IMG/VR virus record: IMGVR_UViG_3300041411_000080
Location: 62,001-126,000 of that record
Direction: 5' to 3' (one strand)
DNA length: 64,000 nucleotides
The notes under the pieces: model-generated
Databases searched by the model: none
What the model was told of the DNA's origin: nothing
Seen by the model: the letters and a program-made list of their open reading frames with translations, nothing else
In this document: positions 1 to 64,000 of the stretch, one piece after another
Layout: every line of letters begins with the position of its first letter
Position numbering within the stretch: position 1 is the stretch's first letter
Made by a program: the position numbers and the translations under genes

Positions 1-301
1 TATCGAACTGACGAAGGTTTAAGGTAAGCTTTTCACCCAAGTGCATTTGTCGATACATGTACCCACTTATCTCTCGGTCAAATACGTAACCACTCTCTGT
101 TTTAAACAGCCCTTCTAATCGTGCTGTACAACTATGCTTACCACAAGCCTGTACCGTATATTTGTCGATGAAAGTAACCGGTACGTCTTGATGTTTCATG
201 TAGACGTTATTATTCCAAACATAGACCGACCAAGAACTAAGAGTGATGATTAGAAACAATAAGAAAAGACCACTGATATTAAATGTAGATTTACTTGACA
301 T
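1..301 (-). CDS. Partial (runs off window) membrane-anchored hypothetical protein MSSKSTFNISGLFLLFLIITLSSWSVYVW...
   Basis: Manually translated from ATG at 301; open to the window edge; N-terminal hydrophobic helix; absent from ORF track because truncated. Confidence 0.7.
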   Translation of the reverse strand, partial: MSSKSTFNISGLFLLFLIITLSSWSVYVWNNNVYMKHQDVPVTFIDKYTVQACGKHSCTARLEGLFKTESGYVFDREISGYMYRQMHLGEKLTLNLRQFD

Positions 302-337
302 GATTAAACACTCTTAGTGGATAAGTATTGCCCGTCT

Positions 338-367
338 ATGATATAAATCTGAACTTTTTTCTATTGC
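338..367 (-). promoter_or_regulatory. Repeated promoter-like motif GCAATAG-N10-AGATTTATATCAT (copy 1)
   Basis: Same motif at 18429-18458 and 49315-49344, each intergenic and upstream of a minus-strand gene. Confidence 0.6.
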
Positions 368-582
368 TCATCAACTGGACCACGCTTGAATTCCATGTTA
401 GTCCAGCTGTCATCTTCATCCATTTCAGCTCGACCGTCAACCCAATGACAGTTACGCTGTTCTTCACCTGCACCTAAAGGTCTCCGGGCTTCGGCCTTAC
501 GAATGGTTGTGATATTGTGTTCGGATAACCTTGGGAACACCCCTCTAGCAAATAGGGTTGGTATGCAGTCACGTTTAAACAT
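361..582 (-). CDS. Small hypothetical protein
   Basis: Tightly packed co-oriented ORF in a run of five. Confidence 0.6.
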   Translation of the reverse strand: MFKRDCIPTLFARGVFPRLSEHNITTIRKAEARRPLGAGEEQRNCHWVDGRAEMDEDDSWTNMEFKRGPVDEQ

Positions 583-585
583 TGA

Positions 586-795
586 TCAGACCTTATATAA
601 CCCACGTTTTATATCTGTGTCCCATATGTACCGATCTATATCCTTCCGGTAGTCATCTGCTCCACAGGTCTCATCATCAAATAACCGCCTACCTTCTAGA
701 GGTCGGTATTCCGTCACACATCGTTCAAAGATTACATGACGTCTTTGGTCAGAGCTACGGTCATTTAAACCAACCCCCTGATAGTCTCTACTCAT
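586..795 (-). CDS. Small hypothetical protein (W-x-TD-x2-RGL motif)
   Basis: Tightly packed ORF; C-terminal motif shared with 797..1039. Confidence 0.65.
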   Translation of the reverse strand: MSRDYQGVGLNDRSSDQRRHVIFERCVTEYRPLEGRRLFDDETCGADDYRKDIDRYIWDTDIKRGLYKV

Positions 796-796
796 A

Positions 797-1039
797 TCAC
801 CACCACTTGTTGTCTATCAAACCCCGTTGAACATCTGTAGCCCAATCTAATTTATTTTGATCTGTACGGACACCGCTAAGATCGTCGCCATCTAACTCAG
901 TGGTCATCTTTAACCCTTCCGGTTGGATACGTGGATGATCACTCTTACCGCGCTCACCGAACATGCGATAATCCGTTTTCTTATCCTTGATATCCACAGG
1001 TGATGTCGCGCCTGCGGTTTTATCTGAAGTTCTGCCCAT
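797..1039 (-). CDS. Small hypothetical protein (W-x-TD-x2-RGL motif)
   Basis: Tightly packed ORF; C-terminal motif shared with 586..795. Confidence 0.65.
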   Translation of the reverse strand: MGRTSDKTAGATSPVDIKDKKTDYRMFGERGKSDHPRIQPEGLKMTTELDGDDLSGVRTDQNKLDWATDVQRGLIDNKWW

Positions 1040-1050
1040 GGGTCGATTAC

Positions 1051-1245
1051 TCAGTAAGTTAAATGTGATGGTCGTTCACAATCAAGTTTTGGATTAGATA
1101 TATCGAAGACAACTGGGCGCCAACTGACATGTTCGGGATTGGAGCGATTACCACTGTCTCTTAAGGATGCTCGTCCACCGACGGTTACATGTCGTCCCGG
1201 CATTAGTCTGGTGTCGAGATAGGTATCTTCTTGCTCTCTACTCAT
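1051..1245 (-). CDS. Small hypothetical protein
   Basis: 4-nt ATGA overlap with upstream ORF (translational coupling). Confidence 0.6.
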   Translation of the reverse strand: MSREQEDTYLDTRLMPGRHVTVGGRASLRDSGNRSNPEHVSWRPVVFDISNPKLDCERPSHLTY

Positions 1246-1433
1246 CGGAAGCGTCTCTCATTAACGTTAGGTTCATCATTGGTTCTAGAAACGTTTGTAT
1301 CTAGATGTACAAACTCACGGTAACCTTCACCCTTACGTTTGAGTCGCTCCGAGGACAATCCTTGTAGGCGATGAATAACCACATTACCGCGTCCATATTC
1401 TGAATTATAATCTAGTTTCATTGTAAACCTCAT
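1242..1433 (-). CDS. Small hypothetical protein
   Basis: First ORF of coupled cassette. Confidence 0.6.
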   Translation of the reverse strand: MRFTMKLDYNSEYGRGNVVIHRLQGLSSERLKRKGEGYREFVHLDTNVSRTNDEPNVNERRFR

Positions 1434-1446
1434 TTGTTAGTGGCGG

Positions 1447-1475
1447 CATAAAGCTTCCCCGAAGGGAAGCAGTAT
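1447..1475 (-). terminator. Intrinsic terminator, cUUCGg loop
   Basis: GCTTCCC-CGAA-GGGAAGC at 1453-1470; minus-strand tail TTTATG. Confidence 0.75.
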
Positions 1476-1503
1476 ACCCATTAGATTAGATAAGCCTAAT
1501 GAA

Positions 1504-1628
1504 AGTCGAAGAAGCACGTAGTTAGGTACTGACGTTAGCTCCCGCTAATGTTCTTAACGTACCAGGTCACCTATGGCTGGATCACCCCCTTGAACGCAGT
1601 GCGTATTTGCACGGACTGCTTCTTGACT
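1504..1628 (-). ncRNA. Candidate structured ncRNA (strand inferred)
   Basis: 12-bp closing stem AGTC(G)AAGAAGCA/TGCTTCTTGACT, inner GGTAC/GTACC stem and TTAGC-GGGA-GCTAA hairpin; no plausible ORF; lies between two terminators. Confidence 0.45.
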
Positions 1629-1659
1629 ATACCATTACACTCAGAGTATTCTTTTAACC

Positions 1660-1699
1660 AAAAAAAGAAAAGGTATAACGCCCTACCTTACGGTAGGGC
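1660..1699 (-). terminator. Intrinsic terminator
   Basis: GCCCTACC-TTAC-GGTAGGGC 1680-1699 followed on minus strand by long T tract. Confidence 0.75.
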
Positions 1700-1705
1700 T
1701 ATTAT

Positions 1706-1942
1706 TTATTCTAAGGTGAAGTTTCGGTATAACACAATGTCTTGCTCCAAATCGATAACGGTGTAGTACTTTGCGAACTCGTTATCGATCGGTAAATCGT
1801 AATTGTGATCTACCCATGCTTCCATCTCCTTCTGGGTATTGAAAGAGATCTTAACATAGTGCGTAGGACAGGTACGACCTGGACCCCATGACCGAAGTTT
1901 ATATTCGGCTTCAAACAATGGTTTAACGACTTTATTCTGCAT
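1706..1942 (-). CDS. Hypothetical protein
   Basis: AGGA RBS, followed by terminator. Confidence 0.7.
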   Translation of the reverse strand: MQNKVVKPLFEAEYKLRSWGPGRTCPTHYVKISFNTQKEMEAWVDHNYDLPIDNEFAKYYTVIDLEQDIVLYRNFTLE

Positions 1943-1990
1943 CTTTAAAATCCTTTAAGTTAACGCCTTACCGAATAGTAAGGCTATTGG

Positions 1991-2329
1991 TTACAGATGG
2001 CTGACTTGTTTCAGATACTTCTTGTAAGCATCGTCAATCATCGGTTGGTTATCACGTTGAGTGATCAAGCCACGCAGACGATCCTCACCCTGCCAGAAGA
2101 ACAGATACGCATCGATACCGTACGTATTGATCTCGTAGATACCCGGCTGGAGTACGGTACGCTGTTTAACGTACGCAATGTCACAGCGTGCATCCATGAA
2201 TCCGTGGTAATAGATGTTCCATGTACCTTCCACCCGAAGGTAGTCTTCACCATTGGTGTTATCGGGATCAGTGTTATGATCGTGACCGAAGTTGAAGAAT
2301 TGAATGTCCAGCTTTCCTGTGATTTCCAT
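1991..2329 (-). CDS. Hypothetical protein
   Basis: AAGGA RBS; hairpin GCCTTAC/GTAAGGC (1965-1984) after the stop. Confidence 0.7.
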   Translation of the reverse strand: MEITGKLDIQFFNFGHDHNTDPDNTNGEDYLRVEGTWNIYYHGFMDARCDIAYVKQRTVLQPGIYEINTYGIDAYLFFWQGEDRLRGLITQRDNQPMIDDAYKKYLKQVSHL

Positions 2330-2354
2330 TTATAGTCCTTAACTCAAAGTGAAT

Positions 2355-2374
2355 GCCCTCCCGTGTGGGAGGGC
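2355..2374 (-). terminator. Terminator-like hairpin
   Basis: GCCCTCCC-GTGT-GGGAGGGC immediately after the stop of 2381..2788. Confidence 0.6.
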
Positions 2375-2380
2375 TATTAT

Positions 2381-2788
2381 TTACATCCCAGCTTTCAAAG
2401 CTTGGATTACCGCATTATCCTGCCCACGCTTATTAGGCATGCGCTCAGGATGTTTGTACAACCACTCGTACTGCTTGAGCAGCACTTCTTTGGTTACCAC
2501 CCAGATACCATCAATCATTACCCGATCACAAGGATCAGCAATATGGAAATCCAGATGATCACCCAACGATACAAACTGACCGGTTATCCCTTTACCCGAT
2601 ACAGCACCTTCCATACACCATACCCAATCAAACACGTGATTGTTAGTATCAACATCAATATCACACGTTTGCTCACGGATACCATGCATTACAGCAGCTG
2701 CACCATACCCAACGGTTAAGCTATTAACATCAGCACCATGGGTAAAGCAGAACTCCAATACAACTTCAGCAATTTGATTCTTTTGCAT
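2381..2788 (-). CDS. Putative minimal nucleotidyltransferase (Pol-beta superfamily)
   Basis: GYGAAAVMHGIREQTCDIDVD matches the G-x-A-x3-HG-x-R-x2-T-x-D-h-D pattern; AAGGAG RBS. Confidence 0.6.
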   Translation of the reverse strand: MQKNQIAEVVLEFCFTHGADVNSLTVGYGAAAVMHGIREQTCDIDVDTNNHVFDWVWCMEGAVSGKGITGQFVSLGDHLDFHIADPCDRVMIDGIWVVTKEVLLKQYEWLYKHPERMPNKRGQDNAVIQALKAGM

Positions 2789-2812
2789 AACAATCTCCTT
2801 TGGTGTCCAACT

Positions 2813-2829
2813 GTAATATAGCTCTTAAA
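2813..2829 (-). promoter_or_regulatory. phiKZ-type early promoter TTTAA-GA-GC-TATATTAC
   Basis: TATATTAC at 2813-2820 (minus) with upstream TTTAA, matching the phiKZ early consensus as I recall it; second copy at 43857. Confidence 0.7.
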
Positions 2830-2973
2830 GATCTTTCAATAATGAGTATTACTGCGTAATAGCTTTTAAATAAACTTTTGGAATTAATCTCCCCTCCTAT
2901 AGACTACCGTATCAGAGTACTTGTCTACTCATTTTATGAATCTTTAATCATACCCCACTAAAGGGAACATCTA

Positions 2974-5103
2974 ATGATCGACTCATTTAGATCGCTTTTC
3001 GGTAATGTTACCGTAAAGGAGACTAACGCTGAGATTGTCGTATCTGGTATCAGAGCCAAAGACATTATCCGAGATATGGATAAGCATTGGAAGACGACTA
3101 GAGTCTCACAGAACATCTTCAACACAGTAAGTGGTGGTTCCTTTAGCTTTGACAAGTTCTTTGCTCCAGAGATCATGTACATTCTGGAGAACATCAAATA
3201 CTACCGTAACCGTTGGACCAGTATTAAAGCTATCAATGCCATCATTGAGGCGATGATGGAACACACGTGGTTACGCAATACCAAACCCGTAGATAAAGTT
3301 ACAACTCCAGGACGACTAGACTTCCGTAAACTGAATAACCTTAAGTTTACAGCTAAACCGTACCAGATGGAGTACTTTGAGAACTATAGTTACCGATTGG
3401 ATCAATACGATCTTAGAGGTGACTTGATGGCAGCCGCAGCAGGCTCTGGGAAGACCTACATGGGTGCTGCATTGGCCGAGATGCTCAATGCTGACCTCGT
3501 CATAGTCTTCTGTCCTAAAGTGGTCCTAGAGTCCGTATGGGTCGACTCCATCAAAGAGATGTTTAAGACACCTCAGACGATCTGGCATTCCGGCACCCCG
3601 ATGGAATACACGGGTCAACGTTGGGTGCTGTGTCACTACGACGCCATGCAGAAGCTGAACGACATCTTCGAAAACCCTAAGCTGTATGAAGGGAAGAAGA
3701 TCGTTACGATTCTAGATGAATCGCACAACATGAACGATCCTAACTCAGCACGTAGTTTGCAATACCAAGCGATGGTTAAGAAGTTCGGGTCACGTGATAA
3801 CATCCAAGGTTCTGGTACACCAGTTAAAGCACTGGGTGCTGAGATCATTACCCTGTTGCGTGTAGTAGATCCATTGTTTACCCCACGAGTAGAAGCAGCC
3901 TTTAAGAAGATGTATGGTAAGGAAGCTTCGAAAGGGTTGGACATCATTCGTCACCGCTTAGGACTGGTTTCGTATAAGGTCGAGAAAGGTGAGATTGACT
4001 CGGAACTACTCCCACCAATTATGCGGGCTTATCCAATCCGTATTCCCGATGGGGAGAAGTTTACATTGCCTGCTATCCGTAAGGTAATGGAAGCCTTCAT
4101 CCGTGAACGAGCTGAGTACTACAAGAATCGTAGACCTGAGGATCTTAAGTTCTGGGACCAATGTGTTAAGAATGCACGTTCTCAATTAAAGAGCAAGCAA
4201 GCTGTAGTAGAGTTCGATGAGTATCTGTATAAGGTACACTTGATCTCTCGTACACCTGACCCTAGATTCTTAGGTGAGGAGATGAAAGCTGCTAACGCTT
4301 TTGAGAAACACGTCTTCGAGAAACTGTTGCCCCGTGATTGGGTACCTCGTTTCCGTGATGTTAAGTCAGTAGTCAAATACGTTAACCTTAAGATCCAAGG
4401 TGAAGTACTGGGTCGAGTGGTAGGCGGCATGCGGATTGAAGCTAACGTAGCTATGATCCCACATATCGACTGGGTAGGGATTGTTGAATCCACTCAGAAG
4501 AAGACCATCATGTTTACCAGCTTTATCGAGGCGGTAGACGCCGCTGAGGCACATACGACTCGTCTGGGTATGAAGCCATTGGTTGTCTACGGAAAGACCT
4601 CTAACGACCTTCCAAACATGGTCAAGCGGTTTGAAGCTGATGATGCACTGAACCCGCTGTTGGCTACTTACGCTTCGCTGTCCACTGGTGTACGACTCAC
4701 CATGGCAGACACGATGATTCTGTTGAACTCTCCTTTCCGAGCTTACATTCTGGAACAGGCGATTTCCCGTATCTATCGTCTTGGTCAAGACTCTCAGACT
4801 TACGTTTACCAGTGTGTTCTCGACACAGGTGAGATCCCTAACATCTCCACACGTTCTGCTGACATCTTGGCTTGGTCTACTGAACAAGTAGAAGCTATCA
4901 TGGGCATCAAGGCACCAATGATCCAAGGCGATACATTTGAAGTAGCTGCTGTGGAATCTATGCAGCACGGCGACTTTGATGACAACCGACTGATGTATAA
5001 ATGTTTGTCTGCTGCATTCGAGCAATACGACATCGAGATCGACTTTAATCAATTCACGTATAAACCAGAAGTTAAACCTATGCTTCCAGCGTGGATGCGT
5101 TAA
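2974..5103 (+). CDS. SF2 (DExH/SNF2-like) helicase, phiKZ gp203-like
   Basis: Walker A AAAGSGKT, ILDESH, motif V SLSTGVRLT, motif VI QAISRIYRLGQ. Confidence 0.85.
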   Translation: MIDSFRSLFGNVTVKETNAEIVVSGIRAKDIIRDMDKHWKTTRVSQNIFNTVSGGSFSFDKFFAPEIMYILENIKYYRNRWTSIKAINAIIEAMMEHTWLRNTKPVDKVTTPGRLDFRKLNNLKFTAKPYQMEYFENYSYRLDQYDLRGDLMAAAAGSGKTYMGAALAEMLNADLVIVFCPKVVLESVWVDSIKEMFKTPQTIWHSGTPMEYTGQRWVLCHYDAMQKLNDIFENPKLYEGKKIVTILDESHNMNDPNSARSLQYQAMVKKFGSRDNIQGSGTPVKALGAEIITLLRVVDPLFTPRVEAAFKKMYGKEASKGLDIIRHRLGLVSYKVEKGEIDSELLPPIMRAYPIRIPDGEKFTLPAIRKVMEAFIRERAEYYKNRRPEDLKFWDQCVKNARSQLKSKQAVVEFDEYLYKVHLISRTPDPRFLGEEMKAANAFEKHVFEKLLPRDWVPRFRDVKSVVKYVNLKIQGEVLGRVVGGMRIEANVAMIPHIDWVGIVESTQKKTIMFTSFIEAVDAAEAHTTRLGMKPLVVYGKTSNDLPNMVKRFEADDALNPLLATYASLSTGVRLTMADTMILLNSPFRAYILEQAISRIYRLGQDSQTYVYQCVLDTGEIPNISTRSADILAWSTEQVEAIMGIKAPMIQGDTFEVAAVESMQHGDFDDNRLMYKCLSAAFEQYDIEIDFNQFTYKPEVKPMLPAWMR

Positions 5104-5107
5104 TCAA

Positions 5108-5125
5108 CGGGGACTTCGGTCCCCC
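5108..5125 (+). terminator. Terminator-like hairpin GGGGA-CTTCGG-TCCCC
   Basis: cUUCGg hairpin directly after helicase stop; weak U tract. Confidence 0.55.
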
Positions 5126-5142
5126 ACTAAAAGGTACAAGAC

Positions 5143-5508
5143 ATGAGCGCTACAGGCAAAGCTTACATGATCGCACAGATGCAAGCATATTTCACTAAGG
5201 TGAAGGCTGCTATTACTAGCGGTGGTGCAGCATCATTTCGATATAAGACCGGTACTGTTCCAGCTAATGGTCAGACGGTTTACGATGCCCCTACTGAACT
5301 GGGTTTCGCTATTGCGGACTATCACCTAGGGTCGATCGGTATCCAACTCAGTATGGTAGATCCAACTGTTCAAACTAACCCACCTATCGTTGATGCATTG
5401 ACGGTACTGCGTTATGAAATCCAAGCTAACGGTCAGATCGTGATCAAGAGCAACTACAATGGGGTAGTCACTTACCACATCCGCGTCACTATGCCAGTTA
5501 AGAAGTAA
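5143..5508 (+). CDS. Hypothetical, probable virion structural protein
   Basis: AAGG RBS, beta-rich composition, coupled to following 649-aa ORF. Confidence 0.6.
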   Translation: MSATGKAYMIAQMQAYFTKVKAAITSGGAASFRYKTGTVPANGQTVYDAPTELGFAIADYHLGSIGIQLSMVDPTVQTNPPIVDALTVLRYEIQANGQIVIKSNYNGVVTYHIRVTMPVKK

Positions 5509-5517
5509 GGTGTACCC

Positions 5518-7467
5518 ATGGCTGAGATCATCTCTTCTCTTGAACCCGGTTGGTATACAACGGGTCAAACGCTTACAGTGAAGTTCCCTGCTGATGCACG
5601 TAGGGTTATTGTTACACGCACAGAACGAAATCCAGTCTTGACTGAGATCTTGGCCTATGACCGTGGTCCTATCACACCAGTACCTGCATTGCCTGAAGGT
5701 GATCCGGGTGCTGGTCCAACCATTGATCGCCCATTCCTAGCTGTCACTCAAGATGGTCGGGGTAACGTTATCTACGACGGGGGCTTTCCTAAGTTCTACA
5801 ATAGTCAGATTGCTGCCTATAACGGGGGTTCTTACCCAGCAACTATCCCAAATACCTTTGCGGGTTTGACTCCAGCAGGTAAGTATCTGTACAATGGATT
5901 GAACTTCATTGCCAACCCACGTAAAGTTGGAGCTGGTAATCGTAAGGTATTGTTCATCGGTGATACGGTTCGTGGTTATAACTTCGTACTAACCGATTCT
6001 CACTATAACCCTAAACCGGGACAGGCTAGTGTCGACGGAGGAACAGGTTTCTTCGATACCATCACAGGTATTTGTCAAGCTGGTAACTGGACGCCTACAT
6101 ACTACGACCTTCCGAATGATACAGCTAAGATCGATTTTGACTTCAACTATCTAGATCAGTTTGCGGCTGTAGTGTTCTTCAGTTTGTACGCAACACCTAC
6201 ACCAGCAGAACGCCGTGTAACTGATCGTTTTGCAAAAGAGCTTGCATCGTATCGAGCAGCGGGTAACGGTATTGCTATCATTACTGACCACTGTGGTGAC
6301 AACTACACTAGTGTTCAAGATGCTGTAACTCGAGGTACTGTATTTGCTACTTCGGCTATTTATCTGACGAAGGAATACGGTTGCTACTATTCGGGCAACG
6401 TAGATCGGAAACCAGTATTGGTATCTGAGATCAAACGTCAGATTGGTGCTCCGGGTCCGCCTGAGACACACCCGCTGTTGGCAGGCTTAGCCGACACAGA
6501 TTCGATCTATGCCGGTCCTTCCGAATCTTTGGTTATGCCAGAGTTGTTTACCGATGAACAAGTTGATCCAACGCAAGACTTGGTAATTCCTTTGACTACA
6601 GCTGGGAAGTATCGGGTTAACGTGTTGGTACAGTTGGATGATGGTAGCATTATCACTAAGCCAATGTTGTTCACGATCATCGATCCTTCAACCACCAACA
6701 TCCGTGATTCCTTTAACCGGTCTGTGTTGGCAACGTCTACGACTTATAAACCAGCCGTGGATTACACGATCAGTCCTGACCCTACGTTTGAAGGTTCATT
6801 GCGTGGTAAGATTTTGATCGATAACAATCTGGTAGGTTTCTTCCAGACGACTGTTAACGCTGGTGTGAGTAACACAACCTACATGCCATTCGGTGGAGCT
6901 AGTGCACCTATGGTACTGAAGACTGGTTCGGTATTGAAGTTCTCGATTACTGATCCATTCGAGTACAACCTGACTACCACTATTAACCTACCTGTCGGTA
7001 CTCCGTATTGGAACGCAAGTGGTGGGCTGTCTACGTTCATTCAGCAGATCCTTCAGCATCCTTACTTCACAGGTCGGTCTGTTGATGAAATGCAGAGTGA
7101 CATGACAGCGTTTGCTGATAAGTACTATCCAGCAGCTACGCATATTGGTGTTACGACTTACAATCAGTGGTGGAAGGTTATTGGTAAAGCCAGACTTCCT
7201 TTCGCTGAGACTGAGTTTAATCCTGTCCGTCTGAGGATCTACGCTAACCTTGCAACATTCAATACGAACAAACCCGCAGTGGGCGCGGTAGGTGATGCAG
7301 TTATTATTGCTGATACCAACCAAGTCTACTACTGGGATGACTTACCGATTGTCTGGACAGCTCACACAGCGAAAGCTAACGTGTTGTTTGGTGTAGATCG
7401 TAAAGCAGTCAACACACTGAATAACTCTAACTGGGTTATTGGTGCTAACTCGACTGTAGCTGTATAA
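5518..7467 (+). CDS. Probable virion structural protein (tail/baseplate-associated)
   Basis: 649 aa, Thr/Gly/Asn-rich; central alpha/beta segment VLFIGD...FAAVVFFS...GNGIAIITDH. Confidence 0.55.
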   Translation: MAEIISSLEPGWYTTGQTLTVKFPADARRVIVTRTERNPVLTEILAYDRGPITPVPALPEGDPGAGPTIDRPFLAVTQDGRGNVIYDGGFPKFYNSQIAAYNGGSYPATIPNTFAGLTPAGKYLYNGLNFIANPRKVGAGNRKVLFIGDTVRGYNFVLTDSHYNPKPGQASVDGGTGFFDTITGICQAGNWTPTYYDLPNDTAKIDFDFNYLDQFAAVVFFSLYATPTPAERRVTDRFAKELASYRAAGNGIAIITDHCGDNYTSVQDAVTRGTVFATSAIYLTKEYGCYYSGNVDRKPVLVSEIKRQIGAPGPPETHPLLAGLADTDSIYAGPSESLVMPELFTDEQVDPTQDLVIPLTTAGKYRVNVLVQLDDGSIITKPMLFTIIDPSTTNIRDSFNRSVLATSTTYKPAVDYTISPDPTFEGSLRGKILIDNNLVGFFQTTVNAGVSNTTYMPFGGASAPMVLKTGSVLKFSITDPFEYNLTTTINLPVGTPYWNASGGLSTFIQQILQHPYFTGRSVDEMQSDMTAFADKYYPAATHIGVTTYNQWWKVIGKARLPFAETEFNPVRLRIYANLATFNTNKPAVGAVGDAVIIADTNQVYYWDDLPIVWTAHTAKANVLFGVDRKAVNTLNNSNWVIGANSTVAV

Positions 7468-7468
7468 C

Positions 7469-7506
7469 GTCATAAAGCCCCTGCTTAATTGCAGGGGTCT
7501 TATGTC
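7469..7506. terminator. Bidirectional terminator, CCCCTGC/GCAGGGG family
   Basis: GTCATAAAG-CCCCTGC-TTAATT-GCAGGGG-TCTTATGTC at a convergent junction. Confidence 0.8.
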
Positions 7507-8176
7507 ATTTCGAACGTGTGCCGTAAATACGTGCTTTCTGATCGAGCAACAGGATTGCATTCTGAGTCAGGATCACATGGAAGTTTTTCTTACGCAGACT
7601 CGAAGACAGTTTATCAATGGCTTCTTTAACCGAAAGATCAGAGTCGACGTTCTCGCGCTTCCCGTTAGGTTTAGAGCGGTCTTGTACCTTATTGCGGTAA
7701 CGCCATGTAGTTCGTTCGATCGTGTCGTTAGGACGCTTAGACTTAACCTGAGAGCGATAGAACAGCTCCAGTAAACGAATGGCTAGACCATCAGCATCTT
7801 CCAATGGTGAATCACCGTTAATCAGGTTGACAGTAGAAGCTGCCATCTGTACATGAGTCTCGGCGCTATCAACAATACCACGCATTGTAGGATCAATGTC
7901 CAAGCACTTAGTGATAACTTTAAGCTCACCGTCTACACGTTTAATTTCAATGCAACGAATGAAGTCGAACAGCGAATAGGAGCGTTCTACTTCACGCATA
8001 GCAGCAGCGTCTAGTTCTAGTTCTGCTTTATCAGTCTGACCACCATGCACCGCGATAGCAAGTGTGAGATCACTCAAGGTAGACTGAGGGTAACTGGTAG
8101 ACATCAGCAACCGTAGGAGCGTCTCAGGACGGCACCGGCGATTTGGTTGTGAAGTCATTTGTTCAAATACTGACAT
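7505..8176 (-). CDS. Hypothetical protein (start revised to MSVFEQ)
   Basis: AAGGA RBS before ATG 8176 removes overlap with upstream gene. Confidence 0.7.
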   Translation of the reverse strand: MSVFEQMTSQPNRRCRPETLLRLLMSTSYPQSTLSDLTLAIAVHGGQTDKAELELDAAAMREVERSYSLFDFIRCIEIKRVDGELKVITKCLDIDPTMRGIVDSAETHVQMAASTVNLINGDSPLEDADGLAIRLLELFYRSQVKSKRPNDTIERTTWRYRNKVQDRSKPNGKRENVDSDLSVKEAIDKLSSSLRKKNFHVILTQNAILLLDQKARIYGTRSK

Positions 8177-8186
8177 TTCTATTTCC

Positions 8187-8618
8187 TTATTCAAAACCAT
8201 TCTGCCGTATCCAGTCTTCTCTGGTAGCACGGGCATCATGGAGAGCGTTGTGAAGTAACTTAGAACCCTTACCACTTAGTTTGTCATCGACATCAAAGGT
8301 TAGTGGTTGGATCATGATCCACTTACCCTTTTCACCAAGCAACGCTTCGCTAAAATAAATAACGTCGTTAGGGTGGTTTACAATTATGTTCATGCCGGGG
8401 AATTGACCAACGAAGCGTTTCAGGCGTTCCTGAAATTCTTCACGCGAGATCGGTTCCTTTTCCAAAATAGGGATGACGTTAGCCTTTACCCATTCATCTT
8501 GGATGTTAGAGTAGTCGAGTACTTCGTAAAACTCGCGGTTACCGTCGGCGCTCACGATGCCCAAGCTGATTAGGGTCTTAGTAGGTACATCAAATTCTGC
8601 GTCAACAAAGAAGTCCAA
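8187..8618 (-). CDS. DEDD-family 3'-5' exoribonuclease-like protein
   Basis: N-terminal FVDAEF, C-terminal HNALHDA; GGAG RBS before TTG. Confidence 0.75.
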   Translation of the reverse strand: MDFFVDAEFDVPTKTLISLGIVSADGNREFYEVLDYSNIQDEWVKANVIPILEKEPISREEFQERLKRFVGQFPGMNIIVNHPNDVIYFSEALLGEKGKWIMIQPLTFDVDDKLSGKGSKLLHNALHDARATREDWIRQNGFE

Positions 8619-8690
8619 TTTATTAATCTCCGAGTTATTAATGTGTCATATCAATAAGCAAAATAAATGGAGGACCGTAGTCCCCCAAAG

Positions 8691-9173
8691 TTAGAGCTGT
8701 GTTAAGTTCTTGAGGATATTGCAAGCCGCAAGAACCTTCCCATGGTTTAACGTGGTGTAAATCCCGTTAGCCAAACACGCGTTCCGAGGAAGTGTGCTTT
8801 CTAAGATCTCGTCTATAACAAAAGGATCTATGGTAAAATTATCGACCACGAACTTAGCAACACGATGATCCCACCGACGAGGAATTCGTTCGGCAGCCTT
8901 CATGTATTTAAATGCTTGGTCTGGATTAAACCCGATTACCTCAAGCCATCTAAGACGACCTTTCTTGTACAACAACCGAGTCCGTTTATTCGACGGGACT
9001 GCTACGATGAAACCAACGCCTGGGCGATAGTCATCTGGTACAGTCTTAAGATACCAATCCCCAATCTGTTTAGGTATTGTGGATAGATCATCCTCTGTCC
9101 CAAAGTAACCAATAGATGTACCATTAGCTACTTGTATATCAATTTTGTCGACAGTGTTGTATGTAAGCACCAT
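8691..9173 (-). CDS. Hypothetical protein
   Basis: GGAGGGGG RBS before ATG 9173. Confidence 0.7.
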   Translation of the reverse strand: MVLTYNTVDKIDIQVANGTSIGYFGTEDDLSTIPKQIGDWYLKTVPDDYRPGVGFIVAVPSNKRTRLLYKKGRLRWLEVIGFNPDQAFKYMKAAERIPRRWDHRVAKFVVDNFTIDPFVIDEILESTLPRNACLANGIYTTLNHGKVLAACNILKNLTQL

Positions 9174-9225
9174 GTCCCCCTCCATTTTCAGAGTGGACTT
9201 ATCTATACACTACATTGAACACAAA

Positions 9226-9262
9226 AAAAGAAAAGGCATAAAGCCAGTCCCGAAGGACTGGC
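9226..9262 (-). terminator. Intrinsic terminator, cUUCGg loop
   Basis: GCCAGTCC-CGAA-GGACTGGC 9243-9262; minus tail TTTATGCC then T tract. Confidence 0.8.
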
Positions 9263-9276
9263 GATATGTTTGTCAT

Positions 9277-9681
9277 TTACCAACCAGCATCGGTCAGGAT
9301 TTTGTCCAGCGTAGGACTGCTCGCGCGCACAAACCCAAGTCTAAAACCACCGACCGGATTAAAGAGAGCACTACCATCAATAATAGATGGAAGTGTCCAT
9401 GGTGTAGTACCGGTAGTACCAGCCTGCTTCCGAGCCATAAGGCGATCCAGTGCATCGTGAATATTACTATCCTCACTCACACCACGAATTACCCAGTAGT
9501 TACGCTCATCATTGTAATGATCGATGACCTCTTGCATGGTAGGTCCTGGACCCATACCAGATCGTTTATTATCAAACGCCTTGCGAATGATAAGGCGAAG
9601 GTCAGAAGGGCACAGCGATTCCATCTGTTCCTTGGTCAGTTCGTAGAACAGATCTGTAACGGTTACTTCAGACATTGTCAA
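9277..9681 (-). CDS. Hypothetical protein, paralog of 9668..10123
   Basis: Shared LF-x2-[LM]T-x-E and G-x-GPT-x3-VI-x-HY motifs. Confidence 0.7.
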   Translation of the reverse strand: MTMSEVTVTDLFYELTKEQMESLCPSDLRLIIRKAFDNKRSGMGPGPTMQEVIDHYNDERNYWVIRGVSEDSNIHDALDRLMARKQAGTTGTTPWTLPSIIDGSALFNPVGGFRLGFVRASSPTLDKILTDAGW

Positions 9682-10123
9682 GTTCCTTAATGAACGGTAG
9701 TGCTGATTTCAATTTAGATACAACGAAGCGTAGATGTGGAGCGATTGTTTCATGGTAGTAAGGTGAGTTCATGAACTTGAACTGACCCATGTTGTAAAGG
9801 TCCATGTGATAACGGAGACTCGCAACTTTGAAACGGGTAGTATCGTTCCATGCCCCTACATCCGTGTACTGCATCGCTTTGTCAAGCATGTGCTGTAGGA
9901 GATCATCCGGTAACAGCCGCAGCTTACCGTAAGCGTATTCGTTCATGTAGTGGTTAATGACATCTTCCAATGTCGGACCATGACCTATACCGATTTCATG
10001 CTTCTGTGGAGACAGTGCCATAAAGACCGCCGTCATTACTTCATTAGGAATCGACCACCCACTGGTAGCTAGATCGATTTCCTCACGAGTCATACCAAAG
10101 AAGAGCTGTTGCATAAGGTTCAT
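9668..10123 (-). CDS. Hypothetical protein, paralog of 9277..9681
   Basis: As above; GGAG RBS. Confidence 0.7.
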   Translation of the reverse strand: MNLMQQLFFGMTREEIDLATSGWSIPNEVMTAVFMALSPQKHEIGIGHGPTLEDVINHYMNEYAYGKLRLLPDDLLQHMLDKAMQYTDVGAWNDTTRFKVASLRYHMDLYNMGQFKFMNSPYYHETIAPHLRFVVSKLKSALPFIKELDNV

Positions 10124-10126
10124 AAC

Positions 10127-10510
10127 TTACTCCAAAACGAAAGGGACTTCAGCCATTAACAAGAGAATCCACAATACCTTACAACCGAGGTGGATGAACT
10201 GATCGGTGTTAAATCCAATCTTACCATCACACTTCAAATAGTCGGTGATCGTGTGAACGATGAATTCTGCCATACCCAAGACAAACGAACCTGTGAAGAA
10301 ATAGACGAACCCACCATGCATCAAACCATGTGACGGTAGAACCCATTTCCAATAGGTCTTACCTAGTTCAGTCGTGTGATTCTTGGCCATAGCCACGAAG
10401 TCGTTTTGCAATGCGTAGTCAGCGAGGACGTGACCAAACATAAGAACGAATAGGTATTCGATGAATCCCCATGTTGAGAAGTGACCTAGTAGCCCGTCTA
10501 AAATTTCCAT
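10127..10510 (-). CDS. DUF3307-like membrane protein
   Basis: H-x-x-AD-x-x-LQ, HG-x-x-H, H-x-x-TD-x-x-K, DQ-x-x-H pattern with hydrophobic helices. Confidence 0.7.
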   Translation of the reverse strand: MEILDGLLGHFSTWGFIEYLFVLMFGHVLADYALQNDFVAMAKNHTTELGKTYWKWVLPSHGLMHGGFVYFFTGSFVLGMAEFIVHTITDYLKCDGKIGFNTDQFIHLGCKVLWILLLMAEVPFVLE

Positions 10511-11206
10511 TTAATTCATGTCTCTTGGGTTGAGGCCCGCGATCGTTTGATCTGCATTATAACAGAAGTGTTTATCGCAGTCAGTGGTGAGTACTTTGGG
10601 AATGTATTGTTTCAGTTGAGAGACCAGCATGATACGACCCAGATAGCTGCATTCGTCTGCACGGTTACAATACACATCGTAACGATTCAGAGTATCTTTT
10701 GGTTTCTGTACTTTACCCACAGGTGGGTCTTGATAACCCGGAACGTTCTTAATGTTCTTCATTAGGAAGTAATCTGCACGTGGACCAGTCCCATGCTTGT
10801 ACACACGGGTCTTACCAGTCGATGCATCCATGTAGAAGCCCACAGGAACGTACCAGTACGTAACGCCGGACTCAGCTGATGAACCGTAAGACTCATTGTA
10901 ATTCGTTGCGCAGATCGTGTCTAAGCAGACCACCTCTGTAAACAGACGAACTGCAACACCCACACCTTTATTAGGATCGTCCTTCTGAGTGTAACCTACT
11001 GTCGCTTCTTCGTAGTACTTAGCGTCACCACAGAAACCAAAGGAAGCCCCTTCAGTATAAACGCAATCGAACTCGTTCGGAGTGAACTTAGAGTAGTAGA
11101 TTGGCGTACCGAAGTATTGCATCGGTTCGGCTTTAGCCTTCTGCGAGTGAAGGGTCATAATAACCATGGCCAACACAATAGCTACCGCCCAATAGAACTT
11201 TTTCAT
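10511..11206 (-). CDS. Secreted cysteine-rich protein
   Basis: Signal peptide MKKFYWAVAIVLAMVIMTLHSQKAKA-E; 8 Cys in mature part. Confidence 0.65.
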   Translation of the reverse strand: MKKFYWAVAIVLAMVIMTLHSQKAKAEPMQYFGTPIYYSKFTPNEFDCVYTEGASFGFCGDAKYYEEATVGYTQKDDPNKGVGVAVRLFTEVVCLDTICATNYNESYGSSAESGVTYWYVPVGFYMDASTGKTRVYKHGTGPRADYFLMKNIKNVPGYQDPPVGKVQKPKDTLNRYDVYCNRADECSYLGRIMLVSQLKQYIPKVLTTDCDKHFCYNADQTIAGLNPRDMN

Positions 11207-11415
11207 TTAACCTTCCTGAAAGTATGATGGTAACGTGTAGTCTGGTTGCTACCTACGCAGTTAGGAGAGAACATAAGTTCCCAACCCAGATCAAGCATCT
11301 CCTGTAATTGGTGTGCCGCCATCGGGTGATCACATTCCATATCGGCGAAGTCTTCGGTGATGCCCATGCAAATGGCACTACCTACTTTCAAAAATACCTT
11401 TAGTTCTTTGTGCAT
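11203..11415 (-). CDS. Small protein, GWE...T[FY][KR][KR] (DUF4177-like) family
   Basis: LDLGWELM...HTFRKVK. Confidence 0.6.
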   Translation of the reverse strand: MHKELKVFLKVGSAICMGITEDFADMECDHPMAAHQLQEMLDLGWELMFSPNCVGSNQTTRYHHTFRKVK

Positions 11416-11798
11416 GTTTCATTCCAGTGATAACGGTCATCTGCGGTTACAAGAATCTCGACTGCCCACTCTTCCACCAGATGGGTATAGATCACGCGTT
11501 CGAGTTGCTTGTACAATTTCTTATAATCGTCCTTATAGTGCGTCCAGTCTGCAAAGATCATCTGGTGACCATGTTTCAACTCCAGATGGACATCTCGACA
11601 CTTAGGATCTGAGATAATGAACGTAGTCCATTGGTTACGAGCATTACGACGCCATGATAGTGATAGCTTAACTCCACGACGACAAATCCCGAGCTTAGCT
11701 ACATTAGAACCGTCTACTGCCATTTTGTAGGCTAGGAAGTTACCGACTGATTCTAACAGTAGTTCAGTGCGACGTTTCCAATCATACTTCTGAGCCAT
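11400..11798 (-). CDS. Hypothetical protein
   Basis: Coupled ORF in minus-strand operon. Confidence 0.65.
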   Translation of the reverse strand: MAQKYDWKRRTELLLESVGNFLAYKMAVDGSNVAKLGICRRGVKLSLSWRRNARNQWTTFIISDPKCRDVHLELKHGHQMIFADWTHYKDDYKKLYKQLERVIYTHLVEEWAVEILVTADDRYHWNETCTKN

Positions 11799-12018
11799 TG
11801 CTAACTACCTTCTTAAAAGTGGTACGGAATTTGTAACGGGTATCGGACTCATGTTTGTAAGTAGTCGGGTTATAGATCTCCCAACCATCACGATAAAAGT
11901 CGGCCAACATGATCGCATCTGGAATCCACTCACTATCAGTAGTAAGGAATCCACCGTAGACACTCACGACAAGGGTATCTTGACCCAGCATGTTACCTTG
12001 CTCATAAACCCAACTCAT
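11782..12018 (-). CDS. Small protein, GWE...T[FY][KR][KR] (DUF4177-like) family
   Basis: YRDGWEIY...TTFKKVV. Confidence 0.6.
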   Translation of the reverse strand: MSWVYEQGNMLGQDTLVVSVYGGFLTTDSEWIPDAIMLADFYRDGWEIYNPTTYKHESDTRYKFRTTFKKVVSNGSEV

Positions 12019-12263
12019 TTCAAGGTTCTCCGCTTATACGTGGTAATGTAGCAGTCACCGCCACCTCGGTAATCCTTGGAGTAATGCGGTAATGGTTGCA
12101 CGTAAATCTCCCAACCCATGTTCCACATATCAGAACAGCGTAACGCCCCAGGCGGATATTTAGTCATAAACGTTACAAAGTCATCATTGGCAAAGAATAC
12201 TCTTCCGTAATCCTCATTTTCCCAACCGGCTTTAAAGAAGTGTACATCAATTTCTTCAGTCAT
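12015..12263 (-). CDS. Small protein, GWE...T[FY][KR][KR] (DUF4177-like) family
   Basis: WNMGWEIY...TTYKRRT. Confidence 0.6.
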   Translation of the reverse strand: MTEEIDVHFFKAGWENEDYGRVFFANDDFVTFMTKYPPGALRCSDMWNMGWEIYVQPLPHYSKDYRGGGDCYITTYKRRTLK

Positions 12264-12277
12264 CTAACACCTCACGA

Positions 12278-12310
12278 AATAAAACCCTCTCCGAAGAGAG
12301 GGCATTTATG
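12278..12310 (-). terminator. Intrinsic terminator, cUUCGg loop
   Basis: CCCTCTC-CGAA-GAGAGGG 12285-12302. Confidence 0.75.
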
Positions 12311-12311
12311 T

Positions 12312-12629
12312 TTACTCGAAAGTAATTGCACCCTTAAGGATGTTAACCACGGTATCTTTCAAGACACGACGTTCTTCGGGTTCACCGAGGATACGTATCT
12401 GGTCATGTCTGACATCGTCTTCCCATACAGAGACAACTAACTCATCACCCTCAAGACCCACGTCCAATTTGTAAGGACATGCGCTAGAGGTCATCAGAAT
12501 TCTGTCACCCAACGGGTGATCATCAGCCTTTACCACAACTTCGATCTCTCGGTCGTGATGCATGAAGTGACAATGTACAGCAGCGATCAGTGTGGAAAGT
12601 GCGATGATGTTACCAGCGGTGGAAATCAT
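12312..12629 (-). CDS. Hypothetical protein
   Basis: Co-oriented packed ORF. Confidence 0.65.
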   Translation of the reverse strand: MISTAGNIIALSTLIAAVHCHFMHHDREIEVVVKADDHPLGDRILMTSSACPYKLDVGLEGDELVVSVWEDDVRHDQIRILGEPEERRVLKDTVVNILKGAITFE

Positions 12630-12631
12630 GA

Positions 12632-12871
12632 TTAGCCCTTCTGCGGCAGTTCGTAGAATTTGAGGAACTTATTCAGTGGCAAGCTAAACTTGTCCTGACG
12701 TTCAGTCGTATACTCAAGGTACACGGTGTTGTTCTTTACTTCGTTCAACTTCACTGCTTTTACTGCACCGTTCTTACGAATGATGAAAGTCCGGGTCAGA
12801 TAGTCCTCGAGGTTACCCAGTTCGCTTGCACGAATGTATTTCGGGGTAGGGAGGGAGAGGATGTCAGCCAT
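12632..12871 (-). CDS. Small basic hypothetical protein
   Basis: AAGGA RBS; ends LPLNKFLKFYE, similar to neighbour. Confidence 0.65.
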   Translation of the reverse strand: MADILSLPTPKYIRASELGNLEDYLTRTFIIRKNGAVKAVKLNEVKNNTVYLEYTTERQDKFSLPLNKFLKFYELPQKG

Positions 12872-12885
12872 GCTACAAAGATTCC

Positions 12886-13086
12886 TTATTTGATTAGGGT
12901 AAAGCTATCGAGAAACGATTTGAGTTTGATCTTGTAAGTATTGCATCGGTGGTAGTAGTTGCACACGGTAACGTTCTTAGAGTCTGAAGACTTAAAGATT
13001 ACACGCATCTTCTGACCACCGACATCGGCGTGGAACTCACAGCCCTCGTACTTCCAAAGATCTGAATTTGGAATGTCTACGGGCAT
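12886..13086 (-). CDS. Small basic hypothetical protein
   Basis: Ends IKLKSFLDSFT, similar architecture to neighbour. Confidence 0.6.
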   Translation of the reverse strand: MPVDIPNSDLWKYEGCEFHADVGGQKMRVIFKSSDSKNVTVCNYYHRCNTYKIKLKSFLDSFTLIK

Positions 13087-13089
13087 CGG

Positions 13090-14148
13090 TTATTCAGCGG
13101 GTTTGATCCCTTCGCGATCGAAGAGTTCGTTCCACTGCTCCTTCATGAAGCTGGAGTTCAGGACAGTGTGAACCTTCTGGTTAATCTGTCCGATACGGGA
13201 TGGATGGAAAATAGTACGGTCTTCACCGGACTTCAAGTATACGGCCTTAGCTGCGCGGAAGGCGAAGACTTCGGCTTCTTGGGTATAACGAGCCAAGGTC
13301 TCAGCATCAACGCCTGGGAACAAGCGATCAGCTACGACGGTGATGTGATCACGTACGTACTCGGTACATTTGGTATCGAGGTCCCATTCAGGATCAGCGG
13401 CCATCTCATCACGCAGTTCTTGCATGCGTTCTTCAGCGGTCAACTTCTTCTCTTCGACAACCGAAGTACGGGCCTGTTCCGATTCCAGTTGTTCTTGGAG
13501 TTGCTCGTTGAAAGCTTTGACGGTTTCGAGCATTTGTTCAACGAGTTCTTCGGTAGTTTTGGTACCATCAAGGAACACGCAGCTTGGTGCTGCACGAAGC
13601 TGATCATAAGCTGCTTCAATGCGGTCGTGCACGTCTTTAGCTTGGGATTCATAACGGTCCTTCTTACGTTCATCAGAAGCTGCACGGGCATCACGGATCT
13701 CACGTGGAGTATCCAGAATGAAAGTCAGCGGCTCAGGAATACCTTTGATGACGTAAGGCATCAACCCGTAGAAAATCTCAACCAGATGCGGATGAGTTGG
13801 CAGGTTGGCTTGAACGTTCAGGCACCATGTCGAGAAGATGAAGCGATCGGAGATGACCCACTTACCTGCATCCAACGCTGGCTTGATTACGTTCTTGACG
13901 TTCTGGATACGGTAACCCATATGCAGCATTACGTCAGTTTCAGGATGTACAACTTCATCACGCTTAGCGATCAGAGTAGCACGAATTTCCTCAGCAAGGG
14001 AAGGTTGACCATCAACACTACCCGGTTCACGAATAGCGACGTGTTCGATTTGATCACGTTCCAGGCGCGCGAGGAATGCTTTCATGAGTGTAGATTTGCC
14101 GGAAAAGTCTGGACCATCAACTACAACGAAAGTACGGTTGTTCGACAT
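13090..14148 (-). CDS. tmk: Thymidylate kinase with C-terminal extension (phiKZ gp188-like)
   Basis: P-loop DGPDFSGKST, REPG, SDRF motifs. Confidence 0.9.
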   Translation of the reverse strand: MSNNRTFVVVDGPDFSGKSTLMKAFLARLERDQIEHVAIREPGSVDGQPSLAEEIRATLIAKRDEVVHPETDVMLHMGYRIQNVKNVIKPALDAGKWVISDRFIFSTWCLNVQANLPTHPHLVEIFYGLMPYVIKGIPEPLTFILDTPREIRDARAASDERKKDRYESQAKDVHDRIEAAYDQLRAAPSCVFLDGTKTTEELVEQMLETVKAFNEQLQEQLESEQARTSVVEEKKLTAEERMQELRDEMAADPEWDLDTKCTEYVRDHITVVADRLFPGVDAETLARYTQEAEVFAFRAAKAVYLKSGEDRTIFHPSRIGQINQKVHTVLNSSFMKEQWNELFDREGIKPAE

Positions 14149-14185
14149 TGCAAATTCCTATCGATAACAAAAAATTAAAGTAATC

Positions 14186-14214
14186 TGTAGGAGCCCGTTA
14201 GGAACTCCTACAGT
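14186..14214. terminator. Hairpin CTGTAGGAG/CTCCTACAG
   Basis: 9-bp intergenic inverted repeat after the stop of 14231..14575. Confidence 0.55.
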
Positions 14215-14230
14215 ATACCTAGAGCAAGTA

Positions 14231-14575
14231 TTAATTAACTCGGCACGCCGTGGTCAGACAGTTATGCGCAAAGTAATGTTTAACAGGTGGAACAGGAGCA
14301 CCATACAAAGCGGACTCCTTATATTCATACTCCTTACCCAGACGCATGCTACCCACTTCAGCATGCATCGCAAACTTCAAGGCTTGAGAACCCAAGAGAG
14401 CTTCAGTACGATCTTTCTCGGACTGACTGGTATCTTTAGCGAAGTCAATAAACCAACGCCGCAGAAAGATATAGCGGTGGTAGTTCTCTTTGAAGTTAGG
14501 TTCTTTAAGAAACTCTTCAACATCCTTAAACCGTTGCTGGAGATCTTCAACGGTTAACTGTGCTGCTGGAATCAT
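14231..14575 (-). CDS. Hypothetical protein
   Basis: Coupled to upstream ORF. Confidence 0.6.
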   Translation of the reverse strand: MIPAAQLTVEDLQQRFKDVEEFLKEPNFKENYHRYIFLRRWFIDFAKDTSQSEKDRTEALLGSQALKFAMHAEVGSMRLGKEYEYKESALYGAPVPPVKHYFAHNCLTTACRVN

Positions 14576-14886
14576 GAACTTACCTTTTCCCAGATCTCCC
14601 TGAGAAGATCATTGGTTGTGTCACCCGGTTGGTTAATCCGACGGTAGTCATAATACGTAACTGGTTCCTTATCAGGAATAGCTACATACTCGACAGGATA
14701 GATGCGGTACTCGGCAGCACTACCTGCCCGTGAGTCAGTCAACCGTAAGAAGACTTCTGTTGCCATATGCATACCGAGTATAAAGGCTGGAAGCTTTTCA
14801 GGTGAGAGGTCCATAGACCCCTTCACCATCTCAACCTTTTCCTTTAATGCTTCGGATGCATCTTGAATGAATGCACCGCGACTCAT
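14572..14886 (-). CDS. Hypothetical protein
   Basis: Packed operon ORF. Confidence 0.65.
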   Translation of the reverse strand: MSRGAFIQDASEALKEKVEMVKGSMDLSPEKLPAFILGMHMATEVFLRLTDSRAGSAAEYRIYPVEYVAIPDKEPVTYYDYRRINQPGDTTNDLLREIWEKVSS

Positions 14887-14890
14887 TAAC

Positions 14891-15316
14891 TCAGCTCTCT
14901 ACTTCAGCGAACAGCGAATCGATGTGGGACAGCACACGCTTCATTTCAGCGGTATGGATCTTCGAGTTCACTTGAACCACGGTGTCTTTACCACGGGTGA
15001 ACACAGCGGACAGAGTCTGCGAACCACCCATAGGGATGCTCATGGAGATCTCGGTCAGATCAGGGTTCTGCTTGAAGCGTTCAGCAGAAGCTTCGCCACC
15101 AAGCAGTACGGATGCCGATACGAACTCACCATCCAACTTGTCTTTCTTCTTCAGCTGGTCCAGAGTGATACCGCACTTCTCCAGTACGACAGTGTTATAC
15201 AGATCAGCAGCAATACCGTCGAAACTGTTTGCTTCGCTCAGGACGTAGTGTTCGCCCAGGTTGTTAGCTTCAGCGAAAGCGCGGGATTTCAGATCGGTGT
15301 TGTTAGTCTTAGCCAT
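14891..15316 (-). CDS. Hypothetical protein
   Basis: AGGA RBS; highly biased codon usage. Confidence 0.75.
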   Translation of the reverse strand: MAKTNNTDLKSRAFAEANNLGEHYVLSEANSFDGIAADLYNTVVLEKCGITLDQLKKKDKLDGEFVSASVLLGGEASAERFKQNPDLTEISMSIPMGGSQTLSAVFTRGKDTVVQVNSKIHTAEMKRVLSHIDSLFAEVES

Positions 15317-15351
15317 GGTACGTATTTCCTATTTAGTAAAGTGAGGGGTGT

Positions 15352-16014
15352 TTAAGCTACGGAGGATTTGAAAGTGAAGGCAACTACTTTAGTAGATTCC
15401 GTCAACAGTTTTGCAAACTTGGTTTGGTGGTTTCTAGGACCACCCATACTGCAACTGGTAACATCAGCGCCGAAAGTACACGTACCTCGAGCCGGGGATA
15501 CTGAACCGTTAACGCGATATTCGATTATGACGCCTGATTCAGCTTCAGCCTTCAGCAGAGGTAGCCAAAAAGGTTTCTCACCGAAATAGTTGAGAGAATC
15601 CTCATCAATCACTTGATTCGAATGAAGTGCAACCAGTAACAGTTGAGGTACCGCTTCTACAGAGGTAACTGCTCTGGCTTCATTCAGGTCAGATACGTCG
15701 ATTGCGAAGAGTTCACCCATTACTTCGATGAACACCTGTGCCAGACTGAAGTCTTCAGACAACGTATCTGTAATCTTGATCTGGCCACTTTGGACCAGAA
15801 GATTCATGTTTGAGTTGCCCATCAGATCGAAGGTCGTCCCCACTTTCAACGGGGCTGTTTCGAAAACATGATCACGAGTATTGTACGTCTGGATCAACGA
15901 TAGTTTATCGTGTTTCAGTAGGAACAGCGAGTCATTACTTCCCGCCGGATCGATCACCGGAAACACCGGAATGGATCGTGGGTAAAGGGCATGCTGGCTA
16001 TTTACGATGGACAT
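15352..16014 (-). CDS. Protein resembling an internal segment of the phiKZ-type major capsid protein (start revised to MSIVNS)
   Basis: ETAPLKVGTTFDLMG...ITDTL...FAIDVSDL resembles chimallivirus MCP as I recall it; GGGGGA RBS. Confidence 0.5.
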   Translation of the reverse strand: MSIVNSQHALYPRSIPVFPVIDPAGSNDSLFLLKHDKLSLIQTYNTRDHVFETAPLKVGTTFDLMGNSNMNLLVQSGQIKITDTLSEDFSLAQVFIEVMGELFAIDVSDLNEARAVTSVEAVPQLLLVALHSNQVIDEDSLNYFGEKPFWLPLLKAEAESGVIIEYRVNGSVSPARGTCTFGADVTSCSMGGPRNHQTKFAKLLTESTKVVAFTFKSSVA

Positions 16015-16015
16015 G

Positions 16016-16636
16016 TCATTCCCCCGCCAGTTTGATAGAGGTTTCTTTGAACCACTCGTTGAATCGTGTCGCAGTGGTACCGAGCCCGATTCGCTTGTTT
16101 TGAGTGATGTTGTGCACCCACACCTGCTCACTGTCAAGGGAGCTAAGGTAGTACCGGATAACGTCAGTAATCTCGTAGCTATTAAGGGCACCGGCTGTAC
16201 GAAACGTTTCACGTGTAGCAAGGTTAGCTGCCTCACGCACACGGGGATCATTCAACTCGATAGTCCAGGTATCGTCATTGCACTTACGCAATGGGAAGTT
16301 GTACTTATCGAATACTGGAAGATCTACATCCACCATGACACGACCTAGTGGCGGGATGACGGCTGGTTCAATCGAACCAACTGTGTCTTGACCTACCAGC
16401 TTATTACCGTCCACACCGAACTGCTTACGGAGTTCATCACATTGAGCTTCGGCGTTAGCACGGAAGGTTAGGCCTTGACCACGGTCATTATCTTCGCGTG
16501 ACACGGCCGCTTTGAGTTCAGCAAACTCACCTGCTGGTAAAAGCTTGAGGAAGAATGGGTTAGTAACCAACTTAACCAGCCCTTCCATCAAGGTGTTACC
16601 GGCAAAACGTTTAAAGGTATCTTGGATATCGTTCAT
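16016..16636 (-). CDS. Hypothetical protein
   Basis: 4-nt coupling with upstream ORF. Confidence 0.7.
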   Translation of the reverse strand: MNDIQDTFKRFAGNTLMEGLVKLVTNPFFLKLLPAGEFAELKAAVSREDNDRGQGLTFRANAEAQCDELRKQFGVDGNKLVGQDTVGSIEPAVIPPLGRVMVDVDLPVFDKYNFPLRKCNDDTWTIELNDPRVREAANLATRETFRTAGALNSYEITDVIRYYLSSLDSEQVWVHNITQNKRIGLGTTATRFNEWFKETSIKLAGE

Positions 16637-17142
16637 ACGGTCAATACATCCTGCGGGAGAAAAGTTTTACCATCTTCAAGACCGACATATGCAGTCAGGT
16701 CTTCGAACACGTTAGATTGAGTAACGCACTGCATTGCGATCTGACCTTTATAGTTCACGATCTCATAGCTGACGTAGCCAGCTGCATCTTCTACCCAACC
16801 ATCAATACCACGGAAGCTATCACCATCCTTGAAGATCGAATAGATACCACCCAAGGAGTTGATCGATTCAGGATCTGGATTAGGGACGAATACATTCAAT
16901 GTAAGGTCGACCTGATATACAGCATGGTCACAACGCAGTACTTTGATCACAACGCGCTTGGTAGCACATTCAACCATTGGCTTACCATGTTCTTTACTGG
17001 CAGCATCTTCCGCCAGTTTAGTCAGACGCTTCTGCAAAATACCGATCACAGCTTTTGCATCGCTTGCGCCAGTATGACTGTAAGCATCTGGGCAAGTGCA
17101 AGGATGACCGCAATAACCAGTAGGGCAAGGACCCATTCCCAT
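16633..17142 (-). CDS. Hypothetical protein with N-terminal Cys cluster
   Basis: CPTGYCGHPCTC; GGAG RBS. Confidence 0.65.
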   Translation of the reverse strand: MGMGPCPTGYCGHPCTCPDAYSHTGASDAKAVIGILQKRLTKLAEDAASKEHGKPMVECATKRVVIKVLRCDHAVYQVDLTLNVFVPNPDPESINSLGGIYSIFKDGDSFRGIDGWVEDAAGYVSYEIVNYKGQIAMQCVTQSNVFEDLTAYVGLEDGKTFLPQDVLTV

Positions 17143-17456
17143 TATGATGTTCTCCGAATATGGTGGTAATCAAGTGGCGTATTGTGAGCGTATTCGTAGT
17201 GGTAACGTTTAGCCTGGAGTTTCAACTGTCGCAGGCTAGTCATTGGAATCCAGTGACCCTTAGCTTTATACCGACCACGATAACTCAGGTGGTGGAGATC
17301 GGTTACCGGAGTGATATGGAAATGAAGTCCACAGCACAACCAGAAGATATCGCCATTAGGTAAAACTCGGATGACCCGACCATAAAAAATGTGGTCACCC
17401 TCTTTATAGGTAACCACTGAATTACGGCGGATAGGACGCTTACACAGTTCTGGCAA
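17142..17456 (-). CDS. Basic hypothetical protein
   Basis: Packed ORF, TTG start. Confidence 0.55.
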   Translation of the reverse strand: MPELCKRPIRRNSVVTYKEGDHIFYGRVIRVLPNGDIFWLCCGLHFHITPVTDLHHLSYRGRYKAKGHWIPMTSLRQLKLQAKRYHYEYAHNTPLDYHHIRRTS

Positions 17457-17625
17457 TTGGATTCACCGTAATGCGAACGATGGTATTACCTTTACGGATT
17501 CGATCTTGCAACCGGTCACGTGGGATAATACGTTTGAGAGTTTCCTCGTTGTTCAGACCACCAACTTCACAGCTGGCATCTTGAGCATCGACGAACAGAA
17601 TGAATTGATGATGGTAATAACTCAT
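17440..17625 (-). CDS. Small hypothetical protein
   Basis: ATGA coupling to upstream ORF. Confidence 0.55.
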   Translation of the reverse strand: MSYYHHQFILFVDAQDASCEVGGLNNEETLKRIIPRDRLQDRIRKGNTIVRITVNPIARTV

Positions 17626-18059
17626 GCAGGCATACCAGTATGCCAGCTGTAAGTTTTTGGACCGTCTTCACCGTCTTCGAAATTCTTAACCCACTCACGA
17701 TAACCTGGACCAGTCAAGGCACGGACCATCTGATCGATAGCGTAGTCCTTGTGATGTGCGCCATCATGACCAGCGTGACTGAAGGCCCGGTTGAGAGCTT
17801 CTTCAACACGTTGTTCTGGAGTTACGGCGCATACCGGTTTATGGGTGATGGTTGGATCAAGCCCTTTAGCCCAATAGTCAATCTTCTCTGCTACCTGTGC
17901 AGTGGTCAGACCGTCTTGGGTGTACAGGTTGTAGATCGCTGTACCGAGACTATCGGATACATCGCCACCTTGCTGCTCAACTACCAGATCAAAGAGTTGT
18001 TCCTGTTCGTCCAGGTAAACTCTACGACGGGCGTTGTATTCAGGGGATTGGTAATCCAT
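17622..18059 (-). CDS. Hypothetical phage protein
   Basis: AGGAG RBS; C-terminal DGAHHK-x3-IDQMVRAL...EDGEDGP...W-x-x-G motif that I recognise from other phage proteins. Confidence 0.7.
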   Translation of the reverse strand: MDYQSPEYNARRRVYLDEQEQLFDLVVEQQGGDVSDSLGTAIYNLYTQDGLTTAQVAEKIDYWAKGLDPTITHKPVCAVTPEQRVEEALNRAFSHAGHDGAHHKDYAIDQMVRALTGPGYREWVKNFEDGEDGPKTYSWHTGMPA

Positions 18060-18061
18060 GA

Positions 18062-18397
18062 TTACTCCTTAATTATCTTTACGATCTCTTTGAGTTTATA
18101 TGCCCAACGCCAGTACACACGTTTGTACCACGGTGGTGGCATAGTGCGAGTACCGAATGGTTCCAACTCAGCGGCATAACGCTGTATTATTTCCACCGCT
18201 TCATTATTGACTCGCTCAGATGTTTCTTGGGCAACCAGTTCTAGACGACGTTTCTCAGTTGCGGCATCTTGTTCGTTATGGCGAATTTGATGAGACTCCA
18301 GAGTTGGAGCTTTATCAATACAACTCACGTAACTAGGATCAATGATTAGTGTTGACAGCGCACCATCTGGTCCTCCAATCAATTCTCTCGACATCAT
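18062..18397 (-). CDS. Hypothetical protein with C-terminal amphipathic aromatic/basic segment
   Basis: PPPWYKRVYWRWAYKLKEIV; follows promoter-like motif. Confidence 0.65.
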   Translation of the reverse strand: MMSRELIGGPDGALSTLIIDPSYVSCIDKAPTLESHQIRHNEQDAATEKRRLELVAQETSERVNNEAVEIIQRYAAELEPFGTRTMPPPWYKRVYWRWAYKLKEIVKIIKE

Positions 18398-18428
18398 TTA
18401 ACCTGCTATTGGTTTTAGATACACCTGA

Positions 18429-18458
18429 ATGATATAAATCTCAACTTTTTTCTATTGC
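18429..18458 (-). promoter_or_regulatory. Repeated promoter-like motif GCAATAG-N10-AGATTTATATCAT (copy 2)
   Basis: 29/30 identical to 338-367. Confidence 0.6.
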
Positions 18459-18460
18459 GT

Positions 18461-18492
18461 CATAAAGCCTCCCCGAAGGGAGGCAGTATGTC
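18461..18492 (-). terminator. Intrinsic terminator, cUUCGg loop
   Basis: CATAAA-GCCTCCC-CGAA-GGGAGGC-AGTATGTC; near identical to 43887 and 49348. Confidence 0.8.
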
Positions 18493-19099
18493 AGTTACCC
18501 TGCATGGTACCTTCTGTACCTTCGGACGCACGACGTTGGAAACGCTTAGCGATTGCAGCTTGAGCTGCACGAATGTGTTGCAGAACTTCTTCGTTCTCTT
18601 CACAAGCGAACTGGCCTTCTTGGAAGCAGACGTAAGTTTCTTCTACTACTTTAAGCAGGTCTTCGGCAGTAACGCCGTTTACACCCACTTCACTCAGAGG
18701 ACCGCTTTGCAGCAAGATCACACATGCATTCAGGTTATCACCAGCTTCAGCAGCATCGTTAGTCTGTGCATCGAAACCACTGATTACGAAACGCTTAGGA
18801 GCATTCGAACGTGGATCGATAGCGAAGGCTTCAATTACCTTACCACCTTCATCGCCCGATACGATACCAGCTTCGTGATCTTCGATAGAACCCACGATGT
18901 CATGATTGGTATCAGCATTAACTTCATCTCCACCATCGGTGAGAGTTTTGGTTTCGGTATCGCTGTCTTTAACGTCCTTAGGATCAACATCATCGATATC
19001 GATAGAGGACTTTACATTCGTGACGTCTACTACCTGAGCAGTACCGTCTTGTTCGGACTCGAGGCTATTTGCCCAAGCCATAGTTGCAGAAAGACTCAT
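18491..19099 (-). CDS. tad1: Tad1-like cyclic-nucleotide sponge with N-terminal acidic propeptide
   Basis: C-terminal LQSGP..GVNGVTAEDLL..FQEGQFACEEN...H...KRFQRR..GTEGT matches the Tad1 family pattern; AAGGA RBS before ATG 19099. Confidence 0.75.
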   Translation of the reverse strand: MSLSATMAWANSLESEQDGTAQVVDVTNVKSSIDIDDVDPKDVKDSDTETKTLTDGGDEVNADTNHDIVGSIEDHEAGIVSGDEGGKVIEAFAIDPRSNAPKRFVISGFDAQTNDAAEAGDNLNACVILLQSGPLSEVGVNGVTAEDLLKVVEETYVCFQEGQFACEENEEVLQHIRAAQAAIAKRFQRRASEGTEGTMQGN

Positions 19100-19140
19100 T
19101 GGGAATTCCTTGGTTAATGGATTACATAACATAACTGGGA

Positions 19141-19163
19141 ATAAAGTCCTCCCGAAGGAGGAC
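19141..19163 (-). terminator. Intrinsic terminator, cUUCGg loop
   Basis: GTCCTCC-CGAA-GGAGGAC 19146-19163. Confidence 0.75.
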
Positions 19164-19170
19164 AGAATTC

Positions 19171-19713
19171 TTAACCTACGTGCAGTGCCAGCTCAGTCAG
19201 CTGAGCAGCACGATCACTGTTCAGACCCGGCAGTTGAGCGATGATTGCTTTACGCACAATCGAACGACGCTTGATGAAGTTACCTTCAGTTCGAGCTTCA
19301 GTCAGTGCCAGAGCAATCGAAGTCAGCAGTTGACCAGCTTCACCACCAGATACCAGTTGCGCTGCATCTTGGTTAGCAGCGGTGGTCGGTTCGGCATTGT
19401 GATCAGCGATGATCTTACCCATAGCAGCGATAGCGTAGTACTCTGGAGCAGAGTTACGACGGACTTGGCTACGGCACAGTTGCAGGAAGCTACCAGCACG
19501 GTAGTGAGTCAGCAGCAGATCAGTAGCCGCGGCAAGGGCACCCGTATACTCTTTGCTACCCGGAGACAGCAGAGGAGCTTCTTTCTTGAAGAAGCTAATC
19601 GCCATGTCCGCGTTCTCACCGACAGTTTGTTGTGCCAGCAGCCCCGGTAGCAGATCTTCTTTGGTCAGGAAACGGTTAGCGAGGTATTTTACAACGGTTT
19701 TGATAACGGACAT
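19171..19713 (-). CDS. Hypothetical protein, paralog of 19713..20210
   Basis: N-terminus VVKYLANRFLTK vs IIAWLATRFLTK. Confidence 0.75.
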   Translation of the reverse strand: MSVIKTVVKYLANRFLTKEDLLPGLLAQQTVGENADMAISFFKKEAPLLSPGSKEYTGALAAATDLLLTHYRAGSFLQLCRSQVRRNSAPEYYAIAAMGKIIADHNAEPTTAANQDAAQLVSGGEAGQLLTSIALALTEARTEGNFIKRRSIVRKAIIAQLPGLNSDRAAQLTELALHVG

Positions 19714-20210
19714 TAGATAGTCTCCAGGAATTTAGCATCGGCTTCGTAGTTAGTGTGGTTGATGGTCATTGCAATGTTAGCAAGAACACCGATTTCGGTT
19801 TCAGTGAGGCTATGTAGATTCTCACGCAGGATCGTCTTGTAAGTGGCCAGACGTTTCATCGGATTAGCGGCGTCATTGGCGACGAGTTTCTTAAACAGCT
19901 CTTTGTGGTCCTCGCATTCGGCAGACGGACAAAGCATGATGTTTTCTTTGATCGTTTTGTAATACACGAACTTAGCCAGTTCGCCCGTACGGAACGATTG
20001 AAAGAGATGGTTCATTGCTACCGCGTTCAGGTTCTTGCCTGGAGCACTCGAAGGGACATCGTCCAGTGAGTTGTAACGGGCAAACAAACCGCGAAGCACC
20101 TGTACTTCATTGTTACCCTTGACGACCTGATCAATGAAAAGGTCTTGAACATGATACTTAGTCAGGAACCGAGTTGCCAACCAAGCGATAATGCGTTGAA
20201 TCAGATTCAT
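19713..20210 (-). CDS. Hypothetical protein, paralog of 19171..19713 (start revised to MNLIQ)
   Basis: GGAG RBS; avoids overlap with gp182-like gene. Confidence 0.7.
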   Translation of the reverse strand: MNLIQRIIAWLATRFLTKYHVQDLFIDQVVKGNNEVQVLRGLFARYNSLDDVPSSAPGKNLNAVAMNHLFQSFRTGELAKFVYYKTIKENIMLCPSAECEDHKELFKKLVANDAANPMKRLATYKTILRENLHSLTETEIGVLANIAMTINHTNYEADAKFLETI

Positions 20211-20283
20211 TAGGAATCTCCACGAGAGGGAATAAGAGTTAGGGATGCTAGATCCTCTACAGAATCTAACACCCCAGTATTTC

Positions 20284-22305
20284 TTAGAACCGATCAGTGG
20301 TAATTGTAAATGCCGACAGAGTACGTGCAACATCTCCGTCCAAGATCCAAGAAGCAAAGTTGGCAGGAGAGCGCCAAGATTTGAAAGCTTGTACCGAACG
20401 AGTAATGTTAAGGTTCAAACGTTTACCAGCGTAGTAAAGGTCAGAGTAACTCTGAGAGCACAGGGTCGCTACGTAATCGTTGAACAGAGATTGTTCATCC
20501 CATACAGCACCATCTGTTACCGCCAGAGCTGCACCTAGCCCAGCTTCACCACCAACAGCTTCTGCTGCTGTAGCAGTAGCCCACTTAGCACCCGTACCAA
20601 TCCAGCTAGGAGAAGCGAAGCCACCTTTAATAGGAATGTGCATGATCTTCGATAGATCTTTAATTCCGATCGTTACTTCACAACCTAACATGTCGTGGTT
20701 AGCGTTGAAACCTACGTTGCCTGTACCACGACGGATCTGGATAGAGTCAACTATACCCAGCTGACGTTGTACGCGTCCTTTGTGGAAGAGTTGTACGATA
20801 AATGGTGCAGTGTATGCCGATCGACCTGCCGAGCGCGGTAGACCCATTGGAAGGATCATAGCGAGTGGTAGATAGATGTTAAGGAATCGAGAGATTACGT
20901 TACCGTAAGGGGTAATCAAAGGAATCGTGTATTGTGCAGTAGGGAGACTAGCCATAGCTGTATCCCAATACTCAGGTACGTCAACAAACGCAGAACCCGT
21001 AAGTACTGCCAGACCACCTAGGTTCACACTATCCAAAGCACCAGTCGCAAAGTCAAGTAGTCCGCCAGTAACAGCACCTAAACCTTCAGTGATGTTACCA
21101 CCCATGAATTCGAAAGCTTTGTTACGACCTTCACTAACCTTCGTGTTCAACGTTTGGATTACCCCAACGTCTTTAGTCGAGTTAGTAAAGCTTTCGGATA
21201 CCTCACCGTTGTAGTCAGCCCGCAAGGTAACGAATTGTGCACCGTCGTGTTGTGCACCAACGATGTATTTGTACATGTGTGTCAGATCGGACCAACTGGA
21301 GAAGAAGTCGTTATCGATAACCCCGGTCTCATCTTTACTGCCACTGCCTTTCTTATCTTTCTTCAGATAGTCTAAGTAATAAGCTCGTGCATCTTGACCC
21401 GGATTAGGATCGACTACTGCTTGACTCATTGCCTTCTCAGTTGAGTTACGAAGTTCCTCAATAGATCTAGCCTTCTCAGCCATTGCCTTAAATTCACGGT
21501 TTGACGCATCCGCCATTCGTTGAGCACGACCTGCCAGTGCCATTACGTCAACACCGCCATCTGGACGGAACAATTGTGGGAAGATCCGGTGAAGCTCTTT
21601 CATATCTTGCAGAGTACCTTGCGCACCCGGCATGGTACTATCAGCGGTAACCCTTAGTTGTCCTGGGTCAGTACCGGGCGCTGATTCGTTAGCCCAGAAC
21701 CAAGGAGTAATACCGAGACCGATTGCAAATTCGTTTGCAAGGGTGTTAACCGAAGACCAGTAAGTGTGCATGGTCGGTTTAAAGTAGAACCACTTAGAAG
21801 GCTGAGACTTAGTCAAGAAACTAATAACGTTCATTGTACCAGTCAAGCCGAGGATAAACGGCTGTGCCGGCAAAGATACCAACAGACCAGCAGCGTTACC
21901 CAGGTTATACCACAGTCCAGTACCTGCACCAGTGTTGGCCATCGATGCTGCACTACGGTCGTAAAAGTTGGTGAAGAAACTCGACCAGCTACTGAATCGA
22001 GGTACACCGAAAGACATGTGGATTTCTTGCTTAGTATCGTCATGGGCTTCAGAGTAATACCGTCCCATGCCTAGAAATCGGTCTTCATAGCTACGTCCAC
22101 GACCCGGCTGACGAATGTCGCAGTAACGGGTATATTGCGGCAGCATGTTAATTGGGAAGCTACCACCGGGGGACGTATTCGTAAATTTGAATGCGGCAGA
22201 GTTTGCTCTTCGGCGTTTGGTATTGGAACCATAACTGCCTTTTTCATAACTGACTGGAAGCATGAAAGCCTTCCGTAGCCAGATGGGTTGTAAGTCTTCG
22301 GCCAT
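20284..22305 (-). CDS. Tail/baseplate structural protein, phiKZ gp182-like
   Basis: Directly downstream of tape measure gene; 673 aa; synteny. Confidence 0.7.
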
Positions 22306-22324
22306 GATTGAAACCTCAAGGGGA

Positions 22325-22355
22325 AATAAAGCCGGTCCAAATGGACCGGCCTATG
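22325..22355 (-). terminator. Terminator hairpin
   Basis: GCCGGTCC-AAAT-GGACCGGC 22331-22350 after tape measure stop. Confidence 0.7.
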
Positions 22356-22357
22356 AA

Positions 22358-25300
22358 TTACTTCAACGTCAGTGCACTCGGTCTCTGAGCGGCTGAACGG
22401 TTCTGTATGCCAGACGGGGTCATATTATTACCCGATTGCCCTTGAGAACCTCCACCACCTGAACCACCATTACCCGATTTGTTACCAATCTGCTCGAACG
22501 CAACTTTCAAGAAGTCGCGAATCTCATACAACACGTTCAGTTGTTTAGTCTGAACATCGTTTGCTTCGCTAGCAGTTTTCTGTTCGCGACGAACCTCTGC
22601 CTCACGGCGAGCATTCTGAGATTGAGCGGTATCCATCTGAGCTTGACGATTAGCATCAATAGCACCACCGCCAGAATCGGCGCCTTCTGCATTAACACTA
22701 GAACTAGGCGTACTTGAACCGCCACCGGAAGCTGGAGCACCCGGCATTGGAGCAGTATCACTAGCGACAGACGCTACGGTAGGTTGTGCATTGGGAACGT
22801 CCGATGGATCTTGGCCGCTACCACTTTTACCGACACCGTCTTGGTCTTTTGCATCTTCCTTCAGACTTGCCGTGAGTTGTTCCGCATCAGCTTTCGCTGG
22901 CGAGGTTTCAGCTCCCGGAGTTTGTGCTTCAGGTACACCAGATGCAGCAGCACCTTCACTAGACCGATATCCCTTACCGGTAGTTGCCCAGAACTTCTCA
23001 ATCTTCTTCTGGAACATTTGGTACATCTCGGAGATAGTCCGAGGTTGAGATGGTCGTCCACCCACAAAGAACAGAGGCATGTTCGCAGAGTATTCTTTCT
23101 TGAAGATCTTGTAGCCGTAGGCATTAGGATCAGCACGAAGGAATTTCAATGCACCGCCGAGACCCAAGAAGTGAGCCATGTACACATCGGTATCAGTGAT
23201 GTTATCGCGACCCAATCCTTTCTTCAGTCCTTCCCAGTTATCCCGAGTGAACTGTGCACCGAGCAATGCGTTGATCCGAGGATCGTTACGAGCTGCCCGA
23301 GACTTGCTAGGATCAGGTGGGAGACCGAACAGCTTAATCCCCTTAGCGTACATCATGTCCCATGTACTATCGATGAATTGGAACCAGCCAGTAGCCGAAC
23401 TCGTAGCAGCTTTAACGGTGTACCGGAAACCGGACTCCAAGCCAACGATAGCCAACAGCCAATCCAATGGAACACCCGTCATTCCAGATACAGCTTTAAG
23501 TGTAGGCAAAGCATCGCGGATAGAACCACTCGATGCAGGCATCGGAATAGCTTCCCACTTACCGCCATTACCCGCAGTTACAGTACCCTTGTTACCAGCG
23601 GACTGAATTGCACCACCTTTAGCCTTACCATCCCCACCGTAGTCGGCACCCATACCCAAAGCCATCTTGGCACTAGCGGCAGTATCACCAATAGCGTCAG
23701 CAGCATTGTTCAAAGTAGTAGAGACCGTTTCCTTCGTGGATTCCCAAGTATCTTTAATACCGGAGATTACGTTGTCTACGAAACTACCACCTTTATCAGC
23801 AGCATTCTTACCTGCTACTTGGTCAGATGCTTTCTGAGTAGGTGTACCAACAGCTTCCTTCTCAGCTTCTTTCTGCAACGATACGAGATCAGCGTCAGCC
23901 AGTTTCTTCAGGTCTTTAGGATTACCCTTAATTTCGAACAACGAAGGTTGATCCCAAACAGAGCGAGCGAAACCATCCACTGCACCCAGCATGGCGTTAG
24001 CCACAGAAACCTTTTCACTAGCCTTAAGCTTAGACTCCAAGCCGGACAGGTTCGCCGATGGTTGAGCACGCAATGCAGTGCCGTAGTAAGCACGGAACAC
24101 TGGAGCAAAACGGTTGGTCAACCAGCCATGCAGTTCGTAACGGTCGTCAGCACCAATAGTAGTGTCTTTACCAAACAACTGACCAGCTTCCTTCAACAGG
24201 GCACCGGCATCACCACTATAGTCAACACTGTATTCACTAACCTGCAAGTCTTTCGCATAGAAAGCTTCCAGAGCCAGTGCGGCCTTAACGTTGGTTACTG
24301 TCAAGAACTCCATACCGTACGCACGCATACGGATTGCTTGAAGGGCAGTTAGAGTACGACCGATCTTAGCGCTGAGGTCAGCGATGGTACCACTCAATGT
24401 ACCAGCAGCAGCCGTAGCTGCAACACCAGCACCTGCGCCCGGAGTATTAAAGGTATCAGCTTTTGCTTTATCTGCTTTATTAGCTTCATCGGCTAATTTC
24501 TGAGCAGCAGACATTGCACCTGCCCCCGTAGCAACAGCGCCAGTAGTGGCAGCAGCTGTAGTACCAGCAGCAGCACCTTCCTTCTTGACCGTCATCTCTT
24601 CGCCAGGCTTACCAGTAGCAGCCTTAGCTTCCGCTTCCTTCTTCTTAAGACCGTACTTCTCTTTTAATGTGTCGAACATCTTAGAGATTACGTCCATGTT
24701 GTTAGGGAGTGGATAGCTAGGAGCGAATGGGTTATCCGTTACCCCGTATGGCGAATCGTTGTTGTAAGGGAATCGAATGGTTTCCAAGAAATCGCCTTTC
24801 AGCTCTTCTGGAACTTTGTCATCGACTTCGTTGATGTTAACCGAACCTTGACCGATCTTCTGCAAACCTGCAATCCACTGGAGGTAGACTGGTTTAAAGC
24901 GCTTCTGCATCCAACGAGCGAATACCATTACGGATTCTTCATCTTCTAGGTCAATGCCCATGATGTTAAGCGTTTCAGTTGCAGCTTCAGGAGGTAGAGT
25001 AAACCCAGGCTTTTCACTATCTTTGGTTGTGTATTTCTCAAGTAAGCCCTCAAGCTTAAGAACCTTGACCTTATCACCACCCAGACTGAACATGCTCAGG
25101 GACGTGATCGAATCGATCAGACCTTTCTCAACAGGTTTATCAACACCATACTGAGCCAGACGCAGTTCACGGAATTCACCGGAGATATCCTTGTAACGAT
25201 TGTAGCCCAAGTAAGCAGCACCTGCGGTCACAGCAATAGCTGCACCAGCAATCAGTACCGGCGCACTCAACAGACCAGCAATAGCTGTACCTGCCATCAT

Positions 25301-28300
25301 AGCACCACGAGCGAGCAATGAACCACCCATTCGACCGATCAGTTGACCACCCTTAGAGCTGGCCATACGACTTGCCATTTTACCAAGGCGTCCACCACCC
25401 ATCCGTCCAAGCTTCCCAGCTTTACGGTTACGGCGACGTTCATTGTGGTCACCAACAGCATCACCGATGTCAGCAATGTCTGCCACATCGCTCAGGATAC
25501 CACCGTCATCATCGTCTTCCTCTTCGGACTCGTCCTTCTTCTTACCGAGACCGAGCATACCTGCAATACCAGCCAGGCCACGCTTGAAGAAACCACCCTT
25601 CTTGTCTTCTGCTTTGGCTTGAGCCTCTTCCGATTCTTCCTCAGTCGCTTTCTTCGCATCCTTGTCTTGCCAGCTACCCTTACGGATTTCTTTAGGACGT
25701 TGTTCACGAAGTTCGTTAAGGATTTCTTGGAGACCTTCGACTACAGGCTGGTTAGCCATCGATGCACCGGCAGCCGTAGCTTCCATAGCACCACGTTGCT
25801 CTTCAGGGATCTTCTCGAACATCTTGCTGAGGATATTACCACCAGCCTTAGAGAATCCACCGAGTGTCTTCTTACCAGCCCAAGCACCTACAGCCATAGT
25901 CTTCTTACCAAGCCACTTGTAGTAGTTCTTGGTTGCCCGACCATAGGCATTACGAAGTGCCCGCATAGGACGCATTACGAGCTTACCCCAGATACGCTTG
26001 TTCTTCGCCAACACGTGACGAGTACCATCGTAGTTCTTAAGTAGCTTATATTGCTCAGCAGGAATAACTGGTTCACCTTTAGCGTCATGGATAATGGAGT
26101 ACACATCCACAAAGTCTTCGATTACTTGACCCTTGTCGTCATAGTACTCACCGTTCTGCAAAGCACGACGAGTCAAGACTGGGATACGGTCACCTTCCAG
26201 ATAGGCGTTCTGGTTATCAGCGATAATGTTGAACAAACGAGAGCCAATACCGAGTGCAGCTTTACCCATGAACTTGGCGGCGCCCCACGCAATATTGCCT
26301 GTGGATTGACCAGAGAACTTGGCAGCTTTACCTACACCGCGCAACAACTTAGCAAAGCCTTTAGTTGGGCGATAACGAGTACCTGTACGACGAGACCACA
26401 ATCCGTTAGCGAATTCTTTAGCACTGATAACCAAGTTACCAGATCTATCGAATACGTCACTAGCGATTTCCTTGATCGAGGTTACCACTTTACCAGCAGC
26501 ATCGTAGTATTCACCGCTAGCCAGACCACGAGCTGTGATGACAGGGTCTTCACCCGGCCCCAGAGCCCAATCCTGACTGTTTAGCTTCTCATCCGAGTTA
26601 GGATCAGCAGCCTCACTTGATTCAACGCCACCGAGCTTAGGCTCGCTCTTAGCAATAGCCTCAGCAACCTTACTGTTAGCTTGAGAATCAACCTTAAGGA
26701 CAATGTCGCCGTTAGCATTCATCAAACCGGCAGCCAGTTCGTTAGCTGACAACATTACGTCGCCATTGGCGTTGATCAACTTACCGGTAATGTCACTGAG
26801 TTTGGTCACAACCTTTTTGGTGTTGTAATCGATCAGCGAACCATTGGTGAAATCCCTAACCCGAATAGCTGGGTAGTTCTTATCGAACTTGGTGTACAGG
26901 TCGGTGATTACTTCATCCGAACGGTTAGCCATTTTACTGGCGCCGTCATTTACAACGTCAGAAGCTTTAGCGGTAAACTGGTTAAACCCAGCCAGACCGG
27001 CATCGAGCATACCCGACATCTGACCTTTATACTGGCCCGACAGCATCGCACCATAACCACCTGCCGCAGCAGCTTGTTGCTGCATGTTAGCAAAGTGACC
27101 CGGAATACCGTTAGCGAAACCTTGTACGTGAGCAGCAGCGGCACCGAAGCGACCACGCATACCCTTCAGTTCTTTAGCCATCCGATCACGGGCAGCTTGT
27201 TCTTCAGGGCTATACTTGGTGCGTAGACGACGAGCAGCATTCAAACCACGAGTGGCAGCATCAGGAACAGTAGGACCCATGAAGTCACGGTGACCCGACT
27301 CACCCGAGCGATCATCCCGATAAGGATCATCACCATTACCACCTGGACCATACGGGTTGTGATCAGTTACACCACCACGCAGGATTTCCCAGATACGCGG
27401 ATAGTTGATCTTATCGAAACCGTCTTCAGTAATAATGATCCCGATTGCACGCAAAGGTTCAGTATGACCGGAATCGATCATCTTCTGAATTTCTTTGATT
27501 GGGTCACGAGAGATACTACGGATATCCAAGAAGACTTGGGAGAACTCTTGACGCAGTTTATGGTTGTCTGCGTTATCAGCCATCTTACCATCGGAGTCCA
27601 TCTTGAACTTGCTATTAAAGAACCCTTCGAGTTCCTTAGCTACTTCAGGAGGCATGTCCTTGGCATAACCCTTCGACTTGATATAAGCCTCTGGATCAAA
27701 GCGACGGTTAGTGGAAGCATCTCGAAGCATACGTTCAGCCAAAGCCTTACGTGCTTGTGGGCTAAGCTTACCATCTTCATCCATCGTGTTGAGTGCATCG
27801 TTAATAGTAGTCGATGCAGAACGGATAGCGTTCTTAGGAACGATCTTGTTCTGAAGGTTGTCATGAGCTGTAGTTTCCAGCGTAAACTTACCTGTAGTTG
27901 CATCAAATACTTCACGACCTACGTCTTCACTACCAGTCTTGATCTGACGAAGCGTTTGGAGAATCCGAGCCAAATAGCCGGGGATTGCATCAACGATCGT
28001 ACGCTGCGTCATTTGGTTAAACTGCGCAGCTTGGTCAATTGTTTGATAGTTCGAACCATTGGTACGATCTTGGAGACCGAACTGGGGAACATAAGGGGCG
28101 ATCATATTACGGATCTTGCCTTTCATCCCATGCGAGTTCTGGTTGTTGTTAACAAACTCCTGCAAGAACGCAGGCATGTTATCCAAGTAGTAACCGATCT
28201 GGTTATGCTTACCACCCATGTGCTTGTTAGACAAGTTAGTCAAGCCAGGACGAGCTTCACGACCCAACATCGGGATCAGTTGATCCATGATGAAGTCGCC

Positions 28301-29449
28301 CGCAGCACCACCAGCGAACTGGCCGGCCATCTTGTACTTGTCCTTCCACATGTTGCCACCAGAACCTTCACCCATCTTCATCGCCATTACGGCTAAGCTG
28401 AGTTTCTGGCTCATGTCACTGGTGATCTTACCCTGTGCGTTTCCACCGTAGTCACCGAGGAAGTGAGAAAGAGTTTTGCTAGCTGCTTTCTGAGCAATGC
28501 CGCCAACAAAGCCCTGTCTTGCTCCAGCCTTACCCATCGTCCCAAGGTCATTACGACCATTCTTCTGGAAGTCGGTCATACCGGTGTTACGAATCATCGC
28601 ATTGAAAGCCTGAGCATTCAGCTCAAGGTTAGCTTCCTGTAATTTGATGAGTTCCTTAATACCGATATAGCTACGGAATTGGAGTTCCAGACCTTTACGT
28701 TGGAACCCGTAGTTAACCTGTGTGTTATACCCATTAAGTTGTTGAAGATTGTCAACCGCCATACCCATGGCTTTAGCGGTAAAATCAAATCGTTTGGTTT
28801 TGAGAAGATCACGAACACTGTTCTCAGCACGCATTTGGTTATGACGTGCTTGGGCACCTTGCTCGGCCCGGTTATGGTTCACTTTACCCGAGAGGGCAAT
28901 GTTGTCCAACGCCGTTTCGATATCACTGGTGTCTTTACGATCTTGAGCAGCACGACGGATTGCAGTCTGATCACGCTGAGACTGAATCGTGTAGTCATAC
29001 TCGTCAATCTTATTCTCTAGACCCTGACTAATGTCATTGTAAAGACCCTTAGGTGCGTATTCTTCAAGCTTAGGCAAAAGAGCCTGTGCTCGTTTAGCGA
29101 TGTATTTTAAGTCAGACGCGTTAGTACGCTCGAGAGAGTCTTTGATATCCCGAGATGCGCTTACAGCCTCATCGGCAAAGCCCATCAGGTTAGAGATACC
29201 ATCAGGAGCAGCCGAGCGTAAAAAGTTTCTGACAACATCTTTAGTACGAATGCGATCGCTGAATGATTCTTTAATCCCTTCCCAGACTTCGCTGAGTGGT
29301 CCACTCTTACCTGAAGAATCACTCTCCAGTGGACCAAACATATCGTCGAAATCTCCAAGGTCGAGAACCATTGGACCGCCCGATACTTTGATGTTTCCCT
29401 GACCGTCGGTCCCTTTAGGAGCGGCGATGGGAATAGTCTTTTTAGCCAT
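22358..29449 (-). CDS. Tape measure protein with C-terminal lytic transglycosylase domain, phiKZ gp181-like
   Basis: 2363 aa, Ala/Gly/Lys-rich; SLT motifs LAIVGLESG, ATGWFQFIDSTW, YMAHFLG; divergent from RNAP genes. Confidence 0.9.
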   Translation of the reverse strand: MAKKTIPIAAPKGTDGQGNIKVSGGPMVLDLGDFDDMFGPLESDSSGKSGPLSEVWEGIKESFSDRIRTKDVVRNFLRSAAPDGISNLMGFADEAVSASRDIKDSLERTNASDLKYIAKRAQALLPKLEEYAPKGLYNDISQGLENKIDEYDYTIQSQRDQTAIRRAAQDRKDTSDIETALDNIALSGKVNHNRAEQGAQARHNQMRAENSVRDLLKTKRFDFTAKAMGMAVDNLQQLNGYNTQVNYGFQRKGLELQFRSYIGIKELIKLQEANLELNAQAFNAMIRNTGMTDFQKNGRNDLGTMGKAGARQGFVGGIAQKAASKTLSHFLGDYGGNAQGKITSDMSQKLSLAVMAMKMGEGSGGNMWKDKYKMAGQFAGGAAGDFIMDQLIPMLGREARPGLTNLSNKHMGGKHNQIGYYLDNMPAFLQEFVNNNQNSHGMKGKIRNMIAPYVPQFGLQDRTNGSNYQTIDQAAQFNQMTQRTIVDAIPGYLARILQTLRQIKTGSEDVGREVFDATTGKFTLETTAHDNLQNKIVPKNAIRSASTTINDALNTMDEDGKLSPQARKALAERMLRDASTNRRFDPEAYIKSKGYAKDMPPEVAKELEGFFNSKFKMDSDGKMADNADNHKLRQEFSQVFLDIRSISRDPIKEIQKMIDSGHTEPLRAIGIIITEDGFDKINYPRIWEILRGGVTDHNPYGPGGNGDDPYRDDRSGESGHRDFMGPTVPDAATRGLNAARRLRTKYSPEEQAARDRMAKELKGMRGRFGAAAAHVQGFANGIPGHFANMQQQAAAAGGYGAMLSGQYKGQMSGMLDAGLAGFNQFTAKASDVVNDGASKMANRSDEVITDLYTKFDKNYPAIRVRDFTNGSLIDYNTKKVVTKLSDITGKLINANGDVMLSANELAAGLMNANGDIVLKVDSQANSKVAEAIAKSEPKLGGVESSEAADPNSDEKLNSQDWALGPGEDPVITARGLASGEYYDAAGKVVTSIKEIASDVFDRSGNLVISAKEFANGLWSRRTGTRYRPTKGFAKLLRGVGKAAKFSGQSTGNIAWGAAKFMGKAALGIGSRLFNIIADNQNAYLEGDRIPVLTRRALQNGEYYDDKGQVIEDFVDVYSIIHDAKGEPVIPAEQYKLLKNYDGTRHVLAKNKRIWGKLVMRPMRALRNAYGRATKNYYKWLGKKTMAVGAWAGKKTLGGFSKAGGNILSKMFEKIPEEQRGAMEATAAGASMANQPVVEGLQEILNELREQRPKEIRKGSWQDKDAKKATEEESEEAQAKAEDKKGGFFKRGLAGIAGMLGLGKKKDESEEEDDDDGGILSDVADIADIGDAVGDHNERRRNRKAGKLGRMGGGRLGKMASRMASSKGGQLIGRMGGSLLARGAMMAGTAIAGLLSAPVLIAGAAIAVTAGAAYLGYNRYKDISGEFRELRLAQYGVDKPVEKGLIDSITSLSMFSLGGDKVKVLKLEGLLEKYTTKDSEKPGFTLPPEAATETLNIMGIDLEDEESVMVFARWMQKRFKPVYLQWIAGLQKIGQGSVNINEVDDKVPEELKGDFLETIRFPYNNDSPYGVTDNPFAPSYPLPNNMDVISKMFDTLKEKYGLKKKEAEAKAATGKPGEEMTVKKEGAAAGTTAAATTGAVATGAGAMSAAQKLADEANKADKAKADTFNTPGAGAGVAATAAAGTLSGTIADLSAKIGRTLTALQAIRMRAYGMEFLTVTNVKAALALEAFYAKDLQVSEYSVDYSGDAGALLKEAGQLFGKDTTIGADDRYELHGWLTNRFAPVFRAYYGTALRAQPSANLSGLESKLKASEKVSVANAMLGAVDGFARSVWDQPSLFEIKGNPKDLKKLADADLVSLQKEAEKEAVGTPTQKASDQVAGKNAADKGGSFVDNVISGIKDTWESTKETVSTTLNNAADAIGDTAASAKMALGMGADYGGDGKAKGGAIQSAGNKGTVTAGNGGKWEAIPMPASSGSIRDALPTLKAVSGMTGVPLDWLLAIVGLESGFRYTVKAATSSATGWFQFIDSTWDMMYAKGIKLFGLPPDPSKSRAARNDPRINALLGAQFTRDNWEGLKKGLGRDNITDTDVYMAHFLGLGGALKFLRADPNAYGYKIFKKEYSANMPLFFVGGRPSQPRTISEMYQMFQKKIEKFWATTGKGYRSSEGAAASGVPEAQTPGAETSPAKADAEQLTASLKEDAKDQDGVGKSGSGQDPSDVPNAQPTVASVASDTAPMPGAPASGGGSSTPSSSVNAEGADSGGGAIDANRQAQMDTAQSQNARREAEVRREQKTASEANDVQTKQLNVLYEIRDFLKVAFEQIGNKSGNGGSGGGGSQGQSGNNMTPSGIQNRSAAQRPSALTLK

Positions 29450-29516
29450 GTTGATAACTCCATCGATATCAATTAATCATATCGTTGCCATGTAAATCCC
29501 CCACTGAGGAAATAAA

Positions 29517-31169
29517 ATGAAAAAGGCATTGTTGCCCTTCAACATCTCACTACTGATTCCGACCAAGGCACAACTTGGTTTTCTGGGTCAAGTAACGAGT
29601 CATGAGATCTTTGAAGGCTTAGGTGGTAACTTCCACGAGAAGGGTTTGTTCTCTACCGAGATCTTCGGTCGGATCAGTTCTAACGAACGTGAATCTCGCT
29701 TCGGTTACATAGAACTAGGTTTACCCGTAATCCATCCGGTAGTCTATCGGAACATTCTTAAGCTCAAGGGTTTCTATGAAGACATCATCCTCGGTAAAGC
29801 TTTTGCAACCTTCGATAAAGAACTGAAAGACTTCATTCCCGCAAACGAATTGAATGGTACTACCGGTTACACATTCTTCTTTGACAACTGGAAAGACGTT
29901 GAGTTTAAATCGACGGGTTCTGGTATCCGATTGAACCGTTTGCAGCTGATCGACAAATATAAAGATAACTGTATCCTGAAACAGTTCCTTGTAGCCCCTG
30001 CTGCGTTCCGTGAGGTCGAGATCGATGCTTATGGTCGCACCACTATGGATGAAGTAAATGAACTCTACAGGCGGCTTCTCCAGCAGTCTCGTGACATCCC
30101 TGAATACTTCGGTCCTAATGACGATCTGAGTATCTACGATCGTAAACGGGTTGCTTTGCAGAACACCGTAGTTGAGATCTATAACCACTACGAACGTCTG
30201 CTGTCCGGTAAAGGTGGTTTCATTCAATCCAACTGGGCTTCTCGTAAAGTCTTTAACGGTACTCGAAATGTAATCTCCTCGTTGGATACTAACGCTGCTG
30301 ACTTGGATCTACCGAACCGACCTAAGTTTAAGGACGTCGCTATCGGTCTGTATCAAGGCGCCGTGTCGGTTAAACCTAAGACGATCTATGGCCTGCGTAG
30401 TTCGGTTATTGGTGATGTGTTTGATTCTCTGACTCAACGGGTAGAACTTATCAACAAGAAGACCCTTAAGTTGGAATGGGTTGATGTAGGTACAGACGTG
30501 CTTGACCGTTGGGCTACTCCAGATGGCTTGGAGAAAGTTATCAACGAGTTGAAGGTGGTGGATCAACGTTCTCGAGCAATTGAGATCGAAGGTCATTATC
30601 TGGCGCTGATCTACAAAGACAAGGATTCTAACTTCAAGATCTTCCGGGATATCACCAGTTTCCCTAAGCACCTGAACAAAGAGTTTATCTACCCACTGAC
30701 CTATGCCGAGCTAGTATACCTGAGCGGCTTATCTATGTGGAACACCACAGTTGGGTTTGTTACTCGTTACCCGATTGAGAACTACAACAGTTCTATTCCC
30801 TGCCGTATGTATCTCAAGACCACCGTTAAAGGTGAGCTTCGTCACCAACTGGGTTGGGACTGGAAGCGTGATCCTGATTTGCCACTGGCATTGGAATTCC
30901 CAGTGTTCGAGCTGAACAAGCCTGCACAATGGCACGACTCCATTTCAGTACCTCCAGCAACACTCGCTCCACTAACAGCTGACTTCGACGGTGACACCAC
31001 CTCGTGGATTGCATGTTATTCGAATGAGTCGATTGCTGAATGCAATAAATTCTTTAAGTCCCGTTTGGCATATATCCGAGCTGGTGGTGGTATTGCGTTC
31101 TCACTGAACATCCATACCCTTAACCTCACACTCCGGTACATGACAGGCGATCCTCAGCCAAGGAAATAA
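29517..31169 (+). CDS. Virion RNA polymerase beta' N-terminal subunit (catalytic), phiKZ gp180-like
   Basis: GLFSTEIFG, LLSGKGG, RYP and catalytic ADFDGD motif. Confidence 0.9.
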   Translation: MKKALLPFNISLLIPTKAQLGFLGQVTSHEIFEGLGGNFHEKGLFSTEIFGRISSNERESRFGYIELGLPVIHPVVYRNILKLKGFYEDIILGKAFATFDKELKDFIPANELNGTTGYTFFFDNWKDVEFKSTGSGIRLNRLQLIDKYKDNCILKQFLVAPAAFREVEIDAYGRTTMDEVNELYRRLLQQSRDIPEYFGPNDDLSIYDRKRVALQNTVVEIYNHYERLLSGKGGFIQSNWASRKVFNGTRNVISSLDTNAADLDLPNRPKFKDVAIGLYQGAVSVKPKTIYGLRSSVIGDVFDSLTQRVELINKKTLKLEWVDVGTDVLDRWATPDGLEKVINELKVVDQRSRAIEIEGHYLALIYKDKDSNFKIFRDITSFPKHLNKEFIYPLTYAELVYLSGLSMWNTTVGFVTRYPIENYNSSIPCRMYLKTTVKGELRHQLGWDWKRDPDLPLALEFPVFELNKPAQWHDSISVPPATLAPLTADFDGDTTSWIACYSNESIAECNKFFKSRLAYIRAGGGIAFSLNIHTLNLTLRYMTGDPQPRK

Positions 31170-31172
31170 TTC

Positions 31173-34100
31173 ATGCGCTTAAAAATCATACAGTTTCTTA
31201 GAGACTACGGTCTCCGTCAGATTGGGGAGCTTCAGTCTCCTCGTCTGCACGCGATTAAGAAATTCGACTTCCCGATGGAAACCATCTATCACTTCTGGGA
31301 TGACAACACTGCTGTAATCGGACCGAGTCAAGTTGATCCCATTATTGCTAAGCTGAAAGGTAAGGTGTTCATTGAACACTTTACTCAACTGGAAACTCTG
31401 GATGGTAGTCCTAAGCGCACGGGGGTGTTGCCAATCACCCTCCTGAACGACTTCCGTAAGCAACACCGTTTCTTTAAACCGCTTCGTCGGGATGAGTCTG
31501 TACGTCTGAACCAACAGAACGTTGCGTTGTTTAACTACAACATGCTCAACCCACTGTATCGCTACATCGCCAGCTATAAAGCTACCTACTACCGTTGGTG
31601 TAACAATGCTGCAACGATGTGGACTGGTGTGGCGAATGCGGTTGAACGTTTCCCTCAGTGGAACCACTTCATCGAGCTGCATGTACCTGAACGGATTCCT
31701 ACTATCGCTCAGTTCAAACAACTCGAGACTTCACAGAACCAACACCTACTGGAATTGTTCAATACCGGTAGTTTGCTGAATCTGTTTGATCTGTATCGTT
31801 ACTTAGGTTTGGAACGTAAGACTAGTTACATCTCTAAGATCCCTAAGGCAGCGCTGGCACAGATTAACTTCTTTGTCCGTGTCCAAGGTAGCTTCTTTGT
31901 TATCAACCTTGGTAAGCTCGATGAGTGGCGTACACAGACCGAGGAAGAAGCGGAAGCTGATGCTATCGAAGCAGCTGCTCAGAAGGTAGCTCTTGAGAAC
32001 AACGATAAAGAAGCTCTGTTTGCAATGGGCTTTGAATCGTACATCGATGACTTCGGTATGGAAGCTTATTTCAAACCTGAAGTGTTGCAGCGTCGTTTCA
32101 TTAGTTTGATGACGACTCTGGTTGAATACGCACATGGCGGTGGCACACTCATTGAGAATGACGCTAACGTACAAGGTAACAACCTGCTGCAAGCGTTCAA
32201 AGAGATCACTGAAGAACAACCGGTTGCTCCAGTTGATCCTGATGATGAGGAAGAGTTGGATGAAGAGAAGCCTAAGGTTGTAGAGGAAGAAGTCGTTGAG
32301 GTAGATGCTACTGAAGTGGGTGAACCTCTCAGTAAGGTCTATAAACAGTTTGACCTCGATATCCTGCAAGTTACCTTTGAACCTCCTCCCGAGTTGGATC
32401 TTGAACGGACTACACTGCATATCGAAAACGATGAGATGTCTGAGGCTGCGGTTAAGACACTTAAAGTAGAAGAACGTAAACCGGGTACACCTGCACGTCA
32501 GGAAGAGTTCACTACTGGCGATGAGATGTTGGATGGTGTTGCTAAGCGAGCTTATCGTCTGGCTAAGACCAACATGATTTCTGAACGTAGTTTCGAACAA
32601 GCCGTTGACCAAGCTATGTCTTACGAGACAATGCCTGATCCGTTCGGTTCTGGGTTGACCGTTAAAGAAGCCATGCAGTATTCGGCTGAAGACTTCACTG
32701 TTCCAGTAGACGCGTTCCCGGACAAAGCTACGATCATGGACAAGGCAATGCTGAAGTCGGTTCACAAACCGATGATGCGTAAGTACGTCAAGACACTGCT
32801 ACCGAAAGACATCCTCAACGCAATCATGTTTGTACAGCGTCAAGGTGTATCGGTAACCGATATCAAGATTCGTGAAAACGAAGACGTGATGAACCATACT
32901 CAAACGTTCACCGTTACTGTTAAACCAGTACGGGCTCCAGCGAGTAACTTGGAATTCACTATCCCGGTTATCGACAAAGACGGTCGCTTCTTGTCTAACG
33001 GTGTTACTTACCGTCAGCGTATTCAACGTGCTGATATTCCAATCCGTAAAGTTAACCCAATGAAAGTTGCGTTGACCAGCTATACGAACAAGACATTCGT
33101 ATTGCGTTCGGAACGGGCTGATAACAACTACGATAAGTGGTTGACCCGTCAGTTGGATGTTAAGGCTCGTGATGAGTCTAACAACATTATCTCTAACCCT
33201 AAGTTTGCTGAGATTGATCTGAGTGAGTTCCAAGGGCTGCCGCGTGTGTACACTGCTCTGGCTACTAAGTTCAGTGCGTTCGACAACGGCGATATTCACT
33301 TCTACTTCAACTACCCTAAACGGGAAGAACACTTCCAGACTAAATACGGTATCACAGCTTCTAATGTGGAACGTGACGGGATGGTGTTGGTGGGTGCTTA
33401 TAACAACACCCCAGTAGTTGTGGATCAGCAAGGCGTGTTCTATCTCCAGGAGTCTATGACTGATCTGGAACCAATGGGGACTATCGTTGACCTCGCTGGA
33501 TTGAACCTGACCAAAGCTCCACTGGAATCGGTAGACGTTAAGATCGGTGGTAAAGACATTCCTCTGGGTCTGGTACTGGGTTATCAGTTTGGTTTCAATA
33601 ACCTGCTTGACAAACTCGGTGTTGAGTACACTGCTTATCCTCGTGGTACTAAAGGTGTAGTGATTCAACCAGATGAATGGGTATTGGCATTTAACGATGA
33701 AGTGTTGGTATTCCCACGCTCTGATTATAAGGCCATGTTGGTATTGGGTGGGATGCGTCGTTATCACAAGTCGCTACGTAACTACTCCCGCTATGACTTC
33801 AACCGTAAGGACGTTTACTTCCGTATCCTTGCTGAGCAAGACATGGGCGCTCGATTCTTGAAAGAGATCGAATTCCTGTTCGAAGCTTGGTTAGACCCTA
33901 TCACTAAGGGTCTGTTGGAGGAGATGGGTGAGCCAACTGACTTTGAAGGGTTGCTGTACCGCTCTGTAGAGCTGCTGATGAACGATTGGTCTCCTAATGA
34001 GGTAGACGGTGCTTACATGCGTTATCGTGGCTACGAACGTATTGCAGGCCAAGTCTTCAGTAGTCTGTCCAAGGCTGTGAAACGCTTTAACAACCGTGAA

Positions 34101-35618
34101 GGTTCCGCTGATCAGAAAGTGATTCTTGATCGTCATGAAGTATGGCGCGAGTTGAACGATCCGACAGTTGCCACCATCGAAGACTCGAACCCAATTGCTA
34201 ACCTGCGTGAGCAAGAAGCAATGACCTATCGTGGGTCGGGTGGTCGAGCTGCTGTATCGATGGTTGCTCGTACCCGTGTGTATGGTGATAACGATCGGGG
34301 GATTATCTCTGAATCGACAGTTGACTCTGGTGACGTAGGTATTATTGCTTACATGACTCCTGATGCTAACTTCACTTCCATGCGTGGTTTGACTCGCACG
34401 TTTGATGAGTCTGTTGATGCTAAGTCTAAGTTGTTCTCTACCTCTGCACTCTTGGGTGTAGGTATGGCACACGATGACATGAAGCGTATCGGCTTTGCGT
34501 CGATTCAACAGCAACAAGGTTTGTATGCAGATGGTTACGACCTCTCTCCAGTTCGTACTGGTTATGAGCAAGTGATCGCACAACGTACATCGAGTATCTT
34601 TGCGACCTCAGCTGATCAAGACGGTGAAGTTATCTCCGTTGACAAACATGCTGTACTTGTGAAGTATGCCGATGGTGAAATTGAATCTGCTCCACTGGGC
34701 ACGATTCATGGTTCTGCTGCTGGTGTGGTTTATCCACATGACTTGGTGACCGATCTTAAGAAAGGTGACAAAGTAAAACGCGGTGACACAATCTCATACA
34801 ACCGTAAGTATTTCAAGAAGGATCGCTACAACCCTAATCAAGCATCTTGGATGCCTGGGGTTATTGGCGTGGTTGTATTTAGTGACAACCTCGATACCCT
34901 CGAGGACGGATCTGTTGTTTCGGAATCCATGGCTGTTAAGTTGAACACACAGACCGCTGACGTGAAGAACGTTATCGTTCGGTTCGACCAACATGTCCGG
35001 GATCTGGTTAAAGTGGGTGACCACCTCGACCTGAATTCAATTCTATGTATTATTGAAGATCCTGAAACTGCGGGTAACACGCTGTTTGATGAAGCTTCTA
35101 TTGAGACACTCAAACGTCTCTCGGCTGCCACACCTACTGCTAAGGTAGTTGGTACGGTATCTCGAATCGAATGTTTCTATCACGGTGACCTAGATGACAT
35201 GTCTGACAACCTGCGTTCAATCGCAGAACGTTCAGATGAAGAACGTGCTGAAGCTGCACGTCAACGAGGGCGCAATGCTCACTCCGGTGAAGTAGATTCC
35301 TCCTTCCGTATTAAAGGTCAAGTGCTGGAACCAGATAGCATGGTTATTCGTATTTACATCGACCATGATATTCCATTCGGTACGGGTGACAAAGCTGTAC
35401 TGTGTAACCAGATGAAGACTGTTATCTCTCGTGTGATGACTGGTACTAACACTCTGGAAGATGGCACGCCAATCGATATCATCTTCGGCAATACGTCTGT
35501 AGAAGAACGGATGGTAATGTCTCCGAAACTAATCGCAACCACTAGCATGCTCTTGAAGCAACTCTCCAAACACATTGCTGGTGTATACCGAGGAACTAAA
35601 CATGCAAAAGCAAAGTAA
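31173..35618 (+). CDS. Virion RNA polymerase beta N-terminal subunit, phiKZ gp178-like
   Basis: 1481 aa; DSGDVG, QQQ, RTGYE, EDG, GDK and KTVISR beta-like motifs. Confidence 0.9.
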   Translation: MRLKIIQFLRDYGLRQIGELQSPRLHAIKKFDFPMETIYHFWDDNTAVIGPSQVDPIIAKLKGKVFIEHFTQLETLDGSPKRTGVLPITLLNDFRKQHRFFKPLRRDESVRLNQQNVALFNYNMLNPLYRYIASYKATYYRWCNNAATMWTGVANAVERFPQWNHFIELHVPERIPTIAQFKQLETSQNQHLLELFNTGSLLNLFDLYRYLGLERKTSYISKIPKAALAQINFFVRVQGSFFVINLGKLDEWRTQTEEEAEADAIEAAAQKVALENNDKEALFAMGFESYIDDFGMEAYFKPEVLQRRFISLMTTLVEYAHGGGTLIENDANVQGNNLLQAFKEITEEQPVAPVDPDDEEELDEEKPKVVEEEVVEVDATEVGEPLSKVYKQFDLDILQVTFEPPPELDLERTTLHIENDEMSEAAVKTLKVEERKPGTPARQEEFTTGDEMLDGVAKRAYRLAKTNMISERSFEQAVDQAMSYETMPDPFGSGLTVKEAMQYSAEDFTVPVDAFPDKATIMDKAMLKSVHKPMMRKYVKTLLPKDILNAIMFVQRQGVSVTDIKIRENEDVMNHTQTFTVTVKPVRAPASNLEFTIPVIDKDGRFLSNGVTYRQRIQRADIPIRKVNPMKVALTSYTNKTFVLRSERADNNYDKWLTRQLDVKARDESNNIISNPKFAEIDLSEFQGLPRVYTALATKFSAFDNGDIHFYFNYPKREEHFQTKYGITASNVERDGMVLVGAYNNTPVVVDQQGVFYLQESMTDLEPMGTIVDLAGLNLTKAPLESVDVKIGGKDIPLGLVLGYQFGFNNLLDKLGVEYTAYPRGTKGVVIQPDEWVLAFNDEVLVFPRSDYKAMLVLGGMRRYHKSLRNYSRYDFNRKDVYFRILAEQDMGARFLKEIEFLFEAWLDPITKGLLEEMGEPTDFEGLLYRSVELLMNDWSPNEVDGAYMRYRGYERIAGQVFSSLSKAVKRFNNREGSADQKVILDRHEVWRELNDPTVATIEDSNPIANLREQEAMTYRGSGGRAAVSMVARTRVYGDNDRGIISESTVDSGDVGIIAYMTPDANFTSMRGLTRTFDESVDAKSKLFSTSALLGVGMAHDDMKRIGFASIQQQQGLYADGYDLSPVRTGYEQVIAQRTSSIFATSADQDGEVISVDKHAVLVKYADGEIESAPLGTIHGSAAGVVYPHDLVTDLKKGDKVKRGDTISYNRKYFKKDRYNPNQASWMPGVIGVVVFSDNLDTLEDGSVVSESMAVKLNTQTADVKNVIVRFDQHVRDLVKVGDHLDLNSILCIIEDPETAGNTLFDEASIETLKRLSAATPTAKVVGTVSRIECFYHGDLDDMSDNLRSIAERSDEERAEAARQRGRNAHSGEVDSSFRIKGQVLEPDSMVIRIYIDHDIPFGTGDKAVLCNQMKTVISRVMTGTNTLEDGTPIDIIFGNTSVEERMVMSPKLIATTSMLLKQLSKHIAGVYRGTKHAKAK

Positions 35619-35799
35619 CAACGTAGTCTTCGGACAGAACCTTGCCGTTCTGACCGCTGCTGCTGAACTGGGCACAGAAGCAATTCTGCGCTCCCTGGGC
35701 TCCGAATCGGCTGCCAACACCATCGAAGGCGAATCGCTCTCCGCTGCGGATATTAAAGCCGCATTGGTTGGTCGTATGCTTAAACAACTGAACTGCTAA
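35602..35799 (+). CDS. Small protein in vRNAP operon (start revised to MQKQSN)
   Basis: GAGGA RBS; overlaps beta stop; biased codon usage. Confidence 0.65.
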   Translation: MQKQSNNVVFGQNLAVLTAAAELGTEAILRSLGSESAANTIEGESLSAADIKAALVGRMLKQLNC

Positions 35800-35811
35800 T
35801 TAGGAGCTATC

Positions 35812-37803
35812 ATGTACCAATCCGAAACTATGGACGCTGTCCGTGACGCAGCCCAGACGTTGACTCGGGAAGGTAAAGTACTGACCATGGGGAACCCTGA
35901 GTTCCCTTTGGCTGTATTCGCCGACACCTACAAAGTTGACGCAGAGCCGACCAACACTGCGCTCCCTGATGAAGAGATCGTAGCTGTTGAAGAACACTTC
36001 GATGAGATCAACCAAGACACCACTCCGGCTGAAGATGATTCCCGTGAAGGTATTGTTGCTAACTTGGGCCAAGCTGTAGCCAAGGTTCAGTTCAACACTA
36101 CCAACGTGATTATCCCTGCTATTAAAGCAATGCATCAAGCTTACGCTAGTATGCAAGCTGCTTCTTGCCAACCTGAGTACTCGGTTAAGGCTTGGCGTTA
36201 TCTGGCTCCTCACAACAGCGCTACGCTGGTTAACCACATCAACACTCGGTACACTACCGTTCGTCCGAAAGACTCTTATAAGTCGTTCGCTCTGGAAGGC
36301 CAGTCTGCTGAAGCCATTATCGAAATGATGGCGGTCAACAACCCACACCTCGAACAAGAGGAAGTAACTGAGTGGGCTCTGGAAGTTGGTAGTGCTCGTG
36401 TTGAAGCTGTGTGGAACTCGCTGTTTACCACTGGCCATGTAATGCCGGGTGGTCTGCCTTACCTTTCAGCTCAATCTGCACCGTTTAACGTTGACGACAT
36501 TCTGGTTGCTTATCTGATTTGCGGCCACTACATCGACAACCCAGTTGTGGTTCCTAACATCTCCGTTGATCTGGAAGAGTGGGAACACACCATGAAACTG
36601 TTGCACGAAATGTTCGGCTTCTATCTGATGCGCGCTTACGTGCGTCGTGCTGACATGCGTGAACAGGGTGTGATGATCCTGAAGAACGAGGCTACCAACC
36701 CAATCGCTACCCGTAAAGCAGTTGTTACTGTTAACGGTGACGTGTTCGATCCATGGGTTGTAGGTGGTGGTGACATTCAAGCTATTCTGGGCGCTGCTGT
36801 TGAGAACACTGGCGTCACTGACGTTAAGTATCTGGACGCCGCTGCACACAAGTTCATTGAACGCTGGCATGAAGTTTACCCACTGATTCAACAAGCGGCT
36901 ATCGACTATTCTGATCGTCAGCGGATGAACAACGTTATTACTACCTTCCGTGAAATCGGTCGTAGTGAACTGTTGAAAGACCGTTACACTCCAGAAACTG
37001 AAACTGCTCTGATTGATGCACTCCGTTACGTACGTCGTGACGATTACGAGAATCCATACAAGGTCTTCTCGAATCTGATCTGCCGTGTTTACTTCCCTGA
37101 ATCGACTTACCTCGAATATCTGGATGCTATCGATCAACATGGTCAAACCTTTACCAAGGCTTCTGTTCGTGAACTGGCTACCCAAGCGATGATCTCGCTG
37201 GTTGCTATCTTCCAAGCGAAGCAGATCAAGGTTGAAGGGTTTATCCCTGAGATTGATCCAGAAGGTTCGGCTGGTGGTCCTATTGATGACTCCGGTCTCT
37301 TGGCGATTACTGATGATGAAGCTCCTGAAGAAACCGCTGATGGCATTGAAGGTGAAATCGGTGACACTGGCGAAGTGGGTGATACCGGCGTGGTTGATGA
37401 TCTCACTGGCGATGATGCTGGCATGGACGATCTTGCTGGCGGCACTGACGGTGGTCTGGACGATGCAGCTGATAGCTTGGGTGGTGATGACACTGCTCTC
37501 GATACCGATCTCGGTGGGACTGATACTGAAGCGGCTGTAGGTGAAGCTACTGATGTAGAAGAAGACTTCTCTGCTGAACCAGAGGAAGAAGATCCATACG
37601 CTGAACTGGAAACCGGTGAAGCTGATGACGTGGAAGAAGAGTCGGAAGAAGTTGAATCTGAGGAAACTACAGAAGAGACCGAAGAAGAATCTGAGTCCGC
37701 TGAGGTAGAAGAAGAATCCGAAGAGACTACTGAGGAAACTGACGTCGAAGAGACTGAAGAATCCGAGGAAGAAACTGAAGAAGACGACACCCCTTTAGCG
37801 TAA
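35812..37803 (+). CDS. Virion head protein, phiKZ gp177-like, with long acidic C-terminal tail
   Basis: GGAG RBS; synteny between vRNAP beta and protease; E/D-rich last ~170 aa. Confidence 0.75.
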   Translation: MYQSETMDAVRDAAQTLTREGKVLTMGNPEFPLAVFADTYKVDAEPTNTALPDEEIVAVEEHFDEINQDTTPAEDDSREGIVANLGQAVAKVQFNTTNVIIPAIKAMHQAYASMQAASCQPEYSVKAWRYLAPHNSATLVNHINTRYTTVRPKDSYKSFALEGQSAEAIIEMMAVNNPHLEQEEVTEWALEVGSARVEAVWNSLFTTGHVMPGGLPYLSAQSAPFNVDDILVAYLICGHYIDNPVVVPNISVDLEEWEHTMKLLHEMFGFYLMRAYVRRADMREQGVMILKNEATNPIATRKAVVTVNGDVFDPWVVGGGDIQAILGAAVENTGVTDVKYLDAAAHKFIERWHEVYPLIQQAAIDYSDRQRMNNVITTFREIGRSELLKDRYTPETETALIDALRYVRRDDYENPYKVFSNLICRVYFPESTYLEYLDAIDQHGQTFTKASVRELATQAMISLVAIFQAKQIKVEGFIPEIDPEGSAGGPIDDSGLLAITDDEAPEETADGIEGEIGDTGEVGDTGVVDDLTGDDAGMDDLAGGTDGGLDDAADSLGGDDTALDTDLGGTDTEAAVGEATDVEEDFSAEPEEEDPYAELETGEADDVEEESEEVESEETTEETEEESESAEVEEESEETTEETDVEETEESEEETEEDDTPLA

Positions 37804-37826
37804 GCCAGCCTTCAAAAGAAGCTTGG
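37791..37826 (+). promoter_or_regulatory. Candidate -1 programmed ribosomal frameshift signal
   Basis: In-frame slippery heptamer C-CCT-TTA (37791-37797), 7-nt spacer, hairpin CCAG(C)CTTC-AAAA-GAAGCT(T)GG. Confidence 0.65.
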
Positions 37827-38903
37827 AGTCCTGAGGAAATTAAGCGCCGTCTCGCTAGGCTAGATGCCCGGCGAAGCGGTCGCCCTTATCCCGCTTGGAC
37901 CGAAAGCCAGGGCGCTGGCAAAGAATACACTGAAGGTCCTGAGAGTAAGTTCACGCACCAAGGTTCCGTCTACAGTGTAGATGAACTGCTGAAGCTTACG
38001 AAGGGTTTACCAACGATTGATCTTCCAATCAAGAAGTTGCTGTGGATGCTTGACGGGGTTACCCAATTTGACGATGAACGCATCAGTAAGGTAGACCTGA
38101 GCTATCCAGTGATCGTTCAACAGCTTTCTCGTGGCTTAGGTCGATACGTAACCTTAGATGGTTTCCATCGTGTGGTACGTGCTGCTAGCGAAGGTCACAC
38201 GACTATTAAAGCGATCGTAGTAGACGATGCATTAATCGCCAAGCTTACACACCAGACACTCAGTACTGAAGGGTTCATTACTATCGATGAAGCGCGTGAG
38301 CGTGCACAAAGAGAATGTGATGCTGAAGGTATTGATCCTACTCTAAGTAATGCTGAACGTTGCACTCGTTTGATTGACATTCAACAGGGTTCTCCTTTGA
38401 TGCAAGAAGAACGTGAACGTAAGGCAGCTTACGCCGAGAGTCCTAACTGGAATCGTTTTAAAGCACATTCCATGCGAGTGATTAAAGAACTACCGCCTTC
38501 GATCGCAGAACGTCAAGCAGCTGATAAGTTCCATCGGGATCTTAAAGCTAAACTAGGTCAAACCAATGGAGTTCCAGCTATGGAAAAGTTTAACTCTAAG
38601 AATCTCTTCTCTATGTCGATAAGTAACGAGGCTGTAGCTCGTGATCCATTATGGCAACAACTCTTAGATGCTGATTGCTATTCTACATCGATTGCAGTAG
38701 CTGTACGGGAACATCCTGTTGAAGGTAAGGTTCTTGCTGATCTGTATACGAAGTTGAACGACCTTAGTAAAGGTGATGGCAAACGTGAATCAGCTTACGA
38801 TGCTTACTGTAATACTTGGTACGGCAAAGATGAAGACGATAAACTGAAGCTCATCAAAGACACGACCAAAGCTTTGAAAGCTCTTGAGAAAACATTTAAA
38901 TAA
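37797..38903 (+). CDS. ParB/Srx-like domain protein, probably translated as the -1 frameshift extension of the gp177-like protein
   Basis: Frame open from 37779 with no ATG/GTG/TTG until 38037; VDLSYPVIV...LDGFHRVVRA ParB-N-like motif. Confidence 0.6.
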   Translation, partial: SVSQPSKEAWSPEEIKRRLARLDARRSGRPYPAWTESQGAGKEYTEGPESKFTHQGSVYSVDELLKLTKGLPTIDLPIKKLLWMLDGVTQFDDERISKVDLSYPVIVQQLSRGLGRYVTLDGFHRVVRAASEGHTTIKAIVVDDALIAKLTHQTLSTEGFITIDEARERAQRECDAEGIDPTLSNAERCTRLIDIQQGSPLMQEERERKAAYAESPNWNRFKAHSMRVIKELPPSIAERQAADKFHRDLKAKLGQTNGVPAMEKFNSKNLFSMSISNEAVARDPLWQQLLDADCYSTSIAVAVREHPVEGKVLADLYTKLNDLSKGDGKRESAYDAYCNTWYGKDEDDKLKLIKDTTKALKALEKTFK

Positions 38904-38912
38904 AGGTGACCC

Positions 38913-39632
38913 ATGAACACACCAAATCTGATTCGTGATGCTGACTTTGTACTTAGTCGGCTTTCAGAAGAGTCTGATGGAAGTGTCGTTACTACTGTTC
39001 CATGCACGGTACAGATCCCAGAAAGTTTTGCAGCTAAGAACCTTGCTGTTATCGGCAGTGAGGTTTTTATCTTTGGTTTCTTCCCGATCATCATGGGTGA
39101 CCGATATGCTGTAAACAAAGCTATCGCAATGATGCGGATCTGTCCTAGCTCTACGCAGAAGATCGTAGTTAACGAGACACCATACATCGAGTTCCAGTTT
39201 GAAGCTGGTGACACACTAATCTACACAACTGCTCTGGTTGTGACGGATACACTTAGTTACTACATGTACGACGAGTTCATTGCTAAAGGGAATATCCCTT
39301 GGTACATGGATTACTTTGACATGGCAAATATGTTCGACACAGCAAAAGAGCATGCCGGGGTTGACCTCGGTGGTCGTTCGATTATCGAGTTGATTATTTC
39401 AACTATCGCTCGAGATCCGAATGATATGACTCGGCTGTATCGGCACATCCTTGCACGCCCGGAAGACCTCAGGCTTAAACCCCCTGTTACGGTTCCCTTC
39501 CGTTCTGTTATTTGGAACACTTCCGATACAACGTCTAAACTAAACGGCGCTTACTACGATCACGGTATCAACTCAGCTTTGGTTAACCAATCTGAGTCTG
39601 TTGAAATGCTCGAGGAACTGCTCCGAACTTAA
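38913..39632 (+). CDS. Virion RNA polymerase beta' C-terminal subunit, phiKZ gp176-like
   Basis: Directly upstream of protease; C-terminal NTS...SKL-x-GAY segment; synteny. Confidence 0.7.
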   Translation: MNTPNLIRDADFVLSRLSEESDGSVVTTVPCTVQIPESFAAKNLAVIGSEVFIFGFFPIIMGDRYAVNKAIAMMRICPSSTQKIVVNETPYIEFQFEAGDTLIYTTALVVTDTLSYYMYDEFIAKGNIPWYMDYFDMANMFDTAKEHAGVDLGGRSIIELIISTIARDPNDMTRLYRHILARPEDLRLKPPVTVPFRSVIWNTSDTTSKLNGAYYDHGINSALVNQSESVEMLEELLRT

Positions 39633-39645
39633 TTGGAAGTGGCAT

Positions 39646-40515
39646 ATGAACCTAGGTATTATCCGAGGGAGAACGATCCCTAACCCATCTGGCCAAGTAC
39701 CTCTGTCTCAGACAGCGGTTACTGTTGGCTGTGCAATGCTGGCTGGTACTAATAAGCGAGGCATCCTACCTGCGGATGCCAGCGGTTACTACACTCTCGT
39801 AGTGGGTAGCTATGGTACACATAACTCAGCTGGTATGTTTTATGATGAAGCATCTGGCTGTGCAATGTTTGAGCCTTCGAGTTCTTTGATGAGACGTCTT
39901 AAGAAAGGCGTGTTGTTCATGGAGTTCAAACACCCTGAACCATTCCAAGATCTGATGATCGATGGTCGGGTTGTCCGCAGACCAATGTCGGATGCTGAGT
40001 ACCTGATGCGCATTCGTCAAATCGACGATAACCGTGTATGTGCACACATTCGTAATCTGACTATCGTTGATGGTATTAACGAACAGGGTAAACCAGTTAA
40101 GATGGTCGTGGCTGAAGTTAAGCCTTACGGTCCATACGCTAAAGTCTTCCAAGACTCTCTGGATAACCCAAGCATCAACACTTACTGCTCGGTTCGTTCG
40201 ATCACTCAAGACGATCAATACCGTGGCATTAAGTACACTCGTGAAATCGCTACTTGGGACTTCGTGGGTGAAGGTGGTATCTTTACCGCTAACAAATATA
40301 CTTCTCCTGGACTGGAGAACTATACTGCTGAAGAAGCAATGATTATCCCTGAACGTCAGATCACACCAGACGTACTTTGGAAGATCCAAGATGACAACCA
40401 AAAGCGAACCTTGCTTGGGTTGGAATCTGCTGAACACCGTGATGTATCGGAGCTGATCAAGATTCTTGATTGGGATCGGTCTAAAGGTGTTCGTCGTCCT
40501 AACTACCTCCGTTAA
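39646..40515 (+). CDS. Prohead (head maturation) serine protease, phiKZ gp175-like
   Basis: EFKHP (His), CSVRS (Ser), TWDFV motifs; start revised to MNLGII. Confidence 0.85.
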   Translation: MNLGIIRGRTIPNPSGQVPLSQTAVTVGCAMLAGTNKRGILPADASGYYTLVVGSYGTHNSAGMFYDEASGCAMFEPSSSLMRRLKKGVLFMEFKHPEPFQDLMIDGRVVRRPMSDAEYLMRIRQIDDNRVCAHIRNLTIVDGINEQGKPVKMVVAEVKPYGPYAKVFQDSLDNPSINTYCSVRSITQDDQYRGIKYTREIATWDFVGEGGIFTANKYTSPGLENYTAEEAMIIPERQITPDVLWKIQDDNQKRTLLGLESAEHRDVSELIKILDWDRSKGVRRPNYLR

Positions 40516-40519
40516 GACG

Positions 40520-40570
40520 AAAAAAAAAAATAAAGCATATGCCCTCTCCGATTGGAGAGGGCTTTATGTC
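40520..40570. terminator. Bidirectional terminator
   Basis: A11 tract, GCCCTCTCC-GATT-GGAGAGGGC 40541-40562, TTTATGTC; convergent junction. Confidence 0.8.
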
Positions 40571-40573
40571 GTC

Positions 40574-41062
40574 TTAGAGGAGCGAAGACTTTGGATCAGG
40601 GAGGCTATCAGGCGAGGCCGTGTTGTGCACGACTTCAGCTGGTGGCATGGCCAGGGTTTTGCCGAGGTCTTGAACCATCTGCAAACCGCGTTGGTGAACT
40701 GCTGCCTGCCGATCAATAACTTCGACATGCCATTCCAGAGTTTTGATCTGGATAGCTTTACTCAGCATGGCGATGATGATCGATGCTGCCGATTCAGGAA
40801 GGTTATCAATCGCCTCAACTTCCAGATCGCCTTCACGGCTTTCGTAGGCAGTCATCAGGCGTACACCATCGAACTCAGCTACGAAGTAACGGGAATCTTC
40901 ACGGTGGAAGAACAGAACCGATTCGCCCTGCTTGCTACCGATCAGATCGATCAGCTGCTTCAGCGCTAAGCGACGATCCTTTACACGTCCCATGCACGAG
41001 GCCAGCACGGTGTAATGGGTCAGTTGGTTGTATACAACGTGGTCAGTCAGTTTGCCGAACAT
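40574..41062 (-). CDS. Hypothetical protein
   Basis: AAGGAG RBS; last gene of accessory cassette. Confidence 0.65.
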   Translation of the reverse strand: MFGKLTDHVVYNQLTHYTVLASCMGRVKDRRLALKQLIDLIGSKQGESVLFFHREDSRYFVAEFDGVRLMTAYESREGDLEVEAIDNLPESAASIIIAMLSKAIQIKTLEWHVEVIDRQAAVHQRGLQMVQDLGKTLAMPPAEVVHNTASPDSLPDPKSSLL

Positions 41063-41089
41063 GGTATTGCTCCTTGGGGTTGGGGTTGA

Positions 41090-41455
41090 TTAATGCATTA
41101 CGTTTTCGGAAGGGAAGCCTTGAGCTTCCGCGTACTTCACCAGCTGATAATGCATCTCAGCAGTTACGTCTGACAGGATGTCCGCCAGTTCACCATAGGT
41201 AGCCTTACGACCACCCAGCTCGATGTACGAATTAGTCCACGATCCACCTTGGCAACGAGAGAAGAACTTAACTTCCTGACCGTTTACGTTCACCACGAAA
41301 GTGAAGACCGTACGACGAGGAGCTTCTTCTGCTTCAAAGCGGATGTTCGGGTCACGTGCTACCAACTTTACATGCTCGTCGGCTTCGAACCACTGAACGT
41401 AGATATCGAAGACGGCATCGAATTGGAGTGCGATCAGTTTGTTAGCTAAGTCCAC
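41090..41455 (-). CDS. Hypothetical protein
   Basis: AGGA RBS, GTG start. Confidence 0.65.
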   Translation of the reverse strand: MDLANKLIALQFDAVFDIYVQWFEADEHVKLVARDPNIRFEAEEAPRRTVFTFVVNVNGQEVKFFSRCQGGSWTNSYIELGGRKATYGELADILSDVTAEMHYQLVKYAEAQGFPSENVMH

Positions 41456-41480
41456 GGATAAAGTCCTTTAATGGGTTGGG

Positions 41481-41783
41481 TTAAAACATGTCGTGAGGAC
41501 GAACCAGATATTCCTTGATTTGCTTAGCCCACTTATCGAGGTCAGCATCATCTTCGATCAACATCTCAGTATCGTACTTCTCGTGTTGATCCATGAACAC
41601 TACCAGCAAATGATGGTTAGGCTCGATGTAGATCTTGACGTGTTGCTTTTTAGCAACGGGTCCAATGATGAACCCGAATCGATCAGACAACAACCGCGCG
41701 AACAACTTGAAATCGCTAGACTCCAGCTGTTCGAGACGGTTGATCAACGACATTACATTTTTCAGTTCAGGAGCGATCAGCAT
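41481..41783 (-). CDS. Hypothetical protein, I-x2-YL-x2-P paralog family
   Basis: C-terminus WAKQIKEYLVRP. Confidence 0.65.
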   Translation of the reverse strand: MLIAPELKNVMSLINRLEQLESSDFKLFARLLSDRFGFIIGPVAKKQHVKIYIEPNHHLLVVFMDQHEKYDTEMLIEDDADLDKWAKQIKEYLVRPHDMF

Positions 41784-42108
41784 TTTTGTACCTGTCGAAA
41801 ATGGATGGGCTTTTGAGGTAGCCGACGATAACTTCGGCAGTCTTCCAGTGATCCACCGGCCCGTGAAGCGTGAGCTTATCGGTCACTTTACCTTCTTCAT
41901 TGTGCAGCTCTACCGAGAGACCTTCCCCCGGAGCAATGATCACCTTGGCTTGTTGCGGCAGCCCTACTGGAGTTACCACGTAGATCCAGACTAGTCCTTG
42001 GAACCGTGGCTCTTCGATGAAGGCTTTGAGTTCGAAGTTCTTGTTATCCAGAGTGTGGATACACTCGATCAGCTTAAGGCCGTTTTGCAGTTCTTCAGCG
42101 ATATGCAT
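41767..42108 (-). CDS. Hypothetical protein, I-x2-YL-x2-P paralog family
   Basis: C-terminus TAEVIVGYLKSP; AAGGAG RBS. Confidence 0.7.
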   Translation of the reverse strand: MHIAEELQNGLKLIECIHTLDNKNFELKAFIEEPRFQGLVWIYVVTPVGLPQQAKVIIAPGEGLSVELHNEEGKVTDKLTLHGPVDHWKTAEVIVGYLKSPSIFDRYKNADRS

Positions 42109-42110
42109 TA

Positions 42111-42419
42111 TTACTCCTTGAACGCTTGGGTTGGGTTATGCAGATAATCGATAATCTGCTGGGCTGATTCTTTGATATTACTTTCGGTGACTTCCAAACC
42201 CGTGTCGTATTCACCCTTGGCATTCCAGAGTGTTACGGTACAGGCTTCACCTTCGATTACTTTGATGAGTGCGCGAGCGCCTTCATCGATCAAGTGCAAC
42301 GTTACCGAATGTGCTGCACCGGTGTTGGCCAACAAGACAATCTCGTGGTTTTTCCGGTCCAGCCTATTCAGTTCCTTAATCAGGGCAAAGTAATTCGCTA
42401 CCATGACAGAAACTTTCAT
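42111..42419 (-). CDS. Hypothetical protein, I-x2-YL-x2-P paralog family
   Basis: C-terminus SAQQIIDYLHNP; GGAG RBS. Confidence 0.7.
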   Translation of the reverse strand: MKVSVMVANYFALIKELNRLDRKNHEIVLLANTGAAHSVTLHLIDEGARALIKVIEGEACTVTLWNAKGEYDTGLEVTESNIKESAQQIIDYLHNPTQAFKE

Positions 42420-42442
42420 GACGTATACTCCAACGGAAGGTT

Positions 42443-42469
42443 ATAAAAGCCCCCTCCGAAGAGGGGGCT
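42443..42469 (-). terminator. Intrinsic terminator, cUUCGg loop
   Basis: AGCCCCCTC-CGAA-GAGGGGGCT 42448-42469. Confidence 0.75.
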
Positions 42470-42477
42470 AAATGTTA

Positions 42478-43269
42478 TTACCAGGTACGATGACCGGTGG
42501 CAACAACCTCGATATCATCACCGAGTTCAACCTTAACGATCTGAGGTAACTCCACGGCATCTTCGATCGTTTCTTCAATGTGACGCAACAGCTCTTCGTT
42601 TTTCCGAGTGGCCTCCTCGACCACATGTACTGACTCATTGGAGGTATGCATCATTACTGCTACAGCCGCGATCGTGGTAGTTACCGCCAGAATGGTGGGA
42701 GCATTCTCGACTATTACATCGCCGAACGGAACAAGGTAGTTATCCTTGAAACGCTTATACCACGAATCGTTTTCAGCAGGAGCAGGTTCTGGTTTCTTTT
42801 TGGGCGTATCGGTGAATGGAGTCTTACGATAATCACCTCGCCCGTTCTCGTAAATACGATAGCACGGTGCGACGTGATCGCTCGACTTGCTCATCGAGGG
42901 ACCAAAGGACTGTAGTTCTTTTTCAAGTTCTACGATCGAGTAACCAGCTACATCAACGACAGGCTGAAAAGCTTGAACCCACGGCCAGTTCTCCCATGGG
43001 AAACCAGTCAGGTCTTCCTTAAGTGCATCAAGGTTGACATCGACCAGTTCCTTACGCAGGTAACGATCACCGCGTTGATCACCCAGCATCCTGAAGGAGT
43101 AGGTAATCAGCTGTTCAGGGTTTTCGACATGGTTAGACAACAGAGCACCTTTAATGCGCTCAGTCAGCATCTCATATCGGTCAATCACTTCAGCCATATT
43201 GACGGTTCGGTAGTTAGCCGTCTCGCCATACGTGTCGATCACGTAGTGTACAGTGTAGATTTTTTCCAT
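42478..43269 (-). CDS. Membrane protein with C-terminal module paralogous to 48454..48726 (start revised to MEKIY)
   Basis: AGGTGG RBS; TM helix ILAVTTTIAAVAVMM. Confidence 0.7.
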   Translation of the reverse strand: MEKIYTVHYVIDTYGETANYRTVNMAEVIDRYEMLTERIKGALLSNHVENPEQLITYSFRMLGDQRGDRYLRKELVDVNLDALKEDLTGFPWENWPWVQAFQPVVDVAGYSIVELEKELQSFGPSMSKSSDHVAPCYRIYENGRGDYRKTPFTDTPKKKPEPAPAENDSWYKRFKDNYLVPFGDVIVENAPTILAVTTTIAAVAVMMHTSNESVHVVEEATRKNEELLRHIEETIEDAVELPQIVKVELGDDIEVVATGHRTW

Positions 43270-43370
43270 GGTCCACCTATTGAATTTACTTGATTGAATT
43301 GTTGAAAATGGGGGGTTCCCCAACCCCCCTCACCGCAAGTCAATAACCCAATAGATGCCGCGGCTATCTA

Positions 43371-43508
43371 TCAGCTCTTGTTATCGGTGAATTTACGATA
43401 GGCTTTTATGCCCAAGTAAGTACAAGCTGCCGCTGTAATACATGCCTCCAGCATGCGGCGGGTTTTCTTAACGTTATCCTTTTTATGTTCCTTGTTGTCT
43501 TGTTGCAT
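43371..43508 (-). CDS. Unannotated 45-aa microprotein MQQDNKEHKKDNVKKTRRMLEACITAAACTYLGIKAYRKFTDNKS
   Basis: AGAGGTAATA RBS identical to neighbour; mildly hydrophobic helix flanked by basic residues. Confidence 0.65.
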   Translation of the reverse strand: MQQDNKEHKKDNVKKTRRMLEACITAAACTYLGIKAYRKFTDNKS

Positions 43509-43655
43509 GTGGATCTATTACCTCTTAGTGAATGTAACAACATGTAGAAACGGCTGCTCTTAGGGGCAGTTTTCCCCCACCGTTCCTAACGTCCCCCTGA
43601 GAAACTACCCAGAGGACCGGCACTACAGAGTTAAATCCAACTTAACCCCTATTGG

Positions 43656-43772
43656 TTACGTGTCCATCCTTACCGCGATGGTATCACGGGCTACATAGAG
43701 AACCGACAGTGTCGTTGCGACAGCGCCGGCGGTGATGATTACAGCAATTTGCCACTTTTGCTTAGTGCTCAT
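43656..43772 (-). CDS. Unannotated 38-aa membrane microprotein MSTKQKWQIAVIITAGAVATTLSVLYVARDTIAVRMDT
   Basis: AGAGGTAATA RBS; single TM helix; first gene after early promoter. Confidence 0.7.
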   Translation of the reverse strand: MSTKQKWQIAVIITAGAVATTLSVLYVARDTIAVRMDT

Positions 43773-43856
43773 CTTTTATTACCTCTAGGTTATTGGTACC
43801 AATAGCACATGGATTGACTCAGCAAACAACACTTTATCTTTCCATTATGCACAAAA

Positions 43857-43873
43857 GTAATATAGCGTTTAAA
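43857..43873 (-). promoter_or_regulatory. phiKZ-type early promoter TTTAA-AC-GC-TATATTAC
   Basis: Matches copy at 2813-2829 at 15/17 positions. Confidence 0.7.
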
Positions 43874-43886
43874 AGGGTTCTAATAA

Positions 43887-43917
43887 CATAAAAGCCTCCC
43901 CGAAGGGAGGCTATGTC
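43887..43917 (-). terminator. Intrinsic terminator, cUUCGg loop
   Basis: GCCTCCC-CGAA-GGGAGGC with CATAAAA and TATGTC flanks. Confidence 0.8.
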
Positions 43918-45085
43918 AATTGGAGGACTCAACGAAGTACGGATATAGGTTTTTAAGGAGCCCTATGCCCGATTCTACGCGATAGAACGGTGCAGCCAGT
44001 AAAGCGTCACGGTATTTAGCATCGGTCGACAGAACGGCTTTAGCGGCGTCTGAGGCGGTGTTGATATATTGGAAGGTCCATACCTTATCTACCCGCCACG
44101 GTGCATCAGGGTTACCGGTTGCTACAGTACGATCCACTTCAAACCAACCTGACATCAAGCGATTCATGATACTCACGAGCTTACGTGCTTCATCTACGTA
44201 GTTAGGTACAGTCTGGGCGCCACTAGGATCTGGGATTGCTGGGCCAGTTGGGTTATTAGGGTCGGGGATCATCACCGGATATGGGCCGCCGGGATGGATA
44301 CCTTCAGGGAATACGTAACCTGCCAACAACGTTTGTGGGAATAGTGGGTTGTCGGCAACGAGAGCGGCGTCACCACCATGTTCCATCAATCGGTCAATTA
44401 CGGCAAGGCTGGTAGACGGTGAGATAGAATCAGATGCACGTTTAGTGACACTGAATCGGAATTCATCGTCATAGTTGTAGTCGTATGTGTTCTTCTCAGC
44501 GTTCCACTTCGCTCCAAAGGTTTCGTCAACCAGTTGAGGGATACCCCAATCAGACACTTCACCGAGGATACCTTTAACCAGCGCAGCTTGTGCCCCTAGG
44601 TCAAACACCCCGATCAAACGGTTACCCGATAGATCACCGATGAAGTCTACGATACCCGATACGTTCTTGAAGTTACCATCTTTGAAAGTACGAGTAGCCC
44701 CATCATACACCATCTTAACGGAATCGATCATGGTATTAGCGCCACGAACGTAACCAGTACCTTCATCAATACCCGTCAGGTCTCCGAAGATGCTACGCTC
44801 GACGCCTTCGGCCAAGTCTGAGATGGCAGCACGGGAACCACCCAACGCGTCTTTAATACGCTGCTGAGCGGCTGGTAGATCTATACCGCTAGCCTTGAGT
44901 TGGTTACCAATCCCCTTGACCATTTTGGTAGCACTACCAATGATACCACCTAGGTCAGTATCGAATGCTGAAATCTTTGAAGCTAATTTATTCTTGAGTT
45001 CTGGGTTGGCATCTGTATAGACATCAACCTCAGCAATCTTGTCTGTAGGTAGACCGGTAAAAGTTGGAAGAGTTAATGGTAACAT
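43916..45085 (-). CDS. Probable virion structural protein (gp174-region; start revised to MLPLTL)
   Basis: GGTG RBS just after the 45117 terminator; ~389 aa; synteny. Confidence 0.6.
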   Translation of the reverse strand: MLPLTLPTFTGLPTDKIAEVDVYTDANPELKNKLASKISAFDTDLGGIIGSATKMVKGIGNQLKASGIDLPAAQQRIKDALGGSRAAISDLAEGVERSIFGDLTGIDEGTGYVRGANTMIDSVKMVYDGATRTFKDGNFKNVSGIVDFIGDLSGNRLIGVFDLGAQAALVKGILGEVSDWGIPQLVDETFGAKWNAEKNTYDYNYDDEFRFSVTKRASDSISPSTSLAVIDRLMEHGGDAALVADNPLFPQTLLAGYVFPEGIHPGGPYPVMIPDPNNPTGPAIPDPSGAQTVPNYVDEARKLVSIMNRLMSGWFEVDRTVATGNPDAPWRVDKVWTFQYINTASDAAKAVLSTDAKYRDALLAAPFYRVESGIGLLKNLYPYFVESSN

Positions 45086-45096
45086 TGGATTCACCC

Positions 45097-45136
45097 AAAA
45101 AAGAAAGGACATAAAATGGGGCACCGAAGTGCCCCA
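45097..45136 (-). terminator. Intrinsic terminator, cUUCGg loop
   Basis: TGGGGCAC-CGAA-GTGCCCCA 45117-45136; tail TTTTATGTCC then T tract. Confidence 0.8.
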
Positions 45137-45146
45137 GATTACTTGG

Positions 45147-46031
45147 TTATTTAAACGCAACTGCTGGCCAAGGAGTAATCCATGCAATCGTGGTACCAAT
45201 GTCAGTGTTCTCAGCAAACACAATTCGAGTACGGATATCAGACGCTTTTTGTCCAAAGGTCATGTAACGGTTTACGTTTACTACCCCATAACCTGCACAA
45301 CGCATATCGTCAATGATCTTTTCAGCCTTACCTTTGAAGAGCGCTAGTTCTTCATCACTGTACGTGTGGTCAGGTAAGTTAGCACTTAGCTTCAACTTCC
45401 GTGACACTGAAAGATCCATTGCATCCAAAACTCGAGCCGGGTATGTACCGAAATGCAGATGTACCTTAGCGACCTCATCTATCTTTACACTGTGCGACAG
45501 ACCAGCACGACCCGTCATGCGATCCCAAGCCCAGTGTGGGCAATTGAGCTGCTGGAGATGATCTAAATGGCAGGTTGGTACCACATCTGTCAATCCCTCA
45601 TTTACCAGTGAGGCGAACAGAGTATCATGTGCAGTGCGGTATGCGGTAGATAGGATATCCAGAAAGGAATCGGCATATACCTCATTCAGTATTTTACGAT
45701 GTACGTCACGTTCGATCAAAGTACATGTATCTTTTCGAGCAGTGATCAATACCGCAGCTACCTGACGGGGATTGAGGTATTTACGGAGCCAATCAGGAAG
45801 TTTGCCGTCGACCACGAAGATCTGTAGCTTAATACCTAACTTGGCGGTGTCGTCAACGCCATGGATCAGAAAAGCCATTACCTCTTGAGCTTTTGCCACA
45901 CCTGTGCGCAGAGCAGAGGCCAACTGTTGAATAGTGACACGCTTTTCTTCCACCAGTTGTTTATGGGTCCAGATCATAGCCTTCTTTTGCAGGGCCACTT
46001 CAGCTTGAACGAGATCACGTACATTAGTCAT
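45147..46031 (-). CDS. Hypothetical protein
   Basis: AAGG RBS, 294 aa, followed by terminator. Confidence 0.7.
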   Translation of the reverse strand: MTNVRDLVQAEVALQKKAMIWTHKQLVEEKRVTIQQLASALRTGVAKAQEVMAFLIHGVDDTAKLGIKLQIFVVDGKLPDWLRKYLNPRQVAAVLITARKDTCTLIERDVHRKILNEVYADSFLDILSTAYRTAHDTLFASLVNEGLTDVVPTCHLDHLQQLNCPHWAWDRMTGRAGLSHSVKIDEVAKVHLHFGTYPARVLDAMDLSVSRKLKLSANLPDHTYSDEELALFKGKAEKIIDDMRCAGYGVVNVNRYMTFGQKASDIRTRIVFAENTDIGTTIAWITPWPAVAFK

Positions 46032-46077
46032 GTTTACTACCTTTTAGTTTAAGAGGTTATACGAAATGGATAACCTG

Positions 46078-46464
46078 TTATTGTTCCGAGAGGACTTTCC
46101 GAACGATAGCAACCCACTCTTGTTCAGCAGGGGTGATACCGTACTTAGTCCAAACGATTTCAGTGTGTTTGGTTAGCTTGAGTTTCAACATTGGAAACTT
46201 AGCAAGGTGTAGCTTCAATGCATCGGCCAACTGTGCATGTAGGTCTTCCACATACACATACGTTGGCTTAACATTCTGATCCATGTAGGCAGACGAGCCG
46301 GTAAGGTACCGACCGTCTTTCTTATCTGTGATCAGGTACATCCTAAGCCCAGCAAAGCTCAGGAATGGTAACCCCGTGCCAGTACGTTTCGGTGAGTCAT
46401 GATAGAATCGAATCTGCTCAGGGCAGGTAGTCTCGCAACTCATGTCGATTGTATTCATGCACAT
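46078..46464 (-). CDS. Hypothetical protein
   Basis: Coupled to upstream ORF. Confidence 0.6.
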   Translation of the reverse strand: MCMNTIDMSCETTCPEQIRFYHDSPKRTGTGLPFLSFAGLRMYLITDKKDGRYLTGSSAYMDQNVKPTYVYVEDLHAQLADALKLHLAKFPMLKLKLTKHTEIVWTKYGITPAEQEWVAIVRKVLSEQ

Positions 46465-47216
46465 TCCTCAAAGTACGGATCTTCTACATAGACGGGGTGA
46501 ACTGTATCCGGGAGAGTTTTCTTCAGTTGTTCGTTGTCGGTCCACTCTAGCGTAAGGGTGTATTCTTCCGCTTTAGGACGCAGGAGGTGTAATCCTCGAC
46601 GAAAACCGTTCCAACTCAAACGGGGGTCAATCAAGGTGCGACGGAGTTGTTGGACATTTTTGTTGATCTCATTCTGATTCAAGCCAACAACGTTAGCTGG
46701 GTTCTTCGTGTAATCATCAAAAAGCTTTTCATACCAGACAGCGATGTCTGGGTGCTTTGAGCCCTCGGTATTAACAATGTGACGGAACACATGACCCATC
46801 AGCAAAGATGGAGCTTTAGTTCCTTTGAAGAGTTCACAGTCTTTCCAGTTGAATTCATTAGCTGTTGGTTTGGCTTCATCATCGGTCGGGTCAACATTGA
46901 TCCGATAGACGCTTTCGCTTCCATCACGCCAGTGCAACTTGATATCCAAGTATGCTTTGTGCGGGTTGAGGAAATCGATTGCTTTGTTGAAGGCAGACCA
47001 ATTCATGTCATCTGCTTTAAGCGCCTTATTCAGATTACCCTTATCTGGGTTCTCTGCGTTGTGCGGTTTCTCGAAGTACATTGTCAGCAACCGGTTCCAA
47101 GTGAACCAGTTTACTTTGCGCCACAACAATACTTCACGGAACAGATAACACAAAATACCCTGAGCGTGTTTCTTACCCTTCAGGGGATCAGCAAGCAAGT
47201 CTTTTACAGAATCCAT
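46455..47216 (-). CDS. Conserved-type hypothetical protein with internal two-domain repeat
   Basis: Repeat motif [LV]FR-x-[VI]...[MR]-x-[NS]W-x2-F-x2-[AG][IL]-x2-L-x-P...L-x-W occurs twice. Confidence 0.75.
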   Translation of the reverse strand: MDSVKDLLADPLKGKKHAQGILCYLFREVLLWRKVNWFTWNRLLTMYFEKPHNAENPDKGNLNKALKADDMNWSAFNKAIDFLNPHKAYLDIKLHWRDGSESVYRINVDPTDDEAKPTANEFNWKDCELFKGTKAPSLLMGHVFRHIVNTEGSKHPDIAVWYEKLFDDYTKNPANVVGLNQNEINKNVQQLRRTLIDPRLSWNGFRRGLHLLRPKAEEYTLTLEWTDNEQLKKTLPDTVHPVYVEDPYFEECA

Positions 47217-47279
47217 TAGCTCTACACCTACGGTGGTTGTATCGGGGTTTGCTGTTAATTAAACCAAAGATCTGATTGG

Positions 47280-47816
47280 TTATTCCTCCGGCATGTTTTC
47301 GATGATCACTTTGGTTATGTACAGGATATCATTGTACATCCGATTCATAACTCGTGAGTGAAAGGTTGGGTTCAAGTTTTCGATGCCCAATCCGTGCAGG
47401 ATAATGGCATTTTTCAGGTCGAGTACACCCTCTCGGAAAGAGAGTGATCCACCATCTGCACCAGCGAAATAATCGTCCAGAGTCATTTTGCGTACAGCGG
47501 CAAACTGTTCTTTGGAGATATCCATCACTGTTGCATCATCTTCTTGTACCAATGCACCGGTAACAAGATTCATCAAACGACAAAGTTCTCCAAGAGAAGC
47601 ATGTCGTGTTTCAACATCAATGTACATCATGTCACGTGGGGTTGGACCATTCGTGAAATGATCTGGTTTCACACGTTGCCAGAATTCAACTAGCATTCCA
47701 GGAAGATTTACGATACCTACTTGAGGAGCATCGAACTGCTCAAACAGCTTCAGGTAAGTTTTCTTGGGAGTAGTACCAGTCCAGCGAGCCACTAAACGCT
47801 CAATAAATTCAATCAT
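47280..47816 (-). CDS. Hypothetical protein
   Basis: AAGGG RBS; divergent from 47877. Confidence 0.75.
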   Translation of the reverse strand: MIEFIERLVARWTGTTPKKTYLKLFEQFDAPQVGIVNLPGMLVEFWQRVKPDHFTNGPTPRDMMYIDVETRHASLGELCRLMNLVTGALVQEDDATVMDISKEQFAAVRKMTLDDYFAGADGGSLSFREGVLDLKNAIILHGLGIENLNPTFHSRVMNRMYNDILYITKVIIENMPEE

Positions 47817-47876
47817 TGTATAGACCCTTAATCAATTTTTGTCCTAAGACATAGGCTTATTCAGTCAGGTATTTTT

Positions 47877-48416
47877 ATGGAAGACATCAACAACGTATTC
47901 ATTGACCCAGAAGTTCCAGAAGTAGATTACGCTGAACTGGAATTCGATCAGCAGCTTAAACATACGCAACGCATCAAAGGACGATTGCTGCATAAACTGG
48001 TTTACTCTAATCCAGATGGTTCTATCCCGACGGATAAGGACACTGTCGAACTCATGCTCAAGGTGACTGATTCGATGGATAAGGTTGCAATCAACAAGAA
48101 ACGTATTTCTGTTGATGAGAAATCGGGTAACTCGGCACTCAGCATTCTTCAGGGTATTGCCCAGTTGGTTGCAACGAGTGGTAACGAGAACATGTTTACT
48201 GCCGGTGCTAAGGGTAAACCTAACACCAATCAAGACATTGGTGAGCTACCAGACTTTAGTGGTGAGCATGCCAATGGTGAAGCAGAGATCGGCGTGATCT
48301 CTGAGATTTCGGATTCGTTTAACGCTCGTATGATCGAAGTCAATAAACTCGATCAACAACGTCGTGAAGCGGAGATGGGTCTTAGTGGTATTGAACTACC
48401 AACTGAAACTCCGTAA
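47877..48416 (+). CDS. Hypothetical protein
   Basis: AGGT RBS; followed by terminator. Confidence 0.75.
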   Translation: MEDINNVFIDPEVPEVDYAELEFDQQLKHTQRIKGRLLHKLVYSNPDGSIPTDKDTVELMLKVTDSMDKVAINKKRISVDEKSGNSALSILQGIAQLVATSGNENMFTAGAKGKPNTNQDIGELPDFSGEHANGEAEIGVISEISDSFNARMIEVNKLDQQRREAEMGLSGIELPTETP

Positions 48417-48419
48417 CAG

Positions 48420-48455
48420 CATATTAGCCCTCCCATTTAAGGAGGGCTTTATGTC
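48420..48455. terminator. Bidirectional terminator
   Basis: AGCCCTCC-CATTTAA-GGAGGGCT 48426-48448 with CATATT and TTATGTC flanks; convergent. Confidence 0.75.
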
Positions 48456-48726
48456 AGTCTGTCCGGTTACCATGTCCTATGACTTCAAAGTTATCGCCTA
48501 TCTCGACTCTAACTATTGAGGGGACTTCCATTGCTATTTGAATCTTTTCTTCGATGTTATCTAAAACTGTTTGATTACGTCTTGCTGACTCGTCTGCATC
48601 ATTAGAAGCTTTCAACATCATACCTACGGCAATGACAGATGTTGCTGTAGCTATTACTACTGGAATGTTCTCTGATAGCGTATTCTTAATTCTGTTGTAC
48701 CATGAAGGTACTCTTTGTGCTGTCAT
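48454..48726 (-). CDS. Small membrane protein, paralog of C-terminal module of 42478..43269
   Basis: SWYNRIKN..ENIPVVIATAT...VEIGDNFEVIGHG vs SWYKRFKD..ENAPTILAVTT...VELGDDIEVVATG. Confidence 0.75.
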   Translation of the reverse strand: MTAQRVPSWYNRIKNTLSENIPVVIATATSVIAVGMMLKASNDADESARRNQTVLDNIEEKIQIAMEVPSIVRVEIGDNFEVIGHGNRTD

Positions 48727-48820
48727 GTTAGTGGACCTTATGCTAGTCTATTACTAAAGGGATAAGGAATAAAGAGTTTGATCCGAATTCCCCCTACCTA
48801 TAGCAATGACTACCCGAGTA

Positions 48821-49285
48821 TTATTTCTTCCCTTTAGTAGGGTTACTACTATCACTCATGAAACGTTTGTAAAGTACAGATGCAGTAACAGCTATAGCTA
48901 AACCGATTACGATGAGTTGTGAAGCGTCTTCAACCCCAGCATTAGGGTTAGGTGGTTTTATGTTGTTATCAGGCTCTTGTGGTGTCACAGGTACCTCATA
49001 GTTGATCTTGTATGGAATACCGAGTAGTCGATTGTGATCTACTTCCCGGATAGTGAATTCAGTTACAGTATCTACAGTTAATTGACGATAGACGAACCCT
49101 GTTGCGATTGACGCATAAATGAATCGATAGCTTGCGCCACCATCTACAGACACAGCCTTCACACGCATACCGCGGTAATACGTATCTACGCTGTACACCT
49201 TAGCTCTAAGCAATGGATCATGAAACATATCCATCGGATGCTTACAACCAAGTTTTCTCATAGTCCCAAACAACGATTGATCCAT
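48821..49285 (-). CDS. Hypothetical protein with C-terminal TM anchor
   Basis: LIVIGLAIAVTASVLY followed by KR. Confidence 0.7.
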   Translation of the reverse strand: MDQSLFGTMRKLGCKHPMDMFHDPLLRAKVYSVDTYYRGMRVKAVSVDGGASYRFIYASIATGFVYRQLTVDTVTEFTIREVDHNRLLGIPYKINYEVPVTPQEPDNNIKPPNPNAGVEDASQLIVIGLAIAVTASVLYKRFMSDSSNPTKGKK

Positions 49286-49314
49286 AAGGACTTCTCTATT
49301 ACTATTGCCCGAGT

Positions 49315-49344
49315 ATGATATAAATCTGAAATAAAATCTATTGC
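49315..49344 (-). promoter_or_regulatory. Repeated promoter-like motif GCAATAG-N10-AGATTTATATCAT (copy 3)
   Basis: Both blocks and 10-nt spacing conserved. Confidence 0.6.
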
Positions 49345-49347
49345 CGT

Positions 49348-49379
49348 CATAAAGCCTCCCCGAAGGGAGGCAGTATGTC
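49348..49379 (-). terminator. Intrinsic terminator, cUUCGg loop
   Basis: Identical over 32 nt to 18461-18492. Confidence 0.8.
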
Positions 49380-49424
49380 TGTGAGGCTCTGTAACGCGAT
49401 TACAGCGATTAGATCATGTGCAGC

Positions 49425-49991
49425 TCAGTCGTCGGTAGGGAGAACACGAATCGACTCTATACGGTCATTACGTTCATCCACCTTCTTCTGTAGGATTCGA
49501 GCAACTTCGAGCCGATCTTTATAGTCATGGAGGTCGTTAGTTTTCGTGTGGTCACCACGAGTGGAGTTTTCTTTTTCAGGCAACCATGAATGGACAAACG
49601 TATGAAGCGCATGGAGACAGAAGCTCTTCTCTTCAAGAATCAGTTTGTAGAGCTTACGTTCGTTCTTGACACGACTAAAGAAAGCTTTCCGATCGAGGCA
49701 CCGTTGAGCACGTTTAAGGTCCCGGATGGTCAGATAAGATTTCTTAAAGTCTGGGCGTTCATCCATGTCACTACCATTAGCCATGAGTCTTGGACGTGGT
49801 GAACCGGAATATGCTCCACCTGGATCAATGAATCGACAGAAGATGTATGCATTCCCTAGTGGGGTCAGTATCTTAAAGCGTGAATACAATTCCCCGAACC
49901 GTTTAAGCAAAAGGGATTTGTTTTGATCAGAACCTTTAAAACTATGGACCCCCAAAGGGTCCACTAATTTACTGATGGGAGCGATAATCAT
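49425..49991 (-). CDS. Basic hypothetical protein
   Basis: AGGTG RBS overlapping sbcC stop. Confidence 0.65.
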   Translation of the reverse strand: MIIAPISKLVDPLGVHSFKGSDQNKSLLLKRFGELYSRFKILTPLGNAYIFCRFIDPGGAYSGSPRPRLMANGSDMDERPDFKKSYLTIRDLKRAQRCLDRKAFFSRVKNERKLYKLILEEKSFCLHALHTFVHSWLPEKENSTRGDHTKTNDLHDYKDRLEVARILQKKVDERNDRIESIRVLPTDD

Positions 49992-49998
49992 GTTTCAC

Positions 49999-52488
49999 CT
50001 ATTTCAGTTGGACGTTCTTGTTATACTGCTCTGGGACGGTAATGTTGGTTGGATCTAATACCATGTACTCGGCCTGATTGAATGCACCATGTGTACTAAC
50101 GAAGTGGGAGATGTAAAAGATCTGTGCAAACTGACCATTCTCAATCAAACGACTAATGAACGGGATCAGGTTATCACGATGCTGCTCATCGAAGGTACGA
50201 CCGAATTCATCGATGAACAACGGGTATTGTTCTAGATGCAGGAACTTACGCATAGCTTGGCAGAAGCTGAAGTTGACCATCTCCAACTGAGAGTCAGAAC
50301 CCTTAGAGATGTCTGGAGCGACTACGGCACCATTCGAGATGTTGAGCGGGAAATTATAATCGAGTTCATCCTTCTCAACCTTAGACGGCAATACTTCCAT
50401 CTTGTAGGTCCAGACTTCATCGATGTACGCGTTCACCAGTGTCACTACGCCCTGCATGAACCCCATCAGGTATTTACCCAGCAGACCACCATTCGGAGAC
50501 AGAGCTTTAATCAGCAAGGTTAGATCTGCTTGGACTTCTCGGGAGTTCTCAACTTCGTTTTCAAGTACCCGCAAGCTATGTTCACGCTGCTCCAAAGTAT
50601 TAAGCCGACGGGTACCTTCCGCCAATCGAATTTGGATTTCTTTGATTTCATTTTCAAATGCCTTATCCAGCAACCATTCACAATGCTGCATAGCACGTGC
50701 GCGCCATTGCTGGTAATCGTTCAGGATGGTTTCAATTTCACGGTTCTGTTTACGGATACTAACTTCACCTGCTTGGATCTGTTGCAGGTACTGAGCCATG
50801 GTAGTATGCGATTCGTACTTGGTAGCGATATCGTGTTCCAACATCGAAATACGATTACGGTTGTATGCTACTGCATCACGGTCGATCTCATCCAGTGTAG
50901 CCTTACGACGAGCCAGACGTTCTGCCTGAGCTTGGTCCTTATGTAGGGAAATGATCAAGGACATCTGGGTTTGCCATTTCGTCAGATCCATCTTAATAGC
51001 AGACGGAGTACGGAACATCAGCTGATGCTCGGCAATGTAATCCCACAGAGGAGCGAAGTCGTTATACTCACGAGTCAGCTGAACGAAGTTGTGTACGTGA
51101 CCACGATAGTCTTTAGCTGCTTCCAGATACTCCTCTTCTTTCAAGATATCTAGATCAACGGCTTCCAACTTAATACGGATCTGTGACAGGTATTCTTCAA
51201 GCTTCTCACCTTCAGTAGCATCTACACCCGGTTTGAAGTCATGTTCGCACTTAGGACATACTACCGTGTCACAAGCTTTAAAGCGGGACAGCCTTTGAGA
51301 AGCAGTTTGATCCGCTTGATCAAGTTGACGACGCAGTGCCAGCAGATTCTGTAGCGATTGACGTGTTTGTTCGATAACGTGATTGGAGAAGTAACCTGTG
51401 GTGTTATCTGGGAAACCGTTTACGATTTCATACAGACGACTGAACATGCTGGTCAAACGACCTTCAGGGTTATTGGAGATATCCAAGTTAACCAAAGGGA
51501 ACACTACTGGATTATCATTCAGTTCCTGTAACTTAGATGCAATAGATGCATTCAGCGTTACAACTTCGTTCTCTAGGTCTTTCAGCTGCTCTGGTGATAC
51601 TTCCATATCAGCCGTGTTAATGCCCCGCAACGATTCAAGTTCTTCTGCCATCTGATTGATAGCGCCTTGGATAGCTGCACACTGAGCTGAGATCAGTTGT
51701 TTCTCTTCGAGGAATCCTTCTTCGTTCCGGGCTTTGACTCTTTCAGGTATTGTCGGGTAAGAGTGCAGAATAGCTTTAGCTCTGCCCAAAAGGTTATCGA
51801 GGTATTGAATAGCTTCGGCTTCATTATTGAATCCTTGACGTGCATTAGGTTGACGTGCCATGAACAAACCGTTAAGGCGTTCAGACAACTCACCGTTCTC
51901 TTCCTTTAACAGACTGAGTTCAGCATCAGTTGGTAGATCGTGATTCTCATTACTGAGGCGCTTAGTGATCGTATCGACTGTACCTTTCTGTGAACGATGT
52001 TCTTGCTTGAGCAGGTTGAAGATATGGAATGCATGACTCAGGTCCACTACGGACATCTTAGTCAGGATCTCACGACGCTTAGCCGTAGACATCTCAGTGA
52101 ACTTGATACGACCTGTAAGGATATCATGGAACTCACGAGTCAAACCGAACTCTTGGAAACACAGATCTTCTTGGATCTTAAAAGTACCGCCTGAGTTAAG
52201 TTCTTCGTCCCCACGCATGAACGAGTGTTTACCCGTACCATGACCATACTCAGACTTTAGGACATAAAGGCTACCATTGTGGTAGCAGTGAAATTCTTTC
52301 TCACCAGCGGGACCGAAGTTCTTATGTGGTGAAGGGAGTGGTGACAACTCATCCATAATGGACGACTTACCTGAACCATTAGAACCGATCATGATCATCA
52401 GCTGCTTGGTCGGAGTCCACTCGAACTCTTGAATGTTAGATCGCATCAAACGTTTATAACGCTTAAGACGGATGAGCTTAATGTGCAT
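49999..52488 (-). CDS. sbcC: SbcC/Rad50-like SMC ATPase, phiKZ gp165-like
   Basis: Walker A GSNGSGKS, coiled coil with CPKC hook, signature-like SKGSDSQ, Walker B LFIDEFG. Confidence 0.9.
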   Translation of the reverse strand: MHIKLIRLKRYKRLMRSNIQEFEWTPTKQLMIMIGSNGSGKSSIMDELSPLPSPHKNFGPAGEKEFHCYHNGSLYVLKSEYGHGTGKHSFMRGDEELNSGGTFKIQEDLCFQEFGLTREFHDILTGRIKFTEMSTAKRREILTKMSVVDLSHAFHIFNLLKQEHRSQKGTVDTITKRLSNENHDLPTDAELSLLKEENGELSERLNGLFMARQPNARQGFNNEAEAIQYLDNLLGRAKAILHSYPTIPERVKARNEEGFLEEKQLISAQCAAIQGAINQMAEELESLRGINTADMEVSPEQLKDLENEVVTLNASIASKLQELNDNPVVFPLVNLDISNNPEGRLTSMFSRLYEIVNGFPDNTTGYFSNHVIEQTRQSLQNLLALRRQLDQADQTASQRLSRFKACDTVVCPKCEHDFKPGVDATEGEKLEEYLSQIRIKLEAVDLDILKEEEYLEAAKDYRGHVHNFVQLTREYNDFAPLWDYIAEHQLMFRTPSAIKMDLTKWQTQMSLIISLHKDQAQAERLARRKATLDEIDRDAVAYNRNRISMLEHDIATKYESHTTMAQYLQQIQAGEVSIRKQNREIETILNDYQQWRARAMQHCEWLLDKAFENEIKEIQIRLAEGTRRLNTLEQREHSLRVLENEVENSREVQADLTLLIKALSPNGGLLGKYLMGFMQGVVTLVNAYIDEVWTYKMEVLPSKVEKDELDYNFPLNISNGAVVAPDISKGSDSQLEMVNFSFCQAMRKFLHLEQYPLFIDEFGRTFDEQHRDNLIPFISRLIENGQFAQIFYISHFVSTHGAFNQAEYMVLDPTNITVPEQYNKNVQLK

Positions 52489-52547
52489 TGCGCCATTCCT
52501 TAATTAATCCTATAGATACAGACATTCAAGTAAATTAATGGTGGACT

Positions 52548-53372
52548 ATGAAAAGTAAAGAAATGGTATCCTCTCTGACGTTTTTCAGTGTGGGTTACGT
52601 GACCATAAACAAGCCACGTAATAGCCGAATGATTCAAGCACTCCCAGTAGAATCTGCATCAGGTACCGATGGGGAAGTAACGCATAACCCGGTAGAGCAG
52701 ATCCTTAAAGGTGTCGATAAAGAGGGTAATGCTTACGAGGTTAAAGGCACTGCAACTCGTGACCTAGAATGCGATTGGTTACCTCACGAAGATAACCGCG
52801 TTACTCCACCCGATGTACGTAGGGGTGAGCTGGTGGCTATCTATCGCTTAGCTAACACGAGTCAGTACTTCTGGCGTTGCATGGGCTTTCGAAACGGTCT
52901 ACGTACGCTAGAGCACGTTGTACTGGCATTTGGTGGTAGTCCTAAGCCCGGTGGCTCAGGTGTTGACTTTACCAACTGCTACACCATGACGTTCTCACCA
53001 ATGGACGGCCACATTACAATCCAAACAACCAAGGCTAACAAAGAACCCTACGCGTATACGTTCCAGATCAATACCAAAGACGGTTTGATCGGTATGCAGG
53101 ACGATGTAGGTAACTTCTTTGAACTGAACTCTAAAGAGACTAGGCTGAAGCTACAAAACGCTGATTCCAGTTTCCTACAAATCGAGAAGCAGAAGATCGA
53201 TTTGAATGCAGCTCAGTCGATTAAGTTCACAGTGGGTGGTACAGTCATGGAATTAACTCCTAGCACTATTACCACTAAGACTCAACAGACTTCGATGGAA
53301 TCTAATTCGTTCGCTATCAAGACTGCAACAGGTACAGTGAATGCAGGTCGATGGGATTTCATTATTGGGTGA
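52548..53372 (+). CDS. Baseplate central spike (gpV/VgrG-like), phiKZ gp164-like
   Basis: N-terminal OB-fold-like region (W-x-P...PDVRRGE-x-V), C-terminal beta-helix-like repeats; adjacent PAAR. Confidence 0.75.
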   Translation: MKSKEMVSSLTFFSVGYVTINKPRNSRMIQALPVESASGTDGEVTHNPVEQILKGVDKEGNAYEVKGTATRDLECDWLPHEDNRVTPPDVRRGELVAIYRLANTSQYFWRCMGFRNGLRTLEHVVLAFGGSPKPGGSGVDFTNCYTMTFSPMDGHITIQTTKANKEPYAYTFQINTKDGLIGMQDDVGNFFELNSKETRLKLQNADSSFLQIEKQKIDLNAAQSIKFTVGGTVMELTPSTITTKTQQTSMESNSFAIKTATGTVNAGRWDFIIG

Positions 53373-53375
53373 TCT

Positions 53376-53642
53376 ATGCCAGGCATCGCAGTATGTAATA
53401 TGGACTCAGCCGGTGGGATGATCAGAACAGGTCCTAACGTCGGTGTGACTTATAATGGGCAACCTCTAGCAGTAGTGGGTTGTCCTGTTGAGGATCACGG
53501 TAGTGGTCAACATAGATCCGCTACTATGATTCAAGGTTCAGTTGGATTGGCCATCAATGGTCTACCAGTTTGTTATGCTGGTTCACGAGCCAGTTGTAAT
53601 GACGTAGCTACAGGTCGCCCCAATCTGACGGTTAGTGCATGA
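53376..53642 (+). CDS. PAAR-like spike tip protein
   Basis: [10 protein letters not shown]...DHG..H...GS....INGLPVC..G..ASC pattern. Confidence 0.85.
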
Positions 53643-53645
53643 CAA

Positions 53646-53680
53646 CATAAAGCCCCTGCTAATCGCAGGGGTCTTATGAT
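53646..53680. terminator. Bidirectional terminator, CCCCTGC/GCAGGGG family
   Basis: CATAAAG-CCCCTGC-TAATC-GCAGGGG-TCTTATG at convergent junction. Confidence 0.8.
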
Positions 53681-53681
53681 G

Positions 53682-54878
53682 TTACACACCAGTTGTTTCG
53701 TAGTGATCGATACAGTGGTTGATGAAGGTAAGCCAAACACTCAGAGTAATAGCCAGCCAGTGAGTGAAGTTATCCAATGGCTCAGCGAGCTTCTTGGAGA
53801 TCTCCCCTGTGATCTGGAGTACAAGGTTAGAGGCTGGAACGGTTTCACCCGAATCAGTCTTTTCCATGATCTGACGAATGGAATCATCTACTACTGTTTT
53901 AACCGTATCGAAATCCCGACGACCAGCTTCAGCTTTCTCAGCCAGAGTCAGTACACGAGAGATCTCTTCTGTCAACAGAGTCAAGTCCCGAACAGAGGGA
54001 ACATCGATTTCGCGTTCAGAGCGGTCAGCTACGTTCAACTGAAGTTCAGTGAAGTGCATGATAAAGCTAGAACTTACGATATCTGCCGGATCAGTCTTAC
54101 CACGACGCAAAGCTTCAGTCATGCCTTCTGGAGACATATAAACGAAGGCTCTGTTACCAGCCAGTACATCACTACGACGATGGTTCTTCTTATCGAGTCC
54201 ACTCATCTCTCCCGATTTAACTTCAGTAGCACCCGGTGGAGCACGGAAGTTAGTTTGGAATACATCAATGAATGTTTCGATTACATCGTGTGCAGTTTGC
54301 TGACGTTCTTGACCTTCAGCGTTTTCGAGAATGTTAAGGAACTTACGACTGCAATTACGAGCGATCTGCGTTACGCTCTTTGGATAGATGTTCAGGCAAT
54401 AGTTGGTGAGTTGCTTGATGTCCTCAATGGCACTTTGCTCCACACCTACGAACTTACCGTCTACCGACAAGCGTTGTACACCTGCTACCGCCATCGTAGA
54501 TTGAAGTGAGGTCTTAGACCCCAGCTTACCCAAACGACGAATAGTGGACTCTTGGCTACGACGTACCCGACGGATACTACCCGTAAACTTAATGTACATC
54601 GCGTTAAGGAATTGCCAGATCTGTTTAATGATCTTCCATGCTGCACTTGCCCCAGCAGAGATGGCTTCCTTAATTGCACGCAATGTAATGGCACCACCCT
54701 CTTTGATATCGAACTCAGGGTCGATGTTCTCAAGAGCAGTACTCATTACAAATGCGATGTCGTCACTCGCTCTTTCCTGTCCAGCTAGGAGTTGTTCATA
54801 GCGTTCCAAGGATTGAGTGAGTCGTACCACCTTGTCCCAATTCTCAAGCAAAGGCTTCAATTCAGATGTTGGGTTCAT
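53682..54878 (-). CDS. Inner-body/head protein, phiKZ gp163-like paralog family
   Basis: STALE cleavage-like site; V-x-G-x-x-RL-x-x-x-x-x-FVG and L-x-GN-x-A motifs shared with neighbour. Confidence 0.7.
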   Translation of the reverse strand: MNPTSELKPLLENWDKVVRLTQSLERYEQLLAGQERASDDIAFVMSTALENIDPEFDIKEGGAITLRAIKEAISAGASAAWKIIKQIWQFLNAMYIKFTGSIRRVRRSQESTIRRLGKLGSKTSLQSTMAVAGVQRLSVDGKFVGVEQSAIEDIKQLTNYCLNIYPKSVTQIARNCSRKFLNILENAEGQERQQTAHDVIETFIDVFQTNFRAPPGATEVKSGEMSGLDKKNHRRSDVLAGNRAFVYMSPEGMTEALRRGKTDPADIVSSSFIMHFTELQLNVADRSEREIDVPSVRDLTLLTEEISRVLTLAEKAEAGRRDFDTVKTVVDDSIRQIMEKTDSGETVPASNLVLQITGEISKKLAEPLDNFTHWLAITLSVWLTFINHCIDHYETTGV

Positions 54879-54892
54879 GTGGTACTTCCTTA

Positions 54893-56719
54893 TTAAGCGT
54901 CGATGGTATTGCCAGCAGCTTCCGCCTTGAGCGAAGCTTCAAGGAAACCAATGTAAGCTTTGATCATGTTGATCAGGTAACCCAAGAAACGATGTTGCGA
55001 TTCAGTAGAGGTCTTAGCCAGATTCATCACCATGATACCAGCAACTTGACCTTCAGCACCACCAGAACCGGTGAACAGATCCATGAACGCGTCTTGGTTA
55101 GCACCCTGAGTGAACTTCTTCAGTTCACGCATGCCATCTTTAGAATCCTGGATGAATTGGCAGAGTTTCTCCAGCTCACGGATTACCGATACAGCTTCAC
55201 CAGCCGATGGAGTAGTTACAGGAGTGTCGCTCGAACGCGAGTCACCACCTGGGATCAGGCTGAAGTTCAGAGTTACAGCGTTCTGAGCATCTTCCATCGA
55301 ACCTTCGACGCCAGCTTTACCCGAGTTAGCGATGCCAGCGTAAAGAGCCATGTTACCAGGCATTGGACCGGTCCAATGCAGACGATCTACACCCAAGAAG
55401 CCAGACGGTACTTTGTCTTTGTCACCGGAGTTCAGTTGATCGAAGCTACGGAAGGCACGGTCAAGTGCGGTATCCAAGCCACCGATAACAGCACCCATTG
55501 CAGCGCCACCATTACCACCGAAGATACCACGACCTTTCTCCCAGTCTTGGATAATCTTAGCGAGGCTATTAGGCCAGTTCATCAGAAGTTCTTGGGAGAC
55601 CTTATGCACTTGGGCAATAGCCTTCGAAGAGTCACCTACGAACTCATCGCCAATCATCAGACGACCAGGGTTCTTCATGGTGAATTCTTTATCACCTTCA
55701 AGAACGTTAACACGTTTACGCAGGTCAACCAAGTGCTGCTTGATCTTACCAGTGTCGGTAGCCAAGGAAGCGATCAGGTCGGAAACCATGTTAACCATAC
55801 GCCAGAAAATCTTAACGCCGGCTTTAAACATTTCTTTGAGCTTGCCACCAAGACCTTTGGATACTTCACCTGGATCTGCGCCGTCATCAATAGTACCGGA
55901 CTTACCAGCACCAACTGCACCTACAGCGTTAGCTTCCAGAGATACACGTGCTTCTGGGTTAAACGATTCCAGAGCAACACGTTCACGAAGGAACATCTGC
56001 GAGTCGATATCTTCCAGTGCCCACGAGATCGATTGACGGAGTTCATCCGACATATAACGACCTTCGTTATGCATACGTACCATCAGACCGTGATATTTCT
56101 CAACAGTAGCGGTAGCTTTGCTCAGGGATTCAGCTTTAGCAGCAACCGAGTCTACTTCAGCCAGCTTCGATTCAGCTGCATCGGTCATACCGGTAACTTG
56201 CAGTTCTTCACCGTCAAGGTCCATAACCAGATCGTCAGCTTTCTCGATCTCTTCAGCGCCCGAGGCGTCGATGGATTTCAGTTCGGTGGATTCAGCGTTG
56301 TCACCACCTTCTTCCTCTTCACCCGAGTGTTCTTCTACCGAAGTAGAGATGTCACTCTTAGACAGACCGTCTTTGGCTTTGACATCGTTAGGCAGGGTGT
56401 CGATATCACGACCACCGTTCTGATCACGATTCAGGTTTTCGTTGACGTCACTAACGTCCATCGAAGTAGTAGCAGTCTTAACGTCTACAGTTTGAGCGGT
56501 ACCATCACCACCACCATTCTCAGGACCGGGTTCGGTAGTCTTGGTGTTGGTAGCATCAGCTTTCGGCAGGTCGTCTGCTTCCAGTGGCTTAGGATCGTTG
56601 GTGGCGTTGGATGGGATGTCTTTAGAAGCGTCCAGTGCAACGTTATCTACGTTGGCGGTGGAAATGCTTTCTTTGGAAACAATGGAGTTAACCATTTCGA
56701 AAATACTTAGGCGAGCCAT
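54893..56719 (-). CDS. Inner-body/head protein, phiKZ gp162-like, with long acidic propeptide
   Basis: Acidic N-terminal region with S/A-x-E sites (SKE, SVE, ALE, SLE); paralogous to 53682..54878. Confidence 0.75.
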   Translation of the reverse strand: MARLSIFEMVNSIVSKESISTANVDNVALDASKDIPSNATNDPKPLEADDLPKADATNTKTTEPGPENGGGDGTAQTVDVKTATTSMDVSDVNENLNRDQNGGRDIDTLPNDVKAKDGLSKSDISTSVEEHSGEEEEGGDNAESTELKSIDASGAEEIEKADDLVMDLDGEELQVTGMTDAAESKLAEVDSVAAKAESLSKATATVEKYHGLMVRMHNEGRYMSDELRQSISWALEDIDSQMFLRERVALESFNPEARVSLEANAVGAVGAGKSGTIDDGADPGEVSKGLGGKLKEMFKAGVKIFWRMVNMVSDLIASLATDTGKIKQHLVDLRKRVNVLEGDKEFTMKNPGRLMIGDEFVGDSSKAIAQVHKVSQELLMNWPNSLAKIIQDWEKGRGIFGGNGGAAMGAVIGGLDTALDRAFRSFDQLNSGDKDKVPSGFLGVDRLHWTGPMPGNMALYAGIANSGKAGVEGSMEDAQNAVTLNFSLIPGGDSRSSDTPVTTPSAGEAVSVIRELEKLCQFIQDSKDGMRELKKFTQGANQDAFMDLFTGSGGAEGQVAGIMVMNLAKTSTESQHRFLGYLINMIKAYIGFLEASLKAEAAGNTIDA

Positions 56720-56766
56720 ATCTTACTCCAGTAAGAGAGAGGGGTGGTTAGTTCTACATAAGGTTG

Positions 56767-57387
56767 TCAAGGGAGTAGACCGTTGTCGATAATGATCTTC
56801 TCAAGGATTGCGTTCCGCTGCTGAAGCAAAGCGATGGTCGCTTGGGCTTCATAAAGACGAGCATAGTCGGTGTCTCTGTTAGCGATCAAACCTTGACGAG
56901 CAGCTTCCCGGTTGTCATGTTCTTCGGGAGTAATTACGTCGGTAAGTGGCATGAAAGCAACATGCACTTCTGGTCTGAAACCTAGGAAGTCACTACATGT
57001 GTTCTGCAAAGCATTAATAGTCGGGTCGAACAGGGTATCCTCTGGTAATGGACCACAGCTAAGAACCATGATGTATTGGTTGTAAGGCTTGTATGCTAGA
57101 TCAGGGAACTGGACGTAAGACGATGGTACATACAACGGAGCAGAGGTCGGTGACATCAAAGTGATGAGCAACGAACCAGCTGTTCGATCGGCAGCTACGT
57201 CTTGTTCAGTTAAGTTGAACGGCTTATAAAACAGTTCAAAGATGTTTTGACCCAAGGTCTCAATCTCATCGAACCGTCGTACGGCCGTCATGGTGTACAA
57301 AGTGTTCGGGGTCATAGCTGCACGGAACGGATCTTTTAACGTGAACCGTCCACGTGTACCTACGGCGGGGATATTGTTGTTTGCCAT
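56767..57387 (-). CDS. Probable virion structural protein (gp161-region)
   Basis: Synteny; C-terminal coiled coil. Confidence 0.6.
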   Translation of the reverse strand: MANNNIPAVGTRGRFTLKDPFRAAMTPNTLYTMTAVRRFDEIETLGQNIFELFYKPFNLTEQDVAADRTAGSLLITLMSPTSAPLYVPSSYVQFPDLAYKPYNQYIMVLSCGPLPEDTLFDPTINALQNTCSDFLGFRPEVHVAFMPLTDVITPEEHDNREAARQGLIANRDTDYARLYEAQATIALLQQRNAILEKIIIDNGLLP

Positions 57388-57425
57388 CTTAAGGCCCTTT
57401 GGTGTCAGTTATAAGATTAGGGACC

Positions 57426-57902
57426 TCAGTGCAAATGCACGATCATCTCACCCCACAATCCTAAGGCGCTGAACTGTGATTTCATTAACCAATTAGGTTG
57501 CGTAGTACCGCCAGTATAATCGGTCGAGTTGGGACTCACCCAGAAATCATCCGGGGTAAAAGCTACGTTCCATTTCTTAGCAATGTAATCCAGCATATCC
57601 TCAGAGTTATCCATTGCCTTTAGTGCATTCTTATCTTCAACGGTTAGCGCAGGCTTACCGGCTGCGATATCATTGACTTCATGACGACCATAGATAAATT
57701 CATAACTGTCATCACCTTTCTGGATATGCAGGTAGCCCAACGATTCTCTAGCCGGATCACCATAAGGGATGCTCTTCAACAACTTGCAATTTTCTTTGGT
57801 GAGTTGAAGAGTTGGATTGATACGGTTGGCGCTGTCTAAGATCAGCTGCCATTTATCTACGCCATACGTCATAGCTGTATAATCGATCTCTGTGTATAGC
57901 AT
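57426..57902 (-). CDS. Probable virion structural protein
   Basis: GAGG RBS; late operon position. Confidence 0.55.
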   Translation of the reverse strand: MLYTEIDYTAMTYGVDKWQLILDSANRINPTLQLTKENCKLLKSIPYGDPARESLGYLHIQKGDDSYEFIYGRHEVNDIAAGKPALTVEDKNALKAMDNSEDMLDYIAKKWNVAFTPDDFWVSPNSTDYTGGTTQPNWLMKSQFSALGLWGEMIVHLH

Positions 57903-57947
57903 GTGAACCTCGTTATAAAAAGGAGAGGTTTCCCTCTCCTTAGTTTT

Positions 57948-59255
57948 TTAAACAATTGCTTCAACCGAAGACTTAGCCGCAACCAAATAGTTAACGTTCT
58001 TGAAGAATGCCGAAGCATACACAATACCGTCACGTTTCATTCGGGAGATACCTTGTGGAACCGAGGTGTATTGAGTCATTGTCTCAGCAGCTTTAATAAG
58101 CTTCGAGAACAACATCATCCATTCCAGGGTTTCAGGATCAACACGGTTAGCATCACCACTACCCACTTCTGTTACCAGATACTCAGGATACTGCTGGGTA
58201 AACTTACGGATACCGTTACGGTTCTGAGGGTTACCGATTACACCAAAGCCGAGGGACTTATAGATGTTAACGCCGGTCTGATAGTTCGAACGTACATAGG
58301 TCTCAGTATAAGCTGGGCCACGAGCCGTACGCAGGATCAGTTTCAGGTCTACGTTTGGATCGTAGACTGGAGAATAGATACCGGTACGAAAGTCAGCGTT
58401 AGGAACTGAGTACTTGGTCCACAGTGGAGTGAAGATGAATTCTGTAGTCAGAAACAAATCGGGCAGAATAACTTCCCAGTCTTCCCGTGGACGATCCGAT
58501 TGATCGAGGATATCTTTTACGATAGCGTCTTTGATCAGGTCAGGGTTGTTACCGGCTTCACCGTAGATCAGTACAATCCACTTAGCTGGCCAACGTTGAG
58601 CATTGTTAGCTGGGTTAACGTAGTCGAACTCAAATGCACGCAGGTGAGTGTATGGGTATTGAGCCCGCTCAGCTTGTGCCTCTTCCAGCTTTTCAACGAT
58701 GCTATAAGAATCCAACAGACCTTTAACGATCAGTGGATCTTTGAAGAAATCATCTACTGGTAGAATCGGTTGGATTACCTTGATGATGTAACCATCGTAC
58801 TGAGCAGCAAACGAATCGTCTGCCAGCCAGATAATGATCCGGTTGTCTTCTGCACCAACCAGTTTGAATTCGATCCACTCAGGCATCCACACCTGACCGT
58901 TGTTCTTCATGACGCCCGAACTAAAGGAGTCCAGAATACCATTGAATTCTGCCATGACCATTTGACGAAGAGCGGTTGGGTTATTTGTAATAACGCCATC
59001 GATCGCCTGATCATAAAGATACTGACCCAGCTTCAGAGTCTGTTCGAGGTAATTACCCTCGACCTGAACGACTGTTTCATCCCTTACGCTATGAAATGAG
59101 ATGAGACCCACATTTGGGGTGGACGACCCGGTCAGGATGGATTTGTCTTTTGCATAGGTAAGGCTGTTGTCGGAAATCTCACCGAGCAAAGCCGTCTGAT
59201 CAGTTGCGTTGTTAATAAACGCAGCGATCTCATAGAAACCTTTTAATTCGTACAT
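57948..59255 (-). CDS. Virion structural protein, phiKZ gp157-like
   Basis: GAGGA RBS; 435 aa; synteny. Confidence 0.65.
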   Translation of the reverse strand: MYELKGFYEIAAFINNATDQTALLGEISDNSLTYAKDKSILTGSSTPNVGLISFHSVRDETVVQVEGNYLEQTLKLGQYLYDQAIDGVITNNPTALRQMVMAEFNGILDSFSSGVMKNNGQVWMPEWIEFKLVGAEDNRIIIWLADDSFAAQYDGYIIKVIQPILPVDDFFKDPLIVKGLLDSYSIVEKLEEAQAERAQYPYTHLRAFEFDYVNPANNAQRWPAKWIVLIYGEAGNNPDLIKDAIVKDILDQSDRPREDWEVILPDLFLTTEFIFTPLWTKYSVPNADFRTGIYSPVYDPNVDLKLILRTARGPAYTETYVRSNYQTGVNIYKSLGFGVIGNPQNRNGIRKFTQQYPEYLVTEVGSGDANRVDPETLEWMMLFSKLIKAAETMTQYTSVPQGISRMKRDGIVYASAFFKNVNYLVAAKSSVEAIV

Positions 59256-59443
59256 TTGCTATCCTCACGAGTAGAGCTTTTTGATGGTCTACCATCTATA
59301 GAATCTGTCATTCTACTTGTGCTAACATAAATCGTCGGGTATGGTGGTATGCAATGTACTACTAATACTGTCATCAAGTCTATACTTCTGCCTTTACGGT
59401 TATATGGGTAGGCTTAGTTTATTACTGACCTGAGGATAATCCG

Positions 59444-59728
59444 GTGAGTTTAGCTATCAAAGCCTTGCTCCTGTTTTGGCCCTTCTTCAAACGTGCTCTT
59501 TTCGGGGATCGCACTATAAAAGAAGTTGTGCTGGCTAATAGACACATTACCGTGGTAAATGCTTGCTTGGTACTTATGTTCCTTGCATTCATGAACGCGA
59601 CTATTGAGTTGAGCGTAGTTAAGTCAGAGAACATCCGGTTGCGCGAGCAGTCGGCGCTGGTATGCGAAGTTCCTAAGGCCAAAAGCCTGATCGATCGTCG
59701 TAAACTACTGGGCGACATTCTGAAATAA
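59444..59728 (+). CDS. Putative inner-membrane spanin (i-spanin)-like protein
   Basis: TM helix ITVVNACLVLMFLAFM followed by coiled coil; GAGGA RBS; upstream of lipoprotein. Confidence 0.5.
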   Translation: MSLAIKALLLFWPFFKRALFGDRTIKEVVLANRHITVVNACLVLMFLAFMNATIELSVVKSENIRLREQSALVCEVPKAKSLIDRRKLLGDILK

Positions 59729-59742
59729 AACCGATATGGGAA

Positions 59743-60180
59743 ATGAACCACATGTTTAAACCTTTCTTTCTTGCATCCGTATGCTTAACTCTTTCTGCGT
59801 GCGTGATTTATGCACCTACATACGTTTCGCAACCGAGTACAACGGTGGTTCATTATGAATCATCCTCCACAGTGGATTCTCATCAGTCTACTGTGACAAA
59901 ACAAACGAATGAGGTATCGGAACGGGTAGAGCCGAAAGCGCCGTTACCAAGCACTCAGCGCTCGTTAGCTGCTTGCGGAGCTTTTACCCTTCCCCGTGAA
60001 GCTGTTCCAGAATTCCTTACCGATGAGATGATGGCCGTGGCCAAAGACTCTGACGAACTGGACGCTGTTTTGGGTAACCAGATCAGCGGGCTTCAAACAT
60101 ACATCGGTAGCATACATTCCAAAGTTGAGCAAGCCCACCAAAAGTGGTTGGAATCCTGTAATCAGAAACTACTGGACTAG
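59743..60180 (+). CDS. Lipoprotein, putative o-spanin
   Basis: Lipobox LSAC after short basic/hydrophobic signal; helical C-terminus. Confidence 0.6.
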   Translation: MNHMFKPFFLASVCLTLSACVIYAPTYVSQPSTTVVHYESSSTVDSHQSTVTKQTNEVSERVEPKAPLPSTQRSLAACGAFTLPREAVPEFLTDEMMAVAKDSDELDAVLGNQISGLQTYIGSIHSKVEQAHQKWLESCNQKLLD

Positions 60181-60216
60181 TTAATGATCTAGTAAGTTCT
60201 GAATGAGGTATTATCG

Positions 60217-61662
60217 ATGTGTGATGGGATTGTGTTATACACGGACGGGTCATTCCGTCACAACGTAGCTGGATGGGGGGTTCACGGTTATACGTTTAAG
60301 GACGAACCAATGAAAACCAAAGCTGCTTCCAAACAGCAGCCCACCAGTGAAGGCTATAAAGATGTACCGCTCGAAGAGACCTGTACGGTCATTGAATATT
60401 TCGATGCGTTTGGACGAGTTGAAGGACGGGCAACCAACAACACAGCTGAGTTAACAGCTGCCATTGAAGGTTTCCGTATCGCGTTAAAGTCTGGTGCTAC
60501 TAACCTGATCTTCCGCATGGACTCCGAGTATGTTCGTAAGGGCATGACTCAGTGGGTTGAAAAGTGGATCAGGGAGAAGTGGCTTAAAACAGATGGTACT
60601 CCACGCGAGAACAAAGAGTTGTGGCTCGAACTGCTTGCAGCTAAGAAGCAGTGGGAAGATCGTGGCTATACGTTTAATGCGATCTGGGTCAAGGGACATA
60701 GTAACGATTTAGGTAACGATAAAGCCGACCTGAACGCTGCACGTGGTGGTGGTTGTGCACCTGATGCGACTATCGAAGTCAAGCAGGAAGGTGCAAAAGT
60801 CAACAAGCTCAAGAAGAAGCCGGTTTCTCCGCTCATTCTTGAAACCCGGATGATCTTTGGTATCAACTCGGGTAAGGAGCCTGACGGCTACTACTACACC
60901 TATAACCTTGGCCGGATGCATAACGCTGGCCACAAGCCCCGAGACACAGCGAAAGATAAGTTGGCTAAATCGGATCTACTCTTCGGACGAAGGATTGCCG
61001 AAGCAACTTATTGCGTGTACAAGGCGAATGAACTCGATGAATACCTCGAGCACATTCAACAGCTCCATGCCGGTGTTTACGGTACGGAGAATCCAGAACT
61101 AGCTATCGTCAACCTTGCTAACGCCTGTAATGCTAAGCAACGAAATAACATTGAGTTGTTAGGCGCAGACGGTTTACTGAAGTTCGATGATATCTACTGC
61201 CTGGCAACTCCAGAGATGGGGTTGATTAGTCGGACACTCAACCCACCACGTATGGCTAATGATGGAATCCGTGAGTTTAACGCCATGGAGATCCGTCTGA
61301 ATGAATACATGGCTGGGAAGCTTGGTTCGTCGGTAGATGTAATTGACATTACCTCGCACTTTTACGAAGTGGTCGAAGGTAAGAAGACGGTAACTCAACT
61401 CAAGAAGTCTATTACTCAGAACGTCCCGCACATGGACGTACCTGTTAAGTATAAGGGTCGGCAGATTAACATCAAGCTTGTGCTTGGTATTGATATCCCA
61501 TCTCGTAATCAACTTAACCGGATCACGTGTGAAGGTGTTAAAGTCGAGTTGTTGATTTCTCCGTTGGGTCCGTGTGCCTATTCGTACTCAACTGTGTTTG
61601 TGACCGAAGATGGTTCTGCTATCTTTAGTGCACCATACGCACAGTTCTTGTTTAAAAAATAG
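60217..61662 (+). CDS. rnhA: RNase HI with long C-terminal extension, phiKZ gp155-like
   Basis: YTDGS, TNNTAELTA, DSEYV, WVKGHS...GNDKAD. Confidence 0.9.
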   Translation: MCDGIVLYTDGSFRHNVAGWGVHGYTFKDEPMKTKAASKQQPTSEGYKDVPLEETCTVIEYFDAFGRVEGRATNNTAELTAAIEGFRIALKSGATNLIFRMDSEYVRKGMTQWVEKWIREKWLKTDGTPRENKELWLELLAAKKQWEDRGYTFNAIWVKGHSNDLGNDKADLNAARGGGCAPDATIEVKQEGAKVNKLKKKPVSPLILETRMIFGINSGKEPDGYYYTYNLGRMHNAGHKPRDTAKDKLAKSDLLFGRRIAEATYCVYKANELDEYLEHIQQLHAGVYGTENPELAIVNLANACNAKQRNNIELLGADGLLKFDDIYCLATPEMGLISRTLNPPRMANDGIREFNAMEIRLNEYMAGKLGSSVDVIDITSHFYEVVEGKKTVTQLKKSITQNVPHMDVPVKYKGRQINIKLVLGIDIPSRNQLNRITCEGVKVELLISPLGPCAYSYSTVFVTEDGSAIFSAPYAQFLFKK

Positions 61663-61672
61663 TGGGTAACTC

Positions 61673-62080
61673 ATGAATCTATTTACTAGATTCCGAGAAT
61701 ACGTACGTGGTCGAGTAGTCGCGATCTGGAATTGGTTGTGGCTACAAAGCGACGTAAGTTTTCGAAGAATGTGTGTAATGGCTTCATTGCATGCTCAGTT
61801 GGCTAAATGCGAGACTGGTGACTGCGGTGCAATAGCACGTCTTAATCAGCATATGAGTTTGGTGAATGACTCCAACGCTATGAAACTTCCAACGTTGTTT
61901 GCAGGGGTGATCTGGAAAAACCTCCCGACCATCGACAAGTTGGATACAGACAGCGACAAGTTAATTCATCGTATTAAACGACTTACACCATGCTGGTTAA
62001 ACTATGCGTCTGATGACCGGTTCGAGTCGGACATTAAGGACCTGCTGGGCTTCTGTGAAGAAGCTCACAAAGCGAAGTGA
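61673..62080 (+). CDS. Hypothetical protein
   Basis: Co-transcribed after RNase H. Confidence 0.65.
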   Translation: MNLFTRFREYVRGRVVAIWNWLWLQSDVSFRRMCVMASLHAQLAKCETGDCGAIARLNQHMSLVNDSNAMKLPTLFAGVIWKNLPTIDKLDTDSDKLIHRIKRLTPCWLNYASDDRFESDIKDLLGFCEEAHKAK

Positions 62081-62081
62081 T

Positions 62082-62119
62082 GACATATTGCCCCTGCTTA
62101 ATCGCAGGGGCTCTATGAC
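62082..62119. terminator. Bidirectional terminator, CCCCTGC/GCAGGGG family
   Basis: GACATATT-GCCCCTGC-TTAATC-GCAGGGGC-TCTATGAC at convergent junction. Confidence 0.8.
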
Positions 62120-62122
62120 GTA

Positions 62123-63037
62123 TTACAACTTCAGAATAGCTTTCTCGATTTCAAACAGTACGTTGTTAGTCTCGATGATCCGAGTCATCTGAGCTGCGTA
62201 CCATTCTACCCAACGACCTACTTCAGTCAGTTGGTCTGCAACCATCTTAGCGAATTCGTTAGAGTTGGTTACTTTGTCTTCGGACATGCGTCGTACCAGT
62301 GCACTAGCAGTCTGCACGAGAGCTTGTACAGCTTTCTTCACATCTTCGGTGCCACCACCATTCAGCATGGTGTTAACAGTCTGCATGTTACGCTCAGCTT
62401 CTACAAAGTCACTGAACGAGTTGAACACTTTACCCAGTGTAGTTTGAGCTGCACGGTTACCGGTAAAGAACTTAGCTTCTTCAGCAATGAGACGATCGCG
62501 GTCATCACTGATGTGTACGCCGAATTCAAAGTCACGACGTTCAGCACGATCAAACGGAACAGTCAGGTAGTGACCGAAACGAGATGTAGCTGGGCGAATA
62601 ACTTCAGTCAGTACTTTCTGCATAACCTTGGCATGATCTACCAGCATGGCGGTCAGTGGAAGGATCTCACCTTTCAGACCGTTAGGTTGTGCCACTGGAA
62701 GACTATCATGTTCCAAGAAATCAAGACTGTTGGTGAAGGTGTTCAGATTAGATGGATGTAGGGTTTCCATCGGATCGTAGTTGTACGTGGTCAGATACTT
62801 GAAGCCTTCCTGAATAGATACACTCAGGTTATCAACCTTACGACCGAAGTACTTGGAGATGTTACCCATCACCATAGCTTCTGTAGAGATCGTACCGAGG
62901 TCTTTGAAGAGTTGGTTAGACGGTGAGTCGTCTATTACTAAAGGTTCAGCTGTGGACTCCGCTGGGGCGCCCCACTCGTCCGCAATATTCTCTTTGGACG
63001 GGCGTTCTACGTATTGATCAAAAATTCCGAATTTCAT
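62123..63037 (-). CDS. Virion head protein, phiKZ gp153-like
   Basis: Acidic N-terminus ending in ISTE cleavage-like site; located between RNase H and UvsX. Confidence 0.7.
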   Translation of the reverse strand: MKFGIFDQYVERPSKENIADEWGAPAESTAEPLVIDDSPSNQLFKDLGTISTEAMVMGNISKYFGRKVDNLSVSIQEGFKYLTTYNYDPMETLHPSNLNTFTNSLDFLEHDSLPVAQPNGLKGEILPLTAMLVDHAKVMQKVLTEVIRPATSRFGHYLTVPFDRAERRDFEFGVHISDDRDRLIAEEAKFFTGNRAAQTTLGKVFNSFSDFVEAERNMQTVNTMLNGGGTEDVKKAVQALVQTASALVRRMSEDKVTNSNEFAKMVADQLTEVGRWVEWYAAQMTRIIETNNVLFEIEKAILKL

Positions 63038-63142
63038 TTCAAGGTACCTTATAAATGTTTAAGAAACAGTCGCGACACTGTAAACATAAAATTACACATG
63101 AACCCAATGAAGTGTAGCTCCCATCCAACCAAGGAATCAAAA

Positions 63143-64000
63143 ATGTTTGCAAACCATTTTGAACGACCTGCCTTTCGTCCTGCCCTGAATATCGGGTGCA
63201 TGATGGATATTCCAACAGGCAAATATGAACAGGGTAAACACGGTGAGATGATCATGAACGGTGGCCTCGGGTCACTGACTGGTATCGCATCGCGCCCTAA
63301 CAACTTTAAGACTGCTCTTGGCGTGTACATGCTCGCTATGATCCGTCGTGCCTTTCCAGGCAGCTCTGCTCTGATCTACGATACTGAGGGTACGCTTAAC
63401 CCAGTAGCTCGTTTCAGTTCTCTGGCTAAGTCCATTGAAGAGATCCGTTCCGTAGATTGGGAAAACGATGATCAGTTCGTATTCACTGACTTGTCGCGTT
63501 ACACCGGTGATGAATTCTTCAGTATCTTCCGTAAGGCTCTTGGCGAGAAAGAGAAAGATCAGAAGTCTCACATGCGCACTACTCCATTCTTGGATATGAA
63601 CGGTGCACCACGTAAGTGCCTGTATCCAACAACTGGTTTCATCGACAGCTTCTCGAAGTTTATCGTTACTGCTGTATCGGACATGTACGAGAAGAACGCC
63701 ATTGGTGCATCGGGTAACAACACCGACGCTATGACCAACGGTAAAGCTAAGAACCAACTGTTTAACCAACTACCTCAGGTATGTGCCAAGACTGGTACTT
63801 ACATGATCCTGACTGCACACGTTGGTGATATCATCCAGATGGAGATGTATCCTACCGATAAGCGTAACCTTTCTGAGATGAAGAAAGATACCGTGCTTAA
63901 GGGTGTGTCGTCTGGTTTCTATTCTCTGCCAAACAACGTCTGGGACATTATGTCTAACAAGGTGTTGCTGAACAAAGATAAGATGCCGATCTACCCACTG
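63143..64000 (+). CDS. uvsX: UvsX/RecA-like recombinase (partial, runs off window), phiKZ gp152-like
   Basis: Manually translated MFANHFERPAFRPALNIGC...GIASRPNNFKT (UvsX-type P-loop)...YDTEG...FIDSFS; AAGGA RBS. Confidence 0.85.
   Translation, partial: MFANHFERPAFRPALNIGCMMDIPTGKYEQGKHGEMIMNGGLGSLTGIASRPNNFKTALGVYMLAMIRRAFPGSSALIYDTEGTLNPVARFSSLAKSIEEIRSVDWENDDQFVFTDLSRYTGDEFFSIFRKALGEKEKDQKSHMRTTPFLDMNGAPRKCLYPTTGFIDSFSKFIVTAVSDMYEKNAIGASGNNTDAMTNGKAKNQLFNQLPQVCAKTGTYMILTAHVGDIIQMEMYPTDKRNLSEMKKDTVLKGVSSGFYSLPNNVWDIMSNKVLLNKDKMPIYPL

What the first reader, a model, noticed from the sequence alone, without database searches (positions are those of the whole stretch)
37779..38903. Candidate programmed -1 frameshift fusing the gp177-like head protein to a ParB-like module
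Seen: the gp177-like ORF ends GAC ACC CCT TTA GCG TAA, giving an in-frame X XXY YYZ heptamer, C CCT TTA (37791-37797). Seven nt later comes a hairpin CCAG(C)CTTC-AAAA-GAAGCT(T)GG (37805-37826). The -1 frame is open from 37779 to the stop at 38901-38903 with no ATG/GTG/TTG for 86 codons. That startless part encodes plausible protein (SVSQPSKEAW...YSVDELLKLTKGLPTIDLPIKKLLW) running into VDLSYPVIV...LDGFHRVVRA. The TTG at 38037 has no clear Shine-Dalgarno. A slip would give 662+368 = ~1030 aa. The extension has many S/A-x-E sites (SKE, STE, AME, SNE), as expected of head cargo. Known: CCCUUUA is a functional -1 slippery site in other viruses. Inference: a fixed-ratio long isoform packages a ParB/Srx-like domain (DNA or nucleotide binding) into the head.
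Basis: partly seen in the sequence, partly recalled or inferred. Interest (0 to 1): 0.85.

Follow-up and report, generated by a model that had tools for sequence, protein, structure and literature searches.

The report
Conserved frameshift extends jumbo-phage head protein
A ribosome slip site two codons before the end of an injected head-protein gene of a Pseudomonas jumbo phage most likely fuses that protein to a startless downstream reading frame carrying a ParB/sulfiredoxin-like domain; the arrangement is conserved but unannotated in 14 related phage genomes, including 201phi2-1 and PhiPA3.

Summary
The gp177-like ORF (35812-37803) ends ...ACC CCT TTA GCG TAA, giving an in-frame C CCT TTA heptamer at 37791-37797. 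The -1 frame is open from 37779 to 38903, and its first ATG/GTG/TTG is at 38037.

Comparative evidence strongly supports a programmed -1 frameshift:
- Nine distinct relatives keep C CCT TT(A/G)-NNN-TAA at the same place.
- A sister clade (Psa21-like, five sequences) has G GGA AAG-NNN-TAA instead.
- All nine relatives without a -1 extension lack any such heptamer.
- The 23 "startless" codons after the stop evolve as protein in the -1 frame (dN/dS 0.19, against 1.8 and 2.2 in the other frames).
- The ParB/Srx domain begins about 39 codons upstream of the first canonical start.
- The first start differs among the three closest relatives, and none in the window has a Shine-Dalgarno.

The domain is ParB/Srx-fold (AF2 pLDDT 89; Foldseek hits Noc, Srx, ParB, SbnI). 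The hairpin exists but is weak and not supported statistically. A conserved S-x-E motif right after the junction suggests release by the prohead protease.

No product has been observed, and packaging is inferred. In related phages the stand-alone version of this domain sits behind internal-head-protein genes, joined by A AAG-stop junctions in the -1 frame.

The parts
35812..37803 (+). 0-frame gene: homologue of phiKZ gp177 / 201phi2-1 gp271, a processed and injected head protein; long acidic C-terminal tail; stop TAA at 37801-37803
   Evidence: phrog_3841 E=1e-128. tblastn gives 70% identity to 201phi2-1 gp271 and 42% to PHIKZ177. The protease-site residue E60 of A-V-E is invariant. Literature: PMC5694885, PMC10449902.
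37776..37778 (+). TGA that closes the -1 frame just upstream; it confines the frame overlap to 37779-37803
37791..37797 (+). Slippery heptamer C CCT TTA in X XXY YYZ register, followed by one sense codon and TAA
   Evidence: Conserved as C CCT TT(A/G) in 9 distinct phages and replaced by G GGA AAG at the same offset in 5 Psa21-like phages. Both C_CC.U_UU.A and .G are on the shift-prone, under-represented list for E. coli (PMC4066793).
37805..37826 (+). Weak imperfect hairpin 7 nt after the heptamer; a possible but unproven stimulator
   Evidence: It folds but z is about 0 against shuffles. It is present in most relatives without covariation, and its conservation is confounded by the coding of SQPSxEAW.
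37797..37874 (+). Conserved -1-frame linker with no start codon (SVSQPSKEAWSPEEIKRRLARLDARR). It contains the conserved S-x-E motif (SKE, 37812-37820), a candidate prohead-protease site.
   Evidence: dN/dS is 0.19 in the -1 frame against 1.77 and 2.2 in the other frames. Pairwise differences by codon position are 80/42/159. The motif reads SKE/SNE/SSE/STE in all 9 relatives. The protease motif S/A/G-x-E is from PMC10449902 and PMC5694885.
37920..38273 (+). ParB/Srx-fold domain (phrog_17560 family; invariant D-G-x-H-R). Its first ~39 residues lie upstream of the first canonical start.
   Evidence: phrog_17560 E=1e-24 over residues 48-152. 461 HMMER hits, mostly stand-alone proteins of 105-130 aa that align from their residue 2-13. 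Profile against PDB: SbnI 6e-6. AF2 pLDDT 89, pTM 0.80. Foldseek top hits: Noc, Srx, ParB, PadC, SbnI, KorB.
38037..38048 (+). TTG 38037 and ATG 38046: the only nearby canonical starts, rejected as the true N-terminus
   Evidence: Neither has an SD. Starting there would delete two strands, a helix and a strand of the confidently modelled domain. The first start lies at a different place in L009 (61 codons after the slip) and L034 (72).
38283..38561 (+). Helical module homologous to 201phi2-1 gp270 and its Phabio, Viktualia and PhiPA3 counterparts; ends at the conserved KLGQ boundary
   Evidence: tblastn, alignment A4. The AF2 model is all-helical but low confidence.
38562..38903 (+). C-terminal helical module and stop (38901-03). 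It is homologous to the whole trans-frame extension of Psa21-like phages and to the separate Viktualia CDS0481.
   Evidence: BLASTP E=9e-13 against the Psa21 -1 peptide, starting 6 residues after its slip site; alignment A4.
38913..39632 (+). Next gene (phiKZ gp176-like virion protein) with its own SD (AAGGTGA) and ATG; marks the end of the module. In relatives without an extension it follows gp177-like directly.
   Evidence: phrog_2926 E=1e-89

Best explanation
A programmed -1 ribosomal frameshift operates at C CCU UUA (37791-37797), two sense codons before the stop of the gp177-like head-protein gene. Most ribosomes terminate at TAA and make the 663-aa head protein. A minority slip back one base with tRNA-Pro and tRNA-Leu in the P and A sites and continue in the -1 frame to 38900. 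That yields a ~1030-aa fusion with junction ...DDTPL/SVSQPSKE. The added 368 residues comprise a conserved charged linker with an S-x-E site, a ParB/Srx-fold domain, and two helical modules.

Shown: the signal, its conservation, and that the startless stretch is translated in the -1 frame.

Inferred: (i) efficiency is low, a few percent or less, because no strong stimulator is evident. (ii) Because gp177/gp271 is a protease-processed, injected internal head protein, the fusion carries the extension into the prohead. (iii) The prohead protease then cuts after the conserved S-x-E and frees the cargo inside the capsid, from where it may be ejected with the DNA. The extension is modular: relatives carry different combinations of the ParB/Srx domain, the gp270-like module, the C-terminal module, or a GNAT-like domain.
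For: 1. The heptamer is in register inside an 8-codon overlap.
2. Fourteen distinct genomes with a -1 extension of at least 87 codons all have an in-frame heptamer exactly 3 codons before the stop: C CCT TTR in 9 and G GGA AAG in 5. Nine relatives without an extension have none in their last 15 codons, and there gp176-like follows with SD+ATG.
3. The heptamer is far more conserved than the acidic tail upstream (majority fraction 0.95 against 0.70).
4. Linker dN/dS is 0.19 in the -1 frame only. In the Psa21 clade it is 0.30 against 0.72 and 1.6.
5. No canonical start lies between the upstream -1-frame stop and 15-82 codons past the slip in any genome. The window, L009 and L034 have also lost the Met and TTG that the others have, and their first starts differ.
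6. The ParB/Srx domain and the Psa21 C-terminal module both begin upstream of any start.
7. There is no SD at 38037 or 38046 and no terminator between the ORFs.
8. Both heptamer variants are shift-prone in E. coli (PMC4066793).
9. Carrier biology: gp271 and gp177 are cleaved at AVE/SVE, and gp177 is injected (PMC5694885; PMC10449902).
10. There is a parallel second locus. In Psa21, D6, RVTF4 and 6 further IMG/VR contigs the stand-alone ParB/Srx ORF lies in the -1 frame of an internal-head-protein paralogue. The junction is [A AAG]+stop (full heptamers G GGA AAG, C CCA AAG, A AAA AAG in three of them), again followed by S-x-E. One relative (L047) instead has its own SD+ATG and lacks that junction.
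Against: No trans-frame protein has been observed. In the 201phi2-1 record, gp271, gp269 and gp268 carry mass-spectrometry notes but gp270, the downstream module, does not. The extension is therefore either rare in virions, degraded, or not packaged. No convincing stimulatory RNA structure was found: the hairpin has z about 0 and shows no covariation. C CCU UUR is only a moderate heptamer in E. coli. Six of the nine C CCT TTR-clade genomes (not the window, L009 or L034) do have an ATG (M-K/Q/R-K-A-G) 32-35 codons after the slip, so free downstream protein could also be made there. S/A/G-x-E is a loose motif. The Psa21-clade gp177 extension has no S-x-E near its junction.
Confidence: 0.82

Rival explanations
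1. Independent initiation at TTG 38037 or ATG 38046 gives a 285-288-aa stand-alone protein, and the 86 upstream codons are untranslated spacer.
For: These are the first canonical starts. The W-M codon pair at 38043-48 is also present in L009, L034 and L028. Gene callers choose such internal starts (P0001).
Against: The 'spacer' shows dN/dS 0.19 in this frame. The start would remove about 39 residues of a confidently folded, widely conserved domain. There is no SD. The first start moves between close relatives. It does not explain conservation of the heptamer.
Confidence: 0.05
2. Non-canonical initiation occurs inside the linker, for example at ATT 37839, which is preceded by GAGG. This would give a free protein that includes the whole ParB/Srx domain.
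For: ATT 37839 has GAGG just upstream. It would keep the domain intact.
Against: The SD-to-start spacing is only 2 nt. The codon is CTA, CTT, ATA or TTA in relatives. Amino-acid conservation (SQPSxEAWxPEE) and the heptamer lie upstream of it and would be unexplained.
Confidence: 0.05
3. A real frameshift product is made, but it works as a transient assembly factor in the manner of lambda gpGT rather than as packaged cargo. The extension acts during prohead or inner-body assembly and is then cut off at S-x-E and lost.
For: 201phi2-1 gp270 is not flagged as MS-detected in virions although its neighbours are. There is a conserved S-x-E at the junction. Lambda G/GT is a precedent (own knowledge).
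Against: Variable enzyme-like or DNA-binding-like domains (ParB/Srx; a GNAT-like domain in L009) look more like cargo than like a chaperone. A protein containing the ParB/Srx domain is tagged 'structural protein, ESI-MS/MS' in PA5oct. Neither point is decisive.
Confidence: 0.25
4. Artefact or decay: a sequencing or assembly indel, or a dying gene that has lost its start; or transcriptional slippage rather than ribosomal slippage.
For: The window comes from a metagenome-derived viral contig. C4T3 is a short homopolymer pair.
Against: The same frame arrangement is seen in independently sequenced isolates (201phi2-1, PhiPA3, Phabio, Viktualia, Psa21) and in several metagenomes. There is purifying selection. 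Runs of 4 C and 3 T are far shorter than known RNA-polymerase slippage tracts (own knowledge).
Confidence: 0.03

Closest known systems
T7 gene 10A/10B, and the C-terminally extended capsid and tail proteins of Listeria phages A118, A500 and PSA (own knowledge)
   Same: A frameshift close to the 3' end of a phage structural gene gives a minor isoform with a C-terminal extension at a fixed ratio to the main product.
   Different: Here the carrier is an internal, injected head protein of a nucleus-forming jumbo phage rather than the shell protein. The extension is long (90-410 aa), multi-domain and modular between relatives. A putative protease site follows the junction. There is no sequence homology.
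Lambda gpG/gpGT and the conserved tail-assembly-chaperone frameshift of dsDNA phages (own knowledge)
   Same: A -1 slip on an X XXY YYZ heptamer without a strong RNA stimulator, conserved by position rather than by sequence. The Psa21 clade uses the very same G GGA AAG heptamer.
   Different: A head gene rather than a tail gene. The overlap is only about 4-8 codons. GT is excluded from virions, whereas this product is proposed, though not shown, to enter the head.
T4 capsid-targeting sequence system (IPI-III, Alt): cargo targeted into the prohead and released by the gp21 protease (own knowledge)
   Same: The proposed logic is the same: a targeting moiety brings cargo into the prohead and the prohead protease separates the two.
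   Different: Targeting would be by translational recoding onto a whole head protein, not by a short N-terminal peptide. The protease belongs to the phiKZ gp175 / S80 family and cuts at S/A/G-x-E. None of this is experimentally shown here.
ParB/Srx superfamily (ParB, Noc, KorB N-domains; sulfiredoxin; SbnI; PadC)
   Same: The fold is shared (Foldseek probability 1.0, E 1e-4 to 1e-3), as is the D-G-x-H-R signature. The profile hits SbnI at 6e-6.
   Different: It is a minimal domain of about 115 aa with an extra N-terminal beta-hairpin and helix. No recognisable ParB HTH or dimerisation domain was detected. Pfam ParB_N and TIGR00180 score below their thresholds. The ligand or activity is unknown.
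dnaX and IS-element A AAA AAG / A_AAG 'shifty stop' sites (PMC4066793; own knowledge)
   Same: The second locus found in relatives uses A AAG, or a full X XXA AAG heptamer, directly followed by a stop codon, with the downstream ORF in the -1 frame.
   Different: That locus is not in this window. It joins an inner-body paralogue to the stand-alone ParB/Srx domain.

Membership tests
-1 programmed ribosomal frameshift site (simultaneous-slippage type) | X XXY YYZ heptamer in the 0 frame | tested here: met
   C CCT TTA at 37791-97. It is on the experimentally shift-prone list for E. coli.
-1 programmed ribosomal frameshift site (simultaneous-slippage type) | Downstream ORF in the -1 frame, overlapping the upstream ORF, with the heptamer inside the overlap | tested here: met
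   Overlap is 37779-37803. The geometry is the same in 14 genomes.
-1 programmed ribosomal frameshift site (simultaneous-slippage type) | Downstream coding sequence lacks its own initiation site and is under coding selection from the slip site onward | tested here: met
   dN/dS 0.19. The domain starts upstream of any start codon. No SD. Start positions are not conserved.
-1 programmed ribosomal frameshift site (simultaneous-slippage type) | Phylogenetic conservation of the slip site, and its absence where there is no extension | tested here: met
   14 of 14 genomes with an extension have it, against 0 of 9 without; there are two heptamer types.
-1 programmed ribosomal frameshift site (simultaneous-slippage type) | Stimulatory element (downstream structure 5-9 nt away, or an upstream SD-like sequence) | tested here: inconclusive
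   There is a weak hairpin 7 nt downstream, with z about 0 and no covariation. By inspection of the junction sequences, GAGG lies 7-10 nt upstream of the heptamer in six of nine relatives but not in the window; it is expected by chance in E/D-rich coding sequence.
-1 programmed ribosomal frameshift site (simultaneous-slippage type) | Trans-frame polypeptide detected, and frameshift efficiency measured | not testable with these tools
   Needs proteomics and a reporter assay.
phiKZ gp177 / 201phi2-1 gp271 head-protein family | Full-length sequence homology and synteny (vRNAP beta - gp177.1 - gp177 - gp176 - protease) | tested here: met
   phrog_3841 E=1e-128; tblastn; synteny.
phiKZ gp177 / 201phi2-1 gp271 head-protein family | N-terminal prohead-protease site (AVE-61 / SVE-60) | tested here: met
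   A58-V59-E60 in the window. E60 is invariant in alignment A2. Cleavage itself was not tested.
ParB/Srx superfamily | ParB/Srx fold | tested here: met
   AF2 pLDDT 89. All top Foldseek hits are ParB/Srx-fold proteins.
ParB/Srx superfamily | Conserved D-G-x-H-R nucleotide/phosphate-binding signature | tested here: met
   D83, H86 and R87 are invariant and G84 is at least 90% conserved in 62 sequences.
Canonical ParB partition protein (ParB/Spo0J/Noc/KorB) | Passes the ParB_N / TIGR00180 family thresholds and has an HTH DNA-binding domain and a C-terminal dimerisation domain | tested here: not met
   No Pfam hit at E 0.1 or better. TIGR00180 scores 14.9 bits against a cutoff of 58. Only 1 of 62 family members touches ParB_N. 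HTH_ParB appears only as a sub-threshold Atlas lead. It should not be called ParB.
Prohead-protease substrate (phiKZ gp175-type, S/A/G-x-E) | Cleavage after Glu of S/A/G-x-E in a head-internal protein | not testable with these tools
   The motif is present and conserved at 37812-20. Cleavage needs semi-tryptic MS.

The most novel reading that the evidence does not exclude
Pseudomonas chimalliviruses use recoding as a general cargo-loading device. Internal, ejected head proteins (gp177-like and inner-body paralogues) serve as carriers. A low-frequency -1 frameshift at their last codons tethers interchangeable cargo domains (ParB/Srx-like, GNAT-like, helical modules) in sub-stoichiometric amounts. 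A prohead-protease S-x-E site at the junction then releases the cargo inside the capsid for co-injection with the genome. The phage would thereby have DNA-binding or enzymatic activities in the cell before any phage gene is expressed.
Probability: 0.4. Interest if true: 0.85.

Novelty: new member of a known kind. Interest (0 to 1): 0.72.

Why it matters
Nucleus-forming jumbo phages such as phiKZ, 201phi2-1 and PhiPA3 are leading models for phage cell biology, and the proteins they inject decide the first minutes of infection. This site adds an unannotated protein of about 1030 aa to the proteome. In 201phi2-1, Phabio, Viktualia, Psa21 and relatives it re-defines small "hypothetical" genes as the tails of head proteins, and in PhiPA3 it reveals an unannotated ORF.

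It gives a concrete, cheap test, because existing MS raw data can be re-searched. It also shows that gene callers systematically truncate these ORFs. If the cargo model holds, it explains how variable enzymes reach the capsid interior in fixed small numbers. It also offers a natural handle for loading foreign proteins into jumbo-phage heads in laboratory strains.

Tried and rejected
1. Pfam on the whole extension gave no hit. NCBIfam gave only a sub-threshold ParB hit. A single-sequence search of the PDB gave noise. Only the profile and the fold search resolved the domain.
2. The word-indexed homologue search found just one protein. It was useful only because its contig (L034) gave another junction.
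4. An upstream SD-like stimulator is inconsistent across relatives and expected by chance in E/D-rich coding sequence.
5. The AF2 model of the C-terminal 210 aa has low confidence (pLDDT 64.5), so no fold search was run on it.
6. The ESM Atlas gave only sub-threshold leads for the C-terminal half, such as HTH_ParB at 0.78.
7. The 201phi2-1 proteome paper (PMC2871425) is not held, so gp270 detection could only be judged from the GenBank notes.
I left them out and did not send them elsewhere.
9. PhiPA3 gp207 is not homologous to the window's C-terminal module.
10. Literature searches for a frameshift in phiKZ-like phages or chimalliviruses found nothing relevant.
Full report
**What is in the window**

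The window is part of a 320-kb viral contig (IMGVR_UViG_3300041411_000080). It is related to Pseudomonas phage 201phi2-1 and other nucleus-forming jumbo phages. The local gene order is as in phiKZ and 201phi2-1:
- virion RNA polymerase beta subunit (31173-35618);
- a small gp177.1-like ORF;
- the gp177/gp271-like gene (35812-37803; phrog_3841 E=1e-128);
- the finding;
- a gp176-like virion protein (38913-39632; phrog_2926);
- the prohead protease.

201phi2-1 gp271 and phiKZ gp177 are head proteins cut by the prohead protease at AVE-61 and SVE-60 (PMC5694885). phiKZ gp177 is an inner-body interactor that is injected into the host (PMC10449902). The window protein keeps A58-V59-E60.

**Check of the observation**

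Every sequence statement holds.
- The ORF ends GAC ACC CCT TTA GCG TAA.
- C CCT TTA (37791-97) is in X XXY YYZ register.
- The -1 frame is closed by TGA at 37776-78 and then open to 38901-03.
- The first ATG/GTG/TTG is TTG 38037.
- A slip would give 662+368 = 1030 aa.

The hairpin at 37805-26 exists, 7 nt after the heptamer. It is weak and no better than shuffled sequence (z = -0.2), and it has no compensatory changes in relatives.

TTG 38037 and ATG 38046 have no SD-like motif. By contrast, 29 of 37 long ORFs in the window have one, against a background of 15.5%. There is no terminator-like site between the two ORFs.

Across the 64 kb I scanned 71 long stop-to-stop ORFs. This is the only one with an in-frame heptamer near its end plus a long -1 continuation.

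**The startless stretch is coding**

phrog_17560 matches residues 48-152 of the -1 translation. The match therefore begins at about 37920, which is 39 codons upstream of TTG 38037.

An exhaustive HMMER search gave 461 homologues. Most are stand-alone proteins of 105-130 aa whose residues 2-13 align with that point. In the AF2 model (pLDDT 89, pTM 0.80) two strands, a helix and another strand lie upstream of the TTG.

The 23 codons between the 0-frame stop and the domain were compared across six phages. They give dN/dS 0.19 in the -1 frame, against 1.77 and 2.2 in the other frames. Differences by codon position are 80/42/159. Multi-nucleotide Arg and Leu codon swaps are visible in the alignment.

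**Comparative test of the frameshift**

I collected the gp177-like gene end from isolates, IMG/VR, JGI metagenomes and an ENA contig.

- Nine distinct sequences have C CCT TT(A/G)-NNN-TAA: the window, L009, L034, L028, L008, 201phi2-1, Viktualia, Phabio and PhiPA3. In each, a -1 stop lies 2-4 codons upstream of the heptamer, and the conserved -1 peptide P-F-x-(L/V)-(S/N)-Q-x-S-x-E-A-W...R-R-L-x-R-L-x-x-R-R follows it.
- Five Psa21-like sequences have a different heptamer, the lambda-type G GGA AAG, at exactly the same offset. Their -1 ORF is 90-93 codons long and homologous to the window's C-terminal module from 6 residues after the slip (E=9e-13). Its dN/dS is 0.30 against 0.72 and 1.6 in the other frames.
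- Nine relatives without a -1 extension have no in-frame heptamer in their last 15 codons: phiKZ, PA1C, RVTF4, D6, Noxifer, L020, L025, L026/27 and L030. In most of them gp176-like follows within about 10-30 nt with SD+ATG; in phiKZ and PA1C a terminator-like hairpin lies in between.

Other in-frame heptamers in these ORFs are rare (0-2 each) and not conserved. The heptamer is much more conserved than the acidic tail in front of it (0.95 against 0.70).

Six of the nine C CCT TTR-clade genomes have a TTG or ATG (M-K/Q/R-K-A-G) 20-35 codons after the slip. The window, L009 and L034 have lost both. Their first canonical starts lie at 82, 61 and 72 codons, at non-homologous positions.

Both C_CC.U_UU.A and C_CC.U_UU.G are among the heptamers that shift at more than 0.1% without stimulators and are under-represented in E. 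coli genes (PMC4066793).

**What the extension is**

The first module is a ParB/Srx-fold domain.
- It has invariant D, H and R of D-G-x-H-R.
- The profile hits SbnI at 6e-6.
- Foldseek returns Noc, sulfiredoxin, ParB, PadC, SbnI and KorB.

It is not a canonical ParB. Family thresholds are not reached and no HTH or dimerisation domain is evident.

Next comes a gp270-like helical module ending at a conserved KLGQ. After that comes a C-terminal helical module. The model of both is low confidence.

The architecture is modular:
- 201phi2-1, Phabio and L008 have linker plus gp270-like module only.
- L028 and L034 add the ParB/Srx domain.
- The window adds the ParB/Srx domain and the C-terminal module.
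- L009, its closest relative, ends instead in a sub-threshold GNAT-like domain (E about 3e-4 in three GNAT families).
- Viktualia and PhiPA3 break the ORF at KLGQ with an ATGA overlap.
- Psa21-like phages attach only the C-terminal module.

**A second, parallel locus in relatives**

In Psa21, D6 and RVTF4 the stand-alone ParB/Srx gene lies elsewhere, directly behind an internal-head-protein paralogue (phrog_8282), and in its -1 frame.

The conserved N-terminus of the domain (E-A-Y-S/T-E-G-P-D-S-T-F-T-H) lies upstream of the annotated ATG and has no start. The junctions are GAG GGA AAG TAA, GCC CCA AAG TAA and GCA AAG TAA.

Six more IMG/VR contigs show [A AAG]+stop at the same place, one of them with a full A AAA AAG. 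One divergent relative (L047) has its own SD+ATG and lacks the junction. After the slip, each of these junctions reads K-V-x-x-S-x-E.

So the same domain is joined to a head-internal protein by a -1 recoding signal in two unrelated genomic contexts. In both contexts an S-x-E follows the junction.

**Mechanism proposed**

Shown: the signal, its conservation, and translation of the startless stretch in the -1 frame.

Inferred:
- A minority of ribosomes slip at C CCU UUA and make gp177-like plus extension.
- The gp177-like part brings the extension into the prohead.
- The prohead protease (S/A/G-x-E specificity; PMC10449902, PMC5694885) cuts after SKE (37812-20) and frees the cargo.
- The cargo may be ejected with the DNA.

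Points against, or open:
- No product has been observed.
- gp270 is not flagged as MS-detected in the 201phi2-1 record, although gp271, gp269 and gp268 are. This fits either low copy number or a transient, gpGT-like assembly role.
- There is no demonstrable stimulator.
- S-x-E is a loose motif and is absent near the Psa21-clade gp177 junction.
- Weak support for virion association of the domain family comes from PA5oct, where a protein containing it is tagged 'structural protein, ESI-MS/MS'.

**Comparison with known systems**

It works like the 3'-terminal frameshifts that make C-terminally extended structural proteins (T7 10A/10B, Listeria phages). It also resembles the position-conserved lambda G/GT frameshift, with which the Psa21 clade even shares the heptamer. 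The proposed loading-and-release logic resembles the T4 capsid-targeting-sequence system. These three comparisons rest on my own knowledge.

It is not homologous to any of them. I found no report of frameshifting in phiKZ-like phages or chimalliviruses. The public records annotate only truncated downstream ORFs, or nothing at all in PhiPA3.

**Verdict**

The frameshift is very probably real (about 0.8). It is a new member of a known kind of recoding, in an unusual and biologically interesting place. The cargo-loading reading is plausible (about 0.4) and directly testable.

Noticed in passing
L036:1490-1555 (Psa21), L037:1238-1303 (D6), L038:1172-1237 (RVTF4), L041-L046 around position 2495-2560: A second candidate -1 recoding site. 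The stand-alone ParB/Srx ORF lies in the -1 frame of an internal-head-protein paralogue (phrog_8282). The junction is [A AAG]+stop, with full heptamers G GGA AAG, C CCA AAG or A AAA AAG in three genomes. The conserved domain N-terminus lies upstream of the annotated ATG, and S-x-E follows the junction. L047 has its own SD+ATG instead.
   Followed up: partly
L009:6950-7257: The closest relative (91% gp177-like identity) ends its 409-codon extension in a GNAT acetyltransferase-like domain. Three GNAT Pfam families match at E 3e-4 to 2e-3, just under threshold. The window has a different C-terminal module there.
   Followed up: partly
L004:4276-4605 (PhiPA3, NC_028999.1 about 188233-188562): The whole -1 ORF behind PhiPA3 gp208 (109 codons from the slip site) is unannotated in RefSeq. 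The 313-nt 'intergenic' gap there is coding.
   Followed up: partly
L002:7270-7300 (Viktualia) and L004:4590-4610 (PhiPA3), against window 38550-38600: At the conserved KLGQ boundary, Viktualia and PhiPA3 end the ORF and start the next gene with an ATGA overlap. The window reads straight through into the C-terminal module.
   Followed up: no
window 37791-37803, and the same place in all 14 genomes: The geometry 'heptamer - one sense codon - TAA' is identical in both heptamer clades. In the gp177-like genes the stop is always TAA. Whether the nearby terminating ribosome contributes to slipping is unexplained.
   Followed up: no
window 35904-35910: A second in-frame C CCT TTG lies at codons 31-33 of the gp177-like gene (F-P-L). 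It was not flagged as an in-frame heptamer in any of the 13 other gp177-like ORFs scanned. Probably chance.
   Followed up: no
window 37848-37878 (alignment A1 columns 58-88): A distal GC-rich hairpin lies inside the Arg-rich linker coding sequence. It has one pair (columns 69/78) that changes on both sides in four sequences. It is about 50 nt from the slip site, too far for a classical stimulator.
   Followed up: partly
L005:4085-4135 (phiKZ), L006:4215-4245 (PA1C): Relatives without the extension carry a strong terminator-like hairpin (CTCCGGTA...TACCGGAG) right after the gp177 stop. It is absent from the window.
   Followed up: no
L035:1090-1839 (PA5oct EST35_0140): In a jumbo phage outside the family Chimalliviridae, the ParB/Srx domain is the C-terminal part of a 249-aa protein annotated 'structural protein, ESI-MS/MS'.
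   Followed up: no

What the first reader, a model, noticed from the sequence alone, without database searches (positions are those of the whole stretch)
43371..43873. Two unannotated microproteins directly behind an early promoter
Seen: the 590-bp gap in the ORF track holds a TTTAA-AC-GCTATATTAC promoter, then a 38-aa TM peptide (43656..43772) and a 45-aa basic/hydrophobic peptide (43371..43508). Both have the identical RBS AGAGGTAATA. They lead into a membrane protein (42478..43269). Known: TATATTAC promoters are read by the injected vRNAP. Inference: immediate-early membrane effectors, for example for superinfection exclusion, early infection vesicle formation or blocking membrane defence effectors.
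Basis: partly seen in the sequence, partly recalled or inferred. Interest (0 to 1): 0.6.

Follow-up and report, generated by a model that had tools for sequence, protein, structure and literature searches.

The report
Conserved early microprotein genes, jumbo phage
Two tiny genes (38 and 45 codons) behind an early-type promoter of a phiKZ-like giant phage are real, conserved protein-coding genes. One is already annotated in phage 201phi2-1 as gp262, and what either does at the host membrane is still unknown.

Summary
The window is part of a 320,858-bp phiKZ-like jumbo phage genome, a distant relative of Pseudomonas phage 201phi2-1. At 43850-43886 (-) lies a full match to the published 201phi2-1/phiKZ early-promoter motif. 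It is one of 26 such sites in the genome, all on the minus strand.

ORF38 (43656..43772) is a clear single-pass membrane peptide. A 38-40-aa homologue sits upstream of the gp263-like gene in all 15 lineages examined. It equals 201phi2-1 gp262, so it is not new.

ORF45 (43371..43508) is found only in part of the clade (9 lineages) and is under strong purifying selection (dN/dS 0.09-0.26). Its helix is only marginally hydrophobic.

Both genes lie with the gp263-like bitopic membrane protein between two strong terminators, which suggests one operon. The 128-nt spacer before ORF45 is a conserved RNA structure with compensatory changes, and it pairs with the ORF45 ribosome-binding site.

Membrane microproteins directly behind early promoters recur at least five times in this genome. 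Early timing is inferred from the motif alone. The proposed functions (superinfection exclusion, EPI vesicle, anti-defence) remain untested. This is an ordinary but well-supported annotation gain, with a small new RNA element.

The parts
43893..43912 (-). Intrinsic terminator hairpin plus T-run ending the upstream gp174/gp261-like virion gene
   Evidence: It is conserved in all relatives directly before the promoter.
43850..43886 (-). Early-type (vRNAP-type) promoter: ATTAGAA box, TTTAAA box, TATATTAC core (43857-43864) and conserved GTG (43850-43852). The TSS is probably the last G, near 43850 (inferred).
   Evidence: It matches the published 201phi2-1 motif (PMC7058600). The TSS position is inferred by analogy with AR9 early promoters, motif-6N-G (PMC5312081).
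43792..43803 (-). Perfect 12-nt palindrome in the 5' leader just upstream of the ORF38 SD. It is unique in the genome and invariant in the five closest relatives.
43777..43786 (-). Shine-Dalgarno region of ORF38 (AGAGGTAATA)
43656..43772 (-). ORF38: a 38-aa single-pass TM microprotein, orthologue of 201phi2-1 gp262
   Evidence: KD19 is 2.13, the N-terminus carries +2, and dN/dS is 0.24-0.70. It is present in 15 of 15 lineages.
43511..43638 (-). Conserved structured RNA spacer, a four-way junction. Its closing helices pair an anti-SD (CUCU...) with the ORF45 SD.
   Evidence: 91.6% of cells are paired against ~40% in slid controls, 11 pairs show compensatory change, and 0 of 500 shuffles reach the covariation score. 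No Rfam match.
43516..43525 (-). Shine-Dalgarno region of ORF45 (AGAGGTAATA; 12-nt spacing to ATG), inside helix 2 of the RNA element
43371..43508 (-). ORF45: a 45-aa protein with a Lys/Arg-rich N-terminus and a marginally hydrophobic helix. It defines a clade-restricted small-protein family.
   Evidence: Variable columns by codon position are 13/9/33, and dN/dS is 0.09-0.26.
43310..43329 (-). G/C-rich hairpin after ORF45 with a short T-run, possibly an attenuator or stabiliser. Two of its pairs show compensatory change.
   Evidence: It is not called a terminator by the scan.
43270..43359 (-). Segment B (43348-43359) is complementary both to the ORF45 stop region (43366-43375) and to the SD region of the next gene (43270-43284). 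This may be an alternative-pairing device.
   Evidence: Statistical support is weak.
42478..43269 (-). gp263-like 263-aa bitopic membrane protein: a folded N-domain, a TM segment near residues 190-212 and an acidic conserved C-tail
42450..42465 (-). Intrinsic terminator closing the three-gene unit

Best explanation
The locus is a small, probably early operon of a 201phi2-1-like nucleus-forming jumbo phage. Its order is: terminator, vRNAP-type early promoter, ~77-nt leader, ORF38, structured 128-nt spacer, ORF45, hairpin, gp263-like membrane protein, terminator.

Shown:
- Both small ORFs are protein-coding genes under purifying selection.
- ORF38 is a classical N-in single-pass TM peptide of the gp262 family. 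It is always linked to the gp263-like gene.
- ORF45 is a lineage-restricted accessory protein with a basic N-terminus and a conserved, weakly hydrophobic helix.
- The spacer before ORF45 is a conserved RNA fold that contains the ORF45 ribosome-binding site in a helix.

Inferred:
- The injected virion RNAP transcribes the unit at the start of infection.
- ORF38 inserts into the host inner membrane and acts together with the gp263-like protein in an early envelope-directed task. Superinfection exclusion or membrane remodelling is the likeliest class of task.
- The RNA fold throttles or times ORF45 translation by occluding its SD.
For: Promoter:
- It fits the extended consensus, and the motif shows strong strand bias and genome-wide enrichment.
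- The same motif is published for 201phi2-1 and phiKZ.
- vRNAP uses this promoter class in phiKZ.
- Two RNAP beta-like genes are present in this genome.

Coding:
- ORF45 shows a third-position bias of 13/9/33 variable columns and dN/dS of 0.09-0.26.
- ORF38 has dN/dS of 0.24-0.70 out to 201phi2-1 and Viktualia, with length fixed at 38 aa in 14 of 15 lineages.
- Gene callers called both ORFs on independent contigs.

Linkage: ORF38 lies upstream of a gp263 homologue in 15 of 15 lineages.

TM character: KD19 is 1.9-2.4 with a positive N-terminus.

RNA fold.

Operon limits: strong terminators lie only before the promoter and after the 263-aa gene.

Genome context: 9 of ~24 first genes behind such promoters carry a strong TM segment, and 5 are microproteins.

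Weak hint of transcription: a soil metatranscriptome holds one 212-nt contig identical to 43494-43705.
Against: - There is no direct evidence of transcription timing or translation. The RNA-library contig could be DNA carry-over.
- No homology, fold or family hit assigns a function.
- ORF45's helix is below the TM threshold.
- In whole-transcript folding all three SDs are only partly paired, so occlusion is not clear-cut.
- The anti-SD helix is invariant, so it carries no covariation of its own.
- The leader of ~77 nt is longer than at the other promoters of the class.
Confidence: 0.6

Rival explanations
1. ORF45 is mainly a regulatory upstream ORF. Its translation to the stop codon remodels alternative RNA pairings, and so sets translation of the gp263-like gene. 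In this model segment B pairs either with the stop-codon region or with the SD of the next gene. The peptide itself would be secondary.
For: - Segment B is complementary to both partners in the window clade.
- Analogous three-part arrangements with different sequences are visible in L089 and L090.
- Masking the stop region shifts the predicted SD accessibility in 4 of 8 lineages.
- ORF45 is present or absent without loss of gp263.
Against: - Purifying selection on the amino-acid sequence is strong, with 10 invariant residues across 9 lineages. A pure ribosome-delivery ORF does not need this.
- Duplex energies against shuffles are weak (z from 0.05 to -2.4).
- The folding predictions disagree between lineages.
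Confidence: 0.15
2. The microproteins are membrane-active toxic peptides, in the style of type I toxins or holin/antiholin. The phage would use them for host shut-off or timing, with SD occlusion keeping the dose low.
For: - The peptides are small and hydrophobic or basic.
- The ORF45 SD is buried in a long-range helix. From general knowledge, this is how translation of hok/tisB-type toxin mRNAs is restrained.
Against: - There is no sequence similarity to any toxin or holin family.
- An early promoter is unexpected for lysis functions.
- No antisense RNA signal was looked for or seen.
- The constant linkage of ORF38 with a larger membrane protein suggests a subunit role instead.
Confidence: 0.1
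3. The gap is essentially non-coding. It would encode a structured leader or small RNA, and the two ORFs would be chance open frames.
For: - The spacer is a conserved RNA structure.
- Several non-coding blocks are as conserved as the ORFs.
- The only metatranscriptome contig lies on the spacer.
Against: - The codon-position pattern and dN/dS are well below 1 in the ORF frames.
- The frames stay open with fixed length in 9-15 divergent lineages, down to ~40% protein identity of the neighbouring gene.
- Conserved SD sequences precede both ORFs.
Confidence: 0.03
4. The promoter motif is not early in this lineage. It would be used by the non-virion RNAP or throughout infection.
For: Timing has been measured only in phiKZ, not in 201phi2-1-like phages. 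The motif here is much longer than the phiKZ core.
Against: - The TATATTAC core is identical to the phiKZ early core.
- Genes behind it are non-structural, and some encode small membrane proteins.
- The virion gene upstream is separated from it by a terminator.
Confidence: 0.1

Closest known systems
Pseudomonas phage 201phi2-1 gp262 (YP_001956985.1, hypothetical protein, 38 aa)
   Same: - Same length.
- Same position between the gp261 (phiKZ gp174-like) gene and gp263.
- Same promoter type upstream.
- Alignable TM peptide with a conserved K/R-W near the N-terminus, then G, T and Y.
   Different: About 40% identity to the window copy. 201phi2-1 has no ORF45 and only an ~80-bp spacer with one hairpin before gp263. 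The function of gp262 is unknown; no paper in the library discusses it.
phiKZ / 201phi2-1 early promoters read by the virion RNAP
   Same: The TATATTAC core, the upstream A/T boxes and the downstream GTG match the published 201phi2-1 consensus position by position.
   Different: Activity and timing are untested in this phage. A second subclass with a TATATCAT core also exists in this genome.
Small early membrane proteins of T-even phages that mediate superinfection exclusion (T4 Imm, Sp). Comparison from general knowledge.
   Same: They are small, early-expressed, inner-membrane-anchored phage proteins.
   Different: No sequence or family similarity was found. No phenotype is known. This is a resemblance in kind only.
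Translational control by SD occlusion in long-range mRNA helices (RNA phage MS2 coupling, hok/tisB mRNAs, ermC-type leader switches). Comparison from general knowledge.
   Same: The SD of ORF45 lies in a conserved helix with an upstream anti-SD. Possible alternative pairings sit next to an upstream stop codon.
   Different: No Rfam family matches. The direction of regulation is unknown, the thermodynamic predictions are inconsistent between lineages, and no antisense RNA or drug-sensing leader is evident.

Membership tests
201phi2-1 gp262 microprotein family | A ~38-aa ORF immediately upstream of a gp263 homologue and downstream of the gp261/gp174-like gene | tested here: met
   Found in 15 of 15 lineages.
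201phi2-1 gp262 microprotein family | Alignable sequence with a central TM helix and conserved K6, W7, G16, T20, V24 and Y26 | tested here: met
   Alignment A6. KD19 is 1.9-2.4 in all members.
201phi2-1 gp262 microprotein family | Protein-level selection | tested here: met
   dN/dS is 0.24-0.70, including pairs with saturated dS.
phiKZ-type early (virion RNAP) promoter | TATATTAC core with the extended 201phi2-1 consensus | tested here: met
   Published motif in PMC7058600.
phiKZ-type early (virion RNAP) promoter | Intergenic position, co-oriented with the downstream gene, and genome-wide over-representation | tested here: met
   26 sites on the minus strand and 0 on the plus strand, each ahead of an SD and ORF.
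phiKZ-type early (virion RNAP) promoter | Transcription within minutes of infection, independent of new protein synthesis | not testable with these tools
   Only contig-level RNA libraries are available. One 212-nt contig lies at 43494-43705.
Superinfection-exclusion membrane proteins (Imm/Sp type) | Sequence or profile similarity to a described family | tested here: not met
   No Pfam or PHROG hit of note. No Atlas lead.
Superinfection-exclusion membrane proteins (Imm/Sp type) | Blocks secondary infection when expressed | not testable with these tools
   Needs an experiment.
Type I toxin-like peptide | Small hydrophobic peptide with SD occluded in mRNA structure | tested here: inconclusive
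   The ORF45 SD lies in a conserved helix, but its hydrophobicity is marginal. ORF38 is hydrophobic, but its SD is not clearly occluded.
Type I toxin-like peptide | Cognate antisense RNA; toxicity | not tested
   There are no strand-specific RNA data. Toxicity needs an experiment.
Any described RNA family (Rfam 15) for the spacer | Covariance-model match | tested here: not met
   No match up to E = 1 in 42000-45000. No tRNA or tmRNA.

The most novel reading that the evidence does not exclude
The two structured spacers would form a ribosome-sensing RNA cascade on an early vRNAP transcript. This cascade would set the order and ratio in which three membrane-directed proteins are made: the ORF38 peptide, the ORF45 accessory and the gp263-like protein. 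Together they would form a phage-built inner-membrane complex acting at the early infection (EPI) vesicle stage of chimalliviruses.
Probability: 0.08. Interest if true: 0.6.

Novelty: new member of a known kind. Interest (0 to 1): 0.3.

Why it matters
The work gives a firm annotation of two genes that length cut-offs miss.

- It shows that 201phi2-1 gp262 heads a conserved microprotein family tied to the gp263-like membrane protein.
- It defines a second, rare small-protein family (ORF45). Only two further 50%-identity clusters were found among 1.84 billion representatives.
- It adds an undescribed conserved RNA fold.

TM microproteins sit directly behind at least five early-type promoters of this genome. 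That pattern suggests that early membrane targeting is a general, unstudied part of chimallivirus take-over. It can be tested in the cultured relative 201phi2-1. Taken alone, the locus is not surprising to a specialist.

Tried and rejected
- tblastn of the two microproteins against 50,697 phage records gave nothing. This was a false negative caused by their length, because synteny then revealed gp262 and the Viktualia copy.
- Pfam and PHROGs gave no meaningful hit. There was one weak PHROG of unknown function for ORF38 (E = 0.027), and DUF808 far below cut-off for the 263-aa protein.
- ESM Atlas feature search gave only sub-threshold hits.
- The AlphaFold model of the 263-aa protein has mean pLDDT 64, with the N-domain at ~80-90. 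Foldseek against PDB gave nothing significant. BFVD returned only 201phi2-1 gp263 and an 86-aa 201phi2-1 protein.
- Complex prediction of ORF38 with the TM and tail part of the 263-aa protein returned no answer (score 0.02). This is not evidence either way.
- There are no paralogues of either microprotein in the genome.
- A 16-nt conserved block scanned in IMG/VR and JGI metagenomes gave 68 loci, of which only one was a true relative and was already known.
- RNA evidence came from Logan contigs only and amounts to one metatranscriptome contig.
- The SD-occlusion test for the 263-aa gene by duplex energy against shuffles was weak and inconsistent. Whole-transcript folding was not decisive.
- The tiny ORF (three codons) just after the promoter in the window has no SD and is not kept in L011 or L015. 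It was rejected as a gene.

Full report
**Where the window lies.** The window is bases 62001-126000 of a 320,858-bp virus record with direct terminal repeats. DNA and protein searches place it among phiKZ-like jumbo phages. The nearest cultured relatives are Pseudomonas phages 201phi2-1 and Viktualia. The flanking proteins are 43-60% identical to theirs. The genome has two RNAP beta-like genes, as expected for a phage with virion and non-virion RNA polymerases. All genes of the locus are on the minus strand.

**The promoter.**
- The TATATTAC core is at 43857-43864. Counted as an 8-mer in the window it is not above chance: 2 found against 1.25 expected.
- In the whole genome it occurs 16 times on the minus strand and 3 on the plus strand. 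The reversed control gives 4 and 1.
- The minus-strand copies share a long consensus: an ATTAGAA box, a TTTAAA box, the core, then four bases and GTG.
- A weight matrix built from them finds 26 sites of at least 8 bits on the minus strand and none on the plus strand. The best score in shuffled sequence is 3.3 bits. The site in question scores 54 bits, the second best.
- The consensus is the one published for 201phi2-1, and its core is the published phiKZ promoter (PMC7058600 Table 2).
- In phiKZ the co-injected virion RNAP starts from 32 AT-rich early promoters of this kind (PMC10914365).
- A strong intrinsic terminator (43893-43912) separates the promoter from the upstream gene. That gene is a homologue of the phiKZ gp174 virion protein.
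- Early timing in this phage is therefore a well-founded inference, not an observation. The start site near 43850 is inferred by analogy with AR9 early promoters.

**ORF38.**
- The 38-aa product (P0001) has one strongly hydrophobic stretch (KD19 2.13), almost no hydrophobic moment and a +2 N-terminus.
- tblastn missed relatives, but synteny found them. 201phi2-1 gp262 is a 38-aa annotated hypothetical protein at the same place. Viktualia has the same ORF, annotated with an upstream GTG start.
- I then followed homologues of the neighbouring 263-aa protein through IMG/VR, ENA and Logan contigs. A 38-aa copy (40 aa in one case) lies upstream of that gene in all 15 lineages examined (alignment A6).
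- Pairwise dN/dS is 0.24-0.70, including comparisons where synonymous sites are saturated.
- ORF38 is thus a real gene, but not a new one.

**ORF45.**
- The 45-aa product (P0002) has a Lys/Arg-rich N-terminal half (net +4). It is followed by a conserved helix flanked by RR and R/K-K.
- Its KD19 is 1.09 in the window and 1.08-1.51 across the family. This is below the usual TM threshold, and the helix is not amphipathic.
- The word search found three 45-aa clusters. Contig retrieval added members of 38-48 aa, giving nine lineages in all (alignment A7).
- It is absent from 201phi2-1, Viktualia and four metagenomic lineages, so its distribution is patchy.
- Among five close relatives the variable alignment columns fall 13/9/33 on codon positions 1/2/3. 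dN/dS is 0.09-0.26. Ten residues are invariant.
- A profile search of 1.84 billion representatives found only two true further clusters and one repeat artefact.
- The genome has no paralogues.
- ORF45 is a genuine, rare, clade-restricted small protein. Whether it spans the membrane is open.

**Ribosome-binding sites.** AGAGGTAATA occurs exactly twice in the genome, before these two ORFs. In relatives the ORF45 site keeps AAGAGG but varies after it. The spacing from GAGG to the ATG is 12 nt in all of them, which is long.

**Operon structure.** Strong terminators are found only before the promoter and after the 263-aa gene, at 42450-42465. The hairpin after ORF45 (43310-43329) keeps its pairing through two compensatory changes. 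Its T-run is short, so the scan does not call it a terminator. The three genes are therefore most simply one transcription unit, possibly with attenuation at the internal hairpins. GC-rich hairpins after ORF38 occur in every lineague examined, mostly with poor T-runs.

**A conserved RNA fold.**
- The 147-nt spacer between ORF38 and ORF45 folds with z = -2.7 against shuffles.
- In six sequences the consensus is a four-way junction.
- On the named structure 91.6% of cells are standard pairs, against 37-50% when partners are slid.
- Eleven pairs show changes on both sides, and no shuffle of 500 reaches the observed covariation score.
- Compensatory changes lie in the two inner hairpins and in the outer closing helix.
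- The second closing helix pairs an upstream CUCU-containing block with the ORF45 SD. It is invariant, so it neither gains nor loses support from covariation.
- No Rfam family and no tRNA matches. The conserved blocks are single-copy in the genome.
- The simplest reading is that ORF45 translation is restrained by SD occlusion.
- In two lineages a local hairpin next to the ORF38 stop competes with the closing helix. That would make occlusion depend on upstream translation, but predictions differ between lineages. In whole-transcript folding all three SDs are only partly paired.

**After ORF45.** A 12-nt block (43348-43359) is complementary both to the ORF45 stop region and to the SD region of the 263-aa gene. 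Lineages L089 and L090 show similar three-part arrangements with other sequences. However, duplex energies against shuffles are weak (z from 0.05 to -2.4). Lineages without ORF45 show no consistent signal. I keep this as a hypothesis only.

**The neighbour and the genome context.**
- The 263-aa protein has a confidently modelled N-domain without structural relatives, one borderline TM segment and a highly conserved acidic tail.
- The TM-plus-tail module recurs as a 90-aa protein at 48454..48726.
- Of about 24 first genes behind early-type promoters, nine have a strong TM segment. Five are microproteins under 60 aa.
- The site between the gp174-like gene and the head protease is a variable cassette slot across Pseudomonas chimalliviruses. 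It is empty in phiKZ and holds other small genes behind a similar promoter in PhiPA3 and Phabio.
- A preprint reports that specific early phiKZ proteins associate with the lipid EPI vesicle (10.1101/2024.03.24.586471).

**Expression data.** The stretch occurs in rhizosphere, plant, soil, freshwater and food metagenomes from 15 studies. All runs are contigs. One soil metatranscriptome holds a single 212-nt contig identical to 43494-43705, that is the structured spacer with its flanks. This fits a stable RNA fragment, but DNA carry-over cannot be excluded.

**Verdict.** The promoter assignment is sound by homology. The functional proposals remain open. ORF38 is a member of a known but uncharacterised family. 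ORF45 and the RNA fold are small additions. Nothing here is categorically new.

Noticed in passing
L009:2228-2252; L010:2228-2250; L092:1222-1245; L090:1340-1365; L091:1630-1662; L094:1225-1260; L095:1038-1072: In 7 of 15 relatives the leader between the early promoter and the ORF38 homologue carries a strong SD followed by a mini-ORF of 1-4 codons. In Viktualia and L092 it is a bare start-stop (ATG TAG). The window clade has lost it. It may be a ribosome-loading or mRNA-protecting device, or a remnant of a deleted gene.
   Followed up: partly
L001:1470-1560 (G000 13729); G000 positions 182548, 219187 and 290432 (outside the window): Four further TM microproteins (45, 55, 58 and 39 aa; KD19 2.0-3.1) are the first ORF behind early-type promoters. 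Membrane microproteins are therefore a recurring early theme of this phage.
   Followed up: partly
window 48454-48726 (-) and 48821-49285 (-): A 90-aa protein is a paralogue of the TM and acidic-tail module of the 263-aa protein (43% identity). It follows a 154-aa protein with a C-terminal TM segment, behind a TATATCAT-type promoter at about 49322.
   Followed up: partly
window 18429-18436 (-) and 49315-49322 (-); elsewhere in G000: There is a second promoter subclass with a TATATCAT core and a TTTCAGATT upstream box, about 10 sites in the genome. All 26 promoter-like sites of both subclasses lie on the minus strand.
   Followed up: partly
window 43792-43803: A perfect 12-nt palindrome (contains a KpnI site) lies directly upstream of the ORF38 SD. 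It is unique in the genome and invariant in five relatives; in L088 it is shortened by one base but can still form a hairpin. It could be an operator or a small RNA hairpin.
   Followed up: partly
L016:2960-3030; L017:2823-2873; L018:2860-3110: The slot between the gp174-like virion gene and the head protease is a variable cassette site. It is empty in phiKZ. PhiPA3 has a terminator, a TATATCAC promoter and two unrelated small genes there. Phabio has a different set.
   Followed up: partly
L001 (G000 13729), L007 (G000 176497), G000 298376: Three early-type promoters are followed right after the GTG by the same inverted repeat (GGTGATA...TATCACC). This would put a hairpin at the 5' end of the transcript.
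   Followed up: no
window 43494-43705: The only piece of the 2-kb stretch present in a size-fractionated soil metatranscriptome is a 212-nt contig covering the structured spacer. This may hint at a stable processed RNA.
   Followed up: partly
window 35151-35537 (+): An RNAP beta-like domain (PF00562, below cut-off) lies in a 1482-aa open frame on the plus strand. This is probably a virion RNAP subunit. The second copy lies at G000 224063-224704 (-).
   Followed up: no
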